From NCBI GenBank assembly GCA_019057375.1, contig DXJF01000035.1:1-64000 (forward strand): a stretch of 64,000 bases of DNA, written 5' to 3'. Within the stretch, counting starts at the first letter, position 1. The number at the start of each line of letters is the position of its first letter. This document shows, piece after piece, positions 1-64,000 of this stretch. The notes under the pieces were generated by a model that did no database searches, was not told the origin of the DNA, and saw only the letters and a list, made by a program, of their open reading frames with translations. This DNA is from Candidatus Heimdallarchaeota archaeon. GTDB taxonomy: Archaea > Asgardarchaeota > Heimdallarchaeia > Heimdallarchaeales > Heimdallarchaeaceae. Both the position numbers and the translations under genes were made by a program.

Positions 1-211
1 ACGTGTAAAATTGCTTCAGATTCTCAAAATGGAAATCCTGACAATCAACTTCTTCTCTTCTTTCAACTCCTTTTTCCTTTTAGGTGACAAGCGAAGAATT
101 ACAGGTTTGGTTGTAATTCCTGCCTGTCGAGAATCTAGAAGGGCATTGATATTATAAGCACAACAGAAATTTTGTGTCAAATCATTCTAAAAGAATCTAC
201 AAAAAGAAGAA

Positions 212-238
212 GCATTATAAAAAAGAAGAAAAAAAAAA
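212..238 (-). terminator. Oligo-U terminator-like tract after peptidase gene
   Basis: A-rich run on + (U-rich on -) immediately after the TGA stop at 240. Confidence 0.4.
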
Positions 239-239
239 G

Positions 240-1442
240 TCAAGTATAATTTTCATCAAACCATGTGTTAAATACTGTATCACGATATTGAGGATTTTGG
301 TCTTCATCAAGCCCTTCCCATGATAAAATTCCTATGTTATAACCTCCTTCTATGTAATCAGGCATCATAGAAACAGCATAGTTGAATGCTTGAATGTCTG
401 TTTTTCCAAGAGCCAGACCTGCAAAGAAATAGTGTGAAAATACTCCTCCGTGAGGATCATTTTCTTCTGGAGGATCTCCAGGACCTGGATAATAAATACA
501 GTATTCGTAATTTTCGCCAATCCATAGAGTAGCTGGATCATCATCAGTTGAAGACATAACAAAAACTTTGTCATTTGCATAGAATTCATCAAATTCCCAC
601 ACAAAATCTCCTGAATAGCAAGCTTCAACAGCAAGAAAGATGTTTCTTGACTCTAAACATTGAATCTTCTCTGCTAGAGCGCTTGATCTAATACAAACAT
701 ATTCAAGAGTATTTGGATCCACCTTACCATATCTAACATGCCATGCAATTGAATCTAAAGTGTCTCCTTCTTTAAAGGAAAAACCCCAGATATTATCTGG
801 TTCAATCATTTCCCCATGAGAAAGAATGTAAATAAATACTTGAGAATTAAAGGTTTCCAAGGAATCAACATTATCTATAGCTCCTTCCCAGTTTAGATAT
901 TCATATCTATGTAAAACATTAGTGAATTTTTCTTCTTCAATCAAGTAATCTGTATAATCGTTTATAACATCATCTGCTGATTCTCCAATGTCATTAGCCC
1001 ACATAAACAAGGCTACCTTACCATTCAAGGTAAAGTCTTCAGTGTGGATTGGATTCATTGGAAAAACTAATCTGTTTTGTGAATTGTACGCTAGTCTAGA
1101 TACTCGAAGTTCATAAAGATTGCCTGGTTGCACATAATAAGATAGACTATATTCACCCAGATCATCGCCACCCAATGTTGTGGTTGATTTTACTTTTTGA
1201 AAAGGTCCTATGAATGGAAAAACTATAGAAGCTTTCCATAACTGTACTGAAATACCAGACAAGCCAATTGTGGTTTGGGGAACACCGTCGATTTCAGGTG
1301 TTATAGTAACTTCACCTTGAAATGTCACTGTACCAGTATATCCTCTAGCACTAACATCTAATGTTCCAATTATAGTCATACTTAAAAAAAGTGTTAAAAA
1401 CAAAACAAAAGCAGTTTTAATCAATTTATTTGTTTTTTTCAA
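240..1442 (-). CDS. Secreted caspase/legumain-fold cysteine peptidase (clan CD, C13/C14-like) with N-terminal beta-rich domain
   Basis: Signal-peptide-like N-terminus (MKKTNKLIKTAFVLFLTLFLSMTIIGTLDVSA); FIYILSHG and LAVEACYSG match the clan CD His-Gly/Cys dyad; GGVFSHYF resembles the downstream G.FT motif; TTG start with GGAGG SD upstream. Confidence 0.72.
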   Translation of the reverse strand: MKKTNKLIKTAFVLFLTLFLSMTIIGTLDVSARGYTGTVTFQGEVTITPEIDGVPQTTIGLSGISVQLWKASIVFPFIGPFQKVKSTTTLGGDDLGEYSLSYYVQPGNLYELRVSRLAYNSQNRLVFPMNPIHTEDFTLNGKVALFMWANDIGESADDVINDYTDYLIEEEKFTNVLHRYEYLNWEGAIDNVDSLETFNSQVFIYILSHGEMIEPDNIWGFSFKEGDTLDSIAWHVRYGKVDPNTLEYVCIRSSALAEKIQCLESRNIFLAVEACYSGDFVWEFDEFYANDKVFVMSSTDDDPATLWIGENYEYCIYYPGPGDPPEENDPHGGVFSHYFFAGLALGKTDIQAFNYAVSMMPDYIEGGYNIGILSWEGLDEDQNPQYRDTVFNTWFDENYT

Positions 1443-1556
1443 ATTAAATAACCTCCGTTTTAGTACAAATCATAATCATTTAGAATATATAAATTCTTCT
1501 GAAAAGAAATGACTACAACCAAATATTAGAAAAACTCAAAACCCTAATTAGTCACA

Positions 1557-2102
1557 TTATGTTAATAATCTAACCAACTCTCTTTTTGCACAAAACAAAA
1601 CCTGATTATTAGATACTAGCTTCTTTTCCTTAAGAGCTTGCTTCAATAACTCATCTACAGACATCTTCGATTTCTCAAGAATAGCTTGTTCAATTTCAAA
1701 TTGGGAATATCTATTCATTAGTACAGAACAAGCAATAACAGCAGTTTTTCTATGTTTCCTACATTTCTGTTCATTCATGCTAGATGAACAAAAGGTGTTA
1801 CAAACATCATCTAATTCAAACTTGATTTCTTCTGAAAATGTCTTTTTGAATTGTTCAACTCTGCTGCTAATGTCCTTCTTTGTTATAGGTTTTTTCTTAG
1901 AGAGTTGATTAGCGTTATCTAGTTTCTCTTTCTTTTTTTGTTTGGGTTTCTTGGTGTTAGTAAGTTTATCGTAGAGCGCTGTTCTCATATCAATAAAGCT
2001 GCTAAATAACAGCGGATAACTAGCTGAGTGGTATTTTCTTTTAAGAAACAATAAATAGTGTTCGTATTTGAGTGGTTCAAGAGTAAAATTAACTGTAGTC
2101 AT
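1557..2102 (-). CDS. Hypothetical basic protein (181 aa) in accessory island
   Basis: ORF with ATG start 16 nt downstream of the ATPase remnant stop; lysine-rich linker; no recognised family. Confidence 0.6.
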   Translation of the reverse strand: MTTVNFTLEPLKYEHYLLFLKRKYHSASYPLLFSSFIDMRTALYDKLTNTKKPKQKKKEKLDNANQLSKKKPITKKDISSRVEQFKKTFSEEIKFELDDVCNTFCSSSMNEQKCRKHRKTAVIACSVLMNRYSQFEIEQAILEKSKMSVDELLKQALKEKKLVSNNQVLFCAKRELVRLLT

Positions 2103-2117
2103 CTCTTTGACATATTC

Positions 2118-2258
2118 TTAACCATCCTTCCAGAAGAAACAATGACGAATTGGTAGTTGTTGGAGACGTTTGAAATAAAAATCTTGAAGATTTAGAGCTT
2201 TTGCAATTTTCTCTATTTCCTGACCTGATCGAAAAACAATCTTAGTTGAGGAATTTGC
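2118..2258 (-). pseudogene. C-terminal remnant of a HerA/VirB4/FtsK-type P-loop ATPase
   Basis: Manual minus-strand translation: ANSSTKIVFRSGQEIEKIAKALNLQDFYFKRLQQLPIRHCFFWKDG*; N..TKIVFR and the L..LP pattern are typical of the C-terminus of this ATPase group; no N-terminal part or start. Confidence 0.55.
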
Positions 2259-2617
2259 ATGAACAACCTAGTAAAGGAAAAACAATAATTGAGAAATTTG
2301 AAGAAAACTCTGATGTAGACTATGCGATTGTTTTACTAACTCCAGATGATATTGGAGGTATTAAAGATATAGAGAAACTAAATGATTTAAAACCTCGAGC
2401 AAGACAAAATGTTATCTTTGAGTTAGGTTTTTTTGTGGGTAAATTAGGAAGGGATAAGCTGTGTGCTCTTAAAAAGGGAAACCTAGAAATTCTCTCTGAT
2501 TTTAGTGGAGTTATCTACATTTCAGCTGACGAAGAAAATTGGAGGATGGATTTACTAAAGGAATTAAAGAGTGCAGGAATCCCAATGGACATTGATATTT
2601 TTCTTAGTCAGAAGTAG
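2246..2617 (+). pseudogene. 5'-truncated TIR-like nucleotide-binding domain (COG4271/CAP12-Pycsar effector type)
   Basis: LHEQP.KGKTIIEKFE, AIVLLTPDD, RARQNVIFELGFF.GKLGR and EI.SD..GV.YI motifs present; the family's first strand (VFIVHG) is absent. Confidence 0.8.
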
Positions 2618-2688
2618 GAAAAAAAGCACATAAGCTTCCTCAAATATTTTACATACATTATAAACTGAATTCTCTTTTTCTCAATAAC

Positions 2689-2925
2689 ATGGAAAAGAAA
2701 CAAAGTAAGTACTCGAACTCTAAATTAGGCAAAATAGATATTGAGACAGAGAAAGCATTTCTAGCTCTTATAGATGGTTTTGTTGACAAACCTATCTGGA
2801 TACCTAAGTCTGTTGTTGATCCTGCAACTAAACTCATTAGACAATGGTTCATTGACCAGAAGGATAAGGAACTGAAGGATTTTCAGAGAACCAAAAAACA
2901 AGCAGAACTGGAAGATTTCATCTAA
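2689..2925 (+). CDS. Small hypothetical protein, virus/MGE-like
   Basis: 78 aa with ETEKAFL...WIPKS pattern reminiscent of small viral hypothetical proteins; partial second copy at 3454-3503. Confidence 0.5.
   Translation: MEKKQSKYSNSKLGKIDIETEKAFLALIDGFVDKPIWIPKSVVDPATKLIRQWFIDQKDKELKDFQRTKKQAELEDFI
2722..2771 (+). repeat. Imperfect 50-bp direct repeat, copy 1
   Basis: 43/50 identical to 3454-3503 by manual alignment. Confidence 0.85.
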
Positions 2926-2937
2926 ATAGATTTAGAT

Positions 2938-3384
2938 TCACTTCAGCGTTTTTCCAATGTCTGATAAGTAGCCTTGTAACTGATCCATTGTTTCTCTCTT
3001 CAATAAAATAGTGCACTCATGTAATCTCCATGTGTTTCTTTGTGTCATGCCTGCCCTTTCTTCATGGATTTGTTTTTCTTTCAAGAATTTTATAGAGTAA
3101 CTCAAAGCTTCAAATTCTAGAATATCTACAGGCAGAGGAAGTGATAATTCTCCACCTAATCTTTCATTATTTTCATATGAGTAGAGGTTAAGTTTGCTAA
3201 TAAATTTTGGATAATCATTCACAAAGCTTAGATCACCAGCTTCTAGTTTTTCAGGTTTAATTGTAGAATGCATCCATTGTTGAGGAATTGGTCTTTGAGA
3301 ATTTTCTTGTAGAACTGTAGGAAAGATTATCGTTGTTGTTGTCCATTTATCTTGAAATTTAGATTTAGTTATGCGAATTCTCAT
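2938..3384 (-). CDS. Hypothetical protein (148 aa)
   Basis: ORF between the two repeat copies; no recognised motif. Confidence 0.55.
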   Translation of the reverse strand: MRIRITKSKFQDKWTTTTIIFPTVLQENSQRPIPQQWMHSTIKPEKLEAGDLSFVNDYPKFISKLNLYSYENNERLGGELSLPLPVDILEFEALSYSIKFLKEKQIHEERAGMTQRNTWRLHECTILLKRETMDQLQGYLSDIGKTLK

Positions 3385-3453
3385 AAGATTTTATGATATT
3401 TGAACTATAAATCGTTTTTTCACGAAATAATTATATCGTTAAAGCAGTACTAT

Positions 3454-3503
3454 AAGTTAGGTAAAGTAGATATTGAGACAAGGAAAGCCTTTCTAGCTCT
3501 CAT
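3454..3503 (+). repeat. Imperfect 50-bp direct repeat, copy 2 (gene remnant KLGKVDIETRKAFLALIKL*)
   Basis: 43/50 identical to 2722-2771; reading frame stops a few codons later. Confidence 0.85.
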
Positions 3504-3609
3504 CAAGTTGTAACGAGAAATTTCACTCTAAATCATTAGATATAAAACTTTAAATACAAAATTTTTTCTCGTTAATCAAATTTCTCAACAATAAAATAGA
3601 GGAAAAAAG

Positions 3610-4995
3610 ATGACAGAAGAATTCAAAGAACATCCTTACCTAGGAAATAGTCAACAAGATGTCGATGAAATGCTTCAGTATTTAGACCTCAAAAGTATCG
3701 AAGAGCTCTATTCCGATATTCCTGATGAAATAAGATTCAAAGGAGAATTGGATTTACCACATTATAAGAGTGAATATGAACTTTTAGAGGCAATTAAGGC
3801 AAAAATGAGTAAAAATATCACTACAAGAGAAGTAAGATCTTTCATGGGTGGTGGAGTATTAGATATTTATATACCTGCGCTCCAAGATGAAGTTCTTAGA
3901 AGAACTGAATTTTATAGTGCATATACCCCTTACCAACCTGAAACATCTCAGGGGACCACTCAAGCCTTATTTGAATATCAAAGCATGATTTGTGAACTTG
4001 TTGGTATGAATGTTGCTAACTGTTCTCTTTATGATTGGGCTACAGCTGTAGGAGAAGCTGCATTAATGGCTTCTCGAATAACAAAAAGATACAAGTTTAT
4101 CTACACAGCAGCTACTGCCCCCAATAGAGAAGCAGTTCTGAAAAACTATGTTGTAGGAGCTAATCTGGAACTAGAAGAAATTCCTTATGATCCCACAACT
4201 GGTAAAATGAACATAGCTGAAGCTAAAACTAAGATGGATGATACTGTCGCTGGTATTTATATTGAAAATCCAAACTTCTTAGGAGTCATCGAGGATGGTT
4301 TAGAAGAAATCATCGCAGACGCTCATGAAAAAGGAGTCAAGGTTGTTATCGGAGCTGATATGAATTCATTGGCACTACTGAAACCACCAGGTGAATATGG
4401 TGCTGATATTTGTATAGGAGAAGGTCAAACTATTGGTGGTGGTCCATTGAATTTTGGAGGACCACTATTAGGTATTATTGCAATGCAATTTGATAGAAGA
4501 GAAACAAGACAGATGCCTGGACGTATTGTTGGAGTTACTATAACTGCTAACGAAGGAGAAAGGGCTTTTGCAAATACATTAGAAACAAGAGAACAACACA
4601 TCAAAAGAGAAAGAGCTACAAGTAACATCTGTACAAATGAAGGTCTTGTAGCACTAAGTTGTGCAGTTCATTTAGCACTTTTGGGTCCTGAAGGTTATAA
4701 AGACACCGCAGAAACAATGTATCTAAGTGCACATTACTTGGTCAAAGAGCTTGAGAAAATTGGTGTTAAACGAGTGTTTAATAGTGAATTCTTTAACACA
4801 TTTATTCTTGATCTTAAGATTCCTAAAAGCAAAAAACAAGAATTCATAGATTTCATGTTGGAGAGAAAAATCTTTCCAGGAATTCCTTATTCAAACGATG
4901 GTGAAAACTATGATTACATTGTTACAACTTCATATCTATTATGTGAAGAAGATCTTAACGATTATGTTAAGGCAATTGGAGAATGGAGGAGCTAA
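3610..4995 (+). CDS. gcvPA: Glycine dehydrogenase (decarboxylating) subunit 1
   Basis: YTPYQPETSQG, QALFEYQSMI, NCSLYD, REQHIKRERATSNICTN motifs. Confidence 0.97.
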   Translation: MTEEFKEHPYLGNSQQDVDEMLQYLDLKSIEELYSDIPDEIRFKGELDLPHYKSEYELLEAIKAKMSKNITTREVRSFMGGGVLDIYIPALQDEVLRRTEFYSAYTPYQPETSQGTTQALFEYQSMICELVGMNVANCSLYDWATAVGEAALMASRITKRYKFIYTAATAPNREAVLKNYVVGANLELEEIPYDPTTGKMNIAEAKTKMDDTVAGIYIENPNFLGVIEDGLEEIIADAHEKGVKVVIGADMNSLALLKPPGEYGADICIGEGQTIGGGPLNFGGPLLGIIAMQFDRRETRQMPGRIVGVTITANEGERAFANTLETREQHIKRERATSNICTNEGLVALSCAVHLALLGPEGYKDTAETMYLSAHYLVKELEKIGVKRVFNSEFFNTFILDLKIPKSKKQEFIDFMLERKIFPGIPYSNDGENYDYIVTTSYLLCEEDLNDYVKAIGEWRS

Positions 4996-4998
4996 AAA

Positions 4999-6516
4999 AT
5001 GTATAGACAAGCAAAATATGACGAACCTCTTCTCTTTGAATTAAGCAAAAAGGGTAGAAGAGCTCATCTTCCACCAAGATGTGATTTCGCCAGAGATGAC
5101 ATCAATATTCCTGAGAATATGAGAAGAACTGTACCACCTGAATTACCTGAGCTTCATGAAGGTGAAGTAATGCGCCATTATGTGCATTTATCTCATCAGA
5201 ATTACTGTATTGATACAGGCACTTATCCACTTGGTTCTTGTACAATGAAATACAATCCTAAGATAAACGAAACAGTTGCTCGAATGGAAAAAATAATGTA
5301 TTTGCATCCAAATCAACCAGTCGAATCTGTTCAAGGTATCCTAGAAATACTCTATGAGCTTCAAGTAGCATTAGGAGAGCTTGCGGGTCTAAAACATACA
5401 ACCTTACAAACTCCAGCCGGTGCAAGCGGAGAATATTGTGGTCTTGCTTTAATCAAAGCTTACCATGATGACCATGGAGATACACAAAGAGACGAAATCA
5501 TTGCTCCTGACTCAAGCCACGGAACTAATCCTGCAAGTACTGTCATGAACGGTATGAAACTCATTGAAATAAAATCCAATGAAGATGGAAGAGTAAATAT
5601 GGAGGCACTAAAAGCTGCAGTATCAGATAAAACTGCAGGGTTAATGCTAACAAATCCAAATACACTTGGTGTGTTCGAAAAAGACATTATAGAAATGTCA
5701 AAAATCGTTAAAGAAGCAGGTGGTTTACTCTACTACGATGGAGCAAACTTCAATGCTATTGTAGGAAAAATAAGACCAGGTGATATGGGTTACGATGTGC
5801 TTCATTTCAATTTCCATAAAACTTTCTCAACTCCACACGGAGGAGGAGGTCCTGGAGCAGCAGCTGTATGTTGTAATGATCTTCTAGAACCATATTTACC
5901 AGTACCAACCATAGATTATGATAAGGATAAAGACTTTTACTTCTATAATTATGATCGTCCAAAATCCATTGGTAAAGTTCACGGATATTTTGGAAATTCA
6001 GCAATTGCACTAAGAGCTTATGCATACATTGCGGCCTTAGGTTTTCAAGGATTGAAAGATACTGCAGAACATGCAGTCTTAACTGCAAATTATGCAATTA
6101 GAAAACTTGAGAAACTTGATGGTTTCAGACTAAGTCATACATCTGAAATTCCAAGAAAACATGAAGGTGTTCTTGAAGCAACACCATTCTTGAGAAACTA
6201 TGATGTTTCTGGAATGGATATTGCAAAGATGATAATTAGCAGAGGGCTTCATGCTCCAACTGTTTACTTCCCACTTATAGCTCATGAGGCTTGGATGGTC
6301 GAACCAACTGAGAATGAGAACAAGGACAGAATTGATCAGTATGTTCAAGCTGTTTCGGAAGAAATGGAAAAAGCAAAAGTAGATCCTGAGTATGCTCATG
6401 ATGCACCAAAATGGACATCAGTTGGAAGAATTGATTCAGCTTGGTCTGTTAGAAACTTAGTATTGTCCTATAAGATATACAAAGAGAAGAAAGAGAAAGG
6501 GGAATTCGTACCTTAA
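4999..6516 (+). CDS. gcvPB: Glycine dehydrogenase (decarboxylating) subunit 2
   Basis: YPLGSCTMKYNPK, HGTNPAS, NFHKTFSTPHGGGGPG (PLP lysine); directly follows gcvPA. Confidence 0.97.
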   Translation: MYRQAKYDEPLLFELSKKGRRAHLPPRCDFARDDINIPENMRRTVPPELPELHEGEVMRHYVHLSHQNYCIDTGTYPLGSCTMKYNPKINETVARMEKIMYLHPNQPVESVQGILEILYELQVALGELAGLKHTTLQTPAGASGEYCGLALIKAYHDDHGDTQRDEIIAPDSSHGTNPASTVMNGMKLIEIKSNEDGRVNMEALKAAVSDKTAGLMLTNPNTLGVFEKDIIEMSKIVKEAGGLLYYDGANFNAIVGKIRPGDMGYDVLHFNFHKTFSTPHGGGGPGAAAVCCNDLLEPYLPVPTIDYDKDKDFYFYNYDRPKSIGKVHGYFGNSAIALRAYAYIAALGFQGLKDTAEHAVLTANYAIRKLEKLDGFRLSHTSEIPRKHEGVLEATPFLRNYDVSGMDIAKMIISRGLHAPTVYFPLIAHEAWMVEPTENENKDRIDQYVQAVSEEMEKAKVDPEYAHDAPKWTSVGRIDSAWSVRNLVLSYKIYKEKKEKGEFVP

Positions 6517-6640
6517 AACATCTCTCTCTTATTCTATTTCTTTTTTTAATCAAGATTAGAAGTTCGATATGTCTATATTTCACAATAATTTTTACTAAAA
6601 ATTAAAATGTCAAAGGAAGGAAGTTTAGCTCTTTTTCTAA

Positions 6641-7138
6641 CTACTTTCTTCGTCTAACTCTTAACTGTGTTGGAGGGTTGACAAACAATCCTATAATCAA
6701 CATTAATGTCATTCCAAATATTTCTTTGAATGTTACACTATCAACTACTCCAGGGGGAAGTATATTTCGTATGGTCCCTATTGCCTCAAATCCAAAGAAT
6801 ATAATAAAAATCTGTATGAAAAGATATAATCCTATGCTAATTAAGGAACCACGAATGAGATAACGATATAAATTCCTATCTTTAGTATCTCTAACTCTGT
6901 TCATAAGAAATTCTGTAATCAGTAAAGATACAGCACTTAACCCTATTGCACCAAATATAGGAAATGCAATTAACAATGGAAGATATTCCCAGCTATTAAA
7001 TTCAACAATGTCATGTAAGTAATAGAAGTGTGGTATTTGAGCTAAAAATGACATTGCAAAAACTGCAATTACACTTGGCCACATCGACTGTTTGTCTAAA
7101 AGTCTAATTTTTGAATTCATAATAATCTTCCTTAACAC
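6641..7138 (-). CDS. Hypothetical membrane protein (about 4 TM)
   Basis: Four hydrophobic segments, basic C-terminus. Confidence 0.65.
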   Translation of the reverse strand: MLRKIIMNSKIRLLDKQSMWPSVIAVFAMSFLAQIPHFYYLHDIVEFNSWEYLPLLIAFPIFGAIGLSAVSLLITEFLMNRVRDTKDRNLYRYLIRGSLISIGLYLFIQIFIIFFGFEAIGTIRNILPPGVVDSVTFKEIFGMTLMLIIGLFVNPPTQLRVRRRK

Positions 7139-7221
7139 AAATCTCTTTTTGAAACCTACAAAAATGTTAAGTTATAACTTTTTTGATGAATAATCAAAAA
7201 ATTTCTAGAATATTAAAGCTG

Positions 7222-8793
7222 TTAATGCTCTGTTTCATCAAAGGTATAACCTTTCTCTATTCGAAATTCACAGAAATTATGCCCTGTTCCATGGCACTTT
7301 GTTTCTGTAACAATTGGTGGATCTTTAAGTACTAAAGCAAGGCGTCCTGCAATGTAACCTGCTTGAAAATCACACAGCACTTCATTGAGATTGGTTTCGG
7401 AGAGATTTGCTCCTGAAGCATATGCACATTCATGAATTCTTATAAACATCTCATCTTCATCCTCACCATCGAAAACTTCAACGAAAGAATGTTGTCTAGA
7501 TAGATAATTTGTTGGATGAGTTAGATATTTTTGCATAATATTAGTTGCTTGTTTTAAGTATTCGATTGGCAATTCAGCATCCTCGGAAGCTAATAAATCA
7601 TAAATCAATCTCTTACCTGGACCAATAACACCAAGTTCTCTACCTGCTGAATACAAGAGAGCACCACAGAATTTATCTCGAAACTTAAGTGACATTATTT
7701 GCTGTTGTAAAGAACTGATATGAACGTAATCCAGATCATTTGGTCGAAGTGCTTCCTTCATCAGAAGAGAATTATAACCATTTTGAGTTGTTTCATGAAT
7801 AAACTCATAGAATAGTTGCCTCCTATGCTCTTCAGCTGGTAAATCACCAAGAAACTGAACTTGTTTTGCTTGAGAACTAATGTCCAAAACTTTGTAAGGT
7901 GCTTTACCTATTTCTTTGCCAAGATATACCTCTATATCAAATTCACAGTAATCATCGCCAAGACCTTTACACTTTGTTTCAATAACACTAGTTGCAGAAC
8001 CAATCATAGCTTCTATAGTTCCTGCAATCTCACCAGCTGTAAAGTGACATAATGGTTCTCCAATGTTGATTGCACCCGCACTATTTGCAAGTTCATAGAT
8101 TCTAAGGGTAGCTGTGTATCCGTCCATTTTTGCTACGTCGCATTGAGTAGCATGATACAAAGGTACAATGTTAGTGTGACTATATAGTTGTGCCAAAGCA
8201 AGAAGAGCTTCTTGAAATCTTTCTTCAGGTTTAACCGCACCTACTTTAGGATTCAAAACAGTTAGATAATAAGGAGCTGCACCAAAGATACCTAATTCTC
8301 TTCCGCTCTGATAGAGAAGTTGAGGTATAAGTGGATCTAATTGAAGTAGAGACATCATTACTTGTTGATAAACACTAATATGAACATAATCACCAAGGTT
8401 CTTACGAACAATTTCTTGAGAAATAATACTACTGATAGTATTCTTTGTGAGAATCATCATACTTTCTTTTCTTCGTGTATCTTTTTCTCTACTAATTATA
8501 TTTGGTAGGATTTGGGACCAAAGTTTTTCTCTAATAACATCTTCAGTGATTAAGCCTTCTGCTATACGTTCTTCATTCATCATGACAACAGGAACACTCA
8601 AAATACCATATTTAGCAGCAATTTCCTGTTCTTCACTAATATCTATTGTACTGACATGAAGCATTCCTTTCATAGAAGTACCTGCGATATTTTCAATAAC
8701 ACGTTTAACATCAGGACAAGCGAAACAAGTGGGACTTGTAAAGAATAACAGTCTAATTCTTTCAGATTCTTGAAGAGTTTCATCTTCGACCAT
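7222..8793 (-). CDS. Thioredoxin fused to two V4R domains
   Basis: N-terminal FTSPTCFACP thioredoxin fold; two repeats ending C.F.AG.IAG...ETKC.G.G...CEF (V4R signature); likely start MVEDETL at 8793 (ORF track 8817). Confidence 0.85.
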   Translation of the reverse strand: MVEDETLQESERIRLLFFTSPTCFACPDVKRVIENIAGTSMKGMLHVSTIDISEEQEIAAKYGILSVPVVMMNEERIAEGLITEDVIREKLWSQILPNIISREKDTRRKESMMILTKNTISSIISQEIVRKNLGDYVHISVYQQVMMSLLQLDPLIPQLLYQSGRELGIFGAAPYYLTVLNPKVGAVKPEERFQEALLALAQLYSHTNIVPLYHATQCDVAKMDGYTATLRIYELANSAGAINIGEPLCHFTAGEIAGTIEAMIGSATSVIETKCKGLGDDYCEFDIEVYLGKEIGKAPYKVLDISSQAKQVQFLGDLPAEEHRRQLFYEFIHETTQNGYNSLLMKEALRPNDLDYVHISSLQQQIMSLKFRDKFCGALLYSAGRELGVIGPGKRLIYDLLASEDAELPIEYLKQATNIMQKYLTHPTNYLSRQHSFVEVFDGEDEDEMFIRIHECAYASGANLSETNLNEVLCDFQAGYIAGRLALVLKDPPIVTETKCHGTGHNFCEFRIEKGYTFDETEH

Positions 8794-9020
8794 TAGAATA
8801 ACCCCAGTGAAAAACAATAAAGCTAGAATGATAAAAATGTTTGCTTAACTTCAATGTGAAATAAAAAATTATTTAGACAATTTCTATTGAAGATGTTTAA
8901 GGGAATTGAACATGTAGATTCTGATAAGAACGAAAAAAATGAATTTTTTTTCCAATAGCAAAAGATATATATCAATGATTGAAACATTGCTTGTTTAAAA
9001 ACGAATTTAATGGTGAAAAT

Positions 9021-10700
9021 ATGTACAGTCAAGGACAAGTACCAGTTATTATTCTAAAAGAAGGAACTGAAAGATCTAAAGGTAGAGATGCTCAAAGAAA
9101 CAATATAATGGCAGCTACTGTTGTTGCTGATACCATTAAGAGCACACTTGGACCCAAAGGTATGGATAAGATGATGGTTGATAGTTTAGGAGACATTTTA
9201 ATCTCCAACGATGGCGCTACTCTTCTTGATGAAATTGATGTTCAACATCCCGCTGCTAAAATGATTGTTCAGGTAGCTAAGGCTCAAGATCAAGAAACAG
9301 GTGATGGGACAACTAGTTCAGTTATTATAGCAGGAGAACTCCTCAAAAAAGGAGGTGAACTGTTAGATAAGAAAATCCACGCTTCCTTAATTGTTGAAGG
9401 TTACAAAGCAGCTTCCATGAAAGCTCAAGAGATAATTGAGAGTCATGCAAGAACACTCAATCCAACTGAAGATGATAAACTTCTCTTCCAAATTGCTGAA
9501 ACCTCTTTACACAGTAAAGCAGTTCATGCGGCTAAAGAAATTATCGCTCAAATAGCTGTTGACAGTGTTAAGCAAGTAGCTGATGAAACTAATGGCAGTT
9601 TCACTGTAGATCTTGATAACATTAAGATTTTACAGAAAACTGGTAAGAATCTTCGAGAAACAAAATTAATTGAGGGTGTTATAATTGATAAGGAAGTTGT
9701 TCACACTGCAATGGCCAAAAATGTAAAAAATGCCAAAGTGCTTTTACTCAACCAAAATATCGAAGTTCAGAAAGGTGAGTGGGATCGAGAGATACGCATA
9801 AACGATCCTCTAGAAATGAAATCTTTCCTGGATAATGAAGAACAAATTCTAAAAGATATGGTTGACCAAATTGCTGAAGTTGGTGCAACTGTAGTTGTTG
9901 CTCAAAAAGGCATCGATGATATGGCTCAATACTTCATGGCTAAAAAGAATATCATGGCAATTAGACGTGTGAAGAAAAGCGATATGGAAAAACTCGCTCG
10001 TGCTACTGGAGGTAAAATTGTTACCAACCTCAAAGATGCCAAAAAGGATGATCTTGGAGATGCAGGGTTAGTTAAAGAAGTAAAAATTGGTGATGAAGAC
10101 CATGTTTTTGTTCAAGAATGCAAAAATCCAAAATCTGTTTCTATTATTATCTATGGTGCTACTAAGTATGTTACTGATGAAGCAGAAAGAGCCTTACATG
10201 ATGCTCTATGCGTAGTTAGAAATGTAGTTGAAGATAAAACCTACCTCCCAGGTGGAGGAGCAACCTTTACAGAGCTTTCATTGAGATTAGATGAATATGC
10301 AGATGTGTTCAAAGACAAAAGACAATTAGCTGTTAAAGCTTTTGCAGAGGCGCTTCTTGCGATTCCAATAACCTTAGCAGAAAACGCAGGAATTGATCCA
10401 TTAGATATTCTTAACGAGCTTCGTTCCGCTCATGCAGTAGAAAATATATCAGCAGGATTAAATCTATTCAAAAATGGGAAGATTGGTGATATGTTCAAAG
10501 CAGGTATTATTGAACCACATAGAGTTGTTGCTCAAGCAATAAAATCTGCAAGCGAATCTACTATTATGATTTTGAGAATTGATGACGTTATAATAGCTAG
10601 ATCCTCTGGTCCAGCTATGCCTCCAGGTGGAATGCCAGGTGGAATGCCAGGTGGAATGCCAGGTGGAATGCCAGGTGGAATGCCACCAGGTATGATGTAA
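9021..10700 (+). CDS. ths: Thermosome (group II chaperonin) subunit
   Basis: [31 protein letters not shown] motifs; GGM tail; probable start MYSQGQ at 9021. Confidence 0.97.
10623..10682 (+). repeat. Perfect 12-bp tandem repeat CCAGGTGGAATG x5 encoding PGGM
   Basis: Read directly from the sequence. Confidence 0.95.
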
Positions 10701-10780
10701 GAAAAAATTTCTTACTCTTTCTCTTTCTTTCTTTTTGTTGTTAGGCAAACTTCAAATATATTTTTCAAGTTGTTTGATTA

Positions 10781-12124
10781 ATGCTAAACCAAGCTGAAGA
10801 TTTTATTGGAAATTTCAAAAAATTAGATATAATTACATGCAGTTATAGCAATTCCAATATAACTCAAGTGTCATTCATTCAGGATAAATTTGAAATATAC
10901 ATTACAGGTTTAACTAATCAAATTCATATTGAACAGATTAAATATAATCCAAAAGTGATTCTTCAGTTCGGAGATAATGAAGCTAATTTGAAATATCAAG
11001 GTATAGCAAAGATTGTAAAAATTACTGAAAGCAAGGAAAGAAAACTGAAGAAATTAACTAAAGCTGACTCTGTATCACAAGAAGGAATTTTTGGTCCTGT
11101 TTTGGTAAAAATCATACCTACAGAAATTGAAGTTAAGAAGTGGGATTTTGTCCATAGATTTTTGGAAAATAAACCAAAAACGATAAAGGAAGTGTTTCGT
11201 TCAATCAGAACTACCATAAAAATCTGGTTGAGAGCAACTCGGTTATCTTTTGTAGCAGTTAGCGTAACAGGTGTTTTTGTAGGAACAGCTGTTGCCTTTC
11301 GTGAAACAGGATCTTTGAACTCTTGGCTAAACTTTCTTCTAGCAGCTATTGGTATTTCTTTCTTTCATATAGCAGTAGATTTACTCAATGATTTTTCAGA
11401 TCATCGTTCAGGTTTAGATGAAAGTAACATTCACTTAACACCATTTTCAGGGGGTTCAAGAATGATTCAAAGTAAGCTTTTTACACCAGCAAAAGTCCTA
11501 CTAGGAGCAATCTTCAGCCTAGCAGTTTGTTTATCAATTGGTCTCTACTTAAATTTCACAGTTGATGGAAATGTTATTCTCTATATAGGATTAGGTGGAG
11601 CATTCTTAGGTATTTTTTATGTAGGGGCACCCTTAAAACTAGTATATTATGGTTTAGGAGAGCTTGCCATATTTGTTAGTTTTGGACCTGCAATAGTTTT
11701 TGGTTCCTATTATTTACAAAAAGAAGTCTTTTCATGGGAACCTATTTTAGCCTCAATCTTGATTGGATTATTAATTTTCTTGATACTTTATATCAACCAG
11801 TTTCCAGATTATGAAGCAGATAAAGCAAATAAAAAATTCAATTGGGTAGTTCTTTTAGGAAAGAAGAAAGCTAGACATATTTATGCATTCTTTATGGCTC
11901 TAACATATATACTATTAATCGTTTTTTCAATACTAAACTTCTTACCTCTTCTCAGCCTAACAGTTCTAATAACTCTTCCTCTACCGATTGTGGCTATAAT
12001 TACTGCATACAAACACTATGATAATTACTTAGCTATGATTCCTGCATCAGCAATGACAATACTAACTACACTAACCTTTTCTATTATCCTAGGAATCTCA
12101 CTATTTGTTGCTCCATTACTCTAA
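10781..12124 (+). CDS. menA: MenA-like UbiA prenyltransferase with N-terminal PNPOx-like split-barrel domain
   Basis: RATRLSF, NDFSDH..GLD, PFSGGSRMIQ, GLGEL, NQFPDYEAD..ANK MenA motifs and many TMs; first ~125 aa soluble, split-barrel-like. Confidence 0.8.
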   Translation: MLNQAEDFIGNFKKLDIITCSYSNSNITQVSFIQDKFEIYITGLTNQIHIEQIKYNPKVILQFGDNEANLKYQGIAKIVKITESKERKLKKLTKADSVSQEGIFGPVLVKIIPTEIEVKKWDFVHRFLENKPKTIKEVFRSIRTTIKIWLRATRLSFVAVSVTGVFVGTAVAFRETGSLNSWLNFLLAAIGISFFHIAVDLLNDFSDHRSGLDESNIHLTPFSGGSRMIQSKLFTPAKVLLGAIFSLAVCLSIGLYLNFTVDGNVILYIGLGGAFLGIFYVGAPLKLVYYGLGELAIFVSFGPAIVFGSYYLQKEVFSWEPILASILIGLLIFLILYINQFPDYEADKANKKFNWVVLLGKKKARHIYAFFMALTYILLIVFSILNFLPLLSLTVLITLPLPIVAIITAYKHYDNYLAMIPASAMTILTTLTFSIILGISLFVAPLL

Positions 12125-12142
12125 AAAAGCAAAAAGATAACC

Positions 12143-13417
12143 CTAATTAGTTATTTTTCTACCTTCTTTAACGATTATTTTTCCATCTTTAAATACAGTG
12201 TCAGTGTGATTAATTCCAAATCTATAGGGTATAGATGCAACACTAGGTATGTCTAAAATTAAAACATCTGCTTTTTTTCCAATATCTAAAGAGCCAATCT
12301 CATTTTCTCTATTTAGAGCTTTAGCTCCACCATAAGTCGCTGCTCTCAAAGCTTCTTCTGGAAGCATTTTCATCATGAAAGAGCCTAGACCAATAACTGA
12401 TTGCATGTCTAAGATGTAGCAATTTGGGTTAAAATCTGATGATAAAGCTACTTCTACTCCTGCATCTTTAAACATCTGATAATTTGCGTATTTCTTTAGC
12501 ATTAACACAAAGGGAGTAGCTGGAAGTAGATTTGCGACAACTTGCGACTGAGCCAAAGCACTAGCTGATACAGCTTCTGCAAAAAGCAAATGATCTGCAG
12601 ACACAGCTTCAAGTTCAGCGGCCATTAATGCAGCTCCAACATTCTCTAATTCATCTGCATGTACTCGAAGTTTAAAACCCATCTTCTTGGATTCATTTAA
12701 GAAGTGTTGAGATTCTTCAACAGAAAAAGCCCCCTTATCAGTCCAAATGTCAACATATTCTGCGAGATTTTGATGTTTTATCTGAGGTAATAACTGAATC
12801 ATACTCTCTATATATTCCAGTTGATTCCCAAGATAATCTGCAGGTTTGATATGACAGCCGAGGAAAGTAGGAACAATATCAATTGGATGCTTTTCATTAA
12901 CGCTCTGAATTACTTCAAGAATCTTTATCTCACTTTTTGCATCCAAACCATATCCTGATTTAGCTTCAATTGTTGTTGTTCCATGTAAAAGCATTTCATC
13001 CAACCTTTTAAGAGCCAATGCTTCTAGTTCTAATTTTGAAGCTTCTCTTGTCTTGTTAACTGAAAACATTATTCCACCGCCACTTTGAGCGATTTCTAGA
13101 TAAGATTTACCTTGTATTTTCATTCTCAGTTCATGAGATCTATCTCCTGCAAAAACCAAATGAGTATGCGAATCAACAAAACCTGGACATACAGTTTTCT
13201 TTTTTTTACAATCTATTATCTCATAATCAAATTTCGAATAGTTGGATAAAATTGTTGAAGTTTCACCAATTGTTTCAATAAGACCATTCTTAATTACAAC
13301 AGCATCAGGTATTTCGTTAGAATAGATTGGTTCATAATTTAAAACAGGTCCTAGATATAGTTCTGAAGCATTTGAAATGACAATTCCTTCTTTTTGTGAA
13401 TTCTGCATCAATCTCAA
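12143..13417 (-). CDS. hutI: Imidazolonepropionase
   Basis: PGFVDSHTHLVFAG.R, GGGI..SV..TR, EAKSGYGL, HADEL, SADHL, SDFNP. Confidence 0.95.
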   Translation of the reverse strand: MRLMQNSQKEGIVISNASELYLGPVLNYEPIYSNEIPDAVVIKNGLIETIGETSTILSNYSKFDYEIIDCKKKKTVCPGFVDSHTHLVFAGDRSHELRMKIQGKSYLEIAQSGGGIMFSVNKTREASKLELEALALKRLDEMLLHGTTTIEAKSGYGLDAKSEIKILEVIQSVNEKHPIDIVPTFLGCHIKPADYLGNQLEYIESMIQLLPQIKHQNLAEYVDIWTDKGAFSVEESQHFLNESKKMGFKLRVHADELENVGAALMAAELEAVSADHLLFAEAVSASALAQSQVVANLLPATPFVLMLKKYANYQMFKDAGVEVALSSDFNPNCYILDMQSVIGLGSFMMKMLPEEALRAATYGGAKALNRENEIGSLDIGKKADVLILDIPSVASIPYRFGINHTDTVFKDGKIIVKEGRKITN

Positions 13418-13514
13418 TTTTTAAACAAAAAAGAGGTTTTTAAAGTTTGCTTAAATATTTGAAAAAAGAATAATAGAGAGGAATGAGATTTATGCCACAT
13501 TCCTATTAGTAGTT

Positions 13515-15038
13515 TTAATCTAAACTTCCAATTTCCTTTTCAACTTCTTCAAGAATCTCACATGACTTGACAAGAGCTTTCATAGCGTTATGATCATCAA
13601 ATAATGGTCTATCTACATCCAAGAATTCAACATGTCTTCGAATAACTTCTTTAGCTTTAGTAACACCCTTACCAAACTCAAATTCTCTGAAGTCTAATGC
13701 TTGTGCTGCAGCCATTAACTCAATGCCTAAAACTCCATATGCGTTATCCATTATCTGGAAGTTCTTAAGTGCAGTATTCATTCCCATGGAAACAAAATCT
13801 TCTTGATCGGCAGCTGCTGGAATAGACTGTATACTAGCGGGCATTGATAAAATTCTCATTTCTACTATCTGCATATCTGCAGTATATTGACTTAACATTA
13901 AACCAGACATCAATCCTGCACTTTTTGTTAAGAATGGAGGTAACCCTACACTCAAAGCAGGATGATTTAATCTATTCATTCTACGTTCAGACATTACACA
14001 AACCATTGTAATAGCTGCTCCTGCTAAATCCATAGGTAAGCATACAGGGGTACCTTGGAAATTAGCACCAGTCAGTGTAAGTTTTTCTTCTGTAAAGAAA
14101 ACAGGATTATCACCAACACCATTTAGTTCAATCTCAACTTGAGATCGTGCCCAAGCCAGTGTATCATGTGTTGCACCTAAAACCTGTGGTGCAGAACGCA
14201 TTGAATATGCATCTTGTACTTTAACTTTTAGTTTTCCTTCATAAAGATCTCCACCTTTAAACAATTTAGTGAGTGATTTTGCACATCTTACAGCTCCTGG
14301 AAATCCTCGTATTTCATGGAGTTTTGGAGTATAAGGTTTCAAATTTCCCATTAATGCTTCAATAGACATAGCACATGCTATTTCAGCTTGTTTCATGAAA
14401 CGTAAGGCATCATATAGAAAAATTGCACTCATTGCTGTAAGAAGGTTAGATCCATTAATTGCAGCTAAACCATCTCTTGCTTGTAAACCTGGTATTTCGA
14501 TACCTGCTCTATCCATTGCTTCTTTTCCTGGCAATAATTCACCCTTATAAAAAGCCCGACCTTCTCCCATCAATAATAGTGCAATCTGTGACATTGGAGC
14601 CAAATCACCAGAGGCACCTACAGATCCTTTTCGACAAACTTCAGGAGTAACTCCCTTATTTAACATTTCAACAAATGTCTCTGCTATAATAGGCCTATTT
14701 CCAGAATAGCCTTTTGCTAAAACATTTATTCTACCTAACATTGCACCACGAATATGCTCTATCGGAGCAGCTTCTCCAATTCCTGCAGCATGATTGTAAA
14801 TCAGATATTTCTGAAATAATAAAACTTCTTCACCTGTTAGGACCACTTCAGAAAATTCTCCTATTCCAGTTGTAATTCCATACATAGTTTCTTTTGCTTC
14901 AATTTTCTCTTCGAGCATTTCTCTGCATTTTATCATTCGTTCCATTGCATCTGGGTGGATTTCCACTTTTTCATTATGTCGTGCAACATTAATAACATCT
15001 TCAATTGTTAACCCTTTACCAGTAATTACATAGGTCAT
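13515..15038 (-). CDS. hutH: Histidine/aromatic amino acid ammonia-lyase, paralog 1
   Basis: GSVGASGDLAP (MIO-forming ASG), INGS, QDAYSMR, QEDFVSMG. Confidence 0.88.
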   Translation of the reverse strand: MTYVITGKGLTIEDVINVARHNEKVEIHPDAMERMIKCREMLEEKIEAKETMYGITTGIGEFSEVVLTGEEVLLFQKYLIYNHAAGIGEAAPIEHIRGAMLGRINVLAKGYSGNRPIIAETFVEMLNKGVTPEVCRKGSVGASGDLAPMSQIALLLMGEGRAFYKGELLPGKEAMDRAGIEIPGLQARDGLAAINGSNLLTAMSAIFLYDALRFMKQAEIACAMSIEALMGNLKPYTPKLHEIRGFPGAVRCAKSLTKLFKGGDLYEGKLKVKVQDAYSMRSAPQVLGATHDTLAWARSQVEIELNGVGDNPVFFTEEKLTLTGANFQGTPVCLPMDLAGAAITMVCVMSERRMNRLNHPALSVGLPPFLTKSAGLMSGLMLSQYTADMQIVEMRILSMPASIQSIPAAADQEDFVSMGMNTALKNFQIMDNAYGVLGIELMAAAQALDFREFEFGKGVTKAKEVIRRHVEFLDVDRPLFDDHNAMKALVKSCEILEEVEKEIGSLD

Positions 15039-15200
15039 ATTCTAATCCCCTTATTTGAATTTAAAAATTCTTTGTACCCTTTGCTTAAAATATTTCCTCA
15101 ATGTATATGTAAGAAAGAATGTTTGAAATTGCCTAGATTTAGAAATATTGGGGAAAGCATAACGGATAAATATTACAAAGTAAAAAAATATTAGATAATC

Positions 15201-16745
15201 ATGGATCATGAAGTTGTAATTTTAGATGGGGATTCTTTAACAATTAATTCATTACTCGATGTTACACGAAATGGAAAAAAAGTCAAAATAAGCGAAGAAG
15301 GAACAAAAAGAATAAAAGAATCGAGGAAAATTATTGAAGCTAAACTTGAAAAAAATGAAACAATTTATGGTGTAACAACAGGTTTTGGCAAACTATCAGA
15401 TACAATCATATCTCCATCAGAAAGAGAAAGTTTACAAACCAATCTAATTAAATCACATAGTATTGGATTCGGTCCATATTTACCTGATGAAATTGTCTTA
15501 GGGTCAATGGTTATTGAACTAAATTCTTTCTGTAGAGGAGGTAGTGGTGTTCGAATTGAAATAGCTGAAATGCTAGAGAAATTGATTAATGAAAGAGTTA
15601 TACCACGTGTTCCCAGTATTGGTTCTTTAGGAGCTAGTGGAGATCTTTCACCCCTTGCATATATAGCGAGAATTCTCATCGGTGAAGGAGAAGCAAAATT
15701 AGATAAAGAAATACTCAAAGGTTCTGAAATCCTTATTAAAATTAACTTATCTCCAATCGAGTTAAAAGCTAAGGAAGGGTTATCACTCATTAACGGTACA
15801 CATGTTCTTACTTCTTTTGCTGCCCACACTGTTTCTGATTCATTGAATATTTTAGAAAATACAGTAATTGCTGTTGGCTTAACGTTAGAAGCTTTTAAAG
15901 GCAATGTAGAAGCATTTTCTTCATTTATAATGAACTTACGACCACATAACGGACAAATGAGGTTTGCTAAAGCTATTCTAGATGTACTCAAAGGGAGTAA
16001 TTTACTCAGTACTCAACCAAAAAGAATACAGGATCCTTATTCAATAAGATGCTCTCCACAAGTTCATGGTGCTGTCTTAGATGTAGTTGAACACTGTAAG
16101 AATCTTGTTGAAATAGAAATTAATTCAACAACTGACAATCCACTTATCAATTTGGAAACTTCAGATGTAGTTTCTGGAGGAAATTTCCATGGAGAACCAA
16201 TAGGGCTGGCAATGGATTATTTGTGTATAGCCATGACAGAGTTAGGAAATATCTCTGAAAGAAGAGTAAATCTTCTACTAGATGCTTCAATATCAGGACT
16301 CCCATCTTTCTTGATAAAAAAACCTGGTTTGAACTCTGGTTTAATGATGATACAGTATGTTGATGCTGCGATTGCTGCTGAAAATAAAATATTAGCTTCT
16401 CCAGCATCAATTGATAATATTTCAGTGTCTGCAAATCAAGAAGATCATGTTTCAATGGGTCTTACAGCGAGTAAGAAAGCATATCAATTAGTTAAAAATG
16501 TTGTTCAAATGATAGCAATAGAATTCTATACAGCATATCAAGCTTTAGGGTTTAAGGAAGATATGAAAAATGTTTCAGAAGCATTACAAGACATTTTTGA
16601 TTTAATAGGAAAAGAAATACCACCATTAAAAGAAGATAGATTCTTTGATGATGAAGTGAAATGGCTTTCAGTAAAGATAGAAAAGCAATATTTTACTGAA
16701 TCTGTTAAAAGAAAATTGGGTTTGATATTTGGTGATAGTGAGTGA
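15201..16745 (+). CDS. hutH: Histidine ammonia-lyase, paralog 2
   Basis: YGVTTGFG, LIKSH, GSLGASGDL, QDPYSIRC, GGNFHG, NQEDHVSMG. Confidence 0.92.
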   Translation: MDHEVVILDGDSLTINSLLDVTRNGKKVKISEEGTKRIKESRKIIEAKLEKNETIYGVTTGFGKLSDTIISPSERESLQTNLIKSHSIGFGPYLPDEIVLGSMVIELNSFCRGGSGVRIEIAEMLEKLINERVIPRVPSIGSLGASGDLSPLAYIARILIGEGEAKLDKEILKGSEILIKINLSPIELKAKEGLSLINGTHVLTSFAAHTVSDSLNILENTVIAVGLTLEAFKGNVEAFSSFIMNLRPHNGQMRFAKAILDVLKGSNLLSTQPKRIQDPYSIRCSPQVHGAVLDVVEHCKNLVEIEINSTTDNPLINLETSDVVSGGNFHGEPIGLAMDYLCIAMTELGNISERRVNLLLDASISGLPSFLIKKPGLNSGLMMIQYVDAAIAAENKILASPASIDNISVSANQEDHVSMGLTASKKAYQLVKNVVQMIAIEFYTAYQALGFKEDMKNVSEALQDIFDLIGKEIPPLKEDRFFDDEVKWLSVKIEKQYFTESVKRKLGLIFGDSE

Positions 16746-17599
16746 AATTTTCTGTTATTGGTGATCTTCACGGAAGTATAGCAAATTTACGATACATAAA
16801 ACGAAAAATTAGAAAAACAGATGCTCTTTTTATCACAGGAGATATTGCTGGAACTCTATCCTATCGCTTGATTCTTAAATCAATCCTGAAGAGTAAGAAA
16901 ATCTCAAGAGAAAAATATGCAGAACTAGTTTATGACAAATACCTTGTTGAGTTTACCGAGTTTCAGAAAAAATCTGTAAGAAGAATTTTCAAAATTCTCT
17001 CAAAAATCAACATACCTATTTTTTATACTCATGGTAACAGTGATGCTGAAGAAGTTATAGTGTTGTTCAAGAGCTATTCTGAAACCAATCCCTTATTTTA
17101 TTATTTGGGGAATTCCATCTGCAAACACAAGAAGCTAATTGTAGTGGGTTATGGATTTTGTTCTCCTGCTGAATATAGAACACCATTTCAAACACCTGGA
17201 GAAAAAGAAAAGGATGAAATTTCTGAAGATTTACTTATACTAGAAACAAAGATTCTTAAGTATGAAAAGAATAAAGATGATCTTCTTATTGGTCTATTTC
17301 ACGAACCCCCAAAGGGTACTAAGCTAGATTACATTACTCAAAAATCAACTCATTCAGGAAGTGAGTTAATTGAAAAACACATCCACAGTATTCAGTATGA
17401 TTATTTTTTTGCTGGACATATTCATGAATCACAAGATTATGATTTTCGGAAAAGTGTAGTACTTGTTAATCCTGGTCCTCTTGTTAATAGAAAATGGGCT
17501 ATTGTTGATATTGATAAGAAATCTGTTTCCTTAAAAAAAATACCTATTCTTCTTTCTATGAGAGATTTCATATATCGTAGTAGAGAAACTTTCGCGTAA
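16742..17599 (+). CDS. Calcineurin-like metallophosphoesterase
   Basis: GDLHG, GD, GNSD, H, GHIHE motifs; overlaps hutH stop (GTGA). Confidence 0.88.
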   Translation: MKFSVIGDLHGSIANLRYIKRKIRKTDALFITGDIAGTLSYRLILKSILKSKKISREKYAELVYDKYLVEFTEFQKKSVRRIFKILSKINIPIFYTHGNSDAEEVIVLFKSYSETNPLFYYLGNSICKHKKLIVVGYGFCSPAEYRTPFQTPGEKEKDEISEDLLILETKILKYEKNKDDLLIGLFHEPPKGTKLDYITQKSTHSGSELIEKHIHSIQYDYFFAGHIHESQDYDFRKSVVLVNPGPLVNRKWAIVDIDKKSVSLKKIPILLSMRDFIYRSRETFA

Positions 17600-17681
17600 A
17601 ACCTTGCTGATATAACCAAAAATTTAATAAAGATTCAATTTTACTGTATTTTACTCAAAAATAGTAAAAAGAGAGATTTAG

Positions 17682-18818
17682 ATGATTCCTGTTGTTGATG
17701 TTGATATTAAAGAACCTGAATTGAAAGCAGTTCAAGATGTAATTAAGAGCAAACATCTTGTTGAAGGCAAGAATGCTCGATCATTTGAGGAAAAATTTTC
17801 TAAGTTTAGTGGAGCAAAATTTACTTCAACTGTCGTAAATGGAACATGTGCTTTACACCTTGCTATGGTTGCACTGGATATCGGTCCCAAGGATGAAGTA
17901 ATCACAACCCCATTTACATTTGTTGCTTCTTCCAATACAATTCTCTTTTCTGGGGCTATACCAGTATTTGTAGATATAGACAGAGAAACATATAACATAG
18001 ATTCAGAAAAAATTGAAGAGAAAATCACTGAAAAGACAAAAGCAATAATGCCAGTTCATATTTTTGGAAATCCATGTGACATGAAAGCAATTATGGACAT
18101 AGCTGAGGATCGAAATTTGATCGTGATTGAAGATTGTGCTCAAGGTCATGGTGCAACAATCGACAATACACATGTGGGCAATTTTGGAAGTATAGGATGT
18201 TTTTCCTTTTATGGAAGCAAAAATCTAGTTGGAGGAGAAGGGGGGTCTGTAATAACAAATGATGAAGAATTATTTGAGAAAATAAAAAGCATAAAAAATC
18301 ATGGACGAAGTCCTGCGGGAGGATACGCACATTATTTTATAGGATTTAACTATCGGATGACAGATTTGACTGCAGCTATAATGAATGTTCAAATGGATAG
18401 AGCACAAGAAATACTCTCAAAGAGACATGATACAGGAGATAAATATAGAGAAGGGTTGAGCGAACTAGAAGATCTAAGAATCCAAAAAGTTCTCTCTGGA
18501 CATCAACATTCTGATTATATTATGGCTCCTGTTATCTTAAACGAAAAGTATTCACAAAATGAAGTTATTGAATACTTGAAAAGCAAAAATATTGGTTCTA
18601 GAGCTATTTACAATAAGCTTTCCTATCAACAACCTTGCTATTTAGATCTATCAACGTGGCATTTATCAAGAGTTATTGATTATCCAGATTATTCAAAAAT
18701 TAAATGCTCAAACTCCGAGCTTGTAGCACAAAACCACTTTGAGATCCCAATGGTTACGTCTCTAACAGATGAATCTATCAATTATATAATAGAAACTCTT
18801 AGTGAGTTTTCCGGTTAA
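17682..18818 (+). CDS. DegT/DnrJ/EryC1/StrS PLP-dependent aminotransferase
   Basis: NGTCALH, PVHIFG, IEDCAQGHGA, FSFYGSKNL, GFNYRM. Confidence 0.93.
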   Translation: MIPVVDVDIKEPELKAVQDVIKSKHLVEGKNARSFEEKFSKFSGAKFTSTVVNGTCALHLAMVALDIGPKDEVITTPFTFVASSNTILFSGAIPVFVDIDRETYNIDSEKIEEKITEKTKAIMPVHIFGNPCDMKAIMDIAEDRNLIVIEDCAQGHGATIDNTHVGNFGSIGCFSFYGSKNLVGGEGGSVITNDEELFEKIKSIKNHGRSPAGGYAHYFIGFNYRMTDLTAAIMNVQMDRAQEILSKRHDTGDKYREGLSELEDLRIQKVLSGHQHSDYIMAPVILNEKYSQNEVIEYLKSKNIGSRAIYNKLSYQQPCYLDLSTWHLSRVIDYPDYSKIKCSNSELVAQNHFEIPMVTSLTDESINYIIETLSEFSG

Positions 18819-18907
18819 AACAATTGAAAATTAATTTTTTTTCTCTTTTTACTATATTTTTACTTAATAAATGACTAAGGATTCTTTCGAAAAGCTTTTT
18901 TGAGTAT

Positions 18908-18933
18908 AGTGAGAATAATGAGTGAGAATAATG
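18908..18933 (+). repeat. Exact 13-bp tandem duplication AGTGAGAATAATG x2 over a start codon
   Basis: Read directly; the second copy ends in the probable ATG at 18931. Confidence 0.85.
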
Positions 18934-19836
18934 AGTGATATTGGTAGTGATGATTTTCCCCTATACATGTCTTCAGTCACAGTTGAAGAAACTGACAAAG
19001 CAGAAATAGTCGTAATCTATGAGGGAGATGGAACTGGAATCGATAACGTTTTACTCATAGGTAAAAATAATAATTTACCTCAAGACATATCAAAAGCAAC
19101 TCTATTTGTAAAAGAGGATAAAGAAGGGAGAGCAGCATATAAAATTGCATTTCCTATTTGGGAGGATGGTTCCTTTCAAGCAGTAGTTGAAAAAGAAGGA
19201 AACTACATCTACGAGCCAGGTGAAGCTCATAACATAGTCTTTAGGGGTCGAGGAATATTTCTGGATCTCCGTAAAATTTTCCATTTATTAAAGGAAATAG
19301 AGAAACCAAAGAAAAAAACTAAGAAGAAAGAAAAAATAGTTATCGAGGAATCTACTCCAGAAGAAACTGAGGTAAAACAGATTGAACCACCAGCTTATGA
19401 TGATTACAATATGTTATCTCTCAAACCAAAAAATTTCAGAATTTTTGGACCTGAACTTAAGGGTAATTTAATTCAATTACTTGACTATCTTGAAAATGAA
19501 AAAAGTCAAGCAATGATCTTCGATAATGTTATCCTTCCAGATTTGGCTAGATCACTGAAAATCTGTATAAATGAGGAACTAAGAGCTTCAGTTTATGATG
19601 TCTGTTTTCCAGCTATTATCTTCATCGAAAAAGCATTAATTCTTAGTAATATGATTCACAACCAATTAGAGAAAGAGGAATCAAAAGAGAGATTCAAAAA
19701 AGAGGTTATAGAAAAGATCCCAGAAGTTAGAAAGACCATACAAGTAACAGAATTCCATCGCTCTACAGATTTAATAAAACGAGACTATGATGATGATATT
19801 CATGCACTGAAAATGCGATTTTACGAGGAAATTTAA
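18931..19836 (+). CDS. Hypothetical protein (beta-rich N-terminus, Lys/Glu linker, helical C-terminus)
   Basis: Long ORF with coding-like composition; no family recognised. Confidence 0.7.
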   Translation: MSDIGSDDFPLYMSSVTVEETDKAEIVVIYEGDGTGIDNVLLIGKNNNLPQDISKATLFVKEDKEGRAAYKIAFPIWEDGSFQAVVEKEGNYIYEPGEAHNIVFRGRGIFLDLRKIFHLLKEIEKPKKKTKKKEKIVIEESTPEETEVKQIEPPAYDDYNMLSLKPKNFRIFGPELKGNLIQLLDYLENEKSQAMIFDNVILPDLARSLKICINEELRASVYDVCFPAIIFIEKALILSNMIHNQLEKEESKERFKKEVIEKIPEVRKTIQVTEFHRSTDLIKRDYDDDIHALKMRFYEEI

Positions 19837-20999
19837 TCAGTGTTTTGAACATTAATTTTTGTTAATTTATATTGATGATATGCTGTTAGAACCTTTACAT
19901 AACCATTTCTTATATCCGGAATATCTATTGGAGAATCAAGATCTAGCTCCAGTTGGTCTATAGTTTCTAGTTTTTGCTCTGAAGAGAGGATTACAAATTT
20001 GAAATTTTTAGCATTTAATAAAACTCTAGAACTTATTTGTTGGTTCCCACGACCCAAAAGAAAGCCTTGACCACCGATTGGTGTAAGTATAATACTAATA
20101 TCTTTTCCTTTTGTAAGTTCATATAGCGATGCTTCATTAATGTCTCTATTTACTATTTTTCCATCCTCAAAGAGATCTACACCCAACAAGGTTTTCTCTA
20201 TATTCATTGCTTTCATCACGTGATAAATAGTACTTCCTGTTCCTAATACAACTATTCCAGTATTAATTGAATGTTCTTCCTTAAGCTCAAGTGCCATTAC
20301 TTCGTAAGTTTCTACAGAGGTTACTGATGATGAGATCTTTCCTCCTTGTATTAACCCAGTTTTCTGAGGAACCATTAAATGACCGAATAGAGTAGCGTGT
20401 ACTCTATTTTCTCTAAATAATGCTTCATTCACATCCATAACATCTTCCGCAGTTATTACTAGCTCATCTGCAACAAGATCAACCATGATTTCGCCTAAGT
20501 CTTGAGGATGATAGAGAAAACATCCACTAAACATTTTTACTCCAGAAGGAATTCCCAAAGTAGGTATTTTGTCAGTGATTACAGATGCAACATCTCTAGC
20601 TGTTCCATCACCACCTACAAAGAGTATCAAATCAACTTCATTTTCTAGAAAAATTTGGCAAGCTTTTTGAGTATCTTGAGCTGCAGTTCTATCTTCAGAA
20701 GGAGTGTAAATCAAAACTTTCTCGAAAGGATATTCTTCCAATATTTCTGCTCCCATTGGATTATCACAGTAATAAAAATTAAGAGGTAACGAGGACGATA
20801 ATGAAGAGAGTGCTTTTTTCACTCTTTCAAAGGAATATTTCTCCCCACCCTCAAAATACTCCCAAGCAACGTCAATTAAATCAGTTCCTTTCCAGCCTTT
20901 CTTTCCACCTATCCCTGCAATAGGATTGACTAGAAAACCTATTTTGAATGACACATGCTTCTGTAAAACAAAGATTAGATTAAGTTTTTCATCTGACAT
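19833..20999 (-). CDS. ATP-NAD kinase family protein (COG3199-like)
   Basis: GFLVNPIAGIGG, GGDGTARDV, GIPSGVKMFSG, GGQGFLLGRGNQQ. Confidence 0.9.
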   Translation of the reverse strand: MSDEKLNLIFVLQKHVSFKIGFLVNPIAGIGGKKGWKGTDLIDVAWEYFEGGEKYSFERVKKALSSLSSSLPLNFYYCDNPMGAEILEEYPFEKVLIYTPSEDRTAAQDTQKACQIFLENEVDLILFVGGDGTARDVASVITDKIPTLGIPSGVKMFSGCFLYHPQDLGEIMVDLVADELVITAEDVMDVNEALFRENRVHATLFGHLMVPQKTGLIQGGKISSSVTSVETYEVMALELKEEHSINTGIVVLGTGSTIYHVMKAMNIEKTLLGVDLFEDGKIVNRDINEASLYELTKGKDISIILTPIGGQGFLLGRGNQQISSRVLLNAKNFKFVILSSEQKLETIDQLELDLDSPIDIPDIRNGYVKVLTAYHQYKLTKINVQNTD

Positions 21000-21022
21000 G
21001 AAAGAAAAGGAAAATTAGATTG

Positions 21023-21577
21023 TTACTTATCCGCTCTATCTTTATCAATTTTGTTAATTCCTAAATATTGGAAAATAGATGCTATTATTGGTAATATAAA
21101 TTGCATCCAAAAGACTGCATAATCATAAGGTAGATTCCGATTTATGTGGATGAAGAGATCATTGGACATTGTGCCAAGAACGGAATCCGTTAGCAGAGGT
21201 TCTGGTATTTGAAACACTAAATCAGTTGCGAACTGTGTTAAAGGCATGATTGCAGCTAGTACTAAGAGTATAGTAATTAAAGGAAATATGAAAGTATAGA
21301 GTTTTTTTGGTTTTCTATAAGTTAGATAGACAAGGTTTCCAAAGAATAGTAAAGTTCCTAATGCGAAGATTAATCCTATAACTAGTATTAAAGTTAAAGT
21401 TGGATTAAGATCATATGAATAATTAGTCAAACTAGTTATTTTGAATTGCTTAAGATGAGAATAGAGTTTAAAGAAATGAATTATGTCTATAGCAAAAAGG
21501 AAAGATGTTAAAAGCCAGAAAATGGCAGATGTTATTCCATAAATATTTTTGGAGAAGATTCTATAATCATACCTCAT
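21023..21577 (-). CDS. Hypothetical membrane protein
   Basis: About four hydrophobic helices; overlaps upstream gene by 4 nt. Confidence 0.65.
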   Translation of the reverse strand: MRYDYRIFSKNIYGITSAIFWLLTSFLFAIDIIHFFKLYSHLKQFKITSLTNYSYDLNPTLTLILVIGLIFALGTLLFFGNLVYLTYRKPKKLYTFIFPLITILLVLAAIMPLTQFATDLVFQIPEPLLTDSVLGTMSNDLFIHINRNLPYDYAVFWMQFILPIIASIFQYLGINKIDKDRADK

Positions 21578-21972
21578 TTTTCTTTTCCTCCTGTTTTTGC
21601 TGTTGAAGCCTTCTTAGCAGGAAAATACATATTTAGTATTTTGGATATAGTTAATTGCTTACTCAGTTTTTTCTCAAGGAGTTTTACATGGAGTTGATAT
21701 GTTATAAATAAACCAGCTATTATTATGAAATAAGCTAGTACGGAAAAAGCGGGATCCATAGAAAGAGTAGTGGGACCTGCATCTAAAAAGAACATTGGAT
21801 AACCAAACATTGAAACAATCCAAATAATCCCCCACATGCTGAAGTTCAACATAAAATCACTAAAAGTCCATTCTCCAATAATTGCAGTGAAGAGAAAAGT
21901 CAAGATAAAAGCAATTATAACATAAGCAGAACCATAGATCAACAGTAGATGCCTTTTTTTAAATTCAGTCAC
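21574..21972 (-). CDS. Hypothetical membrane protein
   Basis: About three hydrophobic helices. Confidence 0.6.
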   Translation of the reverse strand: MTEFKKRHLLLIYGSAYVIIAFILTFLFTAIIGEWTFSDFMLNFSMWGIIWIVSMFGYPMFFLDAGPTTLSMDPAFSVLAYFIIIAGLFITYQLHVKLLEKKLSKQLTISKILNMYFPAKKASTAKTGGKEK

Positions 21973-22423
21973 AAACTAAAGAGAGATGAGACGGTTTTAA
22001 GTTTAACTGAATTACATAAAACAATTAGAAAAGAATAATTTAACACAGTAGAGAATATTATGTACAATACTATGCATTTCGACATTTTTTACCTTGAAAA
22101 ACGCAAAAAAGTCAAAGTGTGATATATAAATCTATCTTTTTTTGCACCTTTTTGAGAAAACTATATAAGTGAAAATGGGCATATATTATCACTAGAACAT
22201 TAGAAACGGGTAAATTCACATTTTTAACCGATAATGTTGTATACGTATTGGCGATACATAGAAAAGTGTCCAAAACCCCGTAAGAAAGCCGTTTTGGACC
22301 TCCCAAAACTTTATAAGGGTTAACGTTAGGAAACAGTATCGCTAACAAAATTCGACTCTTAGACGAGCTCTAAAGAGTAAGACAACCATTCAAAGTGGTT
22401 GAACATCAAAAAAGGTGTAAAAA

Positions 22424-22696
22424 ATGAAAAGACGAAAACTTCCACGCGGTGGAGAAGACATAATTAAAGTCTTAGATGTAAGCGGTCCTATGACTCAGAA
22501 GCAAATCCTTGGGTCAGTAAACCAACCTGAAAGGACTGTTCGTTACGGTATTAGAAGGTTGCTTGAGAAAGGAATCCTTAAGAAAATGTCCAATTTATCA
22601 GATATGCGTAGTGTATTCTATTACTTGGATCCTGCAATACGTGACAACTTTGAGTTTCTCGTAGGAGAAAAAGTTCAAGTTAGTCAAACAGCTTAG
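22424..22696 (+). CDS. Winged-helix (MarR-like archaeal) transcriptional regulator
   Basis: GPMTQKQI...PERTVRYGIRRL.EKG...D.R..FY pattern; AGGTG SD upstream. Confidence 0.85.
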   Translation: MKRRKLPRGGEDIIKVLDVSGPMTQKQILGSVNQPERTVRYGIRRLLEKGILKKMSNLSDMRSVFYYLDPAIRDNFEFLVGEKVQVSQTA

Positions 22697-22738
22697 GTTT
22701 ATGCTGGAGTCTTAGGCTCCGCAAATATAGGGAGAGTG

Positions 22739-22765
22739 AGAGGGTTTTTATCCCTCTTTTTTTTT
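22739..22765 (+). terminator. Hairpin plus oligo-T terminator-like element
   Basis: AGAGGG-7 nt loop-CCCTCT followed by a T run. Confidence 0.5.
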
Positions 22766-22831
22766 CTTCTGTTTTCTTTTAATCCCATTCAACACAAATT
22801 ATATTAATCTTGTAAACTTTTCTTAGTTGTA

Positions 22832-23143
22832 ATGACCACTATTTCCCCTCCCGATGAGATTGACAATTTGTACAATGTGGCCTTATGGATGCGCTCTACA
22901 GTACAAGCTTATCAAAAAGGTACAATTAATCGTAAACTTACTTCAGGAATGGCAAAGAAAGTTCTAAGAAAAATAAAGAGCTATTTACCAACACAACAAG
23001 AAAAAGAACACAAAGAAGCCATTGAAGATCTCTGTATCTCTCTAAGTACAATTGACAGGGCTGAAGGTAGTTTTGAAAAGTTCTATTTAGATAGTCTCAT
23101 AGAGGATTTGGAAAGAGTAACTAAATTACTAGAAGAGGAGTAA
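22832..23143 (+). CDS. Small all-helical hypothetical protein coupled to the GTPase gene
   Basis: 103 aa; stop 1 nt before the GTPase start. Confidence 0.7.
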   Translation: MTTISPPDEIDNLYNVALWMRSTVQAYQKGTINRKLTSGMAKKVLRKIKSYLPTQQEKEHKEAIEDLCISLSTIDRAEGSFEKFYLDSLIEDLERVTKLLEEE

Positions 23144-23144
23144 A

Positions 23145-23681
23145 ATGAGTAAAATTCAACCCGATTACAACTACAAAGTCCTATTGTTAGGGTCAGCAGC
23201 TGTTGGTAAAACAAGCTTAGTACAACGATTTGTTCACGATAGATTTGATAGTTCCTATCTTATGACTATTGGCATGGAACCGTCTGAAAAACACATAGAT
23301 TTAGAAGATGGAACAAGGGTTGCTCTTTCTATCTGGGATTTAGCAGGGCAGGAAAGGTTTCGTTTCATCCGACACACATTCTATAAAGGAGCAAGAGCAG
23401 CATTATTAGTTTATGATTTAACAAGAGCTGCAACTCTCAAAGATGTTCAAAAGTGGGAAAAAGAATTTGTAGATAACTGTGGAAAAGATGTTATCAAAGT
23501 TCTTGTTGGTAATAAAGAAGATTTAAAAAATCAAATTGCTGTTTCAAAAAAGGAATATGATGAAGTTCACACAAAAATAAAAAGCCACTATAGTATCAGA
23601 ACAAGTGCATTAACTGGAAATCATGTAGAAGAAGCTTTTAATAACATTGCACATTTATTAGTCAATCAATCAAAAAAATAA
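23145..23681 (+). CDS. Rab-like small GTPase
   Basis: G1 GSAAVGKTS, switch I TIG, G3 WDLAGQERF, FYKGA..ALLVYD, G4 NKED, G5 SAL; no C-terminal Cys. Confidence 0.95.
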   Translation: MSKIQPDYNYKVLLLGSAAVGKTSLVQRFVHDRFDSSYLMTIGMEPSEKHIDLEDGTRVALSIWDLAGQERFRFIRHTFYKGARAALLVYDLTRAATLKDVQKWEKEFVDNCGKDVIKVLVGNKEDLKNQIAVSKKEYDEVHTKIKSHYSIRTSALTGNHVEEAFNNIAHLLVNQSKK

Positions 23682-23682
23682 A

Positions 23683-24303
23683 TTAATTTTCCTCTATTTC
23701 TTCTTTGATTTCTTCTTCAGAATCTTCAGCTAATTCTTCATCATCAAAAAAAAGCATACTATCTAGAACTGTATCAAGCAAGGGTCTTTCTGGTGGAGAT
23801 ATTGATCCCGTTACCGAATCAGCAATTCCTATTTCCAAGGAAGAAAGATCTGCTTTGGGACCTCTAGGTCTTTGTGTGATTACTCCTGTAGATTGTATTC
23901 TCTCAATCATATTTTTCATTGAAGAGATTTCTTCTTTCAACTCCTTAAAAACAGTAATATTTTCAAGTTTATCAAGTAATTTATCCACTTTTTCAATTTC
24001 TTTCTGGGTTTTTTGTTCAAATTTCTTACCATTCTCAATGATTCTAGCTAATCTACCTTCTGTAACAGGAGTATTTATCCCAGAAACTGTTTTTACTCCT
24101 CTGGAGACTGTTGACGCAATCTGTGTTCTAAAATCATCAAATGAGCCGAACATTTCTTTATGATGTGCCTTGATAGACTCTAAAACTGCTTTATCATTAT
24201 TCCCATAGTATGAAACCAAATCCTGCAACATATCGAAAAACTCAATAGGAATAGGAATTTCAATAATTCGAGCAACTTTTTGAGTTCTATGTTCATCATA
24301 CAT
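23683..24303 (-). CDS. Hypothetical coiled-coil protein with acidic tail
   Basis: 206 aa ORF convergent on the GTPase; possible RHH-like N-terminus (weak). Confidence 0.65.
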   Translation of the reverse strand: MYDEHRTQKVARIIEIPIPIEFFDMLQDLVSYYGNNDKAVLESIKAHHKEMFGSFDDFRTQIASTVSRGVKTVSGINTPVTEGRLARIIENGKKFEQKTQKEIEKVDKLLDKLENITVFKELKEEISSMKNMIERIQSTGVITQRPRGPKADLSSLEIGIADSVTGSISPPERPLLDTVLDSMLFFDDEELAEDSEEEIKEEIEEN

Positions 24304-24451
24304 TAAGGTAACCTCAAGACAAAGCGTTCTTGTCTGTTATGTTTTGTTTTGATTATTTAAAGTATTTTTTGGCAAGACACTTAATCCAAAGTGATAAAAA
24401 TTAAAATTAATAAAAGAAGAAATTTAAAAACTCAAAAGGTAAGATATCTCA

Positions 24452-25159
24452 ATGAATACTGGAAAAAAAACAATTTTAGCATGTGTAGCACACCCTGATG
24501 ACGAAATTGGGTGTATAGGTACTTTAGTTAATCATGTTGAGAAGGGAGATAAAGTTGTGCTGGCTTGGACAACTAGTGGTGAAATGGCTTCACATTTTAA
24601 CGGCATGTCTTTTTCTGAAGTGAAAGAAATCAGAGAAAAACAAGGGAAAGATGTTGGGGAGATAATTGGTTGTGAAACTCTTTTTCTAGGATATGGGGAT
24701 ACATCTGTGAGAGCTACAAGAGAAAGTGCACTGAAAATGGCTAAAGTGATAGCTGAGGTCAAACCAGATGCAGTAGTAACATGGTCAATGAACACAAGAC
24801 ATCCAGATCACAGAGGAACAGCTCAAATACTCTATGATGCAATCACATATGCACGTATTCCAAAAATAACAGAGCCGCTAGAACCTTATAGACCTCCGCT
24901 TCACATTCCATTCTTCATGTACCATGAGGAAGTATCACCCCTGCCAACAATTTACATAGATGTAACTACCTCTTTTGAGAAAGTTAAGGAAGTAGCTAAA
25001 CTTTACGGTGATTTCTATAATTGGCAACAAGTTGATGATTGGTTAGATGTTAATCGGCGATCAAATGGAATGAAGTGTGGAGTAAAATATGCAGAAAAAT
25101 TTAATGTTTTATCGAGATTCCTACCTGTTGAGAAACATTTACCTATAAACAAATCTTAG
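24452..25159 (+). CDS. PIG-L/BshB family deacetylase
   Basis: AHPDDE and HPDH zinc motifs. Confidence 0.92.
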   Translation: MNTGKKTILACVAHPDDEIGCIGTLVNHVEKGDKVVLAWTTSGEMASHFNGMSFSEVKEIREKQGKDVGEIIGCETLFLGYGDTSVRATRESALKMAKVIAEVKPDAVVTWSMNTRHPDHRGTAQILYDAITYARIPKITEPLEPYRPPLHIPFFMYHEEVSPLPTIYIDVTTSFEKVKEVAKLYGDFYNWQQVDDWLDVNRRSNGMKCGVKYAEKFNVLSRFLPVEKHLPINKS

Positions 25160-25226
25160 GACTGCTTTAAGTGATAAAAAAATAAGTTTAATAACTTGAT
25201 TCCTTGCTTTGTGATGAAGATAGCCA

Positions 25227-25619
25227 ATGACAACTGATGATGAACTGGAGAAAATTAAGCAAAGAAAAGCAAAAGAATTAATGCAGATTGCTGAACAAAG
25301 AAAAGAGCGAATGGAAGAGTTGAAAGAAGCAGAAGAATCTCCAGCAAGTATAGAAGAGAAAGATAAATTGGCGTTAATGGAATATTTTTTGGCCCCAGAT
25401 GCTTATGATTATTGGATTAATCTCTATGAGAATCTATCTAAAGAACCAACTGCAGAAACGATTTTCAAAAACGTGTTATATATGATTAAGATTGGTTTTC
25501 TTGAGGGAAAACAGATATCAAGATTGGGTGTCAAAAAGTTAGAACGAGAGATTGAAGGAATCCCTTCCTCTATAACAATAAAAAGAAAGGGAGAGAAGGA
25601 AAAGAAGACAACTTATTAA
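25227..25619 (+). CDS. PDCD5/TFAR19-like DNA-binding protein
   Basis: DDELEKIKQRKAKELM N-terminus and helical C-terminal domain resemble archaeal PDCD5-like proteins. Confidence 0.55.
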   Translation: MTTDDELEKIKQRKAKELMQIAEQRKERMEELKEAEESPASIEEKDKLALMEYFLAPDAYDYWINLYENLSKEPTAETIFKNVLYMIKIGFLEGKQISRLGVKKLEREIEGIPSSITIKRKGEKEKKTTY

Positions 25620-25728
25620 TTCCCCAAAACTTTAAGCTTTTACAAATTCAAAAAACGCAGAATAATTTGGTAAGCTTTAAGAATGAATATGTTAATAGAA
25701 ATTTAGAAAGATTTAGGTGTGAACAAAA

Positions 25729-25965
25729 GTGAGAATAACCGTAGTAACAGCAATTGGTGGAGGAAAAATAGATTTAGATGTTGATCCACATTCAACAGTT
25801 GCTCAATTAAAGAGAGAAGTTGCTAAAAAGAAGAAAATTCCTGCTAACACCGTCATTATAGTTTTTCATGGTAAGCAACTTGATGACAGTGAAATACTAA
25901 AACAAACAGGAATGATGGATGGCGATAAATGTTATCTGATTGCTAGAACTAAAGGTGGACTTTAG
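25729..25965 (+). CDS. Eukaryote-like ubiquitin (precursor ending GG-L)
   Basis: Aligns end to end with ubiquitin: T/G loop, D.D.P..TV, IP, VFHGKQL, L.AR.KGG. Confidence 0.93.
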   Translation: MRITVVTAIGGGKIDLDVDPHSTVAQLKREVAKKKKIPANTVIIVFHGKQLDDSEILKQTGMMDGDKCYLIARTKGGL

Positions 25966-26103
25966 TTTTATCTAACCACTTCTTTTAATTTAATTTCTTT
26001 CATAAAAAGCTCTTTTTATAGATTTTCTCGTTGTTTTCAGTGTGATAGTAAAAAGAAACTTATATCAGTTCTTTCTATGTGAGTCATTCAAGGAGTTCAT
26101 TAA

Positions 26104-27108
26104 ATGGATGGAGATGAGCGCTACTCAAGACAACAACTTATTCCCGGATGGGATCAACTAAAACTTGACAATAGTTCTGTTGTTCTAGTGGGAGTTGGGG
26201 CAATAGGTAGCTATGTAGCAACTGTACTTGTCTCTTCTGGAATAGGGAAACTTTCAATTATTGACTTTGATACAATAGAAGTTTCGAATCTGAATCGACA
26301 ATTATTGTTTAAAGATGAGGATGTTGGTAAATCAAAATCAGAAACAGCTGTACAAAGATTGAAAGAAATAAATCCTATTATCGAAATTGATTTTTATCAT
26401 AAAAAGATGGAAGATGTTTCAGTAACAGTTTATGAGCAAGCAAATGTTATAGTGGCTTGTTTAGATACTTTTATTGGAAGAAGATGGATCAATTCGATGG
26501 CTATTCGAGTGAAAAAACCACTTGTTATGGGTGGTATGTTTGCTTTCTTGGGTAATGCACAAGTAATTATTCCATATGAAACAGCGTGTTTTGAATGCCA
26601 GCCTTTGGTACCAGACGAAGAGTTAGCTCAAGCATGCACTCCATTTGGGAAAGAAAGGAAAAAAGAGAGGAAAGAAATTGATGCAGAACCACCATTACCA
26701 GCTGTTGCTACATTATCATCAATTATTGGGGGAATAATGGCTCAGGAAGCATTAAAGCTAATTCTGGAACTAGGTGATAAATTGGAAAACTATCTCTTCT
26801 ATGATGGTCTTCATAATGCAACTACAATTCTAGAACTAAGAAAATCAAAGGAATGTCCAACTTGTGGAGAGATGTATAAATTAGAACAAATCGAGTTTGT
26901 AGCGCTTCCAACTGAAACTGTAAAAGAACTCAGAATGAGATTAATGTTGACTTATGGATTAGAAAAACCAGACTTAATGGTGCGAGGAAAATTGTTAGAA
27001 GTTGAAGCATTACTTGAGGATGCGCTGAATTCTAAAAAGTCTGTTGTATTCGTTCTAGACAAGAATCTAGCCCAACCAATCAAAATAGTATTACAATTAT
27101 CTGAGTAA
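26104..27108 (+). CDS. Ubiquitin-activating enzyme E1-like
   Basis: RYSRQ, GVGAIG, DFDTIEVSNLNRQ, CFEC and CPTC zinc pairs, candidate catalytic Cys (QACT), C-terminal extension; next to ubiquitin. Confidence 0.92.
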   Translation: MDGDERYSRQQLIPGWDQLKLDNSSVVLVGVGAIGSYVATVLVSSGIGKLSIIDFDTIEVSNLNRQLLFKDEDVGKSKSETAVQRLKEINPIIEIDFYHKKMEDVSVTVYEQANVIVACLDTFIGRRWINSMAIRVKKPLVMGGMFAFLGNAQVIIPYETACFECQPLVPDEELAQACTPFGKERKKERKEIDAEPPLPAVATLSSIIGGIMAQEALKLILELGDKLENYLFYDGLHNATTILELRKSKECPTCGEMYKLEQIEFVALPTETVKELRMRLMLTYGLEKPDLMVRGKLLEVEALLEDALNSKKSVVFVLDKNLAQPIKIVLQLSE

Positions 27109-27149
27109 TATGGCTTTTTTCGCTTTTCAAATGCAACATTTTTTAAACT

Positions 27150-28598
27150 TTGATTGGTATCAAATTATCTAGAGATATAATTAGAAAGGTGAACAAAATT
27201 ACCACAGACGATTTCCATCTTGCAAATGAAATGCAATTAGTATTCGATAAACAAATAAATTTTGAACCCGTTAGAGGTAATTTAAAACAATGGAAAGGCT
27301 ATGTTGGAACAATAGAAGGTACTGAAATACCAATTTTTGCCAACATTTACATTCAGGATGGTTTCCCTGAAATTCCTCCATTTGTTGATATTACTCCTAA
27401 AGTAAATCACCCTAATGTGGATGAAGATAGCACATTAAGTATGCGTCTTCTTGCAGAATGGGAACCTAGATATCATATTTATCAGGTTATGATTGATATA
27501 AAACAACTTTTCATCAATGTTCCAGCTAAAACATACAAGACAAAAACCAAGAAGCCAAAAGGGGAACAAAGATTTTTAACATTGCCTAGAGCAACAATTC
27601 CTGTAAAGACAATACCTCAAGCTTCTTTCGCAAGTGTAGATCCAAGAATTGAGGAAGAAAGACGCTCTTTAGATAAAACAATTATCAATTATCAAGATAA
27701 AATAGAGCATGTTTCCAGAGATATAGAAAAAGAAAGAGAAGCTCTATTGAAAGAAGGCGGAATGGCTGTACAGAGTAGAACTAAAGAGATTTCTATATCA
27801 TTAGATGAAGATTTGAGAGCTGAATCATTAGCTATTCAAGATACTCTAGAAATAGTACAGGAAAAATTTGAAGATGGTGATATGACCAATATTGATTTCC
27901 TCAAATTACATAAAAGATATACTAAAAAAGGTTTTATAGCTGAGAAACAACTCACTCAAGTTAAAAGTAGCTCAAGTGGTGACATGACAAAAGCAGAAGA
28001 AAAAATATTGAATTTGGAAGCTGATCTGTTTGCTTCAATTGCAACTTTAGACAATTTAGTTAGAAGTTACGAAAAAAGTGAAATTGAGCAAATTGCTTAT
28101 AGAAAACAACTTCGTGCTCTCATTAGAGGAATTTTCAAAACAAGATTAGAATTAGAAAAAATAGGCTTTAATTTAGATGATTTTGTGAAACGAGAGAATC
28201 TAAATAATAGATATCAAAAGGGAATCAAACAACTCATGGTTGTTGAAGGGGAAGAAACTGCAGATACCAGCTCAATTCCATTTGATACCCTCAAGAAAAT
28301 CCCATCTAAAACAGCTGATTTCGTTTCATCTGCGATTGAACTTATTGATTTAACTAGATTAAGATCAGTAGCTAGAGCAGATCTCATAATTGCAGACATC
28401 GAAGAAATGATTCACATTCTGACAACATTTCCTTCAATACCAAAAGACCATTGGGTTATTGGAGATATGAATAATTGGCGTGAAATTATAGGAAAATATA
28501 AACCTCAGGAGATCATTAAAGAAGAAGATTGCGAAAAATTAGAATTTCAAGCAGCTCGTTGGTTAAATGACTTTCGAAGAGTATTGAAAGAACTTTAA
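27150..28598 (+). CDS. ESCRT-I single-chain fusion: UEV + Vps23 steadiness box + Vps28
   Basis: FPEIPP/HPN UBC fold with Ser at the catalytic Cys position; AIQDTL..DFLK steadiness box; DLFASIATLDNL and ADFVSSAIELID...W...LEF Vps28 segments. Confidence 0.88.
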   Translation: MIGIKLSRDIIRKVNKITTDDFHLANEMQLVFDKQINFEPVRGNLKQWKGYVGTIEGTEIPIFANIYIQDGFPEIPPFVDITPKVNHPNVDEDSTLSMRLLAEWEPRYHIYQVMIDIKQLFINVPAKTYKTKTKKPKGEQRFLTLPRATIPVKTIPQASFASVDPRIEEERRSLDKTIINYQDKIEHVSRDIEKEREALLKEGGMAVQSRTKEISISLDEDLRAESLAIQDTLEIVQEKFEDGDMTNIDFLKLHKRYTKKGFIAEKQLTQVKSSSSGDMTKAEEKILNLEADLFASIATLDNLVRSYEKSEIEQIAYRKQLRALIRGIFKTRLELEKIGFNLDDFVKRENLNNRYQKGIKQLMVVEGEETADTSSIPFDTLKKIPSKTADFVSSAIELIDLTRLRSVARADLIIADIEEMIHILTTFPSIPKDHWVIGDMNNWREIIGKYKPQEIIKEEDCEKLEFQAARWLNDFRRVLKEL

Positions 28599-28662
28599 TA
28601 TCAACAAAAGACTTGAAAATTTCTAGATCCCTTTCTTTCCATTCTTTAAGATAAGTTACTAG

Positions 28663-28977
28663 GTGAATTACTTGGAAAGAACTAGCTCTATTAACGAGAT
28701 ATTTGTTAACATTCGAAAAGAAATGTTTGAATTAATCAACATGATAGAGATTAAGATAGATGTGGGCTATATTCTTGAGGAATTAGAAGATATTTCATAC
28801 GAAATTAAGAATTTAGGAGAAGAAGGGAAGCAAATCCATGAAGAAATGATGAATATCTATAATTCATATTTTAACAAATATAAAAACAAACTTGCAGCTT
28901 TTCTTTCACCAAGGGAGAGTAGCTCTTTAACTGAAAAGATAAAGAAATGGCTTTTAGAATTATCAAACACTATATAA
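28663..28977 (+). CDS. Small helical hypothetical protein inside the ESCRT cluster
   Basis: 104 aa, GTG start, between ESCRT-I and Vps22. Confidence 0.6.
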   Translation: MNYLERTSSINEIFVNIRKEMFELINMIEIKIDVGYILEELEDISYEIKNLGEEGKQIHEEMMNIYNSYFNKYKNKLAAFLSPRESSSLTEKIKKWLLELSNTI

Positions 28978-29046
28978 TAATCATTTAATCAATTAATTTG
29001 AGAAGATATAAATAAGTCCTAGACAATAACAAAGCTGGAGATAGAA

Positions 29047-29772
29047 GTGGGTTTAAGAGATATAGAAAAAAAGATTAAAATTAAGTCAGCTTTTCAAGTA
29101 AAAGCGGCAGAGCTAATGATTAAAGAATTAGAACAGATGGTAAATAATATTAGCGAAGTCAAAAAACAACTGAAAAAGTTTGAGAAAAAATACGGTGATA
29201 AAATCTCTGAAAACAAAGATTATTATGATAAATTAGCAAATCTGAGAGAAGAATTAGGATTACCCACCGAAATTGGACGTTTTGACTGGAAAGAAACTCC
29301 AACTCTCAAAGATAAACTTACTGGAAAGGGCTTCTTTGACGTATTAGCTAATGAAATTCTTGAAATAGGGCAACAGATGATATCAGAAAACGGTGGAATT
29401 ATGGCCATCGGAGAACTATTCACACAGCTAAATAAAACTCGTCCTGGGAGGATGGTTTCAATTGATGATATGTATCGATCCTTGGAGAAATTAATCAATA
29501 CTCAATTAATACCACCATATAGAGTGTTAGATTCAGGATTGAAGATTGTTGAATTTGTTCCTGTTGAGTTTAGTCTAGACCATGATGTTATTCTAAATTA
29601 TGCTTCCAGAGTTGGTTTTGTTACAAAGGAAGATTTACTCATGAGAACAAGTTGGACTGAAGAACGAATAGATAGAAGTTTAAAATTCTTTGAAGAAAAT
29701 AGCATAGCTCGAGTTGACCGAAGCTATTCTGAAGGAGTAAAATACTGGTTCCCCGGTCTAATGGGATTATAG
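29047..29772 (+). CDS. vps22: ESCRT-II Vps22/EAP30 (Vps22/36-like)
   Basis: MGL N-terminus, FF..LA.EILE, NGGIM, S.DD...SLEKL, tandem winged helices, YWFP end. Confidence 0.92.
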   Translation: MGLRDIEKKIKIKSAFQVKAAELMIKELEQMVNNISEVKKQLKKFEKKYGDKISENKDYYDKLANLREELGLPTEIGRFDWKETPTLKDKLTGKGFFDVLANEILEIGQQMISENGGIMAIGELFTQLNKTRPGRMVSIDDMYRSLEKLINTQLIPPYRVLDSGLKIVEFVPVEFSLDHDVILNYASRVGFVTKEDLLMRTSWTEERIDRSLKFFEENSIARVDRSYSEGVKYWFPGLMGL

Positions 29773-29788
29773 TTATAGAAAAGGTCAA

Positions 29789-30565
29789 TTAAAACACTTT
29801 ATCAGCTTCAAACTGAATTATTGTTTTTTCTTTGTTTAACCAACGAGCAACTTTACGTTCTATTAGCATTTCACATACAATAATAAGATCATCGGCTGGT
29901 AAATCCCCCCATTTTTGGTCCATTTGAGTTAAATCGTAAAGCGAGTGTACTTCAACCACCCTTCCAGTATCTATCATGAAGTCTAATAATGAATCCGCCC
30001 ATTCTTCATTTGATTTCCAATAAATACGAGCTCTTGTTTTTGTTTCTTCATCTAGCCAACGAGCAATATTCTGATGAACCAAATGATCAATGATACTTCT
30101 TACTTGTCCAAGTGTTAATCTTTTACCTAATTTCTTGTTATTGAAGGGGTGAACACTTCTCAAGTCATTAATGTTAAATATATGAATAACAAAAATACGT
30201 GAGTAATCTAATACTATAGCAGACCAACTCTGGAGCCATGATTCAACTTGATCAGATTTCTTAGGTTTGATATACATCCATGGCCTTTTTACCCATTCTG
30301 GAAGTTCTTCCTCAAATTCTAATTCAAGCATAGCCCTTTGATCTTTAGAGAGATCTTCTTTTACAAAAATAGCATCAACAGGCAGAGTAGCTTTTAATTC
30401 TTCAGCTGTAATCTCCAAACCTTTAATACTAGCTTCAATTAGTTTTAATTTCTCATCTGAAATCTCTTTTTCATCTTTTAATTTTTTTAAATCTATTTCA
30501 GATGATTTCTCCTTCTTAGGCTTCTTCTTCTCAGTGGTGGACATGGATTTAACCTCTAAAATCAT
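29789..30565 (-). CDS. vps25: ESCRT-II Vps25 with charged N-terminal extension
   Basis: P.W..P.MY, W..W..IVLDY, PF.NKKL.KRL, IYWKS.EEWA. Confidence 0.88.
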   Translation of the reverse strand: MILEVKSMSTTEKKKPKKEKSSEIDLKKLKDEKEISDEKLKLIEASIKGLEITAEELKATLPVDAIFVKEDLSKDQRAMLELEFEEELPEWVKRPWMYIKPKKSDQVESWLQSWSAIVLDYSRIFVIHIFNINDLRSVHPFNNKKLGKRLTLGQVRSIIDHLVHQNIARWLDEETKTRARIYWKSNEEWADSLLDFMIDTGRVVEVHSLYDLTQMDQKWGDLPADDLIIVCEMLIERKVARWLNKEKTIIQFEADKVF

Positions 30566-31716
30566 GTGCTGCCGAATTCTTCATTCCAGTTATCGTATTT
30601 TTCCATTTCATCATCACTTACAGAGGGGTTGATTGATTCAATTGCTTCAAGAAAATCACCTTGAGTTACTGCCCGGGCAGCAACTGAAGTATCTTCAATA
30701 GCTCCAGCCATATCAAGTTCTCTGATTGGAGTCATGATTGCTTCTCTACACACCATTGCAATATCAGAACCTGAATAACCTTCTGTAATTTCTGCTAGAA
30801 CTTCGAAATCAGCATCTTCAGCTAGTTCAACACCCTTGGTATTGAAAAGAAAAATAGCTGAACGAGCTGGTAAATCTGGTAAAGGAATGTAAATTCTTCT
30901 CTCGAATCTTCTTCTGAATGCTCCGTCTATAGATTCAGGCATATTGGTAGCACCTACAGTAACTATTCTGTCAGTTTCGGAACTCGATAGTCCGTCCATT
31001 GATGTTAAGAGCTCAGTTTTAACTCTACGCATTGCATCATGTTCTCCACCTCTGGCGCCGGCTAAAGCATCAACTTCATCAATAAAAATAATACTGGGTT
31101 GTTTTTCATCTGCTAATTCAAAAAGCTGTTTAACCAATTTCTCCGATTCACCAAGCCATTTTGAAATGATTGAGGATGCACTAACGTTGAAGAAAGTTGC
31201 TTCTACTTCAGCTGCTGTTGCTTTTGCTAAAAGAGTTTTACCACAACCAGGAGGACCAAAAAGCAAAATACCTTTCCAAGGTTTTCTTGCTCCAGAGAAT
31301 AAATCAGGTCTCATCAGAGGTAAAACAATAGCTTCTCTCAAGGTTTGCTTTGCGGTTTCTAAACCTGCTATATCTTCTAAAGTAATATTTGGTTTCTCTG
31401 TAACGATTATATCAGATATAGCATTTTCTAGTTTTTCTTCCTCATCATCACTTCCTGCAGTGGATTTCCTTTCTTTTCTCTTCTCTAAAAGATCCCTTAA
31501 TTCCTTTGCTCTACTAATGTACATATTGGCTTTCTTCTTAAGAGAACGAGCAACTTGAGGGTTTCTTTCAAATTTTATGGCTTTCATTAAAGCTTCAGCA
31601 GCATCTAAATAGTGTGGAATAGCTTCGCTATAGTTTTTTTCTTTATCAAAGGAATAGGCTTTGACTGCAAAATCTCTTGCATGATCTATTAATCCCTGAG
31701 CAGACACGTGATTCAC
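30562..31716 (-). CDS. vps4: Vps4 AAA ATPase with MIT domain
   Basis: MIT helix pattern (A...D...Y.EAI..Y..A), GPPGCGKT, SKWLGESEK, IFIDEVD, RRFERRI. Confidence 0.96.
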   Translation of the reverse strand: MNHVSAQGLIDHARDFAVKAYSFDKEKNYSEAIPHYLDAAEALMKAIKFERNPQVARSLKKKANMYISRAKELRDLLEKRKERKSTAGSDDEEEKLENAISDIIVTEKPNITLEDIAGLETAKQTLREAIVLPLMRPDLFSGARKPWKGILLFGPPGCGKTLLAKATAAEVEATFFNVSASSIISKWLGESEKLVKQLFELADEKQPSIIFIDEVDALAGARGGEHDAMRRVKTELLTSMDGLSSSETDRIVTVGATNMPESIDGAFRRRFERRIYIPLPDLPARSAIFLFNTKGVELAEDADFEVLAEITEGYSGSDIAMVCREAIMTPIRELDMAGAIEDTSVAARAVTQGDFLEAIESINPSVSDDEMEKYDNWNEEFGST

Positions 31717-31841
31717 AACCTCTATCTATTTATTCCATTTATCTAATATAAAATGTTTCATTTTGTTTCATACCAAATTGATAAATTTCATTGTACGGAT
31801 TGTAAGAACTAACAAAAATAAAAATACAAAAAGAGGAAGAA

Positions 31842-32498
31842 CTAATTATCTTCACTCATTTTCTTCTTTAATCCCTCAAGCTCATCTTCAAGCTCTGATG
31901 TATCTTCTTCTTTGTCACCAGGAGTTCCAACAGGAGTTGAAGGAAGACCACTAACATCAGGTAAACTTGTTGTTGTACCTAAATCCATCTCAGCTTCCAA
32001 TTGAGCTAACTGCTCATCAATAGCCGCATCATCTTCAAAATCTAGAATGCCTTCAGATAAGCTTGGATCAGATAGAGCTTCGGTCATCATTTCAATTTGA
32101 TCTCTCTGTTCCATTACAGAATCCATAACATGTTCTGTTCTCTCAGGAGAAACGCTTTTGATTTTCTCTCCAACAACTTTAGTACCAAGTTCCATAGCTT
32201 TTACAGTCTCTGCTGTTGAAGTAGCTGTTTGTATGCTATCTATCTGAGCTTGTAGATTCATTCCTGTGTTATGAACTGTGTTCAGCCTTTTCATGAAAAC
32301 TGCTCTTCTTTTTAGAGCTTGTCTTGCTCCAGCTTTATTACCAGCTTTGAGCATCTTTGAGGCTAAGATTTTCTGTTCATCTGATTGTCTTTCAAGATTT
32401 CTAGCTTCTGCTTGTAATCTGTTTTGCTGTCCTTTGAGAGTAGATAATGCATCAGCATCTTCTTTTCTCTTTTTTCCAAAAAGCCAATTCTTAACCAT
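31842..32498 (-). CDS. ESCRT-III Snf7/Vps20/32/60-type
   Basis: WLFGKK N-terminus, A.QALKRR, D.D.QLAQLE, LPDV..TP proline-rich region, acidic terminal helix. Confidence 0.92.
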   Translation of the reverse strand: MVKNWLFGKKRKEDADALSTLKGQQNRLQAEARNLERQSDEQKILASKMLKAGNKAGARQALKRRAVFMKRLNTVHNTGMNLQAQIDSIQTATSTAETVKAMELGTKVVGEKIKSVSPERTEHVMDSVMEQRDQIEMMTEALSDPSLSEGILDFEDDAAIDEQLAQLEAEMDLGTTTSLPDVSGLPSTPVGTPGDKEEDTSELEDELEGLKKKMSEDN

Positions 32499-32511
32499 TT
32501 TTATTCACCTT

Positions 32512-33126
32512 TTAATCCTCTTCTCTTCTTCTTAATTTCTGGATTTCATCCTCTAAATCATCTGTTTGCACTACACCAACAGTTGGTAATCCAGCTTGAG
32601 TGGAAACACCTAATTCAGCAGCTGTTTGTTCAATTAATCTATCGACTTCAGCTGGATCTGTATCAGCTACCAGTAAATCGTCAATACCATCTTCAATGGT
32701 TCCTGTTGACTCTTCGATTCCATCAATAGAACTTTCCATATCTTGAATAACTCGATCTAAATCTGGAATCTGTAATTGAGCATTTGCGGTTCGTAAAGCA
32801 GAAGCAATACCATGCATTTCTTCAGCCATACTTGCTGCAGTATCAGATCGTTCTAATTTAAAGATAAGACCATTCATACGCGAAACTAACTTTTGATAAC
32901 CAAATTCCCATCTTCTATTGCGTACAATATCAGTAGCAAATAATCTTGCAGATTCCAAATCTCCACGTTGGATGTTTTGTTTCATTTTCAACTGCATCTT
33001 GGATTCATCTCGTGAAAGTTTCCTTTGTGCTCTTTCTAATCTTCTTACAGTTAATCGAAGATTAATTATATGATCACGAGGACTCTTTTTTGTACCCAAA
33101 AGCCAACCCATAAAGTCACGGAACAT
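32512..33126 (-). CDS. ESCRT-III Vps2/24/46-type
   Basis: LR...RRLER, GD..SARLFA.DIVR, EVDRLIEQTAAELG, MIM1-like DLEDEIQKLRR end. Confidence 0.92.
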   Translation of the reverse strand: MFRDFMGWLLGTKKSPRDHIINLRLTVRRLERAQRKLSRDESKMQLKMKQNIQRGDLESARLFATDIVRNRRWEFGYQKLVSRMNGLIFKLERSDTAASMAEEMHGIASALRTANAQLQIPDLDRVIQDMESSIDGIEESTGTIEDGIDDLLVADTDPAEVDRLIEQTAAELGVSTQAGLPTVGVVQTDDLEDEIQKLRRREED

Positions 33127-33287
33127 CTAAATCACTGCTTTCAATTATAGTATATTGATATTTAAGCTTTCGTGGTTATTATATGTATTGTTTCATAATT
33201 TAATTTAACTCAAAATGTGATTTGCTGTCTTTCCGAAATTTTTAAATTGACCTACGGTAACTGACCTTATAAAATAGGTGTAATTAT

Positions 33288-33587
33288 ATGCGTTTTCAGA
33301 AGAAATCTAAAAGAAATTTTGCATTATTGACAATAATAACAAGTTTAGTGATTCTTGCTTCAGAAACAGCTTTGGCTCAAACTGCAGATTTAACACCACT
33401 CGGTGCAGCTCTAGCAGTTGGTATAGCCGGAGGTGCTGCCGCTATAGCAATGGGGATGGCAGGAAGTGCAGCCATAGGTGCTATTGTGGAAAAACCTGAA
33501 GTATTCGGAAAAGCTTTTCTCTTCATAGTGTTGATTGAAGCTGTGGCTATTTATGGTCTACTAGTAGCTATTCTACTTGTATTCTAA
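33288..33587 (+). CDS. atpK: A/V-type ATP synthase proteolipid subunit K/c with N-terminal leader
   Basis: GAALAVGIAG, EKPEVFGK, IEAVAIYGL (ion-binding Glu). Confidence 0.93.
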   Translation: MRFQKKSKRNFALLTIITSLVILASETALAQTADLTPLGAALAVGIAGGAAAIAMGMAGSAAIGAIVEKPEVFGKAFLFIVLIEAVAIYGLLVAILLVF

Positions 33588-33621
33588 TTCCCTTTCTTTA
33601 CTATCCTTTTTTGTGATTATT

Positions 33622-33993
33622 ATGGCAGAGAATACTAAAAATCTAAAATCACCAGCTGGAATCAAACTAGCATCTTTGAAGGATTTGGTCAGATTAGTCA
33701 TATCCAGTGTTGGACCAGACCGAATTGCAGGATATGTTGGTCATTTTGAGGAAGTCGATAGGGCAATATATTTCGTTTTTAACACAAGTCTAGGATATTA
33801 CGAACTTAATGCACTTCCAATAATTGTGTGGACTGATGAAGAAGAAATGCCTACAAAGTCATTCATAAGATATAAAACAGCAACAAATGAAACAATTGAA
33901 TTCTCTAATGATGCAACAGATCCTAAATGGTTAAGCATCCCCATTGTAAAATTTGTGATAATGCCTGAATTTCTTAAAGTATGGAAGAATTAG
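33622..33993 (+). CDS. Hypothetical protein (archaeal)
   Basis: Probable start MAENTK at 33622; IKLASLKDLVRL N-terminus; no function assignable. Confidence 0.6.
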   Translation: MAENTKNLKSPAGIKLASLKDLVRLVISSVGPDRIAGYVGHFEEVDRAIYFVFNTSLGYYELNALPIIVWTDEEEMPTKSFIRYKTATNETIEFSNDATDPKWLSIPIVKFVIMPEFLKVWKN

Positions 33994-34016
33994 AGGATAA
34001 GAACCATATTAAATTC

Positions 34017-35492
34017 TCAAAGTTCCCACATGTCATCAAATTCTTCACTTTTTCTTTGGATATCATCTAAATGTCGTTTGAGCCTATGATGTTCGCTGGT
34101 TAGTTTTCTTAATAATCCATCTATACCTTTGGTACCTCGAGATCCATGCCTTCTGGTTTCATTTAATCGATGTATCTTTCGTTCTACAGCTAGTAGTTGC
34201 TCAAACAGTTTCTTGAATCTCGCATCTTGTCCTTCTCTCCAGTATAATTCACGTTTTAATTCACGTTTGTTAAGCAAATAGGCACGAAGGTGACTTACAT
34301 TTCTTTGTATGTTGGTTTTTAATTCATTAATGGTGAGTGAATAGTACTTGAGGTCTTCAATTATTGAGGATTTATGAATTGAATAATCGATGTAATTTTC
34401 GATGATTTCAAAATAAATCATAAATTGTTCAAGACTCTCATTTCTTCCAAGAAACGAATATGAATCTAATCTGGTTTTGAAGCGAAACATGTTGCGAGCT
34501 AATAATCTGGAAACATATTGCTTGTTTATAATATACGACAAGCTTATAGTCTCTTTTGTTTTTAACCTAACATTAAACAGACCCTTTTCTCGGAGTAAGT
34601 ATAAATTTTTACTAGTCAGAACAACAAGATATTTCTTTGGGAATTTACTATTCTTCTTTAGCCAAATCCGTGGAAGAATAGAAATTAGATGTTCTTCTTT
34701 GTCTTCAGGTAGAAGATGATGAATCTTACTTAATAAACGAAATTGAAAACCAAGAAAATCTACTTTTTGATTAAGGGTTTGGAAATCTTCATTCATCTCA
34801 TTAAACTTTGACTTTATGGTTGTATCAAGTAAATCTAATCGATTTTGAAGTAAATTAAGGATTTCTTCCCCTCTTTCTATGTTATCCACGTTTGTAAATC
34901 TCATATAACCGATTGCACGTAGTTTCTCATCAACCATTGCAAAAGTATCATTTTCAAATTTAACAAGTTGATCAATGAATATTGAAATTTTACTTCTAAG
35001 TAAAGTAATTTCATCTTCCACATCTCCAAAAAGCATAATTTTCGCTTTTCTCATTTCAAAGACGTTCTTAACAATTTCAAGATATTTCTGAGTAAGATCC
35101 CACACTTGAGCAAGCTTCTTGTTCAACAGAGTAAATGAAGAAAATATCAGATGTGGAAGTTGTTGATGATAAAGAAGTCCATCTTCAACATCTATTGATT
35201 TACACCATTCACAGCTATTAGTAGGCTCATTTCTGGAAAATTCTGTAGCTGAGCCACACTTTTGACATTTTGAGTCAAGGCTCTCAGTTTCACAGGTTGA
35301 GCAGAAGTATACTGTATTTGAAATATGAATATGTTCAGTACAAAGTTTTCTCTTACATGATTTACAATAGTATTGTGCTGGACCACTACAAAAGCTACAA
35401 CTAGATATTGCCGGCAAACATAACACCCAGTATTTAGTAGAAATTGATAATTCTGTTTTATTTATAGATGTAATATCTGGGAAATAGTGCAT
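34017..35492 (-). CDS. Multi-zinc-finger (B-box-like) / coiled-coil / PH-like protein
   Basis: Cx2Cx7Cx2Cx4Cx2H plus three further CxxC; long heptad regions; LVVLTSKNLYLL beta-rich segment. Confidence 0.7.
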   Translation of the reverse strand: MHYFPDITSINKTELSISTKYWVLCLPAISSCSFCSGPAQYYCKSCKRKLCTEHIHISNTVYFCSTCETESLDSKCQKCGSATEFSRNEPTNSCEWCKSIDVEDGLLYHQQLPHLIFSSFTLLNKKLAQVWDLTQKYLEIVKNVFEMRKAKIMLFGDVEDEITLLRSKISIFIDQLVKFENDTFAMVDEKLRAIGYMRFTNVDNIERGEEILNLLQNRLDLLDTTIKSKFNEMNEDFQTLNQKVDFLGFQFRLLSKIHHLLPEDKEEHLISILPRIWLKKNSKFPKKYLVVLTSKNLYLLREKGLFNVRLKTKETISLSYIINKQYVSRLLARNMFRFKTRLDSYSFLGRNESLEQFMIYFEIIENYIDYSIHKSSIIEDLKYYSLTINELKTNIQRNVSHLRAYLLNKRELKRELYWREGQDARFKKLFEQLLAVERKIHRLNETRRHGSRGTKGIDGLLRKLTSEHHRLKRHLDDIQRKSEEFDDMWEL

Positions 35493-35589
35493 AACTAGAT
35501 TGAATCATTTTGAATGTGTCTATTCGATAAGTTCAAACCAATAATTTTATTTTTTCAAAGATTCCTTAAAATAATAGAGGATATCCAAA

Positions 35590-36795
35590 ATGAAAATATC
35601 AGACCGTACAGCAGGTTTTAGTTATGCAATTAGAGATGTAATTGTTGCAGCAAATGAAGTTGAAGCTAAAGGGCATAAGATCATTAAACTTAACATTGGG
35701 GACCCAATAAAATATGGTTTTAAAACTCCTAAAATTTTGACAGAACCACTTCGTTATGTCGAAGAGGAAAATTATAATTATTATGCAGATTCTCGGGGAA
35801 TTCTAGAATTTAGAGAAGCAATTGCTGACTATGAAAACAGAAAATATGACGTTGGGGTGACAGCTGATGAAGTAATAGCAACAGCTGGAGTATCTGAAGG
35901 TATTCAAATGACTCTGATGTCATTCACTAACCCTGGAGATAGGATACTAATTCCAGGCATTCATTACCCCAGTTACTCTGGTAACGGCACTATATTTGGA
36001 AATGATATGCAATATTACAAGACAGTTGTTGAAGATAATTATTATCCGGATCCCGATCACATACGATCCCTAATGAACAACAGAACAAAACTAGTATTTC
36101 TTAATACACCAAATAATCCCACAGGTTCAGTATATCCTGAAAAAATACTGAAAGAGATAGTAGACATAGTTGGCGAATACGATGCATGTATTGTTTCAGA
36201 TGAAACATATGACTTACTTGTTCTGGATGAAGGTCTGAAACATACTGCAACGGCTGAAGTAGCAAAAGACGTTCCAGTGATAGCTTACAATGGCTTCAGT
36301 AAAGTTTTCCTTGCACCAGGATGGCGTTTAGGATATGCATATATTCATGATCCCCTGGGAACAATAGAAGAACCATGGGATGGATTGAACAAACTAACAA
36401 GACTTAGACTATGTGCTTCAACACCTTTGCAAAAAGCAGGAGCTGAAGCTCTAAGACAAGATCAGAGCTCTTATCTTCCAGAAACTATTAAAATACTAAA
36501 AGAAAGAAGAGATTTAATTTACAATAGACTTTCAGAAATGGATGGAATTGTTGTAAACAAACCAGAAGCAGCATTTTATATCTTTTCTATGATATCAATG
36601 GACCAGTTCAAATGGAAAAATGATAAAGAGTTTGTCTTTGACTATCTTAGAAAGAAACACATTTTAACAGTATTTGGATCAGGATTTGGTCCTTTTGGAA
36701 ATGATGGATTCAGAATGGTTTATTTACCAACTCTTGAAGAAATAGACATTGCAATGAATAGATTAGAAGAGTTACTAAGAGAGAATAGAATCTGA
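35590..36795 (+). CDS. Class I/II PLP aminotransferase (alanine aminotransferase-like)
   Basis: YAIRDV, LNIGDP, NTPNNPTG, SDETYD, FSKVFLAPGWRLG. Confidence 0.92.
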   Translation: MKISDRTAGFSYAIRDVIVAANEVEAKGHKIIKLNIGDPIKYGFKTPKILTEPLRYVEEENYNYYADSRGILEFREAIADYENRKYDVGVTADEVIATAGVSEGIQMTLMSFTNPGDRILIPGIHYPSYSGNGTIFGNDMQYYKTVVEDNYYPDPDHIRSLMNNRTKLVFLNTPNNPTGSVYPEKILKEIVDIVGEYDACIVSDETYDLLVLDEGLKHTATAEVAKDVPVIAYNGFSKVFLAPGWRLGYAYIHDPLGTIEEPWDGLNKLTRLRLCASTPLQKAGAEALRQDQSSYLPETIKILKERRDLIYNRLSEMDGIVVNKPEAAFYIFSMISMDQFKWKNDKEFVFDYLRKKHILTVFGSGFGPFGNDGFRMVYLPTLEEIDIAMNRLEELLRENRI

Positions 36796-37758
36796 TTCAT
36801 CTTCTTCTTTCTCTTTTCTTCTAAATTTTTTTATTCTTATATATTGAGAAACCGACGTTAATACGATTCCTGCAAGGATAATTAATGCAAATAAGATGGT
36901 TATTAATTCTGGTGTTTGAGTTAGGGGGAAAATTAAAACACCTAGTATAGTAGCACCAATTGGCTCTCCCAAAATTGCTACACCTACAACAAAAGCAGGT
37001 AGTCTTTTTAAAGTATAATTGTAAGTAGCGTGACCAATTAAAGAGGGCCCCAGGGCAGACACAATAAAGAGAAGATAAACAATTGCAGAATATCTAAACA
37101 ATTCATATCCTTCAAGTAAATTATAAAATAAGAGAAAGATTGCGGATGCAAGGTTTACTAGAGCAAAATATGGCCACAAAGGTGAATCCTGGAGAATTTT
37201 CTTACCTATTAGAAAATAAAATGTTACAGTTAAAGCTCCAATTAGAGAGAACATAATTCCCAAAAGTAAATTTCTATTTTCAGCTATTGGAGAAGAAAAT
37301 GCAAGGAGCGCACCACCTGTAAAAGCAATACCTATACCCACGACTCCTATCGCATTTATTTTTTCCTTGAAAAAAATAAAACCAAAAATGGCAAGGAAAA
37401 TTGGAACTGCATCTACCAAAGTTGTAGATATAGCTACGTTAACATATTCCAAAGAAATAAACCAAGTAGCAAAGTGTACCGCAAGTAATAATCCAGAAAG
37501 AACAATCCAATGATATCTTTTAATGGTAGTTTTTTCACCAATCCATTTTATTCTTTTCTTGTAAAGAGAGAGTATTAAAGCGCCAATACCTGCAAAAAAA
37601 GTTCTATACATAGCTGTAACAGCAGGAGGAACTCCTCGATCAATTAGGTAAACAACAATGATTGCAGAGAATGAAACAGAAATAATTGCAATAAATAACT
37701 GCAAATACGGTAAAGACCTTTGATAAAAGGTCGTTTGTGTTTCTATTTCAAGCCCCAA
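36775..37758 (-). CDS. DMT/EamA family transporter
   Basis: Ten TM pattern, R...A, HFATWF.SL, EPIGATILG. Confidence 0.92.
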   Translation of the reverse strand: MGLEIETQTTFYQRSLPYLQLFIAIISVSFSAIIVVYLIDRGVPPAVTAMYRTFFAGIGALILSLYKKRIKWIGEKTTIKRYHWIVLSGLLLAVHFATWFISLEYVNVAISTTLVDAVPIFLAIFGFIFFKEKINAIGVVGIGIAFTGGALLAFSSPIAENRNLLLGIMFSLIGALTVTFYFLIGKKILQDSPLWPYFALVNLASAIFLLFYNLLEGYELFRYSAIVYLLFIVSALGPSLIGHATYNYTLKRLPAFVVGVAILGEPIGATILGVLIFPLTQTPELITILFALIILAGIVLTSVSQYIRIKKFRRKEKEEDESDSILS

Positions 37759-38977
37759 ATTTGCGCACCAGTCTCATTTCATTTAATGCAATACCCATAA
37801 TGTGTTTTCCTAATATATGGCCCAAGCTTCCATCTACTGCGTAACTTTCGCCAAACTTCTCTACCTTATCTCTTCTACAATCTGGTGAATAGATTAAAAT
37901 TGGTACTGGATCTGCAGAATGATCTTTAAAACTACAGGGGGTACTATGATCACCAGTTATCATTACAACAAGATCTCCTTCGAAGTTTTCAGGTAAAAAC
38001 CTATACAACTCCTTATCAACTCTTTCAATGAATTCAGTTTTTTCTTTATACTTCCCATCATGTGAATAATTATCAGTTCCCTTAACATGAGTAAAAACAA
38101 AACCATAATCATTTAGAGCGTTATGAGCGATTTCAAATTTTGCTGATAAATCTGTAGTTGTCCCCCCAGACATTCGAGAATCTTCAATTATATGCATACC
38201 TAACATTCTACCAACACCTTTGTATAATCCTCCACCGGCTACGCAAGCAGTTTCCAAGCAGTACTCCTCCTCAAAGTTGGGCAATTTTGGAACTTTACCT
38301 GCTCCTCGAATTAGCAAATAGTTTGCAGGAAGTAATCCTTCTTCAATCCTCTTTTCATTTAGTTCTGCATTATTTAATAACGTTCTAGCCTTCATAACAA
38401 AAGAAGTTAGAACTCTTGCAGTTTTTTCTGCTTCTGGTGACTCATCAAGGGGTTTGAATTCTAAAGGTTCTTTTCCTTCAACGTGAGGATCATTTTCTGA
38501 GACTTGGTCGGACAATCCTTCACCTCTTAAAATCAAAGCAGCCCTGTGTTCTGTCCCTGCTTCTAATAGGATTTCAATGCCATCAATTTCCATACCTTCA
38601 AAGAGTTTAGCTAGTTTATCAGTTCCTTCTCTAATTCTTCCAGCTCGTCTATCAGTAATTTCACCTTCTGAGTTTATAGTTGCAAAGTTTACTCTGAAAG
38701 CGATATCACCCTCCTTCACAACTAATCCGATTCCTGCAGCTTCAAAAGGACCTCTTCCTGTATAGTATTCATAAGGATCTACACCAAACAGTGCTAAATG
38801 GGCTGTATCGCTTCCTGGAGTAACCCCCGGTCCGATTACATGCAAAAGTCCATTCATCCCAAGTGATGCCAATTTATCCATATTCGGAGTCTTCGCATAT
38901 TCAAGAGGAGTTTGTCCTCCAAACTCTGAAATAGGACGGTCACCCAGACCATCCATTACAACAAACAACAATTTCAT
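37748..38977 (-). CDS. apgM: 2,3-bisphosphoglycerate-independent phosphoglycerate mutase (archaeal)
   Basis: DGLGDRP, TPLE.A.TPNMD, PGSDTAHL, GRGPFEA, HVKGTD..SHDG, TGDHSTP. Confidence 0.95.
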   Translation of the reverse strand: MKLLFVVMDGLGDRPISEFGGQTPLEYAKTPNMDKLASLGMNGLLHVIGPGVTPGSDTAHLALFGVDPYEYYTGRGPFEAAGIGLVVKEGDIAFRVNFATINSEGEITDRRAGRIREGTDKLAKLFEGMEIDGIEILLEAGTEHRAALILRGEGLSDQVSENDPHVEGKEPLEFKPLDESPEAEKTARVLTSFVMKARTLLNNAELNEKRIEEGLLPANYLLIRGAGKVPKLPNFEEEYCLETACVAGGGLYKGVGRMLGMHIIEDSRMSGGTTTDLSAKFEIAHNALNDYGFVFTHVKGTDNYSHDGKYKEKTEFIERVDKELYRFLPENFEGDLVVMITGDHSTPCSFKDHSADPVPILIYSPDCRRDKVEKFGESYAVDGSLGHILGKHIMGIALNEMRLVRKFGA

Positions 38978-39165
38978 GTTAAAGTTGATTTTCTTCCATA
39001 ATAAAAATGTTTATCCCAAACCAATTTTTACCATAGGTAATTCTTTCCATTAAATCATAATATAGTTATTATGTTGTTATTCCAACTCTTCTCTCTGCGC
39101 ACTTTGGATAACTTTAATAGTAATTGTATTGTACAAAATAAAGTAGAGGAAATTGGTGTTAAAAA

Positions 39166-39552
39166 ATGTCTATTGATTTATCGGCAGCACAAAAAAAACA
39201 ATTGGTAAGAATATTGAAACAAATCTCATTAGGGTGTGATTTAGAAGCTTTAGCTGTTGTTAATGCAGAAGGAATAAAAGTTGCTTTCTTCTCTGAAAAG
39301 GGAACTGATCCAGATCTCTTAAGTGCAGTCTCTTCTGCAATATTAGCAACTGGGAAAATGGTAAGTGGAAATCTGGCCCATGGAGATTTAGAACAAGTTT
39401 TAATTCGTGGTGAAGAAGGATTTACAATACTAGCAAGTGCTGATGAATATATTTTGATTGGTGCTAGTAGAGATTTGCATAATGTAGGTTTAGCTATGCA
39501 AGTAATCAAAAGATATGTTTCAGAAGCAATGGAAGTATTATCAGGCCTTTAA
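39166..39552 (+). CDS. Roadblock/LC7 domain protein
   Basis: AVVNAEG, LSAVSSAIL, LEQVLIRGEEG.TIL, NVGL. Confidence 0.9.
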   Translation: MSIDLSAAQKKQLVRILKQISLGCDLEALAVVNAEGIKVAFFSEKGTDPDLLSAVSSAILATGKMVSGNLAHGDLEQVLIRGEEGFTILASADEYILIGASRDLHNVGLAMQVIKRYVSEAMEVLSGL

Positions 39553-40004
39553 TTTTTCATTTACAGAGGAAATCTCTAAAATTTCAATCTGTTGTTTAAT
39601 AAATTTCATCAGAATATCATTTCTTAACAGTTTTTTCTCTTCTTTTTTAGAAGTTAGAAATTCATCAATAATTTTCTCTTAATCTTTTACTTGAGAACAA
39701 ATCTTTGAAGTAGACAATTATTTACCTTTTTTACTAGAACCAACAGATTTTCCTTTAATGTTTGAACTTCGTCTTTGTCAAATCATAAGTATGTAAGCAA
39801 TTAAATAAAAATTATTCCTCGCAAATTCACAAAAAAACAATCTAATGATTGGAAAACCATTAATCCAATAATTAAAATATTTATTAGAAGAGTTAAAGCA
39901 TCAAATATCACTAGTTAGGGGATTCATTCTTAAGATTTATTTCATTTTGAGACTTGTTCTCTTATTTCGCGAATACTTATAAGTGTCTTAAAGAATGTTT
40001 TCTT

Positions 40005-40032
40005 ATCCCGTGAGATTAGTATCTCGTGAGAT
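40005..40032 (+). promoter_or_regulatory. Candidate operator: two 12-bp near-palindromes ATC(C/T)CGTGAGAT with 16-bp period
   Basis: Copies at 40005-40016 and 40021-40032, about 23 bp downstream of a TTATAA box at 39977. Confidence 0.45.
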
Positions 40033-40056
40033 TGAGAAAAAACTAGTGGTGAAAAA

Positions 40057-41874
40057 ATGAACATGAAAAAACTTTTTGGATTAACACTGATGGTTTTATT
40101 CACATTGTCAATGGCTATTGGTCAGATCCAAGCTCAAGAAGTAGAAACACAAATTGTTTTCAGAATAGACTTCCTTTCACCAAATACTAGTGCTGCCAGA
40201 AATCAATGGTCGATATTAATGGAAAATTCCTTACCAAAAGTTGGTATAGGAATCAATTTTCATGAATCGACAGGATGGGGTAACATTGCCCCTCGTACTT
40301 GGTCGTATCCTTTCATTGATTATGATTACATTCCAACTTACGCGGGTGGAGGTTATGATATCTTATTCGTTGGTTGGTCCTGGCCACTAGATTTGAATTT
40401 ACAAAGTCTATACGAAACAGATGCAATCACTCCTAATGGAGACAATCACTATCAATATAGTAATCCTACCTATGATGCGCTATTAGAGTTATATATGGCT
40501 GAGCTAGATACAACTGCAAGAATAAGCTTAGCTCATCAATTACAAGCTATATTGATGGAAGATCAACCCTCTATTCCTATAGTCTACCCAAGATCCCTCT
40601 TTGGTTTCAAGGAAGGGATTACAGGAATTGACACACTGTTAATTGCTAGTGGTGGACAAAGAGGTGAAAACTGGGACGATCCAGATGATCATATAATTAA
40701 GTATGCGGTTCCTGCTGATTTGAAGGAATACAACACCTATGTCCAAGAATCATTTTATGATGGTCAATGGATGCAGATGGTGTATGGAGCTTTGGTACAA
40801 AGAGCTGCAGACAGTCATGTCTGGGAGTCTCAAGTAGCAAAGAACTTCACAGTTTCTGAAGTGATTAATGATAAAATTAACGTAACCGTTAATTTAGATC
40901 CTGACATTAAGTTCAGTGACGGAAGTGTTGTTCTCCCCGAAGATGTGAAATACTCCTATGAACTTCATATGACACCAGCTGTAGGTTCCTCAAATTACGG
41001 AACACTGACCAAATGGTTTCCAACCAATGCATCGATCGAAATAATAGATCCAAGTGCAGGTGGGCAGATAGTTTTCCATTTTAATAGCGTATTTAACTTA
41101 TGGGAAAGCATTCTAGGTTTATCAGCTATTGTTGACAAAAGTACTATTGAACCATTAATTTCCGCCTATGGATATGCTATATTTAATGAGGTGCCATTTA
41201 CTGGAAATGTTGGAGACGCACTCGTAACATCATGTGGTCCATTTATGATGGAATCATATGATTCGGTTAATAGTATTGTAAAACTAGTTCCAAATCCCTA
41301 TTGGCAAGATTCTATTTCATCTGGTGGAGTTGCTCCACTCTTAAGTGAGTTTTATCTAACATATGTTTCAGGTAAAGATACAGCTGTTGCAGAGCTTATT
41401 ACTGGTACCGTCGATATCTTGGATGCACAATACTTCCCAGGCATTGATGATTTCACACCAGCAGGTATCGAGGGAATTTTAGTAAAAGACCCTTCACACC
41501 AAGAAATGTCTGTTAACATGAAACACCCAATAATTGGAACTGGCGAACTAACTCCTCTCGGTACTCCTTTAGCAGCTAAATATCTACGTAAAGCTATAAG
41601 TCATGCGTGTCCTCGTGAAATCATTGTTGATCAAATTCTGGAAGGACTCGGTGTTCCAGCTACAACAGCAATCCCTGATTCAGTAGTTGGATACGATAAT
41701 TCACTTGAACCATACTTCTACGATTTAGATTTAGCAATTAGTTATGTCGAGGATGCAGGGTATACAGTATTAGTGACTCATTTCCCAACCGAAACAGGTA
41801 TTACAGCATTAGTGTTTCTATCCTTCCTAGGATTAGCAGCATTGGAAGCATTGCGAAGATTTAGAAAGAAATAA
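40057..41874 (+). CDS. ABC transporter peptide-binding protein (family 5), signal peptide and C-terminal TM anchor
   Basis: QYSNP.YD.LL, QAIL.EDQP.IP, FSDG....EDVKYS, GPF, LRKAISHA..R..I, C-terminal hydrophobic helix followed by RRFRKK. Confidence 0.9.
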   Translation: MNMKKLFGLTLMVLFTLSMAIGQIQAQEVETQIVFRIDFLSPNTSAARNQWSILMENSLPKVGIGINFHESTGWGNIAPRTWSYPFIDYDYIPTYAGGGYDILFVGWSWPLDLNLQSLYETDAITPNGDNHYQYSNPTYDALLELYMAELDTTARISLAHQLQAILMEDQPSIPIVYPRSLFGFKEGITGIDTLLIASGGQRGENWDDPDDHIIKYAVPADLKEYNTYVQESFYDGQWMQMVYGALVQRAADSHVWESQVAKNFTVSEVINDKINVTVNLDPDIKFSDGSVVLPEDVKYSYELHMTPAVGSSNYGTLTKWFPTNASIEIIDPSAGGQIVFHFNSVFNLWESILGLSAIVDKSTIEPLISAYGYAIFNEVPFTGNVGDALVTSCGPFMMESYDSVNSIVKLVPNPYWQDSISSGGVAPLLSEFYLTYVSGKDTAVAELITGTVDILDAQYFPGIDDFTPAGIEGILVKDPSHQEMSVNMKHPIIGTGELTPLGTPLAAKYLRKAISHACPREIIVDQILEGLGVPATTAIPDSVVGYDNSLEPYFYDLDLAISYVEDAGYTVLVTHFPTETGITALVFLSFLGLAALEALRRFRKK

Positions 41875-42093
41875 ACCTTTTCTTTCTCCTTTTTTTTTAT
41901 TTTAACAGGCTTTAATAACTGAAAGAAGTTTACTATTTCAGGCTATGGAAAAGTAACTTGGTTTATTCGTTCTCTCTTATCAGATAATAAGTTTGATTCT
42001 ATTTTTTTAATAAGCCATTCTGCCAGAGAGGAAGATTTTAAAATCTTCCCAAAATCTCCTATCGTGATTAGTTAGAGTATCGGTGGCTTATGA

Positions 42094-45000
42094 ATGGCAA
42101 AGTTTAAACTAGTAAAAGTTCAGATACCAGTCAAAAATACAAATACACTATTGACAAAGATATCTTCTCTTAATATCTTTGAACAAATAATCGTTGACCC
42201 TCAAAGTCCTAAAGAGCAAGCAAGAATACAAACAACTAAAGACATTATGGAGGACAGATGGGAAAGAATAGTGGGGTTGAGCAAAGCTCTAAATATTCAA
42301 TTGGAAGACCTTTCATCATTAAAAGAAGAGGATTTAGTTGCTATTAATAATCATGATGAAGTAATTAAGGGTTTAGACGTTTTTCTGGAAAAATACGAAA
42401 ATCAGATAATAGAAAAATCCAGTGAATTACAAAAACTGAAAAAAGAGAATAGAATTCTCTCATCTTTGAAACAATTCCAAAGCAATTTGGATGACGAATT
42501 TTCAATCGATCTATTATCTTCAAGCTCAGAAACTTTCACTGTTTTAGGAGAAATTCCTAGTGGATATGAAGAAATTATACGCTTTTACTTAAATGAAGTT
42601 ACAGCAGGTCAAATTTTTTTCTGGAGTTCTTCTACAGACAATAATGAAAAGAAAGTAATGCTGTGTATTTCTTTAACTGATTATAAAGAACGTATAGGAG
42701 AGATTCTCAGGAAAAATTATTTCAATGAAACAGAATTTGAACTTGAACTTCTAAAATCCATAGAAAAAATAAGAGAGACAACAAGAATAGAAAAACTTCA
42801 TTCTGAAGTAAATCAAGATATAGAAAAAATTGAAGATGACATTAGACAGTTTTCTACTGAATTAGCAGAAAAAATTAGGTACTATCTAACTCTCATAAAA
42901 GCAACTCATAAAACTCTAACACTGGAAGAAAGAGGTCGTACTACATCAAAAAACTTTACTTTATGGGGTTGGATTACATCAAAAAATTACCTCATTTTTT
43001 TTGAAACTATTAATTCTTTACAAATAGATAGTAACATAGTGATACTGGAAGATGTTCCGCTATCGCGTAAAAAAGAAAGAGATGCTGAGCAAGAACTACT
43101 AGTTAAAAAGCAATTAGATACGGAAGAAAGTAAAATAGATAGCTATATTCCCCAGCTCCCACATACTGGTGAAGGTGGAGAAGGATTTCTTTTTGCAAAA
43201 AAAGCATTATTTGTGAGATTGGAGAGTCCAGAGGAATCATCCCGTCAATTCATTTCTCATTTGCACTCTCTTAACGCTGTTCATCCAGTGAAAATTGGAT
43301 CATTAGATGGAAGTACTCTAGAGAAGGCTAATAATTTGAGACAAGAACTGAGTCAGTATCTATCAAGAGTTAAGCGATTGTCAAATATGCTCAAATTAAA
43401 AGATACAAAAGAACAAAATACTGAGAAATATGATATTATTGATAATTATGACCACTCAAAAGCTTTCATAGAAAATTTCTTGCGTGAAAATGAGGAGAAG
43501 ATCACAAAAGCTTCTGATTCTTATGAGGAAATTCAGAAGAAACAAAGCCAGGTAAAATTATCTCTACCTTTTGAAGAAGGTCTCAAAGAAAAAGGTATTG
43601 ATGCAGTTTTACTTCAAAGTGGTTTCCAAACTGTAACTTACTTGGGAGTTGTTCCTAAATCCAACCTTAAATCTGTGAGATTCTTTTTGAGTGAAGTCAC
43701 CGATAATAATCTTGTATTCTGGGATTCAGAGCCTACAGATTCAAGTTCTAATGAGAAGAATATCTTAATTCTATCTTTAAAAGAGTATGAAAACGCAATT
43801 TTGCGTGTTTTAAATGAATATTCTTTCCAAGCAATAGACTACGATTTATCGCTGGTTGAAAGAAAGGTTTCATTGAAAGACACTTTAAAAGAAATTGAAA
43901 TAGAATTGAAGGAAAGTGAAGAAAAACTTCTAGAAATTAAGAATCAGGCTATAAATAAGTTAACTGCTTGTGAAGAGCTAATTAATGTTGAAAGCAATCG
44001 CTTAAACACCATTGAACTATGCCAAATATCTGAAGGAAAGATTGTTCTATGGGGGTGGACATCTAAAACAGTTTTAATGCAACTGAATAAAAGCAAGAAA
44101 GATTTATCATTCAAGATGAAAATTACTGAAAATCCTGAAGTTCCATTAGTCAATCCTGCTATAACAAAAAGAGGAAAAGTATTTGGAGCAGTAAGAGGAA
44201 TTGTAGGTGGTATTGGACATCCAAACACTAAACAAGTTGATCCTTATTCAATTGTTAGGTTTACATTTCCATTTTTATTTGGTATCATGTTTGCAGATAT
44301 TGGACATGGAATTTTATTGTCATTGGTTGCAGGATTCTTGATATATAAGAAAAAGAAGAATAAAATTGAGCCAGATGAATCGATGACAGGATATCTTTAT
44401 TCTGGTGCGGAATTACTTCTTTTCTGTGGTTTTTCAGCAACGATATTTGGGTTCTTCTTTGGATCATTACTAGGAGACGAACATTTCATACCAGAACTGA
44501 TGCACAAGGTAGGAATTAACTGGATACCAATAATCAATCCGCTACATGAAACAAAATTATTCTTAATTGTTGCTCTAATAATAGGATTTCTAATGATTCA
44601 ATTAGGAGTATTATTAAAAGTTTATCAAAACATGAGATATGGTCACGGGTTTGCATCTTGGGCCTCCCCTCTTTCATTATCTGTAGTTTATGTGGGTATA
44701 TTCGCCATGCTTTACAATATCATTGTAGGAGTGAACGGAATATATTGGCAAGCATTTCATTTTACACTTAATCAGTTACCATCAGCGTTTGTATATCTAG
44801 TCGGACTAGTCCCAGTATTGTTTATTTTAGAGTATATTCATGCTAAGTCTGATGGAATTATGGATGCAGTTGACCACATTATTGCACTCATATCAAACAC
44901 ACTTTCATTCAGCCGAATTATGGCACTCTTACTTGTTCATGCAATCTTAAGTGGATTACCATTTACTTTAACTGGAGTGGATTTAGTGGCAGGTGTATCA

Positions 45001-45297
45001 ACATTTTCAGGAGCATTCCTAGACGTAGCACATATTGATTTGTCACATTTTGCTGGAGGATTAATACATGGCCATTATGCTTCAGCTCTTAGTCTCTCTT
45101 GGATATGGTGGGTTGTAGGAATTTTATTTGCAGTATTCATAATATTACCATTAGAAGGATTATTATCGTTCCTTAACACACTAAGGCTTCACTGGGTTGA
45201 ATGGTTCTCTAAGTTCTATACTGGAGATGGTAAAGAATTCCTTCCCTTAAAAGAAAAACTTGTTTCAATCAATTTTGTCAGGCAAAAAGGTAGTTAA
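42094..45297 (+). CDS. atpI: A/V-type ATP synthase subunit I/a with duplicated cytoplasmic N-terminal domain (1067 aa)
   Basis: DP, FLFGIMFADIGHG, NTLSFSRIMAL (essential Arg), LRLHWVEWFSKFY.G.G; two homologous N-terminal units each ending LWGW. Confidence 0.93.
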   Translation: MAKFKLVKVQIPVKNTNTLLTKISSLNIFEQIIVDPQSPKEQARIQTTKDIMEDRWERIVGLSKALNIQLEDLSSLKEEDLVAINNHDEVIKGLDVFLEKYENQIIEKSSELQKLKKENRILSSLKQFQSNLDDEFSIDLLSSSSETFTVLGEIPSGYEEIIRFYLNEVTAGQIFFWSSSTDNNEKKVMLCISLTDYKERIGEILRKNYFNETEFELELLKSIEKIRETTRIEKLHSEVNQDIEKIEDDIRQFSTELAEKIRYYLTLIKATHKTLTLEERGRTTSKNFTLWGWITSKNYLIFFETINSLQIDSNIVILEDVPLSRKKERDAEQELLVKKQLDTEESKIDSYIPQLPHTGEGGEGFLFAKKALFVRLESPEESSRQFISHLHSLNAVHPVKIGSLDGSTLEKANNLRQELSQYLSRVKRLSNMLKLKDTKEQNTEKYDIIDNYDHSKAFIENFLRENEEKITKASDSYEEIQKKQSQVKLSLPFEEGLKEKGIDAVLLQSGFQTVTYLGVVPKSNLKSVRFFLSEVTDNNLVFWDSEPTDSSSNEKNILILSLKEYENAILRVLNEYSFQAIDYDLSLVERKVSLKDTLKEIEIELKESEEKLLEIKNQAINKLTACEELINVESNRLNTIELCQISEGKIVLWGWTSKTVLMQLNKSKKDLSFKMKITENPEVPLVNPAITKRGKVFGAVRGIVGGIGHPNTKQVDPYSIVRFTFPFLFGIMFADIGHGILLSLVAGFLIYKKKKNKIEPDESMTGYLYSGAELLLFCGFSATIFGFFFGSLLGDEHFIPELMHKVGINWIPIINPLHETKLFLIVALIIGFLMIQLGVLLKVYQNMRYGHGFASWASPLSLSVVYVGIFAMLYNIIVGVNGIYWQAFHFTLNQLPSAFVYLVGLVPVLFILEYIHAKSDGIMDAVDHIIALISNTLSFSRIMALLLVHAILSGLPFTLTGVDLVAGVSTFSGAFLDVAHIDLSHFAGGLIHGHYASALSLSWIWWVVGILFAVFIILPLEGLLSFLNTLRLHWVEWFSKFYTGDGKEFLPLKEKLVSINFVRQKGS

Positions 45298-45298
45298 A

Positions 45299-46291
45299 AT
45301 GTCACTTGGAGATATAAGCTATTTACTAGGTAGAGCCCATGGGGCTGTTAGTAACTTCTTAACCAAATCACAAATAAGTTTACTTTTATCTTCTAAGAAT
45401 CTTAAAGAATTAAGAGCTGCCTTTACTCAAACATCCTATGACAGCATTATTGGAGACCTCAACTTTGAAACACAGATATCTGATGTAGCTAAAAATCTTA
45501 AGAATTCTTATTCTGAATTATTGACTAAATTCTACAAACAGTCAGGATCATCAGTTAAGAAGAAAATCAAAAATTACAGTGAGAGATATCATGCTGAAAA
45601 TCTTCGCATAATATTTCAAGGCATAAATAGAGAAGTGAAGCAGGAAGAGATTTTATCCCGTTTAGTTCCAGTTGCTGATTATTCATTTGATTATTATTCG
45701 AAATTACTTAATAAGTCAATTGAAGAGATAATTGTTAATCAAAATAATCAGACTCTGCGAGATGTCCTCAAATTAGCAAATGAAGAATTTAAAACAACTG
45801 GAAGATTTACACCCCTAGAATCTGCAATAGATCAACACATCTATAGTATGCTACCTAAAGTATCAAAGCATTATGAAACATATGTTAATATGAAAAACAT
45901 CTTAGCTTTATGTCGCTGTATAGCTCTAAACGTACCTGCATATAGATTTATCCAACGCAATAAATTCACTGTAAAGGGATTGAAGGCAACAAGTATTCAA
46001 GAAGTTCTAGAAATATACAACTATGCTCCTTATCGAACAGTCTTTTCTAAATATATTGGTGTTAAAGAAGTGCCATTACATGATTTGGAATTTGCAGTTG
46101 AGAGATACTTATTAGATTACTGGAAAAAGACATTTCGTTTTGGAACAGTTCTGCAAATGGATGCATTAATTGGTTTCTTTGAACTGAAGCTCGCAGAGAC
46201 AATGGATATAATCAGAATTATTGTCGGAATTAGTGCAGGTTTTAGTGAAAAAGAGATTAGGGAAAATCTGCTTTACTATGGCAGTTTGTAG
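45299..46291 (+). CDS. atpC: A/V-type ATP synthase subunit C (homolog of eukaryotic Vo subunit d)
   Basis: Y..GRA, T.Y, NL..I..G, D..IGFFELK..E..DI..I..GI; ATG 2 nt after atpI stop. Confidence 0.85.
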   Translation: MSLGDISYLLGRAHGAVSNFLTKSQISLLLSSKNLKELRAAFTQTSYDSIIGDLNFETQISDVAKNLKNSYSELLTKFYKQSGSSVKKKIKNYSERYHAENLRIIFQGINREVKQEEILSRLVPVADYSFDYYSKLLNKSIEEIIVNQNNQTLRDVLKLANEEFKTTGRFTPLESAIDQHIYSMLPKVSKHYETYVNMKNILALCRCIALNVPAYRFIQRNKFTVKGLKATSIQEVLEIYNYAPYRTVFSKYIGVKEVPLHDLEFAVERYLLDYWKKTFRFGTVLQMDALIGFFELKLAETMDIIRIIVGISAGFSEKEIRENLLYYGSL

Positions 46292-46507
46292 TCTAAAATC
46301 CGATGTACTAAAGGCTTCAGAAGAATTATCAATTTTTCTAGATGTAGTTAGCAGTTGTAACGACGTAGAACTTTGAATTTTGCTTATAAAAGCTACGATA
46401 GTGTTCATGTCATTTATGCTAATACTATCAAAACATTTAATATATACTTCAAGGTTATGAATCCATAAGACCAAGACGAAATTTAGATTCAATAAAAACA
46501 AGTAAAA

Positions 46508-47653
46508 GTGATATCTATGGAAGAGATGATTCAAAATAAACCGCTGGTTATAGATAACGGTACTGGTTTTACAAAGAACGGTTTTGCAGGCGAAGATCAA
46601 CCAAGAAGTGTTTTTCCAACAATTATTGGTTATCCAAAATATCAGATCATTATGACTGATGTTGAACACTATGTCCGCGAGTATTACATAGGTGAGGAAG
46701 CAATTAACCTCCGTGGTGTTTTGAAACTTGTTTATCCTGTCGAACATGGACAAGTTCAAGACTGGGATGCAATGGAGAGAATTTGGCATTATACATTCTA
46801 CAATGATTTAAGAGTCAATCCTAACGAACATCCTGTTCTATTAACTGAACCTCCATTAAACAAAAATCAAAACAAAGAGAAAATGGCAGAATTAATGTTT
46901 GATACATTCAATGTTCCTGCTATGTATATCTCAATGCAAGCTATTCTGTCACTTTATGCTTCTGGTCGTACAACTGGTATAGTTGTAGACTCTGGAGATG
47001 GAGTTACTCACATCGTCCCAGTCTACGAAGGTTTCGCTATAAGCCATGCCATTCATAGATCCGATATAGGAGGTCGAGATATTACAGATTACCTCAGAAG
47101 ACTTCTACGTCAAAGAGGGTATTCTCTATCCAGCAGTGCTGAAAGAGAAATTGTCCGTGATATTAAAGAGCGCCTTTGTTACGTAGCTTTAGATCCAGAA
47201 AAAGAACTAAAACTGGCAGAAAAAGTATCTGGAATGGAAAAAACTTACACACTACCAGATGGTGAAACTTTAACCATCGGTGCCGAGCGTTTCATGGCTC
47301 CCGAGTTGTGCTTTAATCCAGGTGCTATAGGTTCAGAAGAAAACCCATTAGATGAATTAATCTATAGATCCATCCAGAATTGTGATGTCGATCTCCGAAG
47401 AGATCTTTATGCAAATATTGTTCTATCCGGTGGTTCAACAATGTTCCCAGGTCTTAAGGAACGTTTGCACAAGGAATTAACTGAACTTGTCCCAGAGACA
47501 ATGGAAGTTAAAATCATTGCACCTCCTGAAAGAAGATATTCAGTCTGGATTGGTGGTAGTATTTTAAGTTCTCTAAAAACATTCGCTAAATTGTGGGTTA
47601 CCCGCAAAGAATATAGAGAAATTGGTCCTACCTCAGTTTATCGCTGTATCTAA
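46508..47653 (+). CDS. Actin (Lokiactin-type Asgard actin)
   Basis: [82 protein letters not shown]. Confidence 0.98.
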
Positions 47654-47820
47654 GATTTTTTTCTTTCTTTTTTCTTTTATTTTTTATTTATTTTACTGAT
47701 TTGTAATTCTTTGTAAACGATAATAGAAAAATCGTATTTTCTTAAAATTTGTATGAGTAACGTTTCCCTTTTATCAAAAGATTTATTTTATTTGCGTTGT
47801 TGCATAGTTTTAGTATATAA

Positions 47821-48177
47821 GTGAGAGTAAAACAAATGGCAGCCCCACAAATTACACCAGAGCAACAGGAAGATATTCAACGTTTTAATCAACTTGTTCA
47901 GCAATTGGAAGCTATTCGAATGAATTTACAACAACAAGAGTTGGAAAAACGCGATATAGATATCGCATTAAAAGAAACGAAAGATATGAACCCTTCTGCA
48001 GTAATTTATCGTTCTGCAGGAAGATTGTTGTTCCAATCAAATATTGAAGATGTTAAAAATCACCTTACAGAAGAACAAGAAAAAATCGAGGTTAGACTTT
48101 CCTCTTTAACAAATAGAGAAAAAAAATTAATGTCGTCTGTGAAAGAATTGCAAGAAAAGCTCATGGGAAAGAAATAA
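47821..48177 (+). CDS. pfdB: Prefoldin beta subunit
   Basis: Coiled-coil hairpin with VIYRSAGRLLF; possible start MAAPQ at 47836. Confidence 0.92.
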   Translation: MRVKQMAAPQITPEQQEDIQRFNQLVQQLEAIRMNLQQQELEKRDIDIALKETKDMNPSAVIYRSAGRLLFQSNIEDVKNHLTEEQEKIEVRLSSLTNREKKLMSSVKELQEKLMGKK

Positions 48178-48221
48178 TTTCCAACTTAGCTCTTCTTTAA
48201 TTATCTTAGGAGCTAATAAAA

Positions 48222-48536
48222 ATGTCATCTGAAATAGAAGATATAGGAATAGAAGCCTTGTCCAACGAGGAATTGGAAGAAATAGCTTTTAATGTGGAAG
48301 AGAAAATAATCACATATATTCAAGATCATGATTTTGGACAGCACCTTACAGATTACAGTATAATTGTAAATCTATCTCAAAACCCAGATAACATACTAAC
48401 TCTAGCATTAGATTTCGACATTGCTGGTGGATTAACTTCCTCACAAATGGAGAATTTGCAAGAAGAGCTTTTCGAATACGGGCAAAAAACTCTCAAGGAG
48501 GAGCTTAAATGTCTCAAGAATTCAAAAAAATCGTAG
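48222..48536 (+). CDS. DUF3194-like small acidic protein
   Basis: LSNEELEEI...EE.I pattern; position after pfdB as commonly seen in archaea. Confidence 0.6.
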   Translation: MSSEIEDIGIEALSNEELEEIAFNVEEKIITYIQDHDFGQHLTDYSIIVNLSQNPDNILTLALDFDIAGGLTSSQMENLQEELFEYGQKTLKEELKCLKNSKKS

Positions 48537-49519
48537 ATCTACTTAATCAAGAAGAAGTTAAGAACATAGGGGTTTTTACTCATCTAAATGCTGATCCTGA
48601 CTCAGTTTCAAGTGCTATAGGTTTAAAATATCTTCTTGAAAAATATGTTCCTTCTTCATCAATATACTTGTTTTCACACACGATGAGTAATCTATCAAAG
48701 GGAATGTTAGATATAAAAAAAGAAAAATTCCTTGATAATCTGGATGATATCAATCTAGGTGCAATTTTTCTTTGCGACACGAATAATTTAGACCAAATCG
48801 GGGAGTTCCCATTAAAAAGCATTACTGGGGGGAAAACCTTATCCTTTGTGATTGACCACCATTCACATCATGAATATACTGAAAAGGTTGACTATGCAAT
48901 TGTCAAAAAATTATCATCAACAGCAGAAATTTTATCACAAATTTATATGGAACTAAAAGTCATACCTCCACCAGAAATCGCCACCTTATTTCTAATCGGA
49001 ATAATTTTTGATTCAAGAAGATTTAGATATATATCTTCGTCTATATTTTCAATAGTAGAATTTCTTATTCAGAGTGGTGGAGATTATGAAAAAGCAATTA
49101 ACACATTGCAATCACCTATGAATGTATCTGAAAAAATGGCAAGAATAAAAGGGACCAAGAGATTATTACACCATAAAGAAGGAGAGGATATTTACACAAT
49201 ATCTTATATTAGCAGTTATGAAGCATCTGTAGCACGAGCGTTAATTGGGCTTGGAACTGATTTTGCAGCCGTTATAGCATCACATCAAGATGATGAAATA
49301 CGAATTAGTTTTAGAAGCACTGTTCAATTTGCAAAGAGAAATAATGTTAATTTGGGTAATCTAGCAAATAGTATTGCAAATCAGTTTAATGGTTCGGGTG
49401 GCGGTCATTTAACAGCTGCAGGCATTAATATCAAACCAAGTAATAAAATTCCAAAAGATAATGAAAAGTTGCTAGAATTCATACTTAAATTAGTTCTAAG
49501 AGAGATAAAGAAGAAGTAG
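48509..49519 (+). CDS. DHH family phosphoesterase
   Basis: H.NADPDS, D, IDHH, STAEI, GGGH.TAAG. Confidence 0.92.
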   Translation: MSQEFKKIVDLLNQEEVKNIGVFTHLNADPDSVSSAIGLKYLLEKYVPSSSIYLFSHTMSNLSKGMLDIKKEKFLDNLDDINLGAIFLCDTNNLDQIGEFPLKSITGGKTLSFVIDHHSHHEYTEKVDYAIVKKLSSTAEILSQIYMELKVIPPPEIATLFLIGIIFDSRRFRYISSSIFSIVEFLIQSGGDYEKAINTLQSPMNVSEKMARIKGTKRLLHHKEGEDIYTISYISSYEASVARALIGLGTDFAAVIASHQDDEIRISFRSTVQFAKRNNVNLGNLANSIANQFNGSGGGHLTAAGINIKPSNKIPKDNEKLLEFILKLVLREIKKK

Positions 49520-49537
49520 TATTTTGGAGGAAAAACT

Positions 49538-51013
49538 GTGAAAAATGCTACTATTTCATTTAATAATTTCAGTTTTCGTTATTTTTCAAGAGAAAAACCT
49601 GCTGTATCTAATCTTAACTTCTCAATCTCAAAAGGGGAATTCATAGTCATAACAGGTGCAAGTGGATCTGGAAAAAGCACAATTTGTTATTCAATTCTAG
49701 GTTTGTTAGAGAACTTTTATGAAGGGAAAAAACTAGGCAAAATGCTGTTAAAAGGCACTGAAATATCAAATGTCCAATACACTAAGCTTTCAAAAATTAT
49801 AGGGTATATTCCACAGCGACTCGAAAACTCTTTCACAACCCCTTACGTATTTTCGGAGATTGCATTTCCACTTGAATACAAAGATTATACTAGAGAAGAA
49901 ATAGTAGAAAAGGTTCATTCAGTAGTAGGGGATTTGAATATAGGAAAGATTATAGGAAGAAAATTAAATGAATTGTCGGAAGGAGAAAAACAATTAGTAG
50001 CAATTGGGACAGCCATAGTTGATAATCCGGAAATAATTGTTGCTGATGAACCTTTAGCAAACTTGGATCAAAATAACAAGAAATTGATACTCGACACATT
50101 TATCCAACTAAATAAAAAAGGAAAAACCATAATAATTGCATCTCACGAATATGAAGAATATTTACAGTTCGCTTCAAAAATAATAAGAATTGAAAGGGGA
50201 GAGATAATTGATGAAAATTTGGTCGCAAAAGTTTCAGCGATTGTAAGGAAAAAACCTAATAAAATTAGCAGAACTGAAGATGAAGAAAAAAAAACAGAGA
50301 AGCAAGTTAAAGTGAGTATAGAGAATCTAAGCTTTGATTTTTCAGACAAATTTCAATTATCAAACATTTCATTAAAAATTTATAAGGGTAAAATTATTGC
50401 TCTTGTAGGAGATAATGGGTCGGGAAAAACTACTCTTCTAAAGCTTCTAATTGGACTACTTAAACCGAAGCAAGGTTCAATCAAGATAGATAATATAGAC
50501 CTAAAATCACTTTCTTGGACAGAAAAAACCAAAAGAATTGGGGTTGTATTCCAAGATCCAGATAAACAGTTTTTTGAGGAAACATCAATCGATGAAATTC
50601 TATTAATATCAAATAATATACGGAAAGAAATTATTTCTGAGGATATCGATATAAGAGTGAAAAACAGCGGTTTGAGAGAACTAATACATTTTAATCCTCA
50701 TTCACTATCACATGGGGAGAAAAGAAGATTATCTTTTCTTTCAGCAATTCAACATCAACCAGAGGTAATAATTTTAGATGAGATTACAAATGGTTTAGAT
50801 GATAAAAACAAATCATGGGTAAAAAATCAGATTGTAAACATGAAAAAGAATGGAACAACTGTAATTATAATATCTCATGATTGGAGATGGATTGGAGAAA
50901 TAGCAGATGAATTTATTGGATTAGAGAATGGTCAAATCAGCTTTATAGTTCCAAAAGATCAATTTGAAACCAAATTAAGCAAGAAGGGCATTACAGTTTC
51001 CATAAAGGGGTGA
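49538..51013 (+). CDS. ecfA: ECF transporter ATPase, fused double ABC domain
   Basis: Two Walker A motifs (GASGSGKS, GDNGSGKT); LSEGEKQ and LSHGEKR signatures. Confidence 0.92.
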   Translation: MKNATISFNNFSFRYFSREKPAVSNLNFSISKGEFIVITGASGSGKSTICYSILGLLENFYEGKKLGKMLLKGTEISNVQYTKLSKIIGYIPQRLENSFTTPYVFSEIAFPLEYKDYTREEIVEKVHSVVGDLNIGKIIGRKLNELSEGEKQLVAIGTAIVDNPEIIVADEPLANLDQNNKKLILDTFIQLNKKGKTIIIASHEYEEYLQFASKIIRIERGEIIDENLVAKVSAIVRKKPNKISRTEDEEKKTEKQVKVSIENLSFDFSDKFQLSNISLKIYKGKIIALVGDNGSGKTTLLKLLIGLLKPKQGSIKIDNIDLKSLSWTEKTKRIGVVFQDPDKQFFEETSIDEILLISNNIRKEIISEDIDIRVKNSGLRELIHFNPHSLSHGEKRRLSFLSAIQHQPEVIILDEITNGLDDKNKSWVKNQIVNMKKNGTTVIIISHDWRWIGEIADEFIGLENGQISFIVPKDQFETKLSKKGITVSIKG

Positions 51014-51753
51014 AAATCGTGGGAATAGTTGTTAAAAATGAAAATGAAGTGCATCTTTCGAAGAAACAATTTCGTTTTGACCCAAGGACTAAATCAGTAA
51101 TCGTTCTTGTCTTCTTAACAAGTGTTCTTTATTCCAGTAACATATATTTACTAGGAAGTTTGGCAGCATTCTCCCTTTTTCTAGCATTAATTATTAGAGC
51201 TAGAGTTAAATTAATCATTATTTCGTTGTTTTTCTTATCATTGTTTTCTCTTATTGCTACTCTTCTTGCAAACATTACTCTTACAGTTGAAAATGCATAT
51301 TTTCTTTATGCAATTATTGTATGCAGATTTACAACATCTTTTTTGATAATTTCTTGGTTTTTCTACTCAGTTGAACCTTATGAATTAGCGATTTCATTAG
51401 AAAAAATGTATATTCCTGCAATGTTAGTCTGGTTTATCATAACAATCTACCAGTTCGTTCCAGTTACTGCTAGGGAAGCTCAAGAAATAAACGATATTAG
51501 AAAAATTAAAGGGTTAACTGCCAAAAAATGGGAAATTCGGAAACAAATATATAATTTTAGAAAAACTCTGAAACCATTAATAACAGATTCAATAAATAGA
51601 GGCATTGATCTTGCTGAATCAATGACAATTAAAGGTTTTGTACCTAAAAGAAGAAAGAATCTTTATCTTGATATAAGAATCAGATTATTGGACGTTATCT
51701 TAATGCTTTTTTCAATTGCAGCATTAGTTTTAGTAATTTTATATCTGAAGTAA
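51010..51753 (+). CDS. ecfT: ECF transporter transmembrane component T
   Basis: FDPRTK, P.EL..SLEK, QFVP, A.SM..KGF. Confidence 0.88.
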   Translation: MKIVGIVVKNENEVHLSKKQFRFDPRTKSVIVLVFLTSVLYSSNIYLLGSLAAFSLFLALIIRARVKLIIISLFFLSLFSLIATLLANITLTVENAYFLYAIIVCRFTTSFLIISWFFYSVEPYELAISLEKMYIPAMLVWFIITIYQFVPVTAREAQEINDIRKIKGLTAKKWEIRKQIYNFRKTLKPLITDSINRGIDLAESMTIKGFVPKRRKNLYLDIRIRLLDVILMLFSIAALVLVILYLK

Positions 51754-51756
51754 AAA

Positions 51757-52395
51757 TTATCTTTTCTCCAAGAAATTACTTATGAAAGTTTGAAGTTCTT
51801 CTTGAACACTTTGTATTGATTTATGTACATCAATAATATGAAAAAGCTTAGGAAATTTTTCAGCTAGTTTTAAATATATTTCACTGACTTTTTGAAGGTT
51901 TTCTTTTTTCTCAAAGGTATTTACTCCTTCTTCTCTATCAGCAGAGATTCTAGCTAATGCTTCGTCAACAGATAAGTCTAGAAGCAAAACAAGATTTGGA
52001 ACAATTGCTACTTTTAGATTTTCTTCCAGGATATAATTCCAATCCAGTCCTCTTGACCCTTGATATGCTACAGATGAAAAGTAGTATCTATCTGTGACAA
52101 CTATTTTACCACCCTTTAATAGAGGGATCACTTCATCCCTAAGATGAATAACTCTGTCCTCTAAAAATAGTCTAAATTCTTCTTCAACAAGTAATCTTTC
52201 AGGTGCAAAGAAACTTTCTCTTAGTCTTCGACCTGGTAATGAGTATCTTGTAGGTTCAGTAGTATAAACTGCATCAAAACCAAGAGAGCAAAGATATCCA
52301 ACCAATAATCGAGAATGTGTGGTCTTTCCTGAACCATCAATTCCTTCCACACAAATGAACACACCAGAAGAAGGAGATTCTAACATAACATCCAT
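51757..52395 (-). CDS. tmk: Thymidylate kinase
   Basis: FICVEGIDGSGKTT, T.EP, DR, DRYYFSSVAYQG; probable start 52395 or 52386. Confidence 0.95.
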   Translation of the reverse strand: MDVMLESPSSGVFICVEGIDGSGKTTHSRLLVGYLCSLGFDAVYTTEPTRYSLPGRRLRESFFAPERLLVEEEFRLFLEDRVIHLRDEVIPLLKGGKIVVTDRYYFSSVAYQGSRGLDWNYILEENLKVAIVPNLVLLLDLSVDEALARISADREEGVNTFEKKENLQKVSEIYLKLAEKFPKLFHIIDVHKSIQSVQEELQTFISNFLEKR

Positions 52396-52559
52396 TGTGA
52401 AGAAATAGAATAAAACAATTTTGGTGACATACAGAGAAAAAAGTGTATCAAAAACGAGCAAAATGGGTAAATATAACCTCTTCTTGAGATTCAGAGAAAT
52501 GTTTTTATTAATACTATCGCCGTTTTAAATACCACAGAACGAAATCATACTTCCAAAAT

Positions 52560-53933
52560 ATGAGTGATATTATGTTCTCTGAAAATTTCATTTCTTTAAC
52601 TGATTATGCTGTAAAAGCCTTTGAATCAAGTTCATTCGATTCATATGAAATAAGTTGCGTTGATAGATTACATGCACTTACTAGATTTGCAAATTCTACA
52701 ATTCATCAAAATGTATCCGATCATACATGCCGTTTCCTCTTCAAAGCATCAAAAGGAAAGAAGATCTGTACATTATCTCTAACATCTCTAACTAAAACAG
52801 CTGTAGATTCTGCTGTTTCTCAACTAGAAACGATGCTCTCTTTTATTCCTGAAATTCCTTTTTTCCAAGGTTTTTCTGAAGATACTGAAGAGTTGATTCC
52901 TTCAATCAATGCTACTGGAAGCTTACTAGATGAATATCAGCGTGCTGATATCGTCGAAACAGCGATTGGTGAAGCTGAAGCTGTAGATAGAAGTGCTAAA
53001 CTGGCAGGAGCCATTTCAATTACCGATCTTCGGTATAGGATTTTAAATGCTAATGGCTTAGATATCTCCCATCAGATTACATATAATGGTTTAATCATAA
53101 ATTCATTAACTGAAAAGGAAAGCAAGGGATATGCTAAAGAAGAGCAATTTGAAAGAGATCCTTCTTTACTAAAACCTGCAGAACTATCCCGAAAAGCAAC
53201 AGAATTATCTATAAGTACATGCTCAGCGAAAGATTATCCGCTTGGAGAATATGAGGTTATTCTTTCACCAGCTGCAACAAGTACTTTAATGAGATTCTTG
53301 TCCTTTGGTTTTAATGGTTTAGGATATCATGAATCCCAAAGTTTTGTAACCGATCAAATAGGTGCTCAAATGTTTGATACAAAATTAACACTTTATGATG
53401 ATCCCTTAAATTCTGAAACTCTTCTAGCATCACCAATTGATGGAGAAGGTGTAAGAAAAAAGCCACTTTTTTTGGTTGAAGAAGGTATTCCTAAATCAAT
53501 TGTGTATAATAATTTTATCGCGTCAAGATACTTAAATGATAAGAAACTCAGTACAGGTCACCAAGTAATTCCTTTCAGTGATTATATATTTGGTATGGTA
53601 ATGCCAATTAATTTAACACTTTATCCAGGAGATTCTGCTATTCCTGAGATGATTGAGGAAACCAAACAAGGTTTCTTTATCAATAGGTTGCATTATACAA
53701 ATTTCGTTAATCGAAAATTAGGAGCAATTACAGGTTTAACAAGAGATGGTATACTGTATATTGAAAATGGAGAGATTGTTTCAGCAGCTAAGAACTTTAG
53801 GTTTACAGATAAGCTCACATCTTGTCTAAAAGATATTCCATTAATTGGTAACAAAATGGAAACAGGAGTTACCCTTAATTGTCCTGCGATTAAACTAAAG
53901 TCTTTCAACTTCACAGGAAAAAGTAAGCATTAG
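52560..53933 (+). CDS. TldD/PmbA family protein
   Basis: TRFANSTIHQN, Y.VILSPAA, DDP, DGEG, GLTRDG..YIENGEI...NFRF. Confidence 0.9.
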   Translation: MSDIMFSENFISLTDYAVKAFESSSFDSYEISCVDRLHALTRFANSTIHQNVSDHTCRFLFKASKGKKICTLSLTSLTKTAVDSAVSQLETMLSFIPEIPFFQGFSEDTEELIPSINATGSLLDEYQRADIVETAIGEAEAVDRSAKLAGAISITDLRYRILNANGLDISHQITYNGLIINSLTEKESKGYAKEEQFERDPSLLKPAELSRKATELSISTCSAKDYPLGEYEVILSPAATSTLMRFLSFGFNGLGYHESQSFVTDQIGAQMFDTKLTLYDDPLNSETLLASPIDGEGVRKKPLFLVEEGIPKSIVYNNFIASRYLNDKKLSTGHQVIPFSDYIFGMVMPINLTLYPGDSAIPEMIEETKQGFFINRLHYTNFVNRKLGAITGLTRDGILYIENGEIVSAAKNFRFTDKLTSCLKDIPLIGNKMETGVTLNCPAIKLKSFNFTGKSKH

Positions 53934-53978
53934 AGTGAAACAAACCCTAGAAGATCTCAGGATATGCAAGTGATATAA

Positions 53979-54932
53979 ATGTTAGAAAAGATAGAGGAAA
54001 CATATAGTCGAATCAAGAACACAATTAATAAAACCCCAATTATGACATCTTCCAAGTTGGATCAAATAGTAAAAGCTAACTGTTTCTTGAAAATGGAAAG
54101 TTTTCAAAGAACCGGCTCATTTAAGTTTAGAGGAGCATTCAATGCCATTTCTAGCTTATCCCCAAAATTAAAAGCTAAAGGAGTTACAACTCATTCTTCT
54201 GGGAATCATGCTCAAGCCTTATCCTTGGCTGCTAAAATGGCGGGGGTAAAAGCAGTTATTGTTATGCCAGAGAACGCCCCAAAAATTAAAGTTGCAGCAA
54301 CAAAAGGTTATGGTGCCAAAGTGGTTTTTTGTGGAACCAAACCAGAGGATAGGGAGGAAACAGCTCAAGCATTAATTAATAAATACGGATATACCTTGAT
54401 TCATCCTAGTAATAACCTAGACGTTATTCATGGACAAGGAACAGCTTCATACGAATTAATCAAAGAAATAGGCGACTTAGACTTTATTTTTACTCCATGT
54501 GGAGGAGGAGGTTTATTATCGGGAACTGCTATAGCTACAAAAGGTTTAAGTGTAAATACAAAAGTGATTGGGGTTGAACCAAAGAACGCAGATGATGCAT
54601 ATAAATCATTTAAAGATAAAAAATATTACCCGGTTGTAAATCCAAATACGATTGCTGATGGTTTACGAGTATCGCTTGGAACTAATACATTCAAAATTAT
54701 TCTAGAATATGTTGATGATTTTATTACGGTTTCCGAGGAAGAGATTGTTAATGCGATGGAGTTTCTCTGGTCAAGAATGAAACTTGTTGTAGAACCATCA
54801 GGTGCGGTTTCTTTAGCTGGAGTTTTATCAGGAAAACTCAATCTTGAAAACCAAAGGGTGGGAATTATTATATCTGGAGGAAATGTTGATTTGACGGATT
54901 TCTTCTACCTTATTAGAAAAAAAATTGTCTGA
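53979..54932 (+). CDS. Serine/threonine dehydratase (racemase-like, no ACT domain)
   Basis: KMESFQRTGSFKFRGA, SSGNHAQA, GQGT, GGGGLLSG, EPSGA, SGGNVD. Confidence 0.92.
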   Translation: MLEKIEETYSRIKNTINKTPIMTSSKLDQIVKANCFLKMESFQRTGSFKFRGAFNAISSLSPKLKAKGVTTHSSGNHAQALSLAAKMAGVKAVIVMPENAPKIKVAATKGYGAKVVFCGTKPEDREETAQALINKYGYTLIHPSNNLDVIHGQGTASYELIKEIGDLDFIFTPCGGGGLLSGTAIATKGLSVNTKVIGVEPKNADDAYKSFKDKKYYPVVNPNTIADGLRVSLGTNTFKIILEYVDDFITVSEEEIVNAMEFLWSRMKLVVEPSGAVSLAGVLSGKLNLENQRVGIIISGGNVDLTDFFYLIRKKIV

Positions 54933-54972
54933 AGATTGTTCAGTTTTAAAAAAAGGAAAAAAAGAAAAAGGA

Positions 54973-57417
54973 TTAGTATTGACTTGGTGGACTTACAGGA
55001 GTTTTAGACTTTATTTTGGGTATAACTACTCTAAACACAACAAGAACGAGTATACCAAAACCAATGGCGCCCCCAATAGCTGCGAGAGCAATTATTCCAG
55101 CTAATCCTAAACCTTTCATAACTACCGAGGCTATTGAAGAGATAGGAGTACAGTCGATGGGGATGAATTTGAATTCAATTGAACCATTTAGTGCAGTGTG
55201 GTCAACACCAAACATAAAGATTAGATTAGGATCAAATACACCAAATTCAATATCAAAAGTTACGTATGAGACGTTTGAATCATCATAGTTAATAAAGTGC
55301 GTAGTTGGAGTAGTGAGACCATCTAAGTTGTAATATCTATTCCAAACAGCATCCCTATAGAAGAACCCTTGGAAGTAACCATCAGGATTCTCCAAAGAGT
55401 AGAAAGAATTATCTCTGAGTCCATCAATAATTACAATTTCAACCCTGTACCAGGTATTTTCAGGAACTGTTGCACGAATCATATATATGTCGAAGTCATT
55501 ATATGTTGTATTGAAATCATAGTTTACCAAATAACTGCCATTATCAACGAAAGCAAGTTCATCTAAGATAAGATTCACATCAGCAAAGATTTCAGGATTA
55601 TCAGTATCTGTACTGAATCTAAAAGTTGCATTTTCAGCTTCGCTAAAAGCAATTCCTGCACTTGGCCAAGAGTATCCTGTATTATTGTAAATGTCATATA
55701 TTTCAAAGAGGACATAACGAGTAGTGGATTCTCCTGTTGAAAGGAAATTCAGAATTTGCGTATCGTTAATTGGGTATCCTTGGTGTATACCAACATCTTG
55801 TTGATAACCAACAAAATCAGTTGTACCCCAGAAAACTTCGTGGTTGTTTTCTAGATAAGTGGAATAACCAAATTCCACAGTACGGTTTAGCACAGTAAAT
55901 AGGCTGAGATTGTAGTTATGATAATCAAAATCTGCATTTACAATTTTGAAAAGCTTATAATTTGATGGGTCACCATCTCGTTGACTGAGTGTAAAATCAA
56001 ATGAATTTGTGAATTCTTCTACTAATACTGCATTATACTCAATATCAAAATCATATACGCCTTCAGTTGGATTAAAGAAGTAATAATAACCAGGCTGAAG
56101 TAAGAGTTTTTCAGTAGCAAGTGCATTGTCACTGAGTAAATAATAACTTCCATATGCTAAATTCTTATCCTGATAATCAACATACCAAACTAATATAGGA
56201 CCAGCTAGTGAAATATTGAAATAAGCAAGTTGAGTTTCTTTAACATCTATTCCAAAACTTAAGAAATTATCTTCATATTCATAAATTTCTCCTGCTTTCA
56301 AAGTTGGACAATCCATTTCATCAACAGAGAATATGTAATCAAATTCAATATAGTCATTATTGTCTCTTTCTGCAGTGATATAAACAAGAACGTTTGTATC
56401 ATACTCAAAACTGAACACGAATTTATCGTCAAATGATGATCCAATCTCAATATTGAAATAGAAATTTGGAGCTCCTGCTTCATAATATAAGCTAGGAACC
56501 ATCGCATATGCATTGGTACTGATACCGCCATCAAATCGAATGTATTTGATTTCATAGACACCTTTTGGAATTCTTACAAAGTAAGCATCAACATGCTCAG
56601 AATTATCATTGTCTACAAAAACTTGTCTTTCTTCATCCCAGAGATTATTGGGTTCATTAACAAAGTCCCCTGATACAAAGTCCCCGGCAGATATTGATGA
56701 TACATCTATTTTTACTGGATCGAAAACGACATAGTTATCATTGTTAGAAAACAAATATATGTAGTAATCTCCAGAACCTCTAGCTGCTAGTGGTTGTATG
56801 TTTCGAGTTTCTCCATTTACACTTCCAGACCTAGATAGATAATCGTTGAAGTAAATATAATATGAAACACTACTTATTGATTTCATATTTAGATCATACA
56901 TCTCTCCAGCTTGTAAACGAACTTTGAAGACATAATAAGTATCAGCTTCCATTTCAATAGCAGTTTCTAAACCTAATGTGAGAGTTCCTTGATTATTTAC
57001 ACCTGTTGTAAAATTCAAATTAGGACCTGTACCAGTATTATTGAAAGCTTGGATGTAAATCGGATTATATCTCCAAGTTGATTGTTCTATGTCGTATATA
57101 AAATTATCATCATAGTAGGTAGAAGCCAAATTTGTTCTAAATATAGATGAATCATTATCCATAGAATGTGTTGTTGAGCCAATAGCTTCTTTTACATATC
57201 TCACATCTGTAGCATATTGGGTTTCTAATAGTTGGTTTTCTCTTAGACGATTACCATCAAGAACTCCATATCCTACATTTTCATATTCATTTAGAGTAAC
57301 TGTTTCAGTTTCATTCAAATCATAAGCTAGTGAATTTATGGAAATGAATGCTAATGAAAAAATAAGTGAAGTAATAATATAAAATAAAGCTATTCTTTTC
57401 TTTTTATGATTAATCAT
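54973..57417 (-). CDS. Large secreted/cell-surface protein with C-terminal TM anchor
   Basis: Signal peptide, N/D/Y/F-rich beta-sandwich-like repeats, C-terminal hydrophobic helix and short tail. Confidence 0.8.
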   Translation of the reverse strand: MINHKKKRIALFYIITSLIFSLAFISINSLAYDLNETETVTLNEYENVGYGVLDGNRLRENQLLETQYATDVRYVKEAIGSTTHSMDNDSSIFRTNLASTYYDDNFIYDIEQSTWRYNPIYIQAFNNTGTGPNLNFTTGVNNQGTLTLGLETAIEMEADTYYVFKVRLQAGEMYDLNMKSISSVSYYIYFNDYLSRSGSVNGETRNIQPLAARGSGDYYIYLFSNNDNYVVFDPVKIDVSSISAGDFVSGDFVNEPNNLWDEERQVFVDNDNSEHVDAYFVRIPKGVYEIKYIRFDGGISTNAYAMVPSLYYEAGAPNFYFNIEIGSSFDDKFVFSFEYDTNVLVYITAERDNNDYIEFDYIFSVDEMDCPTLKAGEIYEYEDNFLSFGIDVKETQLAYFNISLAGPILVWYVDYQDKNLAYGSYYLLSDNALATEKLLLQPGYYYFFNPTEGVYDFDIEYNAVLVEEFTNSFDFTLSQRDGDPSNYKLFKIVNADFDYHNYNLSLFTVLNRTVEFGYSTYLENNHEVFWGTTDFVGYQQDVGIHQGYPINDTQILNFLSTGESTTRYVLFEIYDIYNNTGYSWPSAGIAFSEAENATFRFSTDTDNPEIFADVNLILDELAFVDNGSYLVNYDFNTTYNDFDIYMIRATVPENTWYRVEIVIIDGLRDNSFYSLENPDGYFQGFFYRDAVWNRYYNLDGLTTPTTHFINYDDSNVSYVTFDIEFGVFDPNLIFMFGVDHTALNGSIEFKFIPIDCTPISSIASVVMKGLGLAGIIALAAIGGAIGFGILVLVVFRVVIPKIKSKTPVSPPSQY

Positions 57418-57520
57418 TTTAATCAGAAGAAACTATCCTCCTTTCAATAAAAAAACATTGCGAAAGTTTTGTGTCAAATTGAATTTAACAAAAACCTTCA
57501 ACACTACTTAATACTTAAGT

Positions 57521-58342
57521 TTAATCAAGTTTTGAGAGTATTTTTTCAACAACCTTAGAAAAAACATCTTTTGCTTTATCATTCACCTTAATTGCCGGTC
57601 TTCCTGAGTCTCCAGCTTCACAAATCTGAGATATTAGAGGAACAGCTCCGAGAAAATTCAAGTTAAGTTGTTCAGCCTTGTTTTTTCCACCATCTTTTTT
57701 GAAAATGTAAGTAATTTCATCACAATGAGGGCATACAAAACCAGACATATTTTCGATAATCCCTAATATTGGTACTTTTGTTTCTTGTGCAAAATTTATT
57801 GATTTGGTTACATCAAGTAATGAAACAGCTTGAGGAGTAGTAACAATGACCATACCATCTAAATCTTTGATTGTTTGAACTATACTCAAAGGCTCATCAC
57901 TACTTCCTGGAGGTAAATCCACAATAAGAAAATCTAATTCACCCCAGTTTACATCTGCAAGAAGCTGTTTAAGGGCTTTAATTTTCATTGGTCCTCGCCA
58001 GATAACAGCTTTTGTTTTATCCTGAAGTAAAAACTCAATTGAAACAATCTTTATCTTTCCTGCTTCTACTGGTACAATCTTATTGTCCTCTGTAGTCATT
58101 TGTAGATCCTCTACTCCAAGCATTAGAGGAACATTTGGTCCGGTAATATCAGCATCAAGTATACCTACTTTATATCCCATATCAGAAAGAGTTTGAGCCA
58201 AGTTAACAGTAACTGTTGTTTTGCCAGTTCCACCTTTCCCACTCAAAACAGCGATTTTGTGTTTGATCTTCAGTAGTGTTTCTTCGATTTTTTTATCTTC
58301 TTCTGTTTTCACATTCAAATGCATTTCATCACCAAGCTTCAA
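57521..58342 (-). CDS. mrp: Mrp/NBP35 Fe-S cluster carrier ATPase
   Basis: SGKGGTGKTT, LDADITGP, WRGPM, DLPPG, ENMSGFVCPHC. Confidence 0.95.
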   Translation of the reverse strand: MKLGDEMHLNVKTEEDKKIEETLLKIKHKIAVLSGKGGTGKTTVTVNLAQTLSDMGYKVGILDADITGPNVPLMLGVEDLQMTTEDNKIVPVEAGKIKIVSIEFLLQDKTKAVIWRGPMKIKALKQLLADVNWGELDFLIVDLPPGSSDEPLSIVQTIKDLDGMVIVTTPQAVSLLDVTKSINFAQETKVPILGIIENMSGFVCPHCDEITYIFKKDGGKNKAEQLNLNFLGAVPLISQICEAGDSGRPAIKVNDKAKDVFSKVVEKILSKLD

Positions 58343-58476
58343 GTGTAAGACTATTGTTGAACTTAAAAATTCGTTGTTTTGACTATAAATTTCTGTATCA
58401 CTGGTATAAAATTTTTAAAGAGTACTTGTTCAATATATCCGTATTAATAGAAATTTTTTTCTCAAGAGGTAAAATA

Positions 58477-59820
58477 ATGAGTGAAAAAAACTATGATGTA
58501 GTAGTTATTGGGGCTGGATTATTCGGTATAGCAACAGCTTACCATATAAAGAAAGAAAATGAAAATCTAGCTGTGCTAGTTATAGATAAAGCAGCTCAAG
58601 CAGGAGCGGGAAACACAGCCCAATCAGCTGCTATGTATCGCGATACTTTCTCCTCGGAGGTGAATCTACAACTTAGTAGTACCACTAGAGATTTTTATAA
58701 ACATGTTCAGAATGACTTAGATATAGATTTATCTCTAAAAGAGATTTCTTATCTTTGGTTAATGGATAGGGAGCAATTTGAAGGGAACAAAAAAGCTATT
58801 GAAACTATGTTAGACAACAAAATTCGCATAGAGATATTAGAAAAAGGAGATATTAAACGAAAGATACCTGAACTTGTAACTGATTTCGATGGAAATGAGG
58901 AAGCTCAAATACTCAACCTGAGAAATATTGATTATGGTCTTCTTGGATACGACTGTGGAGCACTAGATGCAGACAAAATTACAAGAGATTTCTATGAAAA
59001 TGAATTCAAAAAACTAGGTGGAGAAACTCTTTACAATACCCCAATTACAAAACTAATTTTAGAGCCAGATGGCGAAAAACTTGGTATTCCAAGAGAACCG
59101 GTTGGATGGCAAGCAAAAAGAATTGGTGGAGTTTTAACAGATAACGGAAGCACAATCAAATCAGATATTTTTATACTTGCAACTGGGGCTTGGTCTAATG
59201 AGCTTTTATTACCGATAGGAGTAGATAGTCATGCAATGCCAGTAAAGAAGTATATATTCAGAGTACAACATCCTCGACTAGCAAATTTCCTTGATAACGA
59301 GCATTTTAATGACGAGAAAACAACTCCATTTTTAATTTTTCCAATACATGGAATTCATTTGAAACCAGTAAAATACAATAATAGTATATGGATTGGGGGA
59401 GGATCATTGATTGGGAAACCGTATATCATTACTAATCCTGATGAAATAACAACAGAGGATAATCCTTTAAATAATACTCAAGCAAATGACAGAGATTATG
59501 AATTTGATAGATACCTAATCTTAGCAGAATATCTTCCTGTTTTAAAAAATCTTCAGTTAACAAATTCATGGGCAGGATTCTATGCAATAAATACAATTGA
59601 CAAAAACCCGGTTGTTTTCAAAGCTAATGGAATCAAGGGATTACAAATCGTATCTTCAGGTTCTGGAAGTGGAATCATGAAAGCCGATGCAATTGGAAGA
59701 ATTGCTGCTGCTTTGTATAACAACCAGGAACATGCTGAACTATATGGGGGGATTAAATTTAAGGTATCCAGATTAGGATTAAAAAACAGAAATGTTGACA
59801 AAGAGGACTTTGTAATTTAG
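58477..59820 (+). CDS. FAD-dependent oxidoreductase (DAO/sarcosine oxidase family)
   Basis: VVVIGAGLFG, G.T..SA, LATGAWS, SWAGFY...D..P, G.GIM; probable start MSEKNY at 58477. Confidence 0.9.
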   Translation: MSEKNYDVVVIGAGLFGIATAYHIKKENENLAVLVIDKAAQAGAGNTAQSAAMYRDTFSSEVNLQLSSTTRDFYKHVQNDLDIDLSLKEISYLWLMDREQFEGNKKAIETMLDNKIRIEILEKGDIKRKIPELVTDFDGNEEAQILNLRNIDYGLLGYDCGALDADKITRDFYENEFKKLGGETLYNTPITKLILEPDGEKLGIPREPVGWQAKRIGGVLTDNGSTIKSDIFILATGAWSNELLLPIGVDSHAMPVKKYIFRVQHPRLANFLDNEHFNDEKTTPFLIFPIHGIHLKPVKYNNSIWIGGGSLIGKPYIITNPDEITTEDNPLNNTQANDRDYEFDRYLILAEYLPVLKNLQLTNSWAGFYAINTIDKNPVVFKANGIKGLQIVSSGSGSGIMKADAIGRIAAALYNNQEHAELYGGIKFKVSRLGLKNRNVDKEDFVI

Positions 59821-59881
59821 TAAGAGAGTTTAGAGCAAAATAAAGCCAAAACTATATAAAACTCTAAAATCCTTACTGCCC

Positions 59882-60979
59882 ATGGTCTGGATTTCTTATG
59901 GGATTGGAATTGTGTCTATTTTCTTTCTACTCCTTGGAGCAATTCTAGTGATTGGAAAACAAATACGAACATCATCTTTCTCAGTGTATTATTTTCTGTC
60001 AATGATTTTGTGTATTATGGGGTGGATAATTAGTGGTATTTTTGTTGTTTATCTAAGTCAGATAACCAAAGAAGCTGATGCTCTATTTGTATCCCAGTTT
60101 TCAACAATAATTAGTATGATTGGAATGGTAGCAACTATCCTCTTCGTTGTATCATTAAGCCCTAGACAAATCTATAATCCCATAGTTCTAGCGTTTGCTC
60201 TTTTCCTCTTCGGAGGTGTAATAGGTTTAACAGTTTCTGGAGATTATACTTTAGCTCTCTTGCCTGTTAAAGGAAGTAATTACGATTTTTATATTGCACA
60301 AACTAGTATAATATGGTTAGTATTTGATGCAGGTTTGGCCATTTTTGCAGGAATAGTTTTTCTCACACACCTAATTAAACAAAGAGGTTTTGTAGAGAAG
60401 AAATATCAAAAAGTCATAGAAATTATGATGGTTGGAGTTGTAATAGCATATTTCATAAGCGCTCTTCTATTTGCTGCTAGAAAAGTGATCTATGCTGTGA
60501 CAGGTGAAATAATGATGCTACATATGGAATGGATTTCTGTTGCCGTAGGAGCCTTAATTATAGGAATTTCTATTTACATGGGAGGAATTGAAGCATTTTA
60601 CTATTCTACTGAAATTCATTCAATATATATCTTTGATAAAGCAGGATCTTCAATCTATTCAGCTTCAGCAAAGAAAAAACTAAATGTAAGAGGTCATATT
60701 ATTCTTAGTGTAACCACAGCTTTTTCAGAATTTGCTGGAGAACTAATAGGAAAAGAAGTTTATCCAAAAGAAGTAGATTTAGGCGATTCTTCATTAATGA
60801 TTGAAACAGAAGGAACGTTTGTTTGCTTCTTGTGCAGTAGAGTTCCAACAAGCTATTTACGCCAAGCAATAAGAAATCTTCTTGCAGATTTATCTCCGAA
60901 TATGTCGGAAAATGAAATATCTGCGTTGGTGGAGAAATATTTAGCATTTAAACCTATAATTTCTAGGCCTTCAGAATAA
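59882..60979 (+). CDS. Seven-TM membrane protein with C-terminal longin-like domain
   Basis: Seven hydrophobic segments followed by IYIFDKAG.SIY / LS...TAFSEFA.E / LM.E...FVCFL pattern. Confidence 0.72.
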   Translation: MVWISYGIGIVSIFFLLLGAILVIGKQIRTSSFSVYYFLSMILCIMGWIISGIFVVYLSQITKEADALFVSQFSTIISMIGMVATILFVVSLSPRQIYNPIVLAFALFLFGGVIGLTVSGDYTLALLPVKGSNYDFYIAQTSIIWLVFDAGLAIFAGIVFLTHLIKQRGFVEKKYQKVIEIMMVGVVIAYFISALLFAARKVIYAVTGEIMMLHMEWISVAVGALIIGISIYMGGIEAFYYSTEIHSIYIFDKAGSSIYSASAKKKLNVRGHIILSVTTAFSEFAGELIGKEVYPKEVDLGDSSLMIETEGTFVCFLCSRVPTSYLRQAIRNLLADLSPNMSENEISALVEKYLAFKPIISRPSE

Positions 60980-61227
60980 TATTTGTTTCCTCTTATTCAA
61001 AAGTTTAATAAATGAAATGTATTTTGTTATACTTAGGAGACTAAAATGGGGTATCGTGTTCTTCTCAACAAATAGGAAGGATATCTGTTTTAGTGGTTTC
61101 CAAGTTTTTCGTTTCTTTAACAGTTTTATTATGTCTAAAGATAACGCTTTTAATTATCAAAACCTGATTTTGGAAGAAGAAAGATATACCCGCTGTTCCA
61201 GAAAGATTCGAATAAGCACAACAAACA

Positions 61228-64000
61228 ATGGTGAAATTATTGACAACATTCCTAGAAGAGATACGTAAAATTGAAAAGAAGTGGCAAAAGAAATGGCAAG
61301 AAGACCAGATATTTATTGGAAATGTAGATAGCTCAAAACCAAAATGGTTTTTAACAGTGTCTTATCCTTATGCAACTGCTCCGCTTCATATAGGTCATGC
61401 TCGTACTTATGGATTAGGTGATATTTTTGCTAGATTCAAGAGACAACAAGGATTCAATGTATTATGGCCTATGGGCTTTCATATAACTGGAACTCCTGTT
61501 CTCGCAGTATCTTGGAAACTAAAGAATAATGATAAAGTCGAATGGGACAGATACCGAAATTATATCTCAATATATGAGGACAGCAAGGAAAGAGTTGAGG
61601 AATTAATAGCTTCGTTTGTAGAACCAGAAAATGTAGCAAACTATTTTTCAGAAAAGATAATCAAAGATTTCCTTGGAATGGGATACTCTCTTGATACTAC
61701 AAGGCAATTCTCAACTGGAGATCCTGACTATAATAAATTCATAGAATGGCAATATATTAAATTGGACAAAAAGAATCTAATTACACAAGGAAATTATCCC
61801 ATCCTATGGTGTGTCAACGATAAAAATGCTGTCGGTGAGGATGACATTCAAGCTGGAGATGAGTTAAAGGTAGAAGTAACTGAATTTGTTGGTATTAAAT
61901 TCATGCTCGATTCAAATATCTTTCTAGTTGCTGCTACCTTAAGACCTGAAACGATTTTCGGTGCAACCAATGTTTGGATCCATCCTGACGCAATTTACGA
62001 AGAAATCTCAATAGATGGAGAGAAATGGATTGTATCCAAAGAAGCTACAAAGAAGTTAATTGAGCAAAATCATGAAATCGAGGTTATTAGAGAATTAAAA
62101 GGAAAAGAGCTAATAAACAATAATGTTGAAGTTCCTGTTACTGAGAAAAAAATACCAATCTATCCAGCATCTTTCGTGGATACTGATCATGCAACAGGCG
62201 TAGTATACAGTGTTCCTGGACATGCTCCCTATGACTATGCAGCGTTAGCTGATTTGCAAAAAGATGAGAAAACCATTGAAAAATATGGATTAGATTCTGA
62301 ATTTTTGAAGCAAATTGAGCCAATTTCTTTAATTGAGGTAAAGGGTTATGGTGAATTTCCTGCAGTTGAAATTTGCGAAAAACTGGATGTTAAATCACAA
62401 AATGACATTGCAGAATTAGAAGAAGCTACTCAAACAATTTACAGAGACGAATTTTATTCTGGAATTATGAAAGAAAACACAGGTGAATACAAAGGACTGA
62501 AAGTCGAAGTTGCCAAAGATAGAGTTGCAGATACTTTATTTGATATTAATCTAGCATCTCCTATTTATGAAACATCAACAAAGGCTATTTGTAGATGTGG
62601 AGGACAAATAATTGCAGCGATTATCCAAGATCAATACTTTCTGCATTATGGAAATGAAGATTGGAAAAAAGATGCATTTAAAGCATTAGATAAAATGCTC
62701 ATAATTCCAGAAAAATATCGACAAAGCTTTGAAAACACCTTCCACTGGTTAGACAAAAGACCTTGTGTTCGAAGAAGAGGATTGGGAACAGAATTTCCAT
62801 TTACAAAAGGAGAAGGGTGGATTATAGAATCGTTAAGTGATTCAGTTATTTACATGGCCTTTTATACAATCGTTCGACAGATACGTCAAAACAATATTGA
62901 TCCAAGTCAACTGAAACCTGTATTCTTTGATTATGTATTTCTGAATGAAGGAGATATAAAAGGGGTGAGTAAAATCACTGGTATAGCAGAAGACATAATT
63001 GAAAAAACGAAATCGGAATTTGAATACTGGTATCCAAATGACTTACGACACACAGCGATTCATCATATTTCAAATCATTTATCATTTGCAATCTTTCATC
63101 ATGCAGCTATATTCCCTGAAAAATATTGGCTGCCTGCTTTCTCTTTAAATGATATGTTAAGTCGCTTTGGTGAGGCAATGAGTAAAAGTAAGCCAAACGT
63201 AATTCCAATAGCAGAAGTTCCGAGTAAATTCAGTGTTGACTTAACAAGATTACATTTAGCATCAATTGCTACACCGGAAACAGTTCTGGAATGGAAAGAC
63301 ACTGAAGTGAAATTTGCTCAACAAAGATTGAAAAAATTCTGGGAATATGCATTAAGTGTTGTAGATGTAGCTAGAGATGCAAACATAGAATACTCGTTTC
63401 CATCAAAGGTTTTGCTTTCATCAGTAAAAACCAATCTAAAAAAAGCATTGGAAGAAATTGAGAAATTTAATGCAAGAGACTATATCCTAGATGGTTATTA
63501 TGCAAATATTAGGGCTTTAGATGAATATCATAAGTTAGCAGCAAATCTACCTGAAGAAGAAAAGATGGCAGTCATTAGAGAAGTAATTGAAACGATGGTT
63601 GTAATAATGGCACCTGTGATCCCTCACATTTGTGAAGAATTGAATGAGAGAATGGGTTACAAAGATTATATCTCTTTAAAACGAATGCCAGAAATCATAA
63701 TTAATAAAGAGGACACTCTCAACGCTCTACAGGCCAAATTCATTACCAATTTGATGGAAGATATTGATCAAATAGTGAAACTAGTAAAGACAAAACCTAA
63801 AAGAATTCATATTTATATTAATGCAGAATGGAAGAATGACTTATATGAAATAGCAAAAGGTTTGTTCAAAGAAGAAGCAGTACAAATTGGAAGAATTATG
63901 TCATCAGCAAAAGAGAATAGTAAGCTTAACAAATACATGAATGAAATAGCACACGAAGCAAAGCAAATGTTAAAAGAACCTACTATATTCAGAATAGAAA
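61228..64000 (+). CDS. leuS: Leucyl-tRNA synthetase (partial, runs off window end)
   Basis: Manual translation: IEKKWQKKW, YPY...LHIGH, WPMGFH.TG, AATLRPETIFG, VPGHAPYD, AMSKS; start at 61228 (ATG) or 61240 (TTG); absent from the ORF track because there is no stop in the window. Confidence 0.95.
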   Translation, partial: MVKLLTTFLEEIRKIEKKWQKKWQEDQIFIGNVDSSKPKWFLTVSYPYATAPLHIGHARTYGLGDIFARFKRQQGFNVLWPMGFHITGTPVLAVSWKLKNNDKVEWDRYRNYISIYEDSKERVEELIASFVEPENVANYFSEKIIKDFLGMGYSLDTTRQFSTGDPDYNKFIEWQYIKLDKKNLITQGNYPILWCVNDKNAVGEDDIQAGDELKVEVTEFVGIKFMLDSNIFLVAATLRPETIFGATNVWIHPDAIYEEISIDGEKWIVSKEATKKLIEQNHEIEVIRELKGKELINNNVEVPVTEKKIPIYPASFVDTDHATGVVYSVPGHAPYDYAALADLQKDEKTIEKYGLDSEFLKQIEPISLIEVKGYGEFPAVEICEKLDVKSQNDIAELEEATQTIYRDEFYSGIMKENTGEYKGLKVEVAKDRVADTLFDINLASPIYETSTKAICRCGGQIIAAIIQDQYFLHYGNEDWKKDAFKALDKMLIIPEKYRQSFENTFHWLDKRPCVRRRGLGTEFPFTKGEGWIIESLSDSVIYMAFYTIVRQIRQNNIDPSQLKPVFFDYVFLNEGDIKGVSKITGIAEDIIEKTKSEFEYWYPNDLRHTAIHHISNHLSFAIFHHAAIFPEKYWLPAFSLNDMLSRFGEAMSKSKPNVIPIAEVPSKFSVDLTRLHLASIATPETVLEWKDTEVKFAQQRLKKFWEYALSVVDVARDANIEYSFPSKVLLSSVKTNLKKALEEIEKFNARDYILDGYYANIRALDEYHKLAANLPEEEKMAVIREVIETMVVIMAPVIPHICEELNERMGYKDYISLKRMPEIIINKEDTLNALQAKFITNLMEDIDQIVKLVKTKPKRIHIYINAEWKNDLYEIAKGLFKEEAVQIGRIMSSAKENSKLNKYMNEIAHEAKQMLKEPTIFRIE

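Follow-up and report, generated by a model that had tools for sequence, protein, structure and literature searches.

The ESCRT machinery of Asgard archaea is the best available model for the beginnings of eukaryotic membrane remodelling. In the 64,000-nucleotide stretch of heimdallarchaeial DNA analysed here (the window), a gene on the (-) strand stands next to a ubiquitin-ESCRT cluster and raises the question of what its product contributes to that machinery. The cluster extends over 26104..33126 on both strands, with genes for an E1-like protein, a UEV-Vps23core-Vps28 fusion (27150-28598), orf104 (28663-28977) and Vps22 (29047-29772) on the (+) strand and for Vps25, Vps4 and two Snf7 proteins on the (-) strand. 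The stop codon of the target gene (34017-34019) and the ESCRT-III (Snf7) gene, which starts at 33126, are 890 bp apart, in agreement with the distance of about 900 bp given in a first-pass annotation, and an AtpK-like proteolipid (33288-33587, (+)) and orf138 (33577-33993, (+)) lie in between. This annotation had presented the protein as a candidate for either a missing E3 ligase or a membrane-targeting adaptor.

The interval 34017..35492 (-) is a single open frame whose product combines 12 zinc ligands with long helices, a domain rich in beta-strands and a helical hairpin at its end. All the motifs listed previously were recovered in its translation, among them RIWLKK..KYLVVLTSKNLYLLREKG and a helical C-terminus. 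The listed ORF extends to an ATG at 35492, which was rejected as the start codon because the N-termini of homologues of 466-469 aa coincide with GTG 35426 or TTG 35417, because this ATG is not kept in a congener, and because a conserved TATA-box-like block, CCAGATATTACAT..TATAAATAAAA (35456..35480, (-)), lies downstream of it. The block sits within the 5' extension of the maximal ORF, about 30-36 nt before GTG 35426; it is invariant in four genomes from two genera and may represent a promoter. Translation probably starts from one of these two codons, GTG 35426 or TTG 35417, giving a probable coding sequence of 34017..35426 (-) for a protein of 469 aa from the GTG, used below for numbering, or 466 aa from the TTG.

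Within its own family, the protein is encoded by one gene copy per genome in 30/30 genomes. A profile built on Heimdall sequences only retrieved relatives in 274 of 400 Asgard genomes, representing 70 of 85 genera, and matched the Loki-group members with an E-value of about 1e-34. Using hhalign, the window's subfamily was aligned with the Loki group (probability 98.7%, E 2e-16, 360 columns) and with a group of proteins of ~530 aa (98.7%, 452 columns, C-terminus included). The target is the Heimdallarchaeaceae orthologue of a gene already present in a published supplement, where the orthologue of Heimdall AB_125 is cog.006820, "Triple Zn ribbon fused to PH domain", within the order aminotransferase / target / arCOG04275 (uncharacterised) / AtpK / Vps24 / Vps20 (Makarova et al. 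2024, mBio, PMC10936438). The Loki form is cog.011556, "Znr_CC_PH_SB", described as a 'likely ESCRT-I component' with a PH domain 'expected to be membrane associated' (PMC10936438), and the gene order PepD-L35Ae-target-MetE-Snf7 of our Loki-group locus L064 is that of the published cog.011556 locus of Lokiarchaeum GC14_75. The same study separates the two asCOGs, and cog.006820 is not marked there as belonging to ESCRT (PMC10936438). Judged by the profile comparisons, cog.006820 and Znr_CC_PH_SB are one homologous family, a link that is new here. Searching the PDB sequences by phmmer returned no matches to the target protein, and the ESM Atlas gave a weak lead (score 0.78) to a cluster of Asgard hypothetical proteins with bPH_3 in 13% of its members.

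The synteny with ESCRT genes that the first-pass annotation had put forward for checking was found across the phylum, the gene being no more than ~1.2 kb from an ESCRT-III gene in 18 of the 20 distant loci sampled. Five of these loci carry it inside a complete Vps22-Vps25-Vps4-ESCRT-III cluster, and in loci L077 and L078 it stands beside Vps25, Vps4 and two Snf7 genes. Within its own family it adjoins the ESCRT cluster in three genera, and in a second family it lies beside UEV and Vps28; the adjacency was found again in 8 further families with differing local arrangements. In one genus of its own family the gene is ~25 kb away from ESCRT, and in two other Heimdallarchaeial families it is unlinked to ESCRT and adjoins Ras/Rab-like GTPase genes. 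Phyletic coupling is also imperfect: in family f5 of the class, Vps28 occurs in 21/22 genomes and the target protein in 1/22 (E 1.7e-4), and therefore ESCRT-I can exist without it.

An AlphaFold2 model of the protein (pLDDT 85.6, pTM 0.67) comprises four parts: a three-zinc module comes first and is followed by a helical bundle, then by an unsplit PH domain and finally by a C-terminal hairpin. The zinc ligands, as many as three four-ligand sites require, are C10-x2-C13-x7-C21-x2-C24-x4-C29-x2-H32, C42xxC45, C54xxC57 and C72xxC75. All 12 positions are kept in 30 family members, with 11 invariant cysteines and always Cys or His at the H32 position; since members outside the window protein's own subfamily are no more than 13-19% identical to it, this conservation is far above chance. 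The B-box type 1 pattern attributed to the first six ligands (residues 10-32, 35331..35399, (-)) held in part, as these residues do match B-box profiles, weakly and always below cut-off. Matches to zf-B_box were obtained for 14/30 members (best E 4.4e-5; window protein E 0.018-0.021), all under the 24.1-bit cut-off; the ANCHR-like_BBOX profile matched 9/30 members below threshold, and comparison with the B-boxes of TRIM2, TRIM28 and PML gave E-values of 7e-4 to 0.017.

DSSP analysis of the models placed two straight strands (33-42 and 62-72) in residues 33-71 (35214..35330, (-)), with C42xxC45 and C54xxC57 between them, and this segment would form an inserted beta-arm tipped by the third zinc site. 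From the same strand pattern, we infer that the last ligand pair, C72xxC75 (35202..35213, (-)), which is invariant across members, would close a cross-brace with C21/C24. The top structural neighbours of the module were B-box, ZZ and RING cross-brace domains with Z-scores of 2.6-3.8, which is the chance range for small domains. One B-box superposed 44 of 45 residues on the module at 2.2 Å, and the B-box/ZZ superpositions cover model residues 4-85 yet align only ~44 residues. Foldseek with the isolated module produced no match at E <= 0.001, the top rows being zinc-ribbon-bearing enzymes and one PML B1-box fragment. The models suggest for the zinc module a core resembling a B-box or ZZ domain into which a zinc-tipped arm is inserted, and we consider this a better description than the published one.

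The antiparallel helical bundle (residues 83-238, 34713..35180, (-)) is modelled with pLDDT mostly of 85-96 and consists of DSSP helices 83-106, 108-127, 134-171 and 182-238, the last continuing into the PH domain. We read helices 83-127 as one kinked arm, which would make a bundle of three long antiparallel arms. The motif R126...E137 (R-x-A-x-I-x-L-F-P/G-x-V/I-E; 35016..35051, (-)), located in the turn that links the second arm to helix 134-171, contains the only residues other than cysteine that are invariant throughout the phylum-wide family. The PH fold proposed earlier for the middle domain was borne out by VIA-align: residues 243-347 (34386..34700, (-)) form a beta-sandwich with a C-terminal helix that superposes on solved PH domains with Z 10-13 and rmsd 2-3.7 Å over 95-125 residues. 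The comparison with a split PH domain did not survive: the PH is uninterrupted, and the zinc sites stand at the N-terminus, unlike those of yeast Vps36, which are inserted. Neighbours of the PH region include Trio, Dbs, Lam6, TAPP1 and the EAP45 GLUE domain (2dx5), the latter at Z 10.7, which other PH domains equal or exceed. Among the 30 members, profile matches in this region were to bPH_3 (8/30), GRAM (4/30) and, weakly, Vps36 GLUE (3/30, best E 1.8e-4). The beta1-beta2 loop is Lys-rich (WLKKNSKFPKKY), and a basic loop is present across all lineages.

The C-terminal antiparallel helical hairpin (residues 388-469, 34020..34265, (-)) occupies the position of the steadiness box of relatives. 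The steadiness-box signature was not found in the window's own subfamily by hhalign against the Vps23 steadiness box (probability 0.1%), and jackhmmer from the window's UEV-Vps23-Vps28 protein gave no steadiness-box match to this subfamily. The C-termini of non-Heimdall members matched the Vps23 steadiness box at 96.7% probability (E 4e-10), against 2% for an ESCRT-III hairpin control, and the own-subfamily hairpin aligned with the C-termini of other members at 45% (E 2e-4). The same jackhmmer search collected nine family ORFs already in round 1, and in the final-round domain table the family-ORF matches fall at the steadiness-box region of the UEV-Vps23-Vps28 protein. The family profile also matched the yeast Vps23 core structures 2p22, 2f66 and 2caz (E 0.004-0.045). 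We infer that the hairpin is a degenerate steadiness box in Heimdallarchaeaceae and a clear Vps23-type one in other lineages; because the signature is undetectable in the window's subfamily, headpiece docking may be lost there.

These data make it probable that the target gene encodes an orthologue in the Asgard-specific Znr_CC_PH_SB family, a non-enzymatic accessory or adaptor subunit acting with the ESCRT machinery at membranes. The membrane-targeting half of the first-pass proposal agrees with the published inference for the family (PMC10936438). The basic beta1-beta2 loop would allow the PH domain to anchor the protein to anionic membrane; in such a model the PH fold by itself is no proof of lipid binding. 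The C-terminal hairpin would dock on the ESCRT-I headpiece of the UEV-Vps23-Vps28 fusion, a place filled by Vps37 in eukaryotes. The B-box/ZZ-like zinc module with its zinc-tipped arm may mediate, together with the helical bundle, protein contacts, either by self-association, as in B-box/coiled-coil scaffolds, or by binding of ubiquitin or cargo, as do the zinc fingers of Vps36 and Vps27.

A TRIM-like or B-box-type ubiquitin E3, supplying the ligase missing from the cluster, would fit the position of the gene adjoining the ubiquitin-ESCRT locus, the B-box spacing with its sub-threshold Pfam matches, the cross-brace domains among the structural neighbours, and a helix that starts at residue 83 immediately after the zinc module, as the coiled coil follows the B-box in TRIM / RBCC proteins. 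However, the Pfam search of the target protein found no RING or U-box, nor is there a HECT or RBR domain; the TRIM-defining RING is absent because the protein begins only 9 residues before the first ligand. The B-box matches remain under curated cut-offs, with Z-scores of at most 3.8, and the main function of B-boxes in TRIMs is self-assembly, not the binding of an E2. Nor did the premise that the E3 is missing hold up, because RING and E2 genes occur elsewhere in the genome: at least 11 canonical RING-H2 (zf-RING_2) matches above the Pfam cut-off lie away from the cluster, as do two or three further UBC-fold genes (two strong E2 genes and a weaker UBC-fold match), and on one contig a RING gene and an E2 gene are separated by ~1.7 kb. 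Our reading is that the protein does not act as a ubiquitin ligase; an E3 role is unsupported and, as an account of the gene, very improbable. Foldseek with the whole model pointed elsewhere, its top matches being DH-PH RhoGEF tandems (E about 1e-6). Ras/Rab-like GTPase genes adjoin the target in families f4 and f7 (on both sides in locus L083), and a Yip1-domain gene follows it in family f2. The protein could then work in trafficking linked to small GTPases, as an effector with a PH domain or as an exchange factor of DH-PH-like type, the ESCRT adjacency being inherited gene order. Alignments over whole DH-PH tandems nevertheless gave TM 0.19-0.26, mostly at rmsd 11-20 Å (best 4.7 Å over 163 residues, 6d8z), against 3-3.7 Å for PH-only alignments. 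A DH-PH RhoGEF identity was rejected since good superposition by VIA-align is confined to the PH and the helix before it, on which the matches rest. Four DSSP helices are also unlike the DH fold, which is built of many helices; Asgard genomes carry a great many small GTPase genes, and inherited order alone hardly explains adjacency in 8 further families with differing arrangements. We regard this account as improbable.

Closer to ESCRT itself, the target might be a Vps36-type ESCRT-II equivalent, in which a GLUE-like membrane- and ubiquitin-binding head has the Vps22 dimer, not ESCRT-I, as partner. Arguing for it are the matches of the PH region of some members to the Vps36 GLUE, GRAM and bPH profiles, the place of EAP45 GLUE among the neighbours of the PH region, and lineage f26, in which the Zn-helical-PH body is fused to an EAP30 (Vps22/36) domain replacing the hairpin; moreover, no full-length Vps36 has been found in Asgard archaea (PMC9192718). 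The target protein itself, however, gave no EAP30 match and lacks winged-helix domains; its PH is not split, and many other PH domains equal or beat GLUE. Most lineages bear a Vps23-type steadiness box, an ESCRT-I feature, and for the EAP30 part of the f26 fusion the match to Vps22 (E 5.5e-6) is better than that to Vps36 (E 3.4e-3). This makes a Vps36-type subunit quite improbable. A broader scenario, which we regard as speculative and rather unlikely, would make the Zn-helical-PH body the archaeal equivalent of the Vps36 head that binds membrane and ubiquitin, and perhaps also its evolutionary origin. The body would have moved between ESCRT-I docking (steadiness box, most Asgards) and ESCRT-II docking (EAP30, f26), the Heimdallarchaeaceae form being intermediate or re-targeted and the zinc module a prokaryotic B-box-type cross-brace.

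As a probable ESCRT-linked adaptor, the family is the obvious candidate for bringing archaeal ESCRT to membranes and ubiquitylated cargo without ESCRT-0, Vps37 or Vps36. The window's copy adds little by itself, being the orthologue of a gene in a published supplement. The increments are the one-family link between two asCOGs, the finding of a steadiness box undetectable in Heimdallarchaeaceae, the redescription of the zinc module, and the f26 fusion of the same body to EAP30, a Vps36-like architecture.

Among known systems, Vps36/EAP45 (GLUE, NZF fingers in yeast, EAP30) shares with the target a PH-fold module and zinc fingers in an ESCRT setting, with an expected role in membrane and possibly ubiquitin binding. 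In contrast, the target has an unsplit PH and N-terminal, non-NZF zinc sites, the EAP30 winged-helix part appears only in the f26 fusion relative, and no specific sequence relationship between the two was found. With the Vps37 and Vps23 steadiness-box subunits it shares a C-terminal helical hairpin after long helices, homologous in other Asgard lineages to the Vps23 steadiness box, with the signature undetectable in the window's subfamily; the target has no UEV or Mod(r) region, and Vps37 has neither zinc nor PH module. TRIM/RBCC scaffolds and the B-box of ANCHR (ZFYVE19) have in common with it a cross-brace-like zinc module, the B-box spacing of six ligands and a subsequent antiparallel helical bundle. 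It differs from TRIM/RBCC proteins by having no RING, by a last ligand pair that is Cys-Cys and follows a ~40-residue zinc-tipped insertion, and by a PH and hairpin where TRIMs carry PRY-SPRY and other C-termini. Compared with Znr_CC_PH_SB, the window subfamily has no detectable steadiness-box signature and a His, not Cys, as sixth ligand, and the window protein, at 466-469 aa, does not reach the length of its relatives (~530 and 640-730 aa) because it is without the long low-complexity linker before the hairpin. It is nevertheless homologous to Znr_CC_PH_SB over most or all of its length, and shares with this protein and cog.006820 the domain order of zinc module, helical region, PH and C-terminal hairpin as well as the ESCRT neighbourhood, the cog.006820 locus of AB_125 having a gene order identical to that of the window.

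Translation of the ORF at 34017..35492 (-) gave a stop-free product of 491 amino acids, in which the zinc motifs, long helices, beta-rich stretch and helical C-terminus reported by the first-pass annotation were all found. The zinc ligands (C10xxC13-x7-C21xxC24-x4-C29xxH32, then C42xxC45, C54xxC57 and C72xxC75, numbered on the 469-residue form initiated at GTG 35426) are followed by long helices, the beta-rich RIWLKK...KYLVVLTSKNLYLLREKG segment and a helical C-terminus. Because the homologues of this protein, 466-469 amino acids long, start at the position of GTG 35426 or TTG 35417, the annotated start appears to be wrong and needs correcting to one of these two codons. ATG 35492 is not present in a congener. 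Downstream of it, the block CCAGATATTACAT..TATAAATAAAA at 35456-35480, conserved across two genera, has the look and the spacing of an archaeal TATA element, which would place the transcript start just before the GTG.

A distance of 890 bp, close to that given by the first-pass annotation, separates the stop codon of the gene from the start of the nearer Snf7/ESCRT-III gene (32512..33126, -), and the interval is occupied by a gene for an AtpK-like proteolipid and by an ORF of 138 aa. The former (33288-33587, +; proteolipid c-subunit, Pfam ATP-synt_C, E 1.4e-18) stands alone, separated by 8.5 kb from an AtpI-like gene (42094-45297, +), and its placement between ESCRT-III and the target is kept in three sampled genera of Heimdallarchaeaceae and in the published AB_125 locus. 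The latter (33577-33993, +) had no match in Pfam; three genera of the family keep it beside ESCRT-III, and its position matches that of the arCOG04275 'uncharacterized protein' in the AB_125 locus.

The window's genome contains one copy of the gene, and the protein family is present in all 30 genomes of Heimdallarchaeaceae. Homologues named at NCBI come from Candidatus Heimdallarchaeaceae or Heimdallarchaeota, and all are called 'hypothetical' except one, a 'B-box zinc finger protein'. Across the phylum, a profile built solely from Heimdallarchaeial sequences found matches in 274/400 Asgard genomes and 70/85 genera, with open frames of ~500, ~530 or 640-730 aa depending on the lineage. Synteny was studied in 20 loci from ten families, two of those in the window's own class. 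The homologue was found at most about 1.2 kb from an ESCRT-III gene in 18 of these loci, which clearly contradicts the refuting case named in the first-pass annotation, that homologues are never ESCRT-linked; in five of the 18 it lies inside a complete Vps22-Vps25-Vps4-ESCRT-III cluster, and in two more loci (L077 and L078) its neighbours are Vps25, Vps4 and two Snf7 genes. Within Heimdallarchaeaceae, the gene adjoins the ESCRT cluster in three genera and is about 25 kb away from it in a fourth. In a second family (f2), it is located upstream of a Yip1-domain gene (L035:11552-12391), UEV and Vps28. Two further Heimdallarchaeial families (f4 and f7) show no linkage of the gene to Vps28; there its neighbours are Ras/Rab-like small GTPase genes (L083:7324-11502; L036:9671-12091; L037:1977-5293), one of which is a 557-578-aa multidomain form. 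Lastly, in family f5, represented by 22 genomes (3-6 Mb) of a single genus, Vps28 was detected in 21 genomes and the present protein in a single one (E 1.7e-4), a pattern which points to loss, or divergence past detection, in a lineage keeping ESCRT-I.

Eleven cysteines are invariant in 30 family members, of which those from other subfamilies share only 13-19% identity with the window protein. At the sixth ligand position the window protein has a His, whereas Cys is found elsewhere, and the twelve ligands are predicted to form three zinc sites. Sub-threshold but consistent matches to Pfam zf-B_box were obtained for 14/30 members (best E 4.4e-5) and, likewise below threshold, to the ANCHR-like B-box for 9/30, while the family profile matched the B-boxes of TRIM2, TRIM28 and PML (E 7e-4 to 0.017) and, over residues 42-76, RPB12-type ribbons. 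Modelled in isolation (pLDDT 86.1), the zinc module gave no Foldseek match at E <= 0.001. Its best VIA Z of 3.8 is within chance range, yet the match list consists mostly of B-box, ZZ and RING cross-brace domains, whose superpositions run over model residues ~4-85 yet pair only ~44 residues; for the B-box 2yvr, 44/45 residues superpose at an rmsd of 2.2 A. DSSP assigned two straight 10-11-residue strands (33-42 and 62-72), which are too long to link the ligands of one zinc site, and we therefore infer an inserted-arm topology. Read from this strand pattern, the ligand pairing suggests a B-box/ZZ-like binuclear core (C10/C13 with C29/H32, C21/C24 with C72/C75) carrying a long inserted beta-arm with a third zinc at its tip (C42/C45 with C54/C57).

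The AlphaFold2 model of the window protein, obtained from a 27-sequence alignment, is confident (mean pLDDT 85.6, pTM 0.67). After the beta-rich zinc module (residues 8-82), four helices assigned by DSSP (83-106, 108-127, 134-171 and 182-238) form an antiparallel bundle, in which residues 83-127 may be read as a single kinked arm; next come a beta-sandwich that ends in a helix (243-347) and, beyond some short helices, two long helices folded into a hairpin (388-427 and 433-466). Helix 134-171 is preceded by an R-x-A-x-I-x-L-F-P/G-x-V/I-E turn (35016-35051, -) containing R126 and E137, the sole invariant non-ligand (non-cysteine) residues across the phylum-wide family, which mark a conserved site. 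Exhaustive structural comparison aligned residues ~228-351 with many PH domains, including those of Trio, Dbs, Vav, Lam6, TAPP1 and ArhGAP9 (Z 10-13, rmsd 2-3.7 A, 95-125 residues), and with the EAP45 GLUE domain (Z 10.7, rmsd 2.9 A, 96 residues). The PH-like middle domain proposed earlier is thus borne out in the model; unlike the split PH (GLUE) domain of Vps36, also evoked at that stage, it is contiguous. For the whole model, the best Foldseek matches were DH-PH RhoGEF tandems (TM 0.19-0.26). A DH domain was rejected: alignments including the helical region mostly gave an rmsd of 11-20 A (at best 4.7 A over 163 residues, 6d8z) against about 3 A for PH-only alignments, and only the PH and the helix leading into it are common to the tandems. 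The C-terminal hairpin matched helical hairpins of a generic kind, among them CHMP4B and SMC coiled coils, and is uninformative alone.

Non-Heimdall members carry a G-x-I-x-x-E-x-[YF]-x-[KR]-x-x-R motif within their last ~60-90 residues, and their C-termini aligned with Vps23 steadiness boxes at an hhalign probability of 96.7% (E 4e-10), versus 2% for an ESCRT-III hairpin control. When the UEV-Vps23core-Vps28 protein of the window was used as query, nine non-Heimdall family ORFs were matched by round 1 of jackhmmer, at query positions ~210-275 in the final-round domain table, corresponding to the Pfam Vps23_core region. The family profile also touches 2p22, 2f66 and 2caz, structures of the yeast Vps23 core. 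The C-terminus of the window subfamily showed no detectable similarity to the Vps23 steadiness box (hhalign probability 0.1%); the model still shows its hairpin, which aligns by position to the C-termini of other members (probability 45%, E 2e-4). The steadiness box thus seems to have decayed in this subfamily, and in Heimdallarchaeaceae the protein may therefore dock less strongly, or differently, onto the ESCRT-I headpiece.

The B-box-like ligands had led to the proposal of a TRIM-like E3 ligase filling the E3 gap of the cluster, a reading that we regard as very improbable. TRIM proteins are defined by a RING preceding the B-box; here only 9 residues lie ahead of the first zinc ligand, and in Pfam neither the window protein nor any other member gave a RING, U-box, HECT or RBR signal. 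The premise of a missing E3 fails as well, as the window's genome holds 14 zf-RING_2 matches, 11 of them above the Pfam cut-off, and has three UBC-fold matches elsewhere, two of them strong E2 genes and the third weaker (four UBC-fold matches genome-wide). On another contig of that genome (G000:C97:929-3228), ~1.7 kb separates a RING-H2-like match (929-1066, below the Pfam cut-off) from a strongly matching UBC-fold E2 gene (2755-3228). We favor a non-enzymatic adaptor. What stands of the earlier interpretation is the PH fold together with the ESCRT link and the role as adaptor, but not the E3. The PH domain, whose beta1-beta2 loop is basic in all lineages, would bind the membrane, the C-terminal hairpin would contact ESCRT-I at the position of eukaryotic Vps37, and the B-box/ZZ-like module and helical bundle could mediate self-association, or ubiquitin or cargo binding. 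Against this adaptor model stand the apparent decay of the steadiness box in the window subfamily, the unlinking of the gene from ESCRT in two Heimdallarchaeial families and its presence in 1/22 genomes of a family with Vps28 in 21/22.

In family f26, an EAP30 (Vps22/36) domain at residues 460-585 (Pfam E 1.8e-11) takes the place of the steadiness-box hairpin at the end of the zinc-helical-PH body. This fusion, 601 aa long at L081:9401-11203 (+, G298:C138), is carried by three protein clusters of 601-610 aa; its PH region matches the Vps36 GLUE profile (E 1.8e-4), its EAP30 part is nearer Vps22 than Vps36, and its locus also holds separate Vps22, Vps28 and UEV-Vps23 genes. The main text of neither PMC10936438 nor PMC9192718 mentions this Vps36-like architecture of an Asgard lineage.

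The gene under study is already described as a member of a known Asgard family, to which the present data bring modest increments. Makarova et al. (PMC10936438) named the family Znr_CC_PH_SB (cog.011556), likely ancestral in Asgardarchaeota, and considered it 'a likely ESCRT-I component' with a PH domain 'expected to be membrane associated'; the cog.006820 gene is without an ESCRT-component flag in their data. The window subfamily aligned with the 640-730-aa group (hhalign probability 98.7%, E 2e-16, 360 columns) and with the ~530-aa group (98.7%, 452 columns, C-terminus included), and at the level of sequence profiles cog.006820 and cog.011556 are one family. The representative long-group locus, PepD-L35Ae-target-MetE-Snf7, is identical in order to the published Lokiarchaeum GC14_75 neighbourhood of cog.011556, and the gene order of the published cog.006820 locus (AB_125; PMC10936438) is exactly that of the window.

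Follow-up and report, generated by a model that had tools for sequence, protein, structure and literature searches.

In Heimdallarchaeaceae, the whole cytoplasmic arm of subunit I (a), the stator subunit of the A/V-ATPase, has undergone a tandem duplication that was fixed in the stem of this single Heimdallarchaeial family. The gene is located at 42094..45297 of the window, the 64,000-nucleotide stretch of DNA analyzed, on the + strand, as are all the features described below, and forms an open ORF whose translation (1067 amino acids) matches PF01496 and shows two N-terminal modules. The PF01496 match reaches 138.2 bits, against a curated family threshold of 30.7, and the two-arm protein is an architectural variant within this family and no outsider to it. 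The doubled stator arm is real and conserved, and apparently undescribed: no description of a doubled N-terminal domain of subunit a (aNT) was found in the literature searched, which was a limited collection.

Four parts were distinguished in the protein. Unit 1 (residues 1-328; 42094..43077) is the extra module with the aNT fold, according to its structural model, VIA comparisons, dN/dS and the phylogenetic tree, and it is complete, with a proximal lobe, a helical arm and a distal lobe. The linker (residues 329-368; 43078..43197) is predicted to be disordered, with pLDDT values below 50, and conserved columns at its end form a His/Gly-rich run (H357, G359, G364 and F367). Unit 2 (residues 369-690; 43198..44163) is the canonical aNT module on the basis of colinearity, secondary structure and dN/dS. 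The membrane domain, which contains the proton path, comprises residues 691-1067 and the stop codon (44164..45297) and was assigned from the C-terminal PF01496 match and from PDB sequence matches, the top ones being eukaryotic subunit a (E 6e-20). Arg941 (codon 44914..44916) lies within the motif S-N-T-x-S-F-x-R-I-x-A, is invariant in 37/37 aligned relatives (24 + 13 sequences) and, from established knowledge of the PF01496 family, is taken to be the essential stator arginine; the single intact membrane domain with this residue, noted in the initial annotation, is thus borne out. Pfam gives a single V_ATPase_I match for the two-arm protein, and therefore this architecture is hidden from length-based or Pfam-only annotation.

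The internal homology between both modules is significant. BLASTP of residues 1-340 against residues 341-700 shows 302 aligned positions with 24% identity (E=1e-17), and the motif LWGW appears twice, at residues 290-293 and 652-655, with a spacing of 362 amino acids and tryptophan codons at nucleotides 42964 and 44050. All the sequence strings quoted in the initial annotation, as well as both LWGW motifs, were located. The AlphaFold2 model repeats the order of secondary structure elements at 1-320 and 370-680, and two complete aNT folds were modeled for units 1 and 2, with a pLDDT of 85.4 for unit 1; the 700-residue model has a pTM of 0.54 and leaves the mutual placement of the two units uncertain. 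The E value and the aNT fold of both halves uphold the claim of a duplicated stator domain, and the canonical architecture of one aNT per polypeptide is absent, with modules at 1-328 and 369-690. In other Asgard families, the single-unit orthologs run colinear with residues ~366-1055, which leaves unit 1 as the added part. These data show that the protein consists of an ordinary subunit I, made up of unit 2 and the membrane domain, to which unit 1 is tethered by about 40 flexible residues.

The two-unit form was found in 29/31 genomes of Heimdallarchaeaceae, two single-contig genomes among them, with sequence identity down to 32%, and was absent from the 29 other Asgard families sampled. Unit 1 is kept intact across four genera. 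All regions of subunit I are under purifying selection, with dN/dS values of 0.14-0.27 for unit 1 and 0.08-0.20 for unit 2, and in unit 1 both the proximal and the distal lobe come close in conservation to their unit 2 counterparts. Furthermore, unit 1 shows 35 invariant columns and an invariant motif, V34-D35-P36-Q37-x-P39 with Q42 and Q46, which unit 2 does not have. One relative, P0041 (801 amino acids, on a contig at 14x coverage), has the linker and unit 2 and has lost ~306 residues of unit 1; therefore, the extra arm can be lost. Using unit 1 as the query, an exhaustive HMMER search recovered 13 proteins. One was a free-standing copy of unit 1 (322 amino acids) on a metagenome contig at 2x coverage; the rest were members of the two-unit family, ordinary subunit I sequences or coiled-coil noise. 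The free-standing copy and P0041 both come from sample ERZ2433807. A shape search of the ESM Atlas for free-standing aNT- or C-like proteins only returned clusters of ordinary subunit I.

Phylogenetic analysis grouped units 1 and 2 in one clade with 99/99 support, which leaves out the arms of single-unit proteins from other Asgard families. Since both units exclude the arms of other families and the two-unit form was found in one family only, the duplication is lineage-specific. Unit 1 sequences form a clade with 100/100 support, their branching mirrors that of unit 2, and the stem branch measures 1.21 for unit 1 vs. 0.40 for unit 2. A second ATPase operon with a patchy distribution also exists, and capture of unit 1 from its subunit I (687 amino acids) was considered and rejected: that protein forms an outgroup with a very long branch, and unit 1 clusters with unit 2.

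We identify the two-arm protein as stator subunit I (a) of the principal A-type rotary ATPase of the family. The gene of subunit C (AC39; eukaryotic d) is directly downstream (45260..46291; PF01992, E 5.7e-31), and synteny shows the same I-C pairing retained in sister families. The proteolipid c/K gene (33288..33587; PF00137, E 1.4e-18) encodes 99 amino acids with one hairpin and is 8.5 kb upstream of the subunit I gene, while in sister families it is found right after the I-C pair. Genes encoding A, B, D, E, F and an H/G-like protein are elsewhere in the genome, so the partner set (A, B, D, E, F, H/G-like, c and C/d) is complete, with genes scattered across contigs. E and the H/G-like protein are present as one copy each in 30/31 family genomes. 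In the two single-contig genomes of genus g3, the two-unit protein is the only subunit I found by the searches, which places the doubled stator in the main enzyme there. Genes for actin, prefoldin and ESCRT proteins are found in the neighborhood of the subunit I gene.

We propose, at about an even chance, that unit 1 is an extra collar piece within a doubled-arm subunit I, fixed by the stem duplication. Unit 2 would be in the canonical collar position, holding two E-G (archaeal E-H) peripheral stalks, while the tether would keep unit 1 close, so that it could grip a stalk end as an additional collar piece, either bracing the existing stalks or providing for a third one on the B subunit left free. 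Unit 1 would then be, in effect, a cis-linked convergent analog of eukaryotic subunit C. Additional stalk-binding sites, as suggested in the initial annotation, are plausible because both lobes of unit 1 are conserved. Complex prediction of unit 1 (1-328) with E and the H/G-like protein, using family alignments as input, gave 0.02 vs. a mark of 0.32, a score that speaks neither for nor against binding. The loss of unit 1 in P0041 and its somewhat faster evolution than that of unit 2 count against an anchoring role. The more specific proposal of a three-peripheral-stalk ATP synthase in Heimdallarchaeaceae, formed through the cis-duplicated aNT and with no separate C, is tentative and rather doubtful. 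If true, it would be the first prokaryotic A/V-ATPase with three stalks and a convergent experiment on a possible route to the eukaryotic collar. With a member of the family now in culture, cryo-EM or cryo-ET could feasibly be used to count the stalks.

A regulatory or autoinhibitory module, in which unit 1 would be a tethered decoy for the stalk ends or would dock to the rotor (C/d) and keep the enzyme off, is unlikely. The eukaryotic aNT switches off the enzyme in the free Vo sector, and VIA superposed the unit 1 model on the Vo-only autoinhibited aNT with rmsd of 3.9-4.8 A, compared to 6.7-7.4 A for the holoenzyme states; however, the predicted conformation may just reflect model bias. Large movements of unit 1 would be possible with the flexible linker, but we know of no archaeal A-ATPase with reversible disassembly, and neither a regulatory motif nor a partner emerged for unit 1. 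A role as regulatory hub is known for the eukaryotic aNT, as described in PMC10313074. Less probable still is a scaffold acting beyond the stalks of the enzyme itself, for instance by pairing neighboring ATPases or recruiting proteins to a particular membrane. The invariant motif restricted to unit 1 fits such a role, its longer stem branch suggests a changed function, and internal membrane compartments are reported for the cultured family member in a preprint (bioRxiv 10.1101/2025.11.06.686947). However, no scaffold partner was identified, the actin, prefoldin and ESCRT neighborhood is no sign of interaction, and the fold and both lobes of unit 1 remain aNT-like. That unit 1 is just a tolerated copy with no role of its own is improbable: its loss in one relative and its slightly higher dN/dS would agree with this, but the dN/dS values are well below 1, and the intact copies in four genera at identities down to 32%, the 35 invariant columns and an internal tree mirroring that of unit 2 argue against it.

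The initial annotation also suggested that the protein may be a living model of the duplication behind eukaryotic subunit C, an idea it would give up if unit 1 were no closer to C than ordinary aNT. As a model of descent this was not supported, as units 1 and 2 are closest to each other (99/99) and were found together in one family only; unit 1 was indeed no closer to C, with aNT as the better match by both Foldseek and VIA. Foldseek aligned unit 1 to aNT with TM values reaching 0.67 (E 3e-11), in contrast with E 4e-7 to 6e-5, TM 0.21-0.32 and rmsd of 13-15 A for full-length chains of subunit C, which has a head-neck-foot fold. That C chains were retrieved at all agrees with the known likeness of C and aNT. 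VIA gave Z scores of 15-19 over about 300 residues for yeast and mammalian aNT, with 19.1 for yeast Vph1 (8eas_a), and the free-standing C entry 1u7l was missing from the best 50 VIA matches. PF03223 gave no match in the 1067-residue protein at E<=0.01; its search of the genome was blank, as were the controls of that search. It is thus highly improbable that the fusion preserves an ancestral stage in which a duplicated aNT was later split to give subunit C, even though C and aNT have a fold in common and the free-standing unit 1 contig indicates that fission can happen. The doubled arm is an independent parallel to eukaryotic subunit C, not its source. An assembly chimera or artefactual repeat can be practically dismissed, since contigs from three other runs of two other studies span the unit joint without indels (X5, 4185 nt, spans the entire gene, and X3, 1473 nt, spans 42807-44279), the same architecture is present in 29/31 genomes including the single-contig ones, and two copies with 24% identity could neither be collapsed nor expanded by the assembler.

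To our knowledge, it is not settled by what route the eukaryotic V-ATPase acquired a third stalk along with collar subunits C and H. The resemblance between C and aNT points to a duplicated arm. In a close archaeal relative of eukaryotes, such a duplication has now been found to have occurred independently and to have long been kept under selection. The effect of a second aNT-like module on stalk number, stiffness and regulation can therefore be tested on a natural example.

In comparison with known systems, the protein shares the Pfam family and the membrane domain with the conserved Arg with subunit I of Thermus thermophilus (6r0z/6ly9/5gar, chain N) and of Enterococcus hirae (8wci), as well as having subunit C/d as gene neighbor, like prokaryotic subunit I. 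Unit 1 also shows the dumbbell aNT fold of T. thermophilus (6r0z_N; Z 15.3) and the aNT fold of Meiothermus ruber I-NT (3rrk; Z 10.5). However, prokaryotic subunit I has one aNT in 650-700 residues, whereas the Heimdallarchaeaceae protein has two in tandem in 1067. Unit 1 finds its top structural matches in eukaryotic subunit a (Vph1/Stv1 and mammalian a1-a4), at Z 17-19 with rmsd of 3.9-4.7 A over ~310 residues, but subunit a has a single aNT, and the additional parts of its collar are polypeptides in their own right, C and H. Finally, eukaryotic C (Vma5, 1u7l; mammalian C1) appears to resemble unit 1 in its elongated aNT-like fold and, in concept, as a second collar element beside a real aNT; however, C is a free soluble protein of low rigid-body similarity to unit 1, while unit 1 is of independent origin, shows no PF03223 signal and is covalently tethered, being fused to subunit I in 29/31 family genomes with its sole free-standing copy at 2x coverage.

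The window's contig belongs to an Asgard metagenome-assembled genome (completeness 89%) and contains at 42094-45297, on the forward strand, a subunit I gene with two N-terminal modules: an open ORF encoding 1067 amino acid residues, in which Pfam reports only one V_ATPase_I match of 138 bits (cut-off 30.7), beginning at residue 403. The sequence strings from which the initial annotation had proposed two homologous units in the soluble part were all found, and alignment of residues 1-340 with residues 341-700 shows 24% identity across 302 positions (E = 1e-17), far beyond chance; the internal duplication is thus correct. The LWGW motifs are located at residues 290-293 and 652-655, with a spacing of 362 residues. 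In other Asgard families the single-unit orthologues align colinearly with residues ~366-1055; therefore, unit 2 (residues 369-690) and the membrane domain represent the normal subunit I and unit 1 (residues 1-328) is an addition. The membrane domain, which was also said to hold the essential Arg, shows in its S-N-T-x-S-F-x-R motif an arginine, R941, invariant in 37 of 37 aligned sequences and located at the position of the essential stator residue. In addition, the end of the linker (43150-43200, residues ~353-370) shows a conserved His/Gly-rich stretch, H-I-P-H-x-x-H-x-G ... G-G-F, which directly precedes the first strand of unit 2 and might bind a metal or act as a docking peptide.

The joint between the units is bridged without indels by independent Logan contigs from studies other than the window's own: a 4185-nt contig of run X5 that spans the whole gene with ~94% identity, a 1473-nt contig of run X3 over 42807-44279, and a 1226-nt contig of run X4. 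Furthermore, a word-indexed protein search found 33 relatives, nearly all of 1036-1076 residues (two are shorter, with 902 and 936), which cover 99-100% of the doubled region with the sole exception of the last match (84%). As the copies are just 24% identical, assembler collapse or expansion cannot apply. Bridging contigs, low copy identity and relatives with the same architecture rule out an assembly chimera, and an artefact is effectively excluded. No description of a doubled cytoplasmic N-terminal arm (aNT) was found in full-text literature searches.

Tertiary structure of residues 1-700 was modeled with AlphaFold2 from 32 family members, with a mean pLDDT of 77.5. The model repeats the same order of elements at residues 1-320 and 370-680: a beta-alpha-beta proximal lobe, a long helical arm, an alpha/beta distal lobe, a return helix and the closure of the proximal lobe; the segment 329-368 between them has a pLDDT <50. 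Unit 1 modeled alone was confident (pLDDT 85.4, pTM 0.76). Its best agreement was with the eukaryotic aNT of yeast Vph1 (8eas_a), with a VIA-align Z of 19.1, rmsd of 3.9 Å over 306 residues, Foldseek E of 3e-11 and TM by query up to 0.67; numerous further eukaryotic aNT entries match at Z 15-18, and subunit I of Thermus thermophilus (6r0z_N) and I-NT of Meiothermus ruber (3rrk) at Z 15.3 and 10.5 (Foldseek E 5.8e-11 and 1.1e-9). Both halves have the aNT fold in these models, as had been suggested. The known likeness between aNT and the eukaryotic V-ATPase subunit C is visible in the unit 1 model, since subunit C chains (7u8o_G, 1u7l and others) are matched by Foldseek with E of 4e-7 to 6e-5, but with TM of only 0.21-0.32 and rmsd of 13-15 Å, and 1u7l is not among the best 50 VIA-align matches. 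Therefore, the models do not bear out a unit 1 closer to subunit C than to ordinary aNT, and identify it as an aNT rather than a C-like derivative.

Two A/V-type ATPases are encoded in the window's genome. The first is a compact operon on another contig (G000:C150:47228-54673; L006:3229-10677) with the order A-B-D-Usp-E-I-c, which includes a universal stress protein gene (Usp), a subunit I of 687 residues and a c subunit of 159 residues with two hairpins and the Glu kept in both; C/d and F genes are absent from it, and a weak G-like ORF lies close by. This 687-residue I is patchy: within the window's genus it was found in 19 of the 24 genomes, and outside it in only one further genus. It was not found in the two single-contig genomes of genus g3, nor in the remaining families of the class; this ATPase may have been acquired. 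The second set is scattered: B and A are on contig C47, with an H/G-like protein (102-106 residues) and F ~1.7 kb from A and D another 9 kb along, E is on contig C65, and the window contains the doubled I, directly followed by AC39 (the archaeal subunit C, distinct from the eukaryotic one), and a one-hairpin c subunit (33288-33587, forward strand). Since sister families show the gene order E-I-C-c, the scattered arrangement is the derived one. A tblastn search with the window's AC39 as query detected no AC39 gene other than the one adjoining the doubled I. The searches found no subunit I besides the doubled stator in the single-contig g3 genomes; it is therefore the stator of the principal enzyme. 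The window's c subunit shows Ala and Val at +1 and +2 after the ion-binding Glu and, by the published Na+ motif rule, is probably proton-specific; it also has an N-terminal extension of ~35 residues with a hydrophobic, signal-like segment. Immediately upstream of the c gene, but on the opposite (reverse) strand, a pair of Snf7/ESCRT-III genes (PF03357; 31842-33126) sit next to each other. The I-C pair is directly followed by genes for an actin-family protein (PF00022, E 1.7e-134) and a prefoldin subunit (46508-48177, forward strand).

Apart from the window's own genome, its family is represented by 28 genomes in a set of 301 from Asgard archaea; 26 of them have the two-unit form, defined as open frames of ~1045-1070 residues matching residues 1-700, across four genera and with identity down to 32%. 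All matches in the other 29 Asgard families are single-unit frames of 680-830 residues. A search with P0040, a stand-alone unit 1 homologue, recovered the two units together from 29 of the 31 genomes of the family. One family genome of genus g4 (G086, 89% complete) shows no match to the two-unit I, E, the H/G-like protein or the 687-residue I; its ATPase is either very divergent or not assembled. In a maximum-likelihood tree (LG+C20) of 14 unit 1, 13 unit 2 and 23 single-unit arms, unit 1 (100/100) and unit 2 (96/92) are each monophyletic and together form a clade (99/99), outside which the arms of sister families belonging to the same taxonomic order are placed. Their sub-trees mirror each other; the stem branch of unit 1 is longer (1.21 versus 0.40). 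The joint clade, mirrored sub-trees and family-only distribution indicate that the duplication took place once, in the stem of Heimdallarchaeaceae.

Two variants, each on one contig of a single metagenome (ERZ2433807), need confirmation. P0041 (L110:1519-3924; 801 residues, 6.4-kb contig, 14x coverage) is followed by AC39 and placed within the unit 2 clade. Its alignment to a two-unit relative starts at residue 307: it lacks the first ~306 residues, retains the last unit 1 strand, linker, unit 2 and membrane domain, and has no unit 1-like sequence upstream, which suggests that the extra arm was lost secondarily. P0040 (L016:659-1627; 322 residues, 2.3-kb contig, 2x coverage) is a free-standing unit 1, 56% identical to that of genus g3, whose frame closes with a stop, beyond which lies a TPR gene in convergent orientation; the protein could have arisen by natural fission of the extra arm, or could represent a truncated allele.

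Prokaryotic A/V-ATPases carry two E-G stalks on one aNT, one per lobe, and the A3B3 head has three equivalent attachment points. We infer, with about even confidence, that unit 1 is a tethered extra collar piece gripping a stalk end. Unit 2 would keep the canonical position, and unit 1, on a flexible tether of ~40 residues sufficient to reach round the collar, would give additional aNT-type lobes, either adding a third stalk, a version we hold only tentatively, or bracing the two stalks. That unit 1 is instead a tethered regulator or decoy appears unlikely, and a scaffold for other partners slightly less likely again; unit 1 has its own invariant motif, V34-D35-P36-Q37-x-P39, plus Q42 and Q46. 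Its survival as a tolerated duplicate is improbable: dN/dS in seven orthologue pairs (Nei-Gojobori) was 0.14-0.27 in unit 1, 0.09-0.37 in the linker, 0.08-0.20 in unit 2 and 0.07-0.19 in the membrane domain, and conservation of the unit 1 lobes comes close to that of the unit 2 lobes (columns ≥90% conserved: 19/80 and 22/100 versus 16/77 and 27/94).

The phylogeny of both halves across Asgard also bears on the proposal that this fusion models the origin of the eukaryotic subunit C. The clade of units 1 and 2 excludes the sister-family arms, so the duplication postdates the split from one-arm relatives and is not the source event; descent of subunit C from the doubled form, which arose within the Heimdallarchaeaceae stem, is effectively excluded and we regard it as highly improbable. 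In eukaryotes the third A3B3 attachment point is filled with the help of subunit C, and the doubled arm is a parallel to that subunit.
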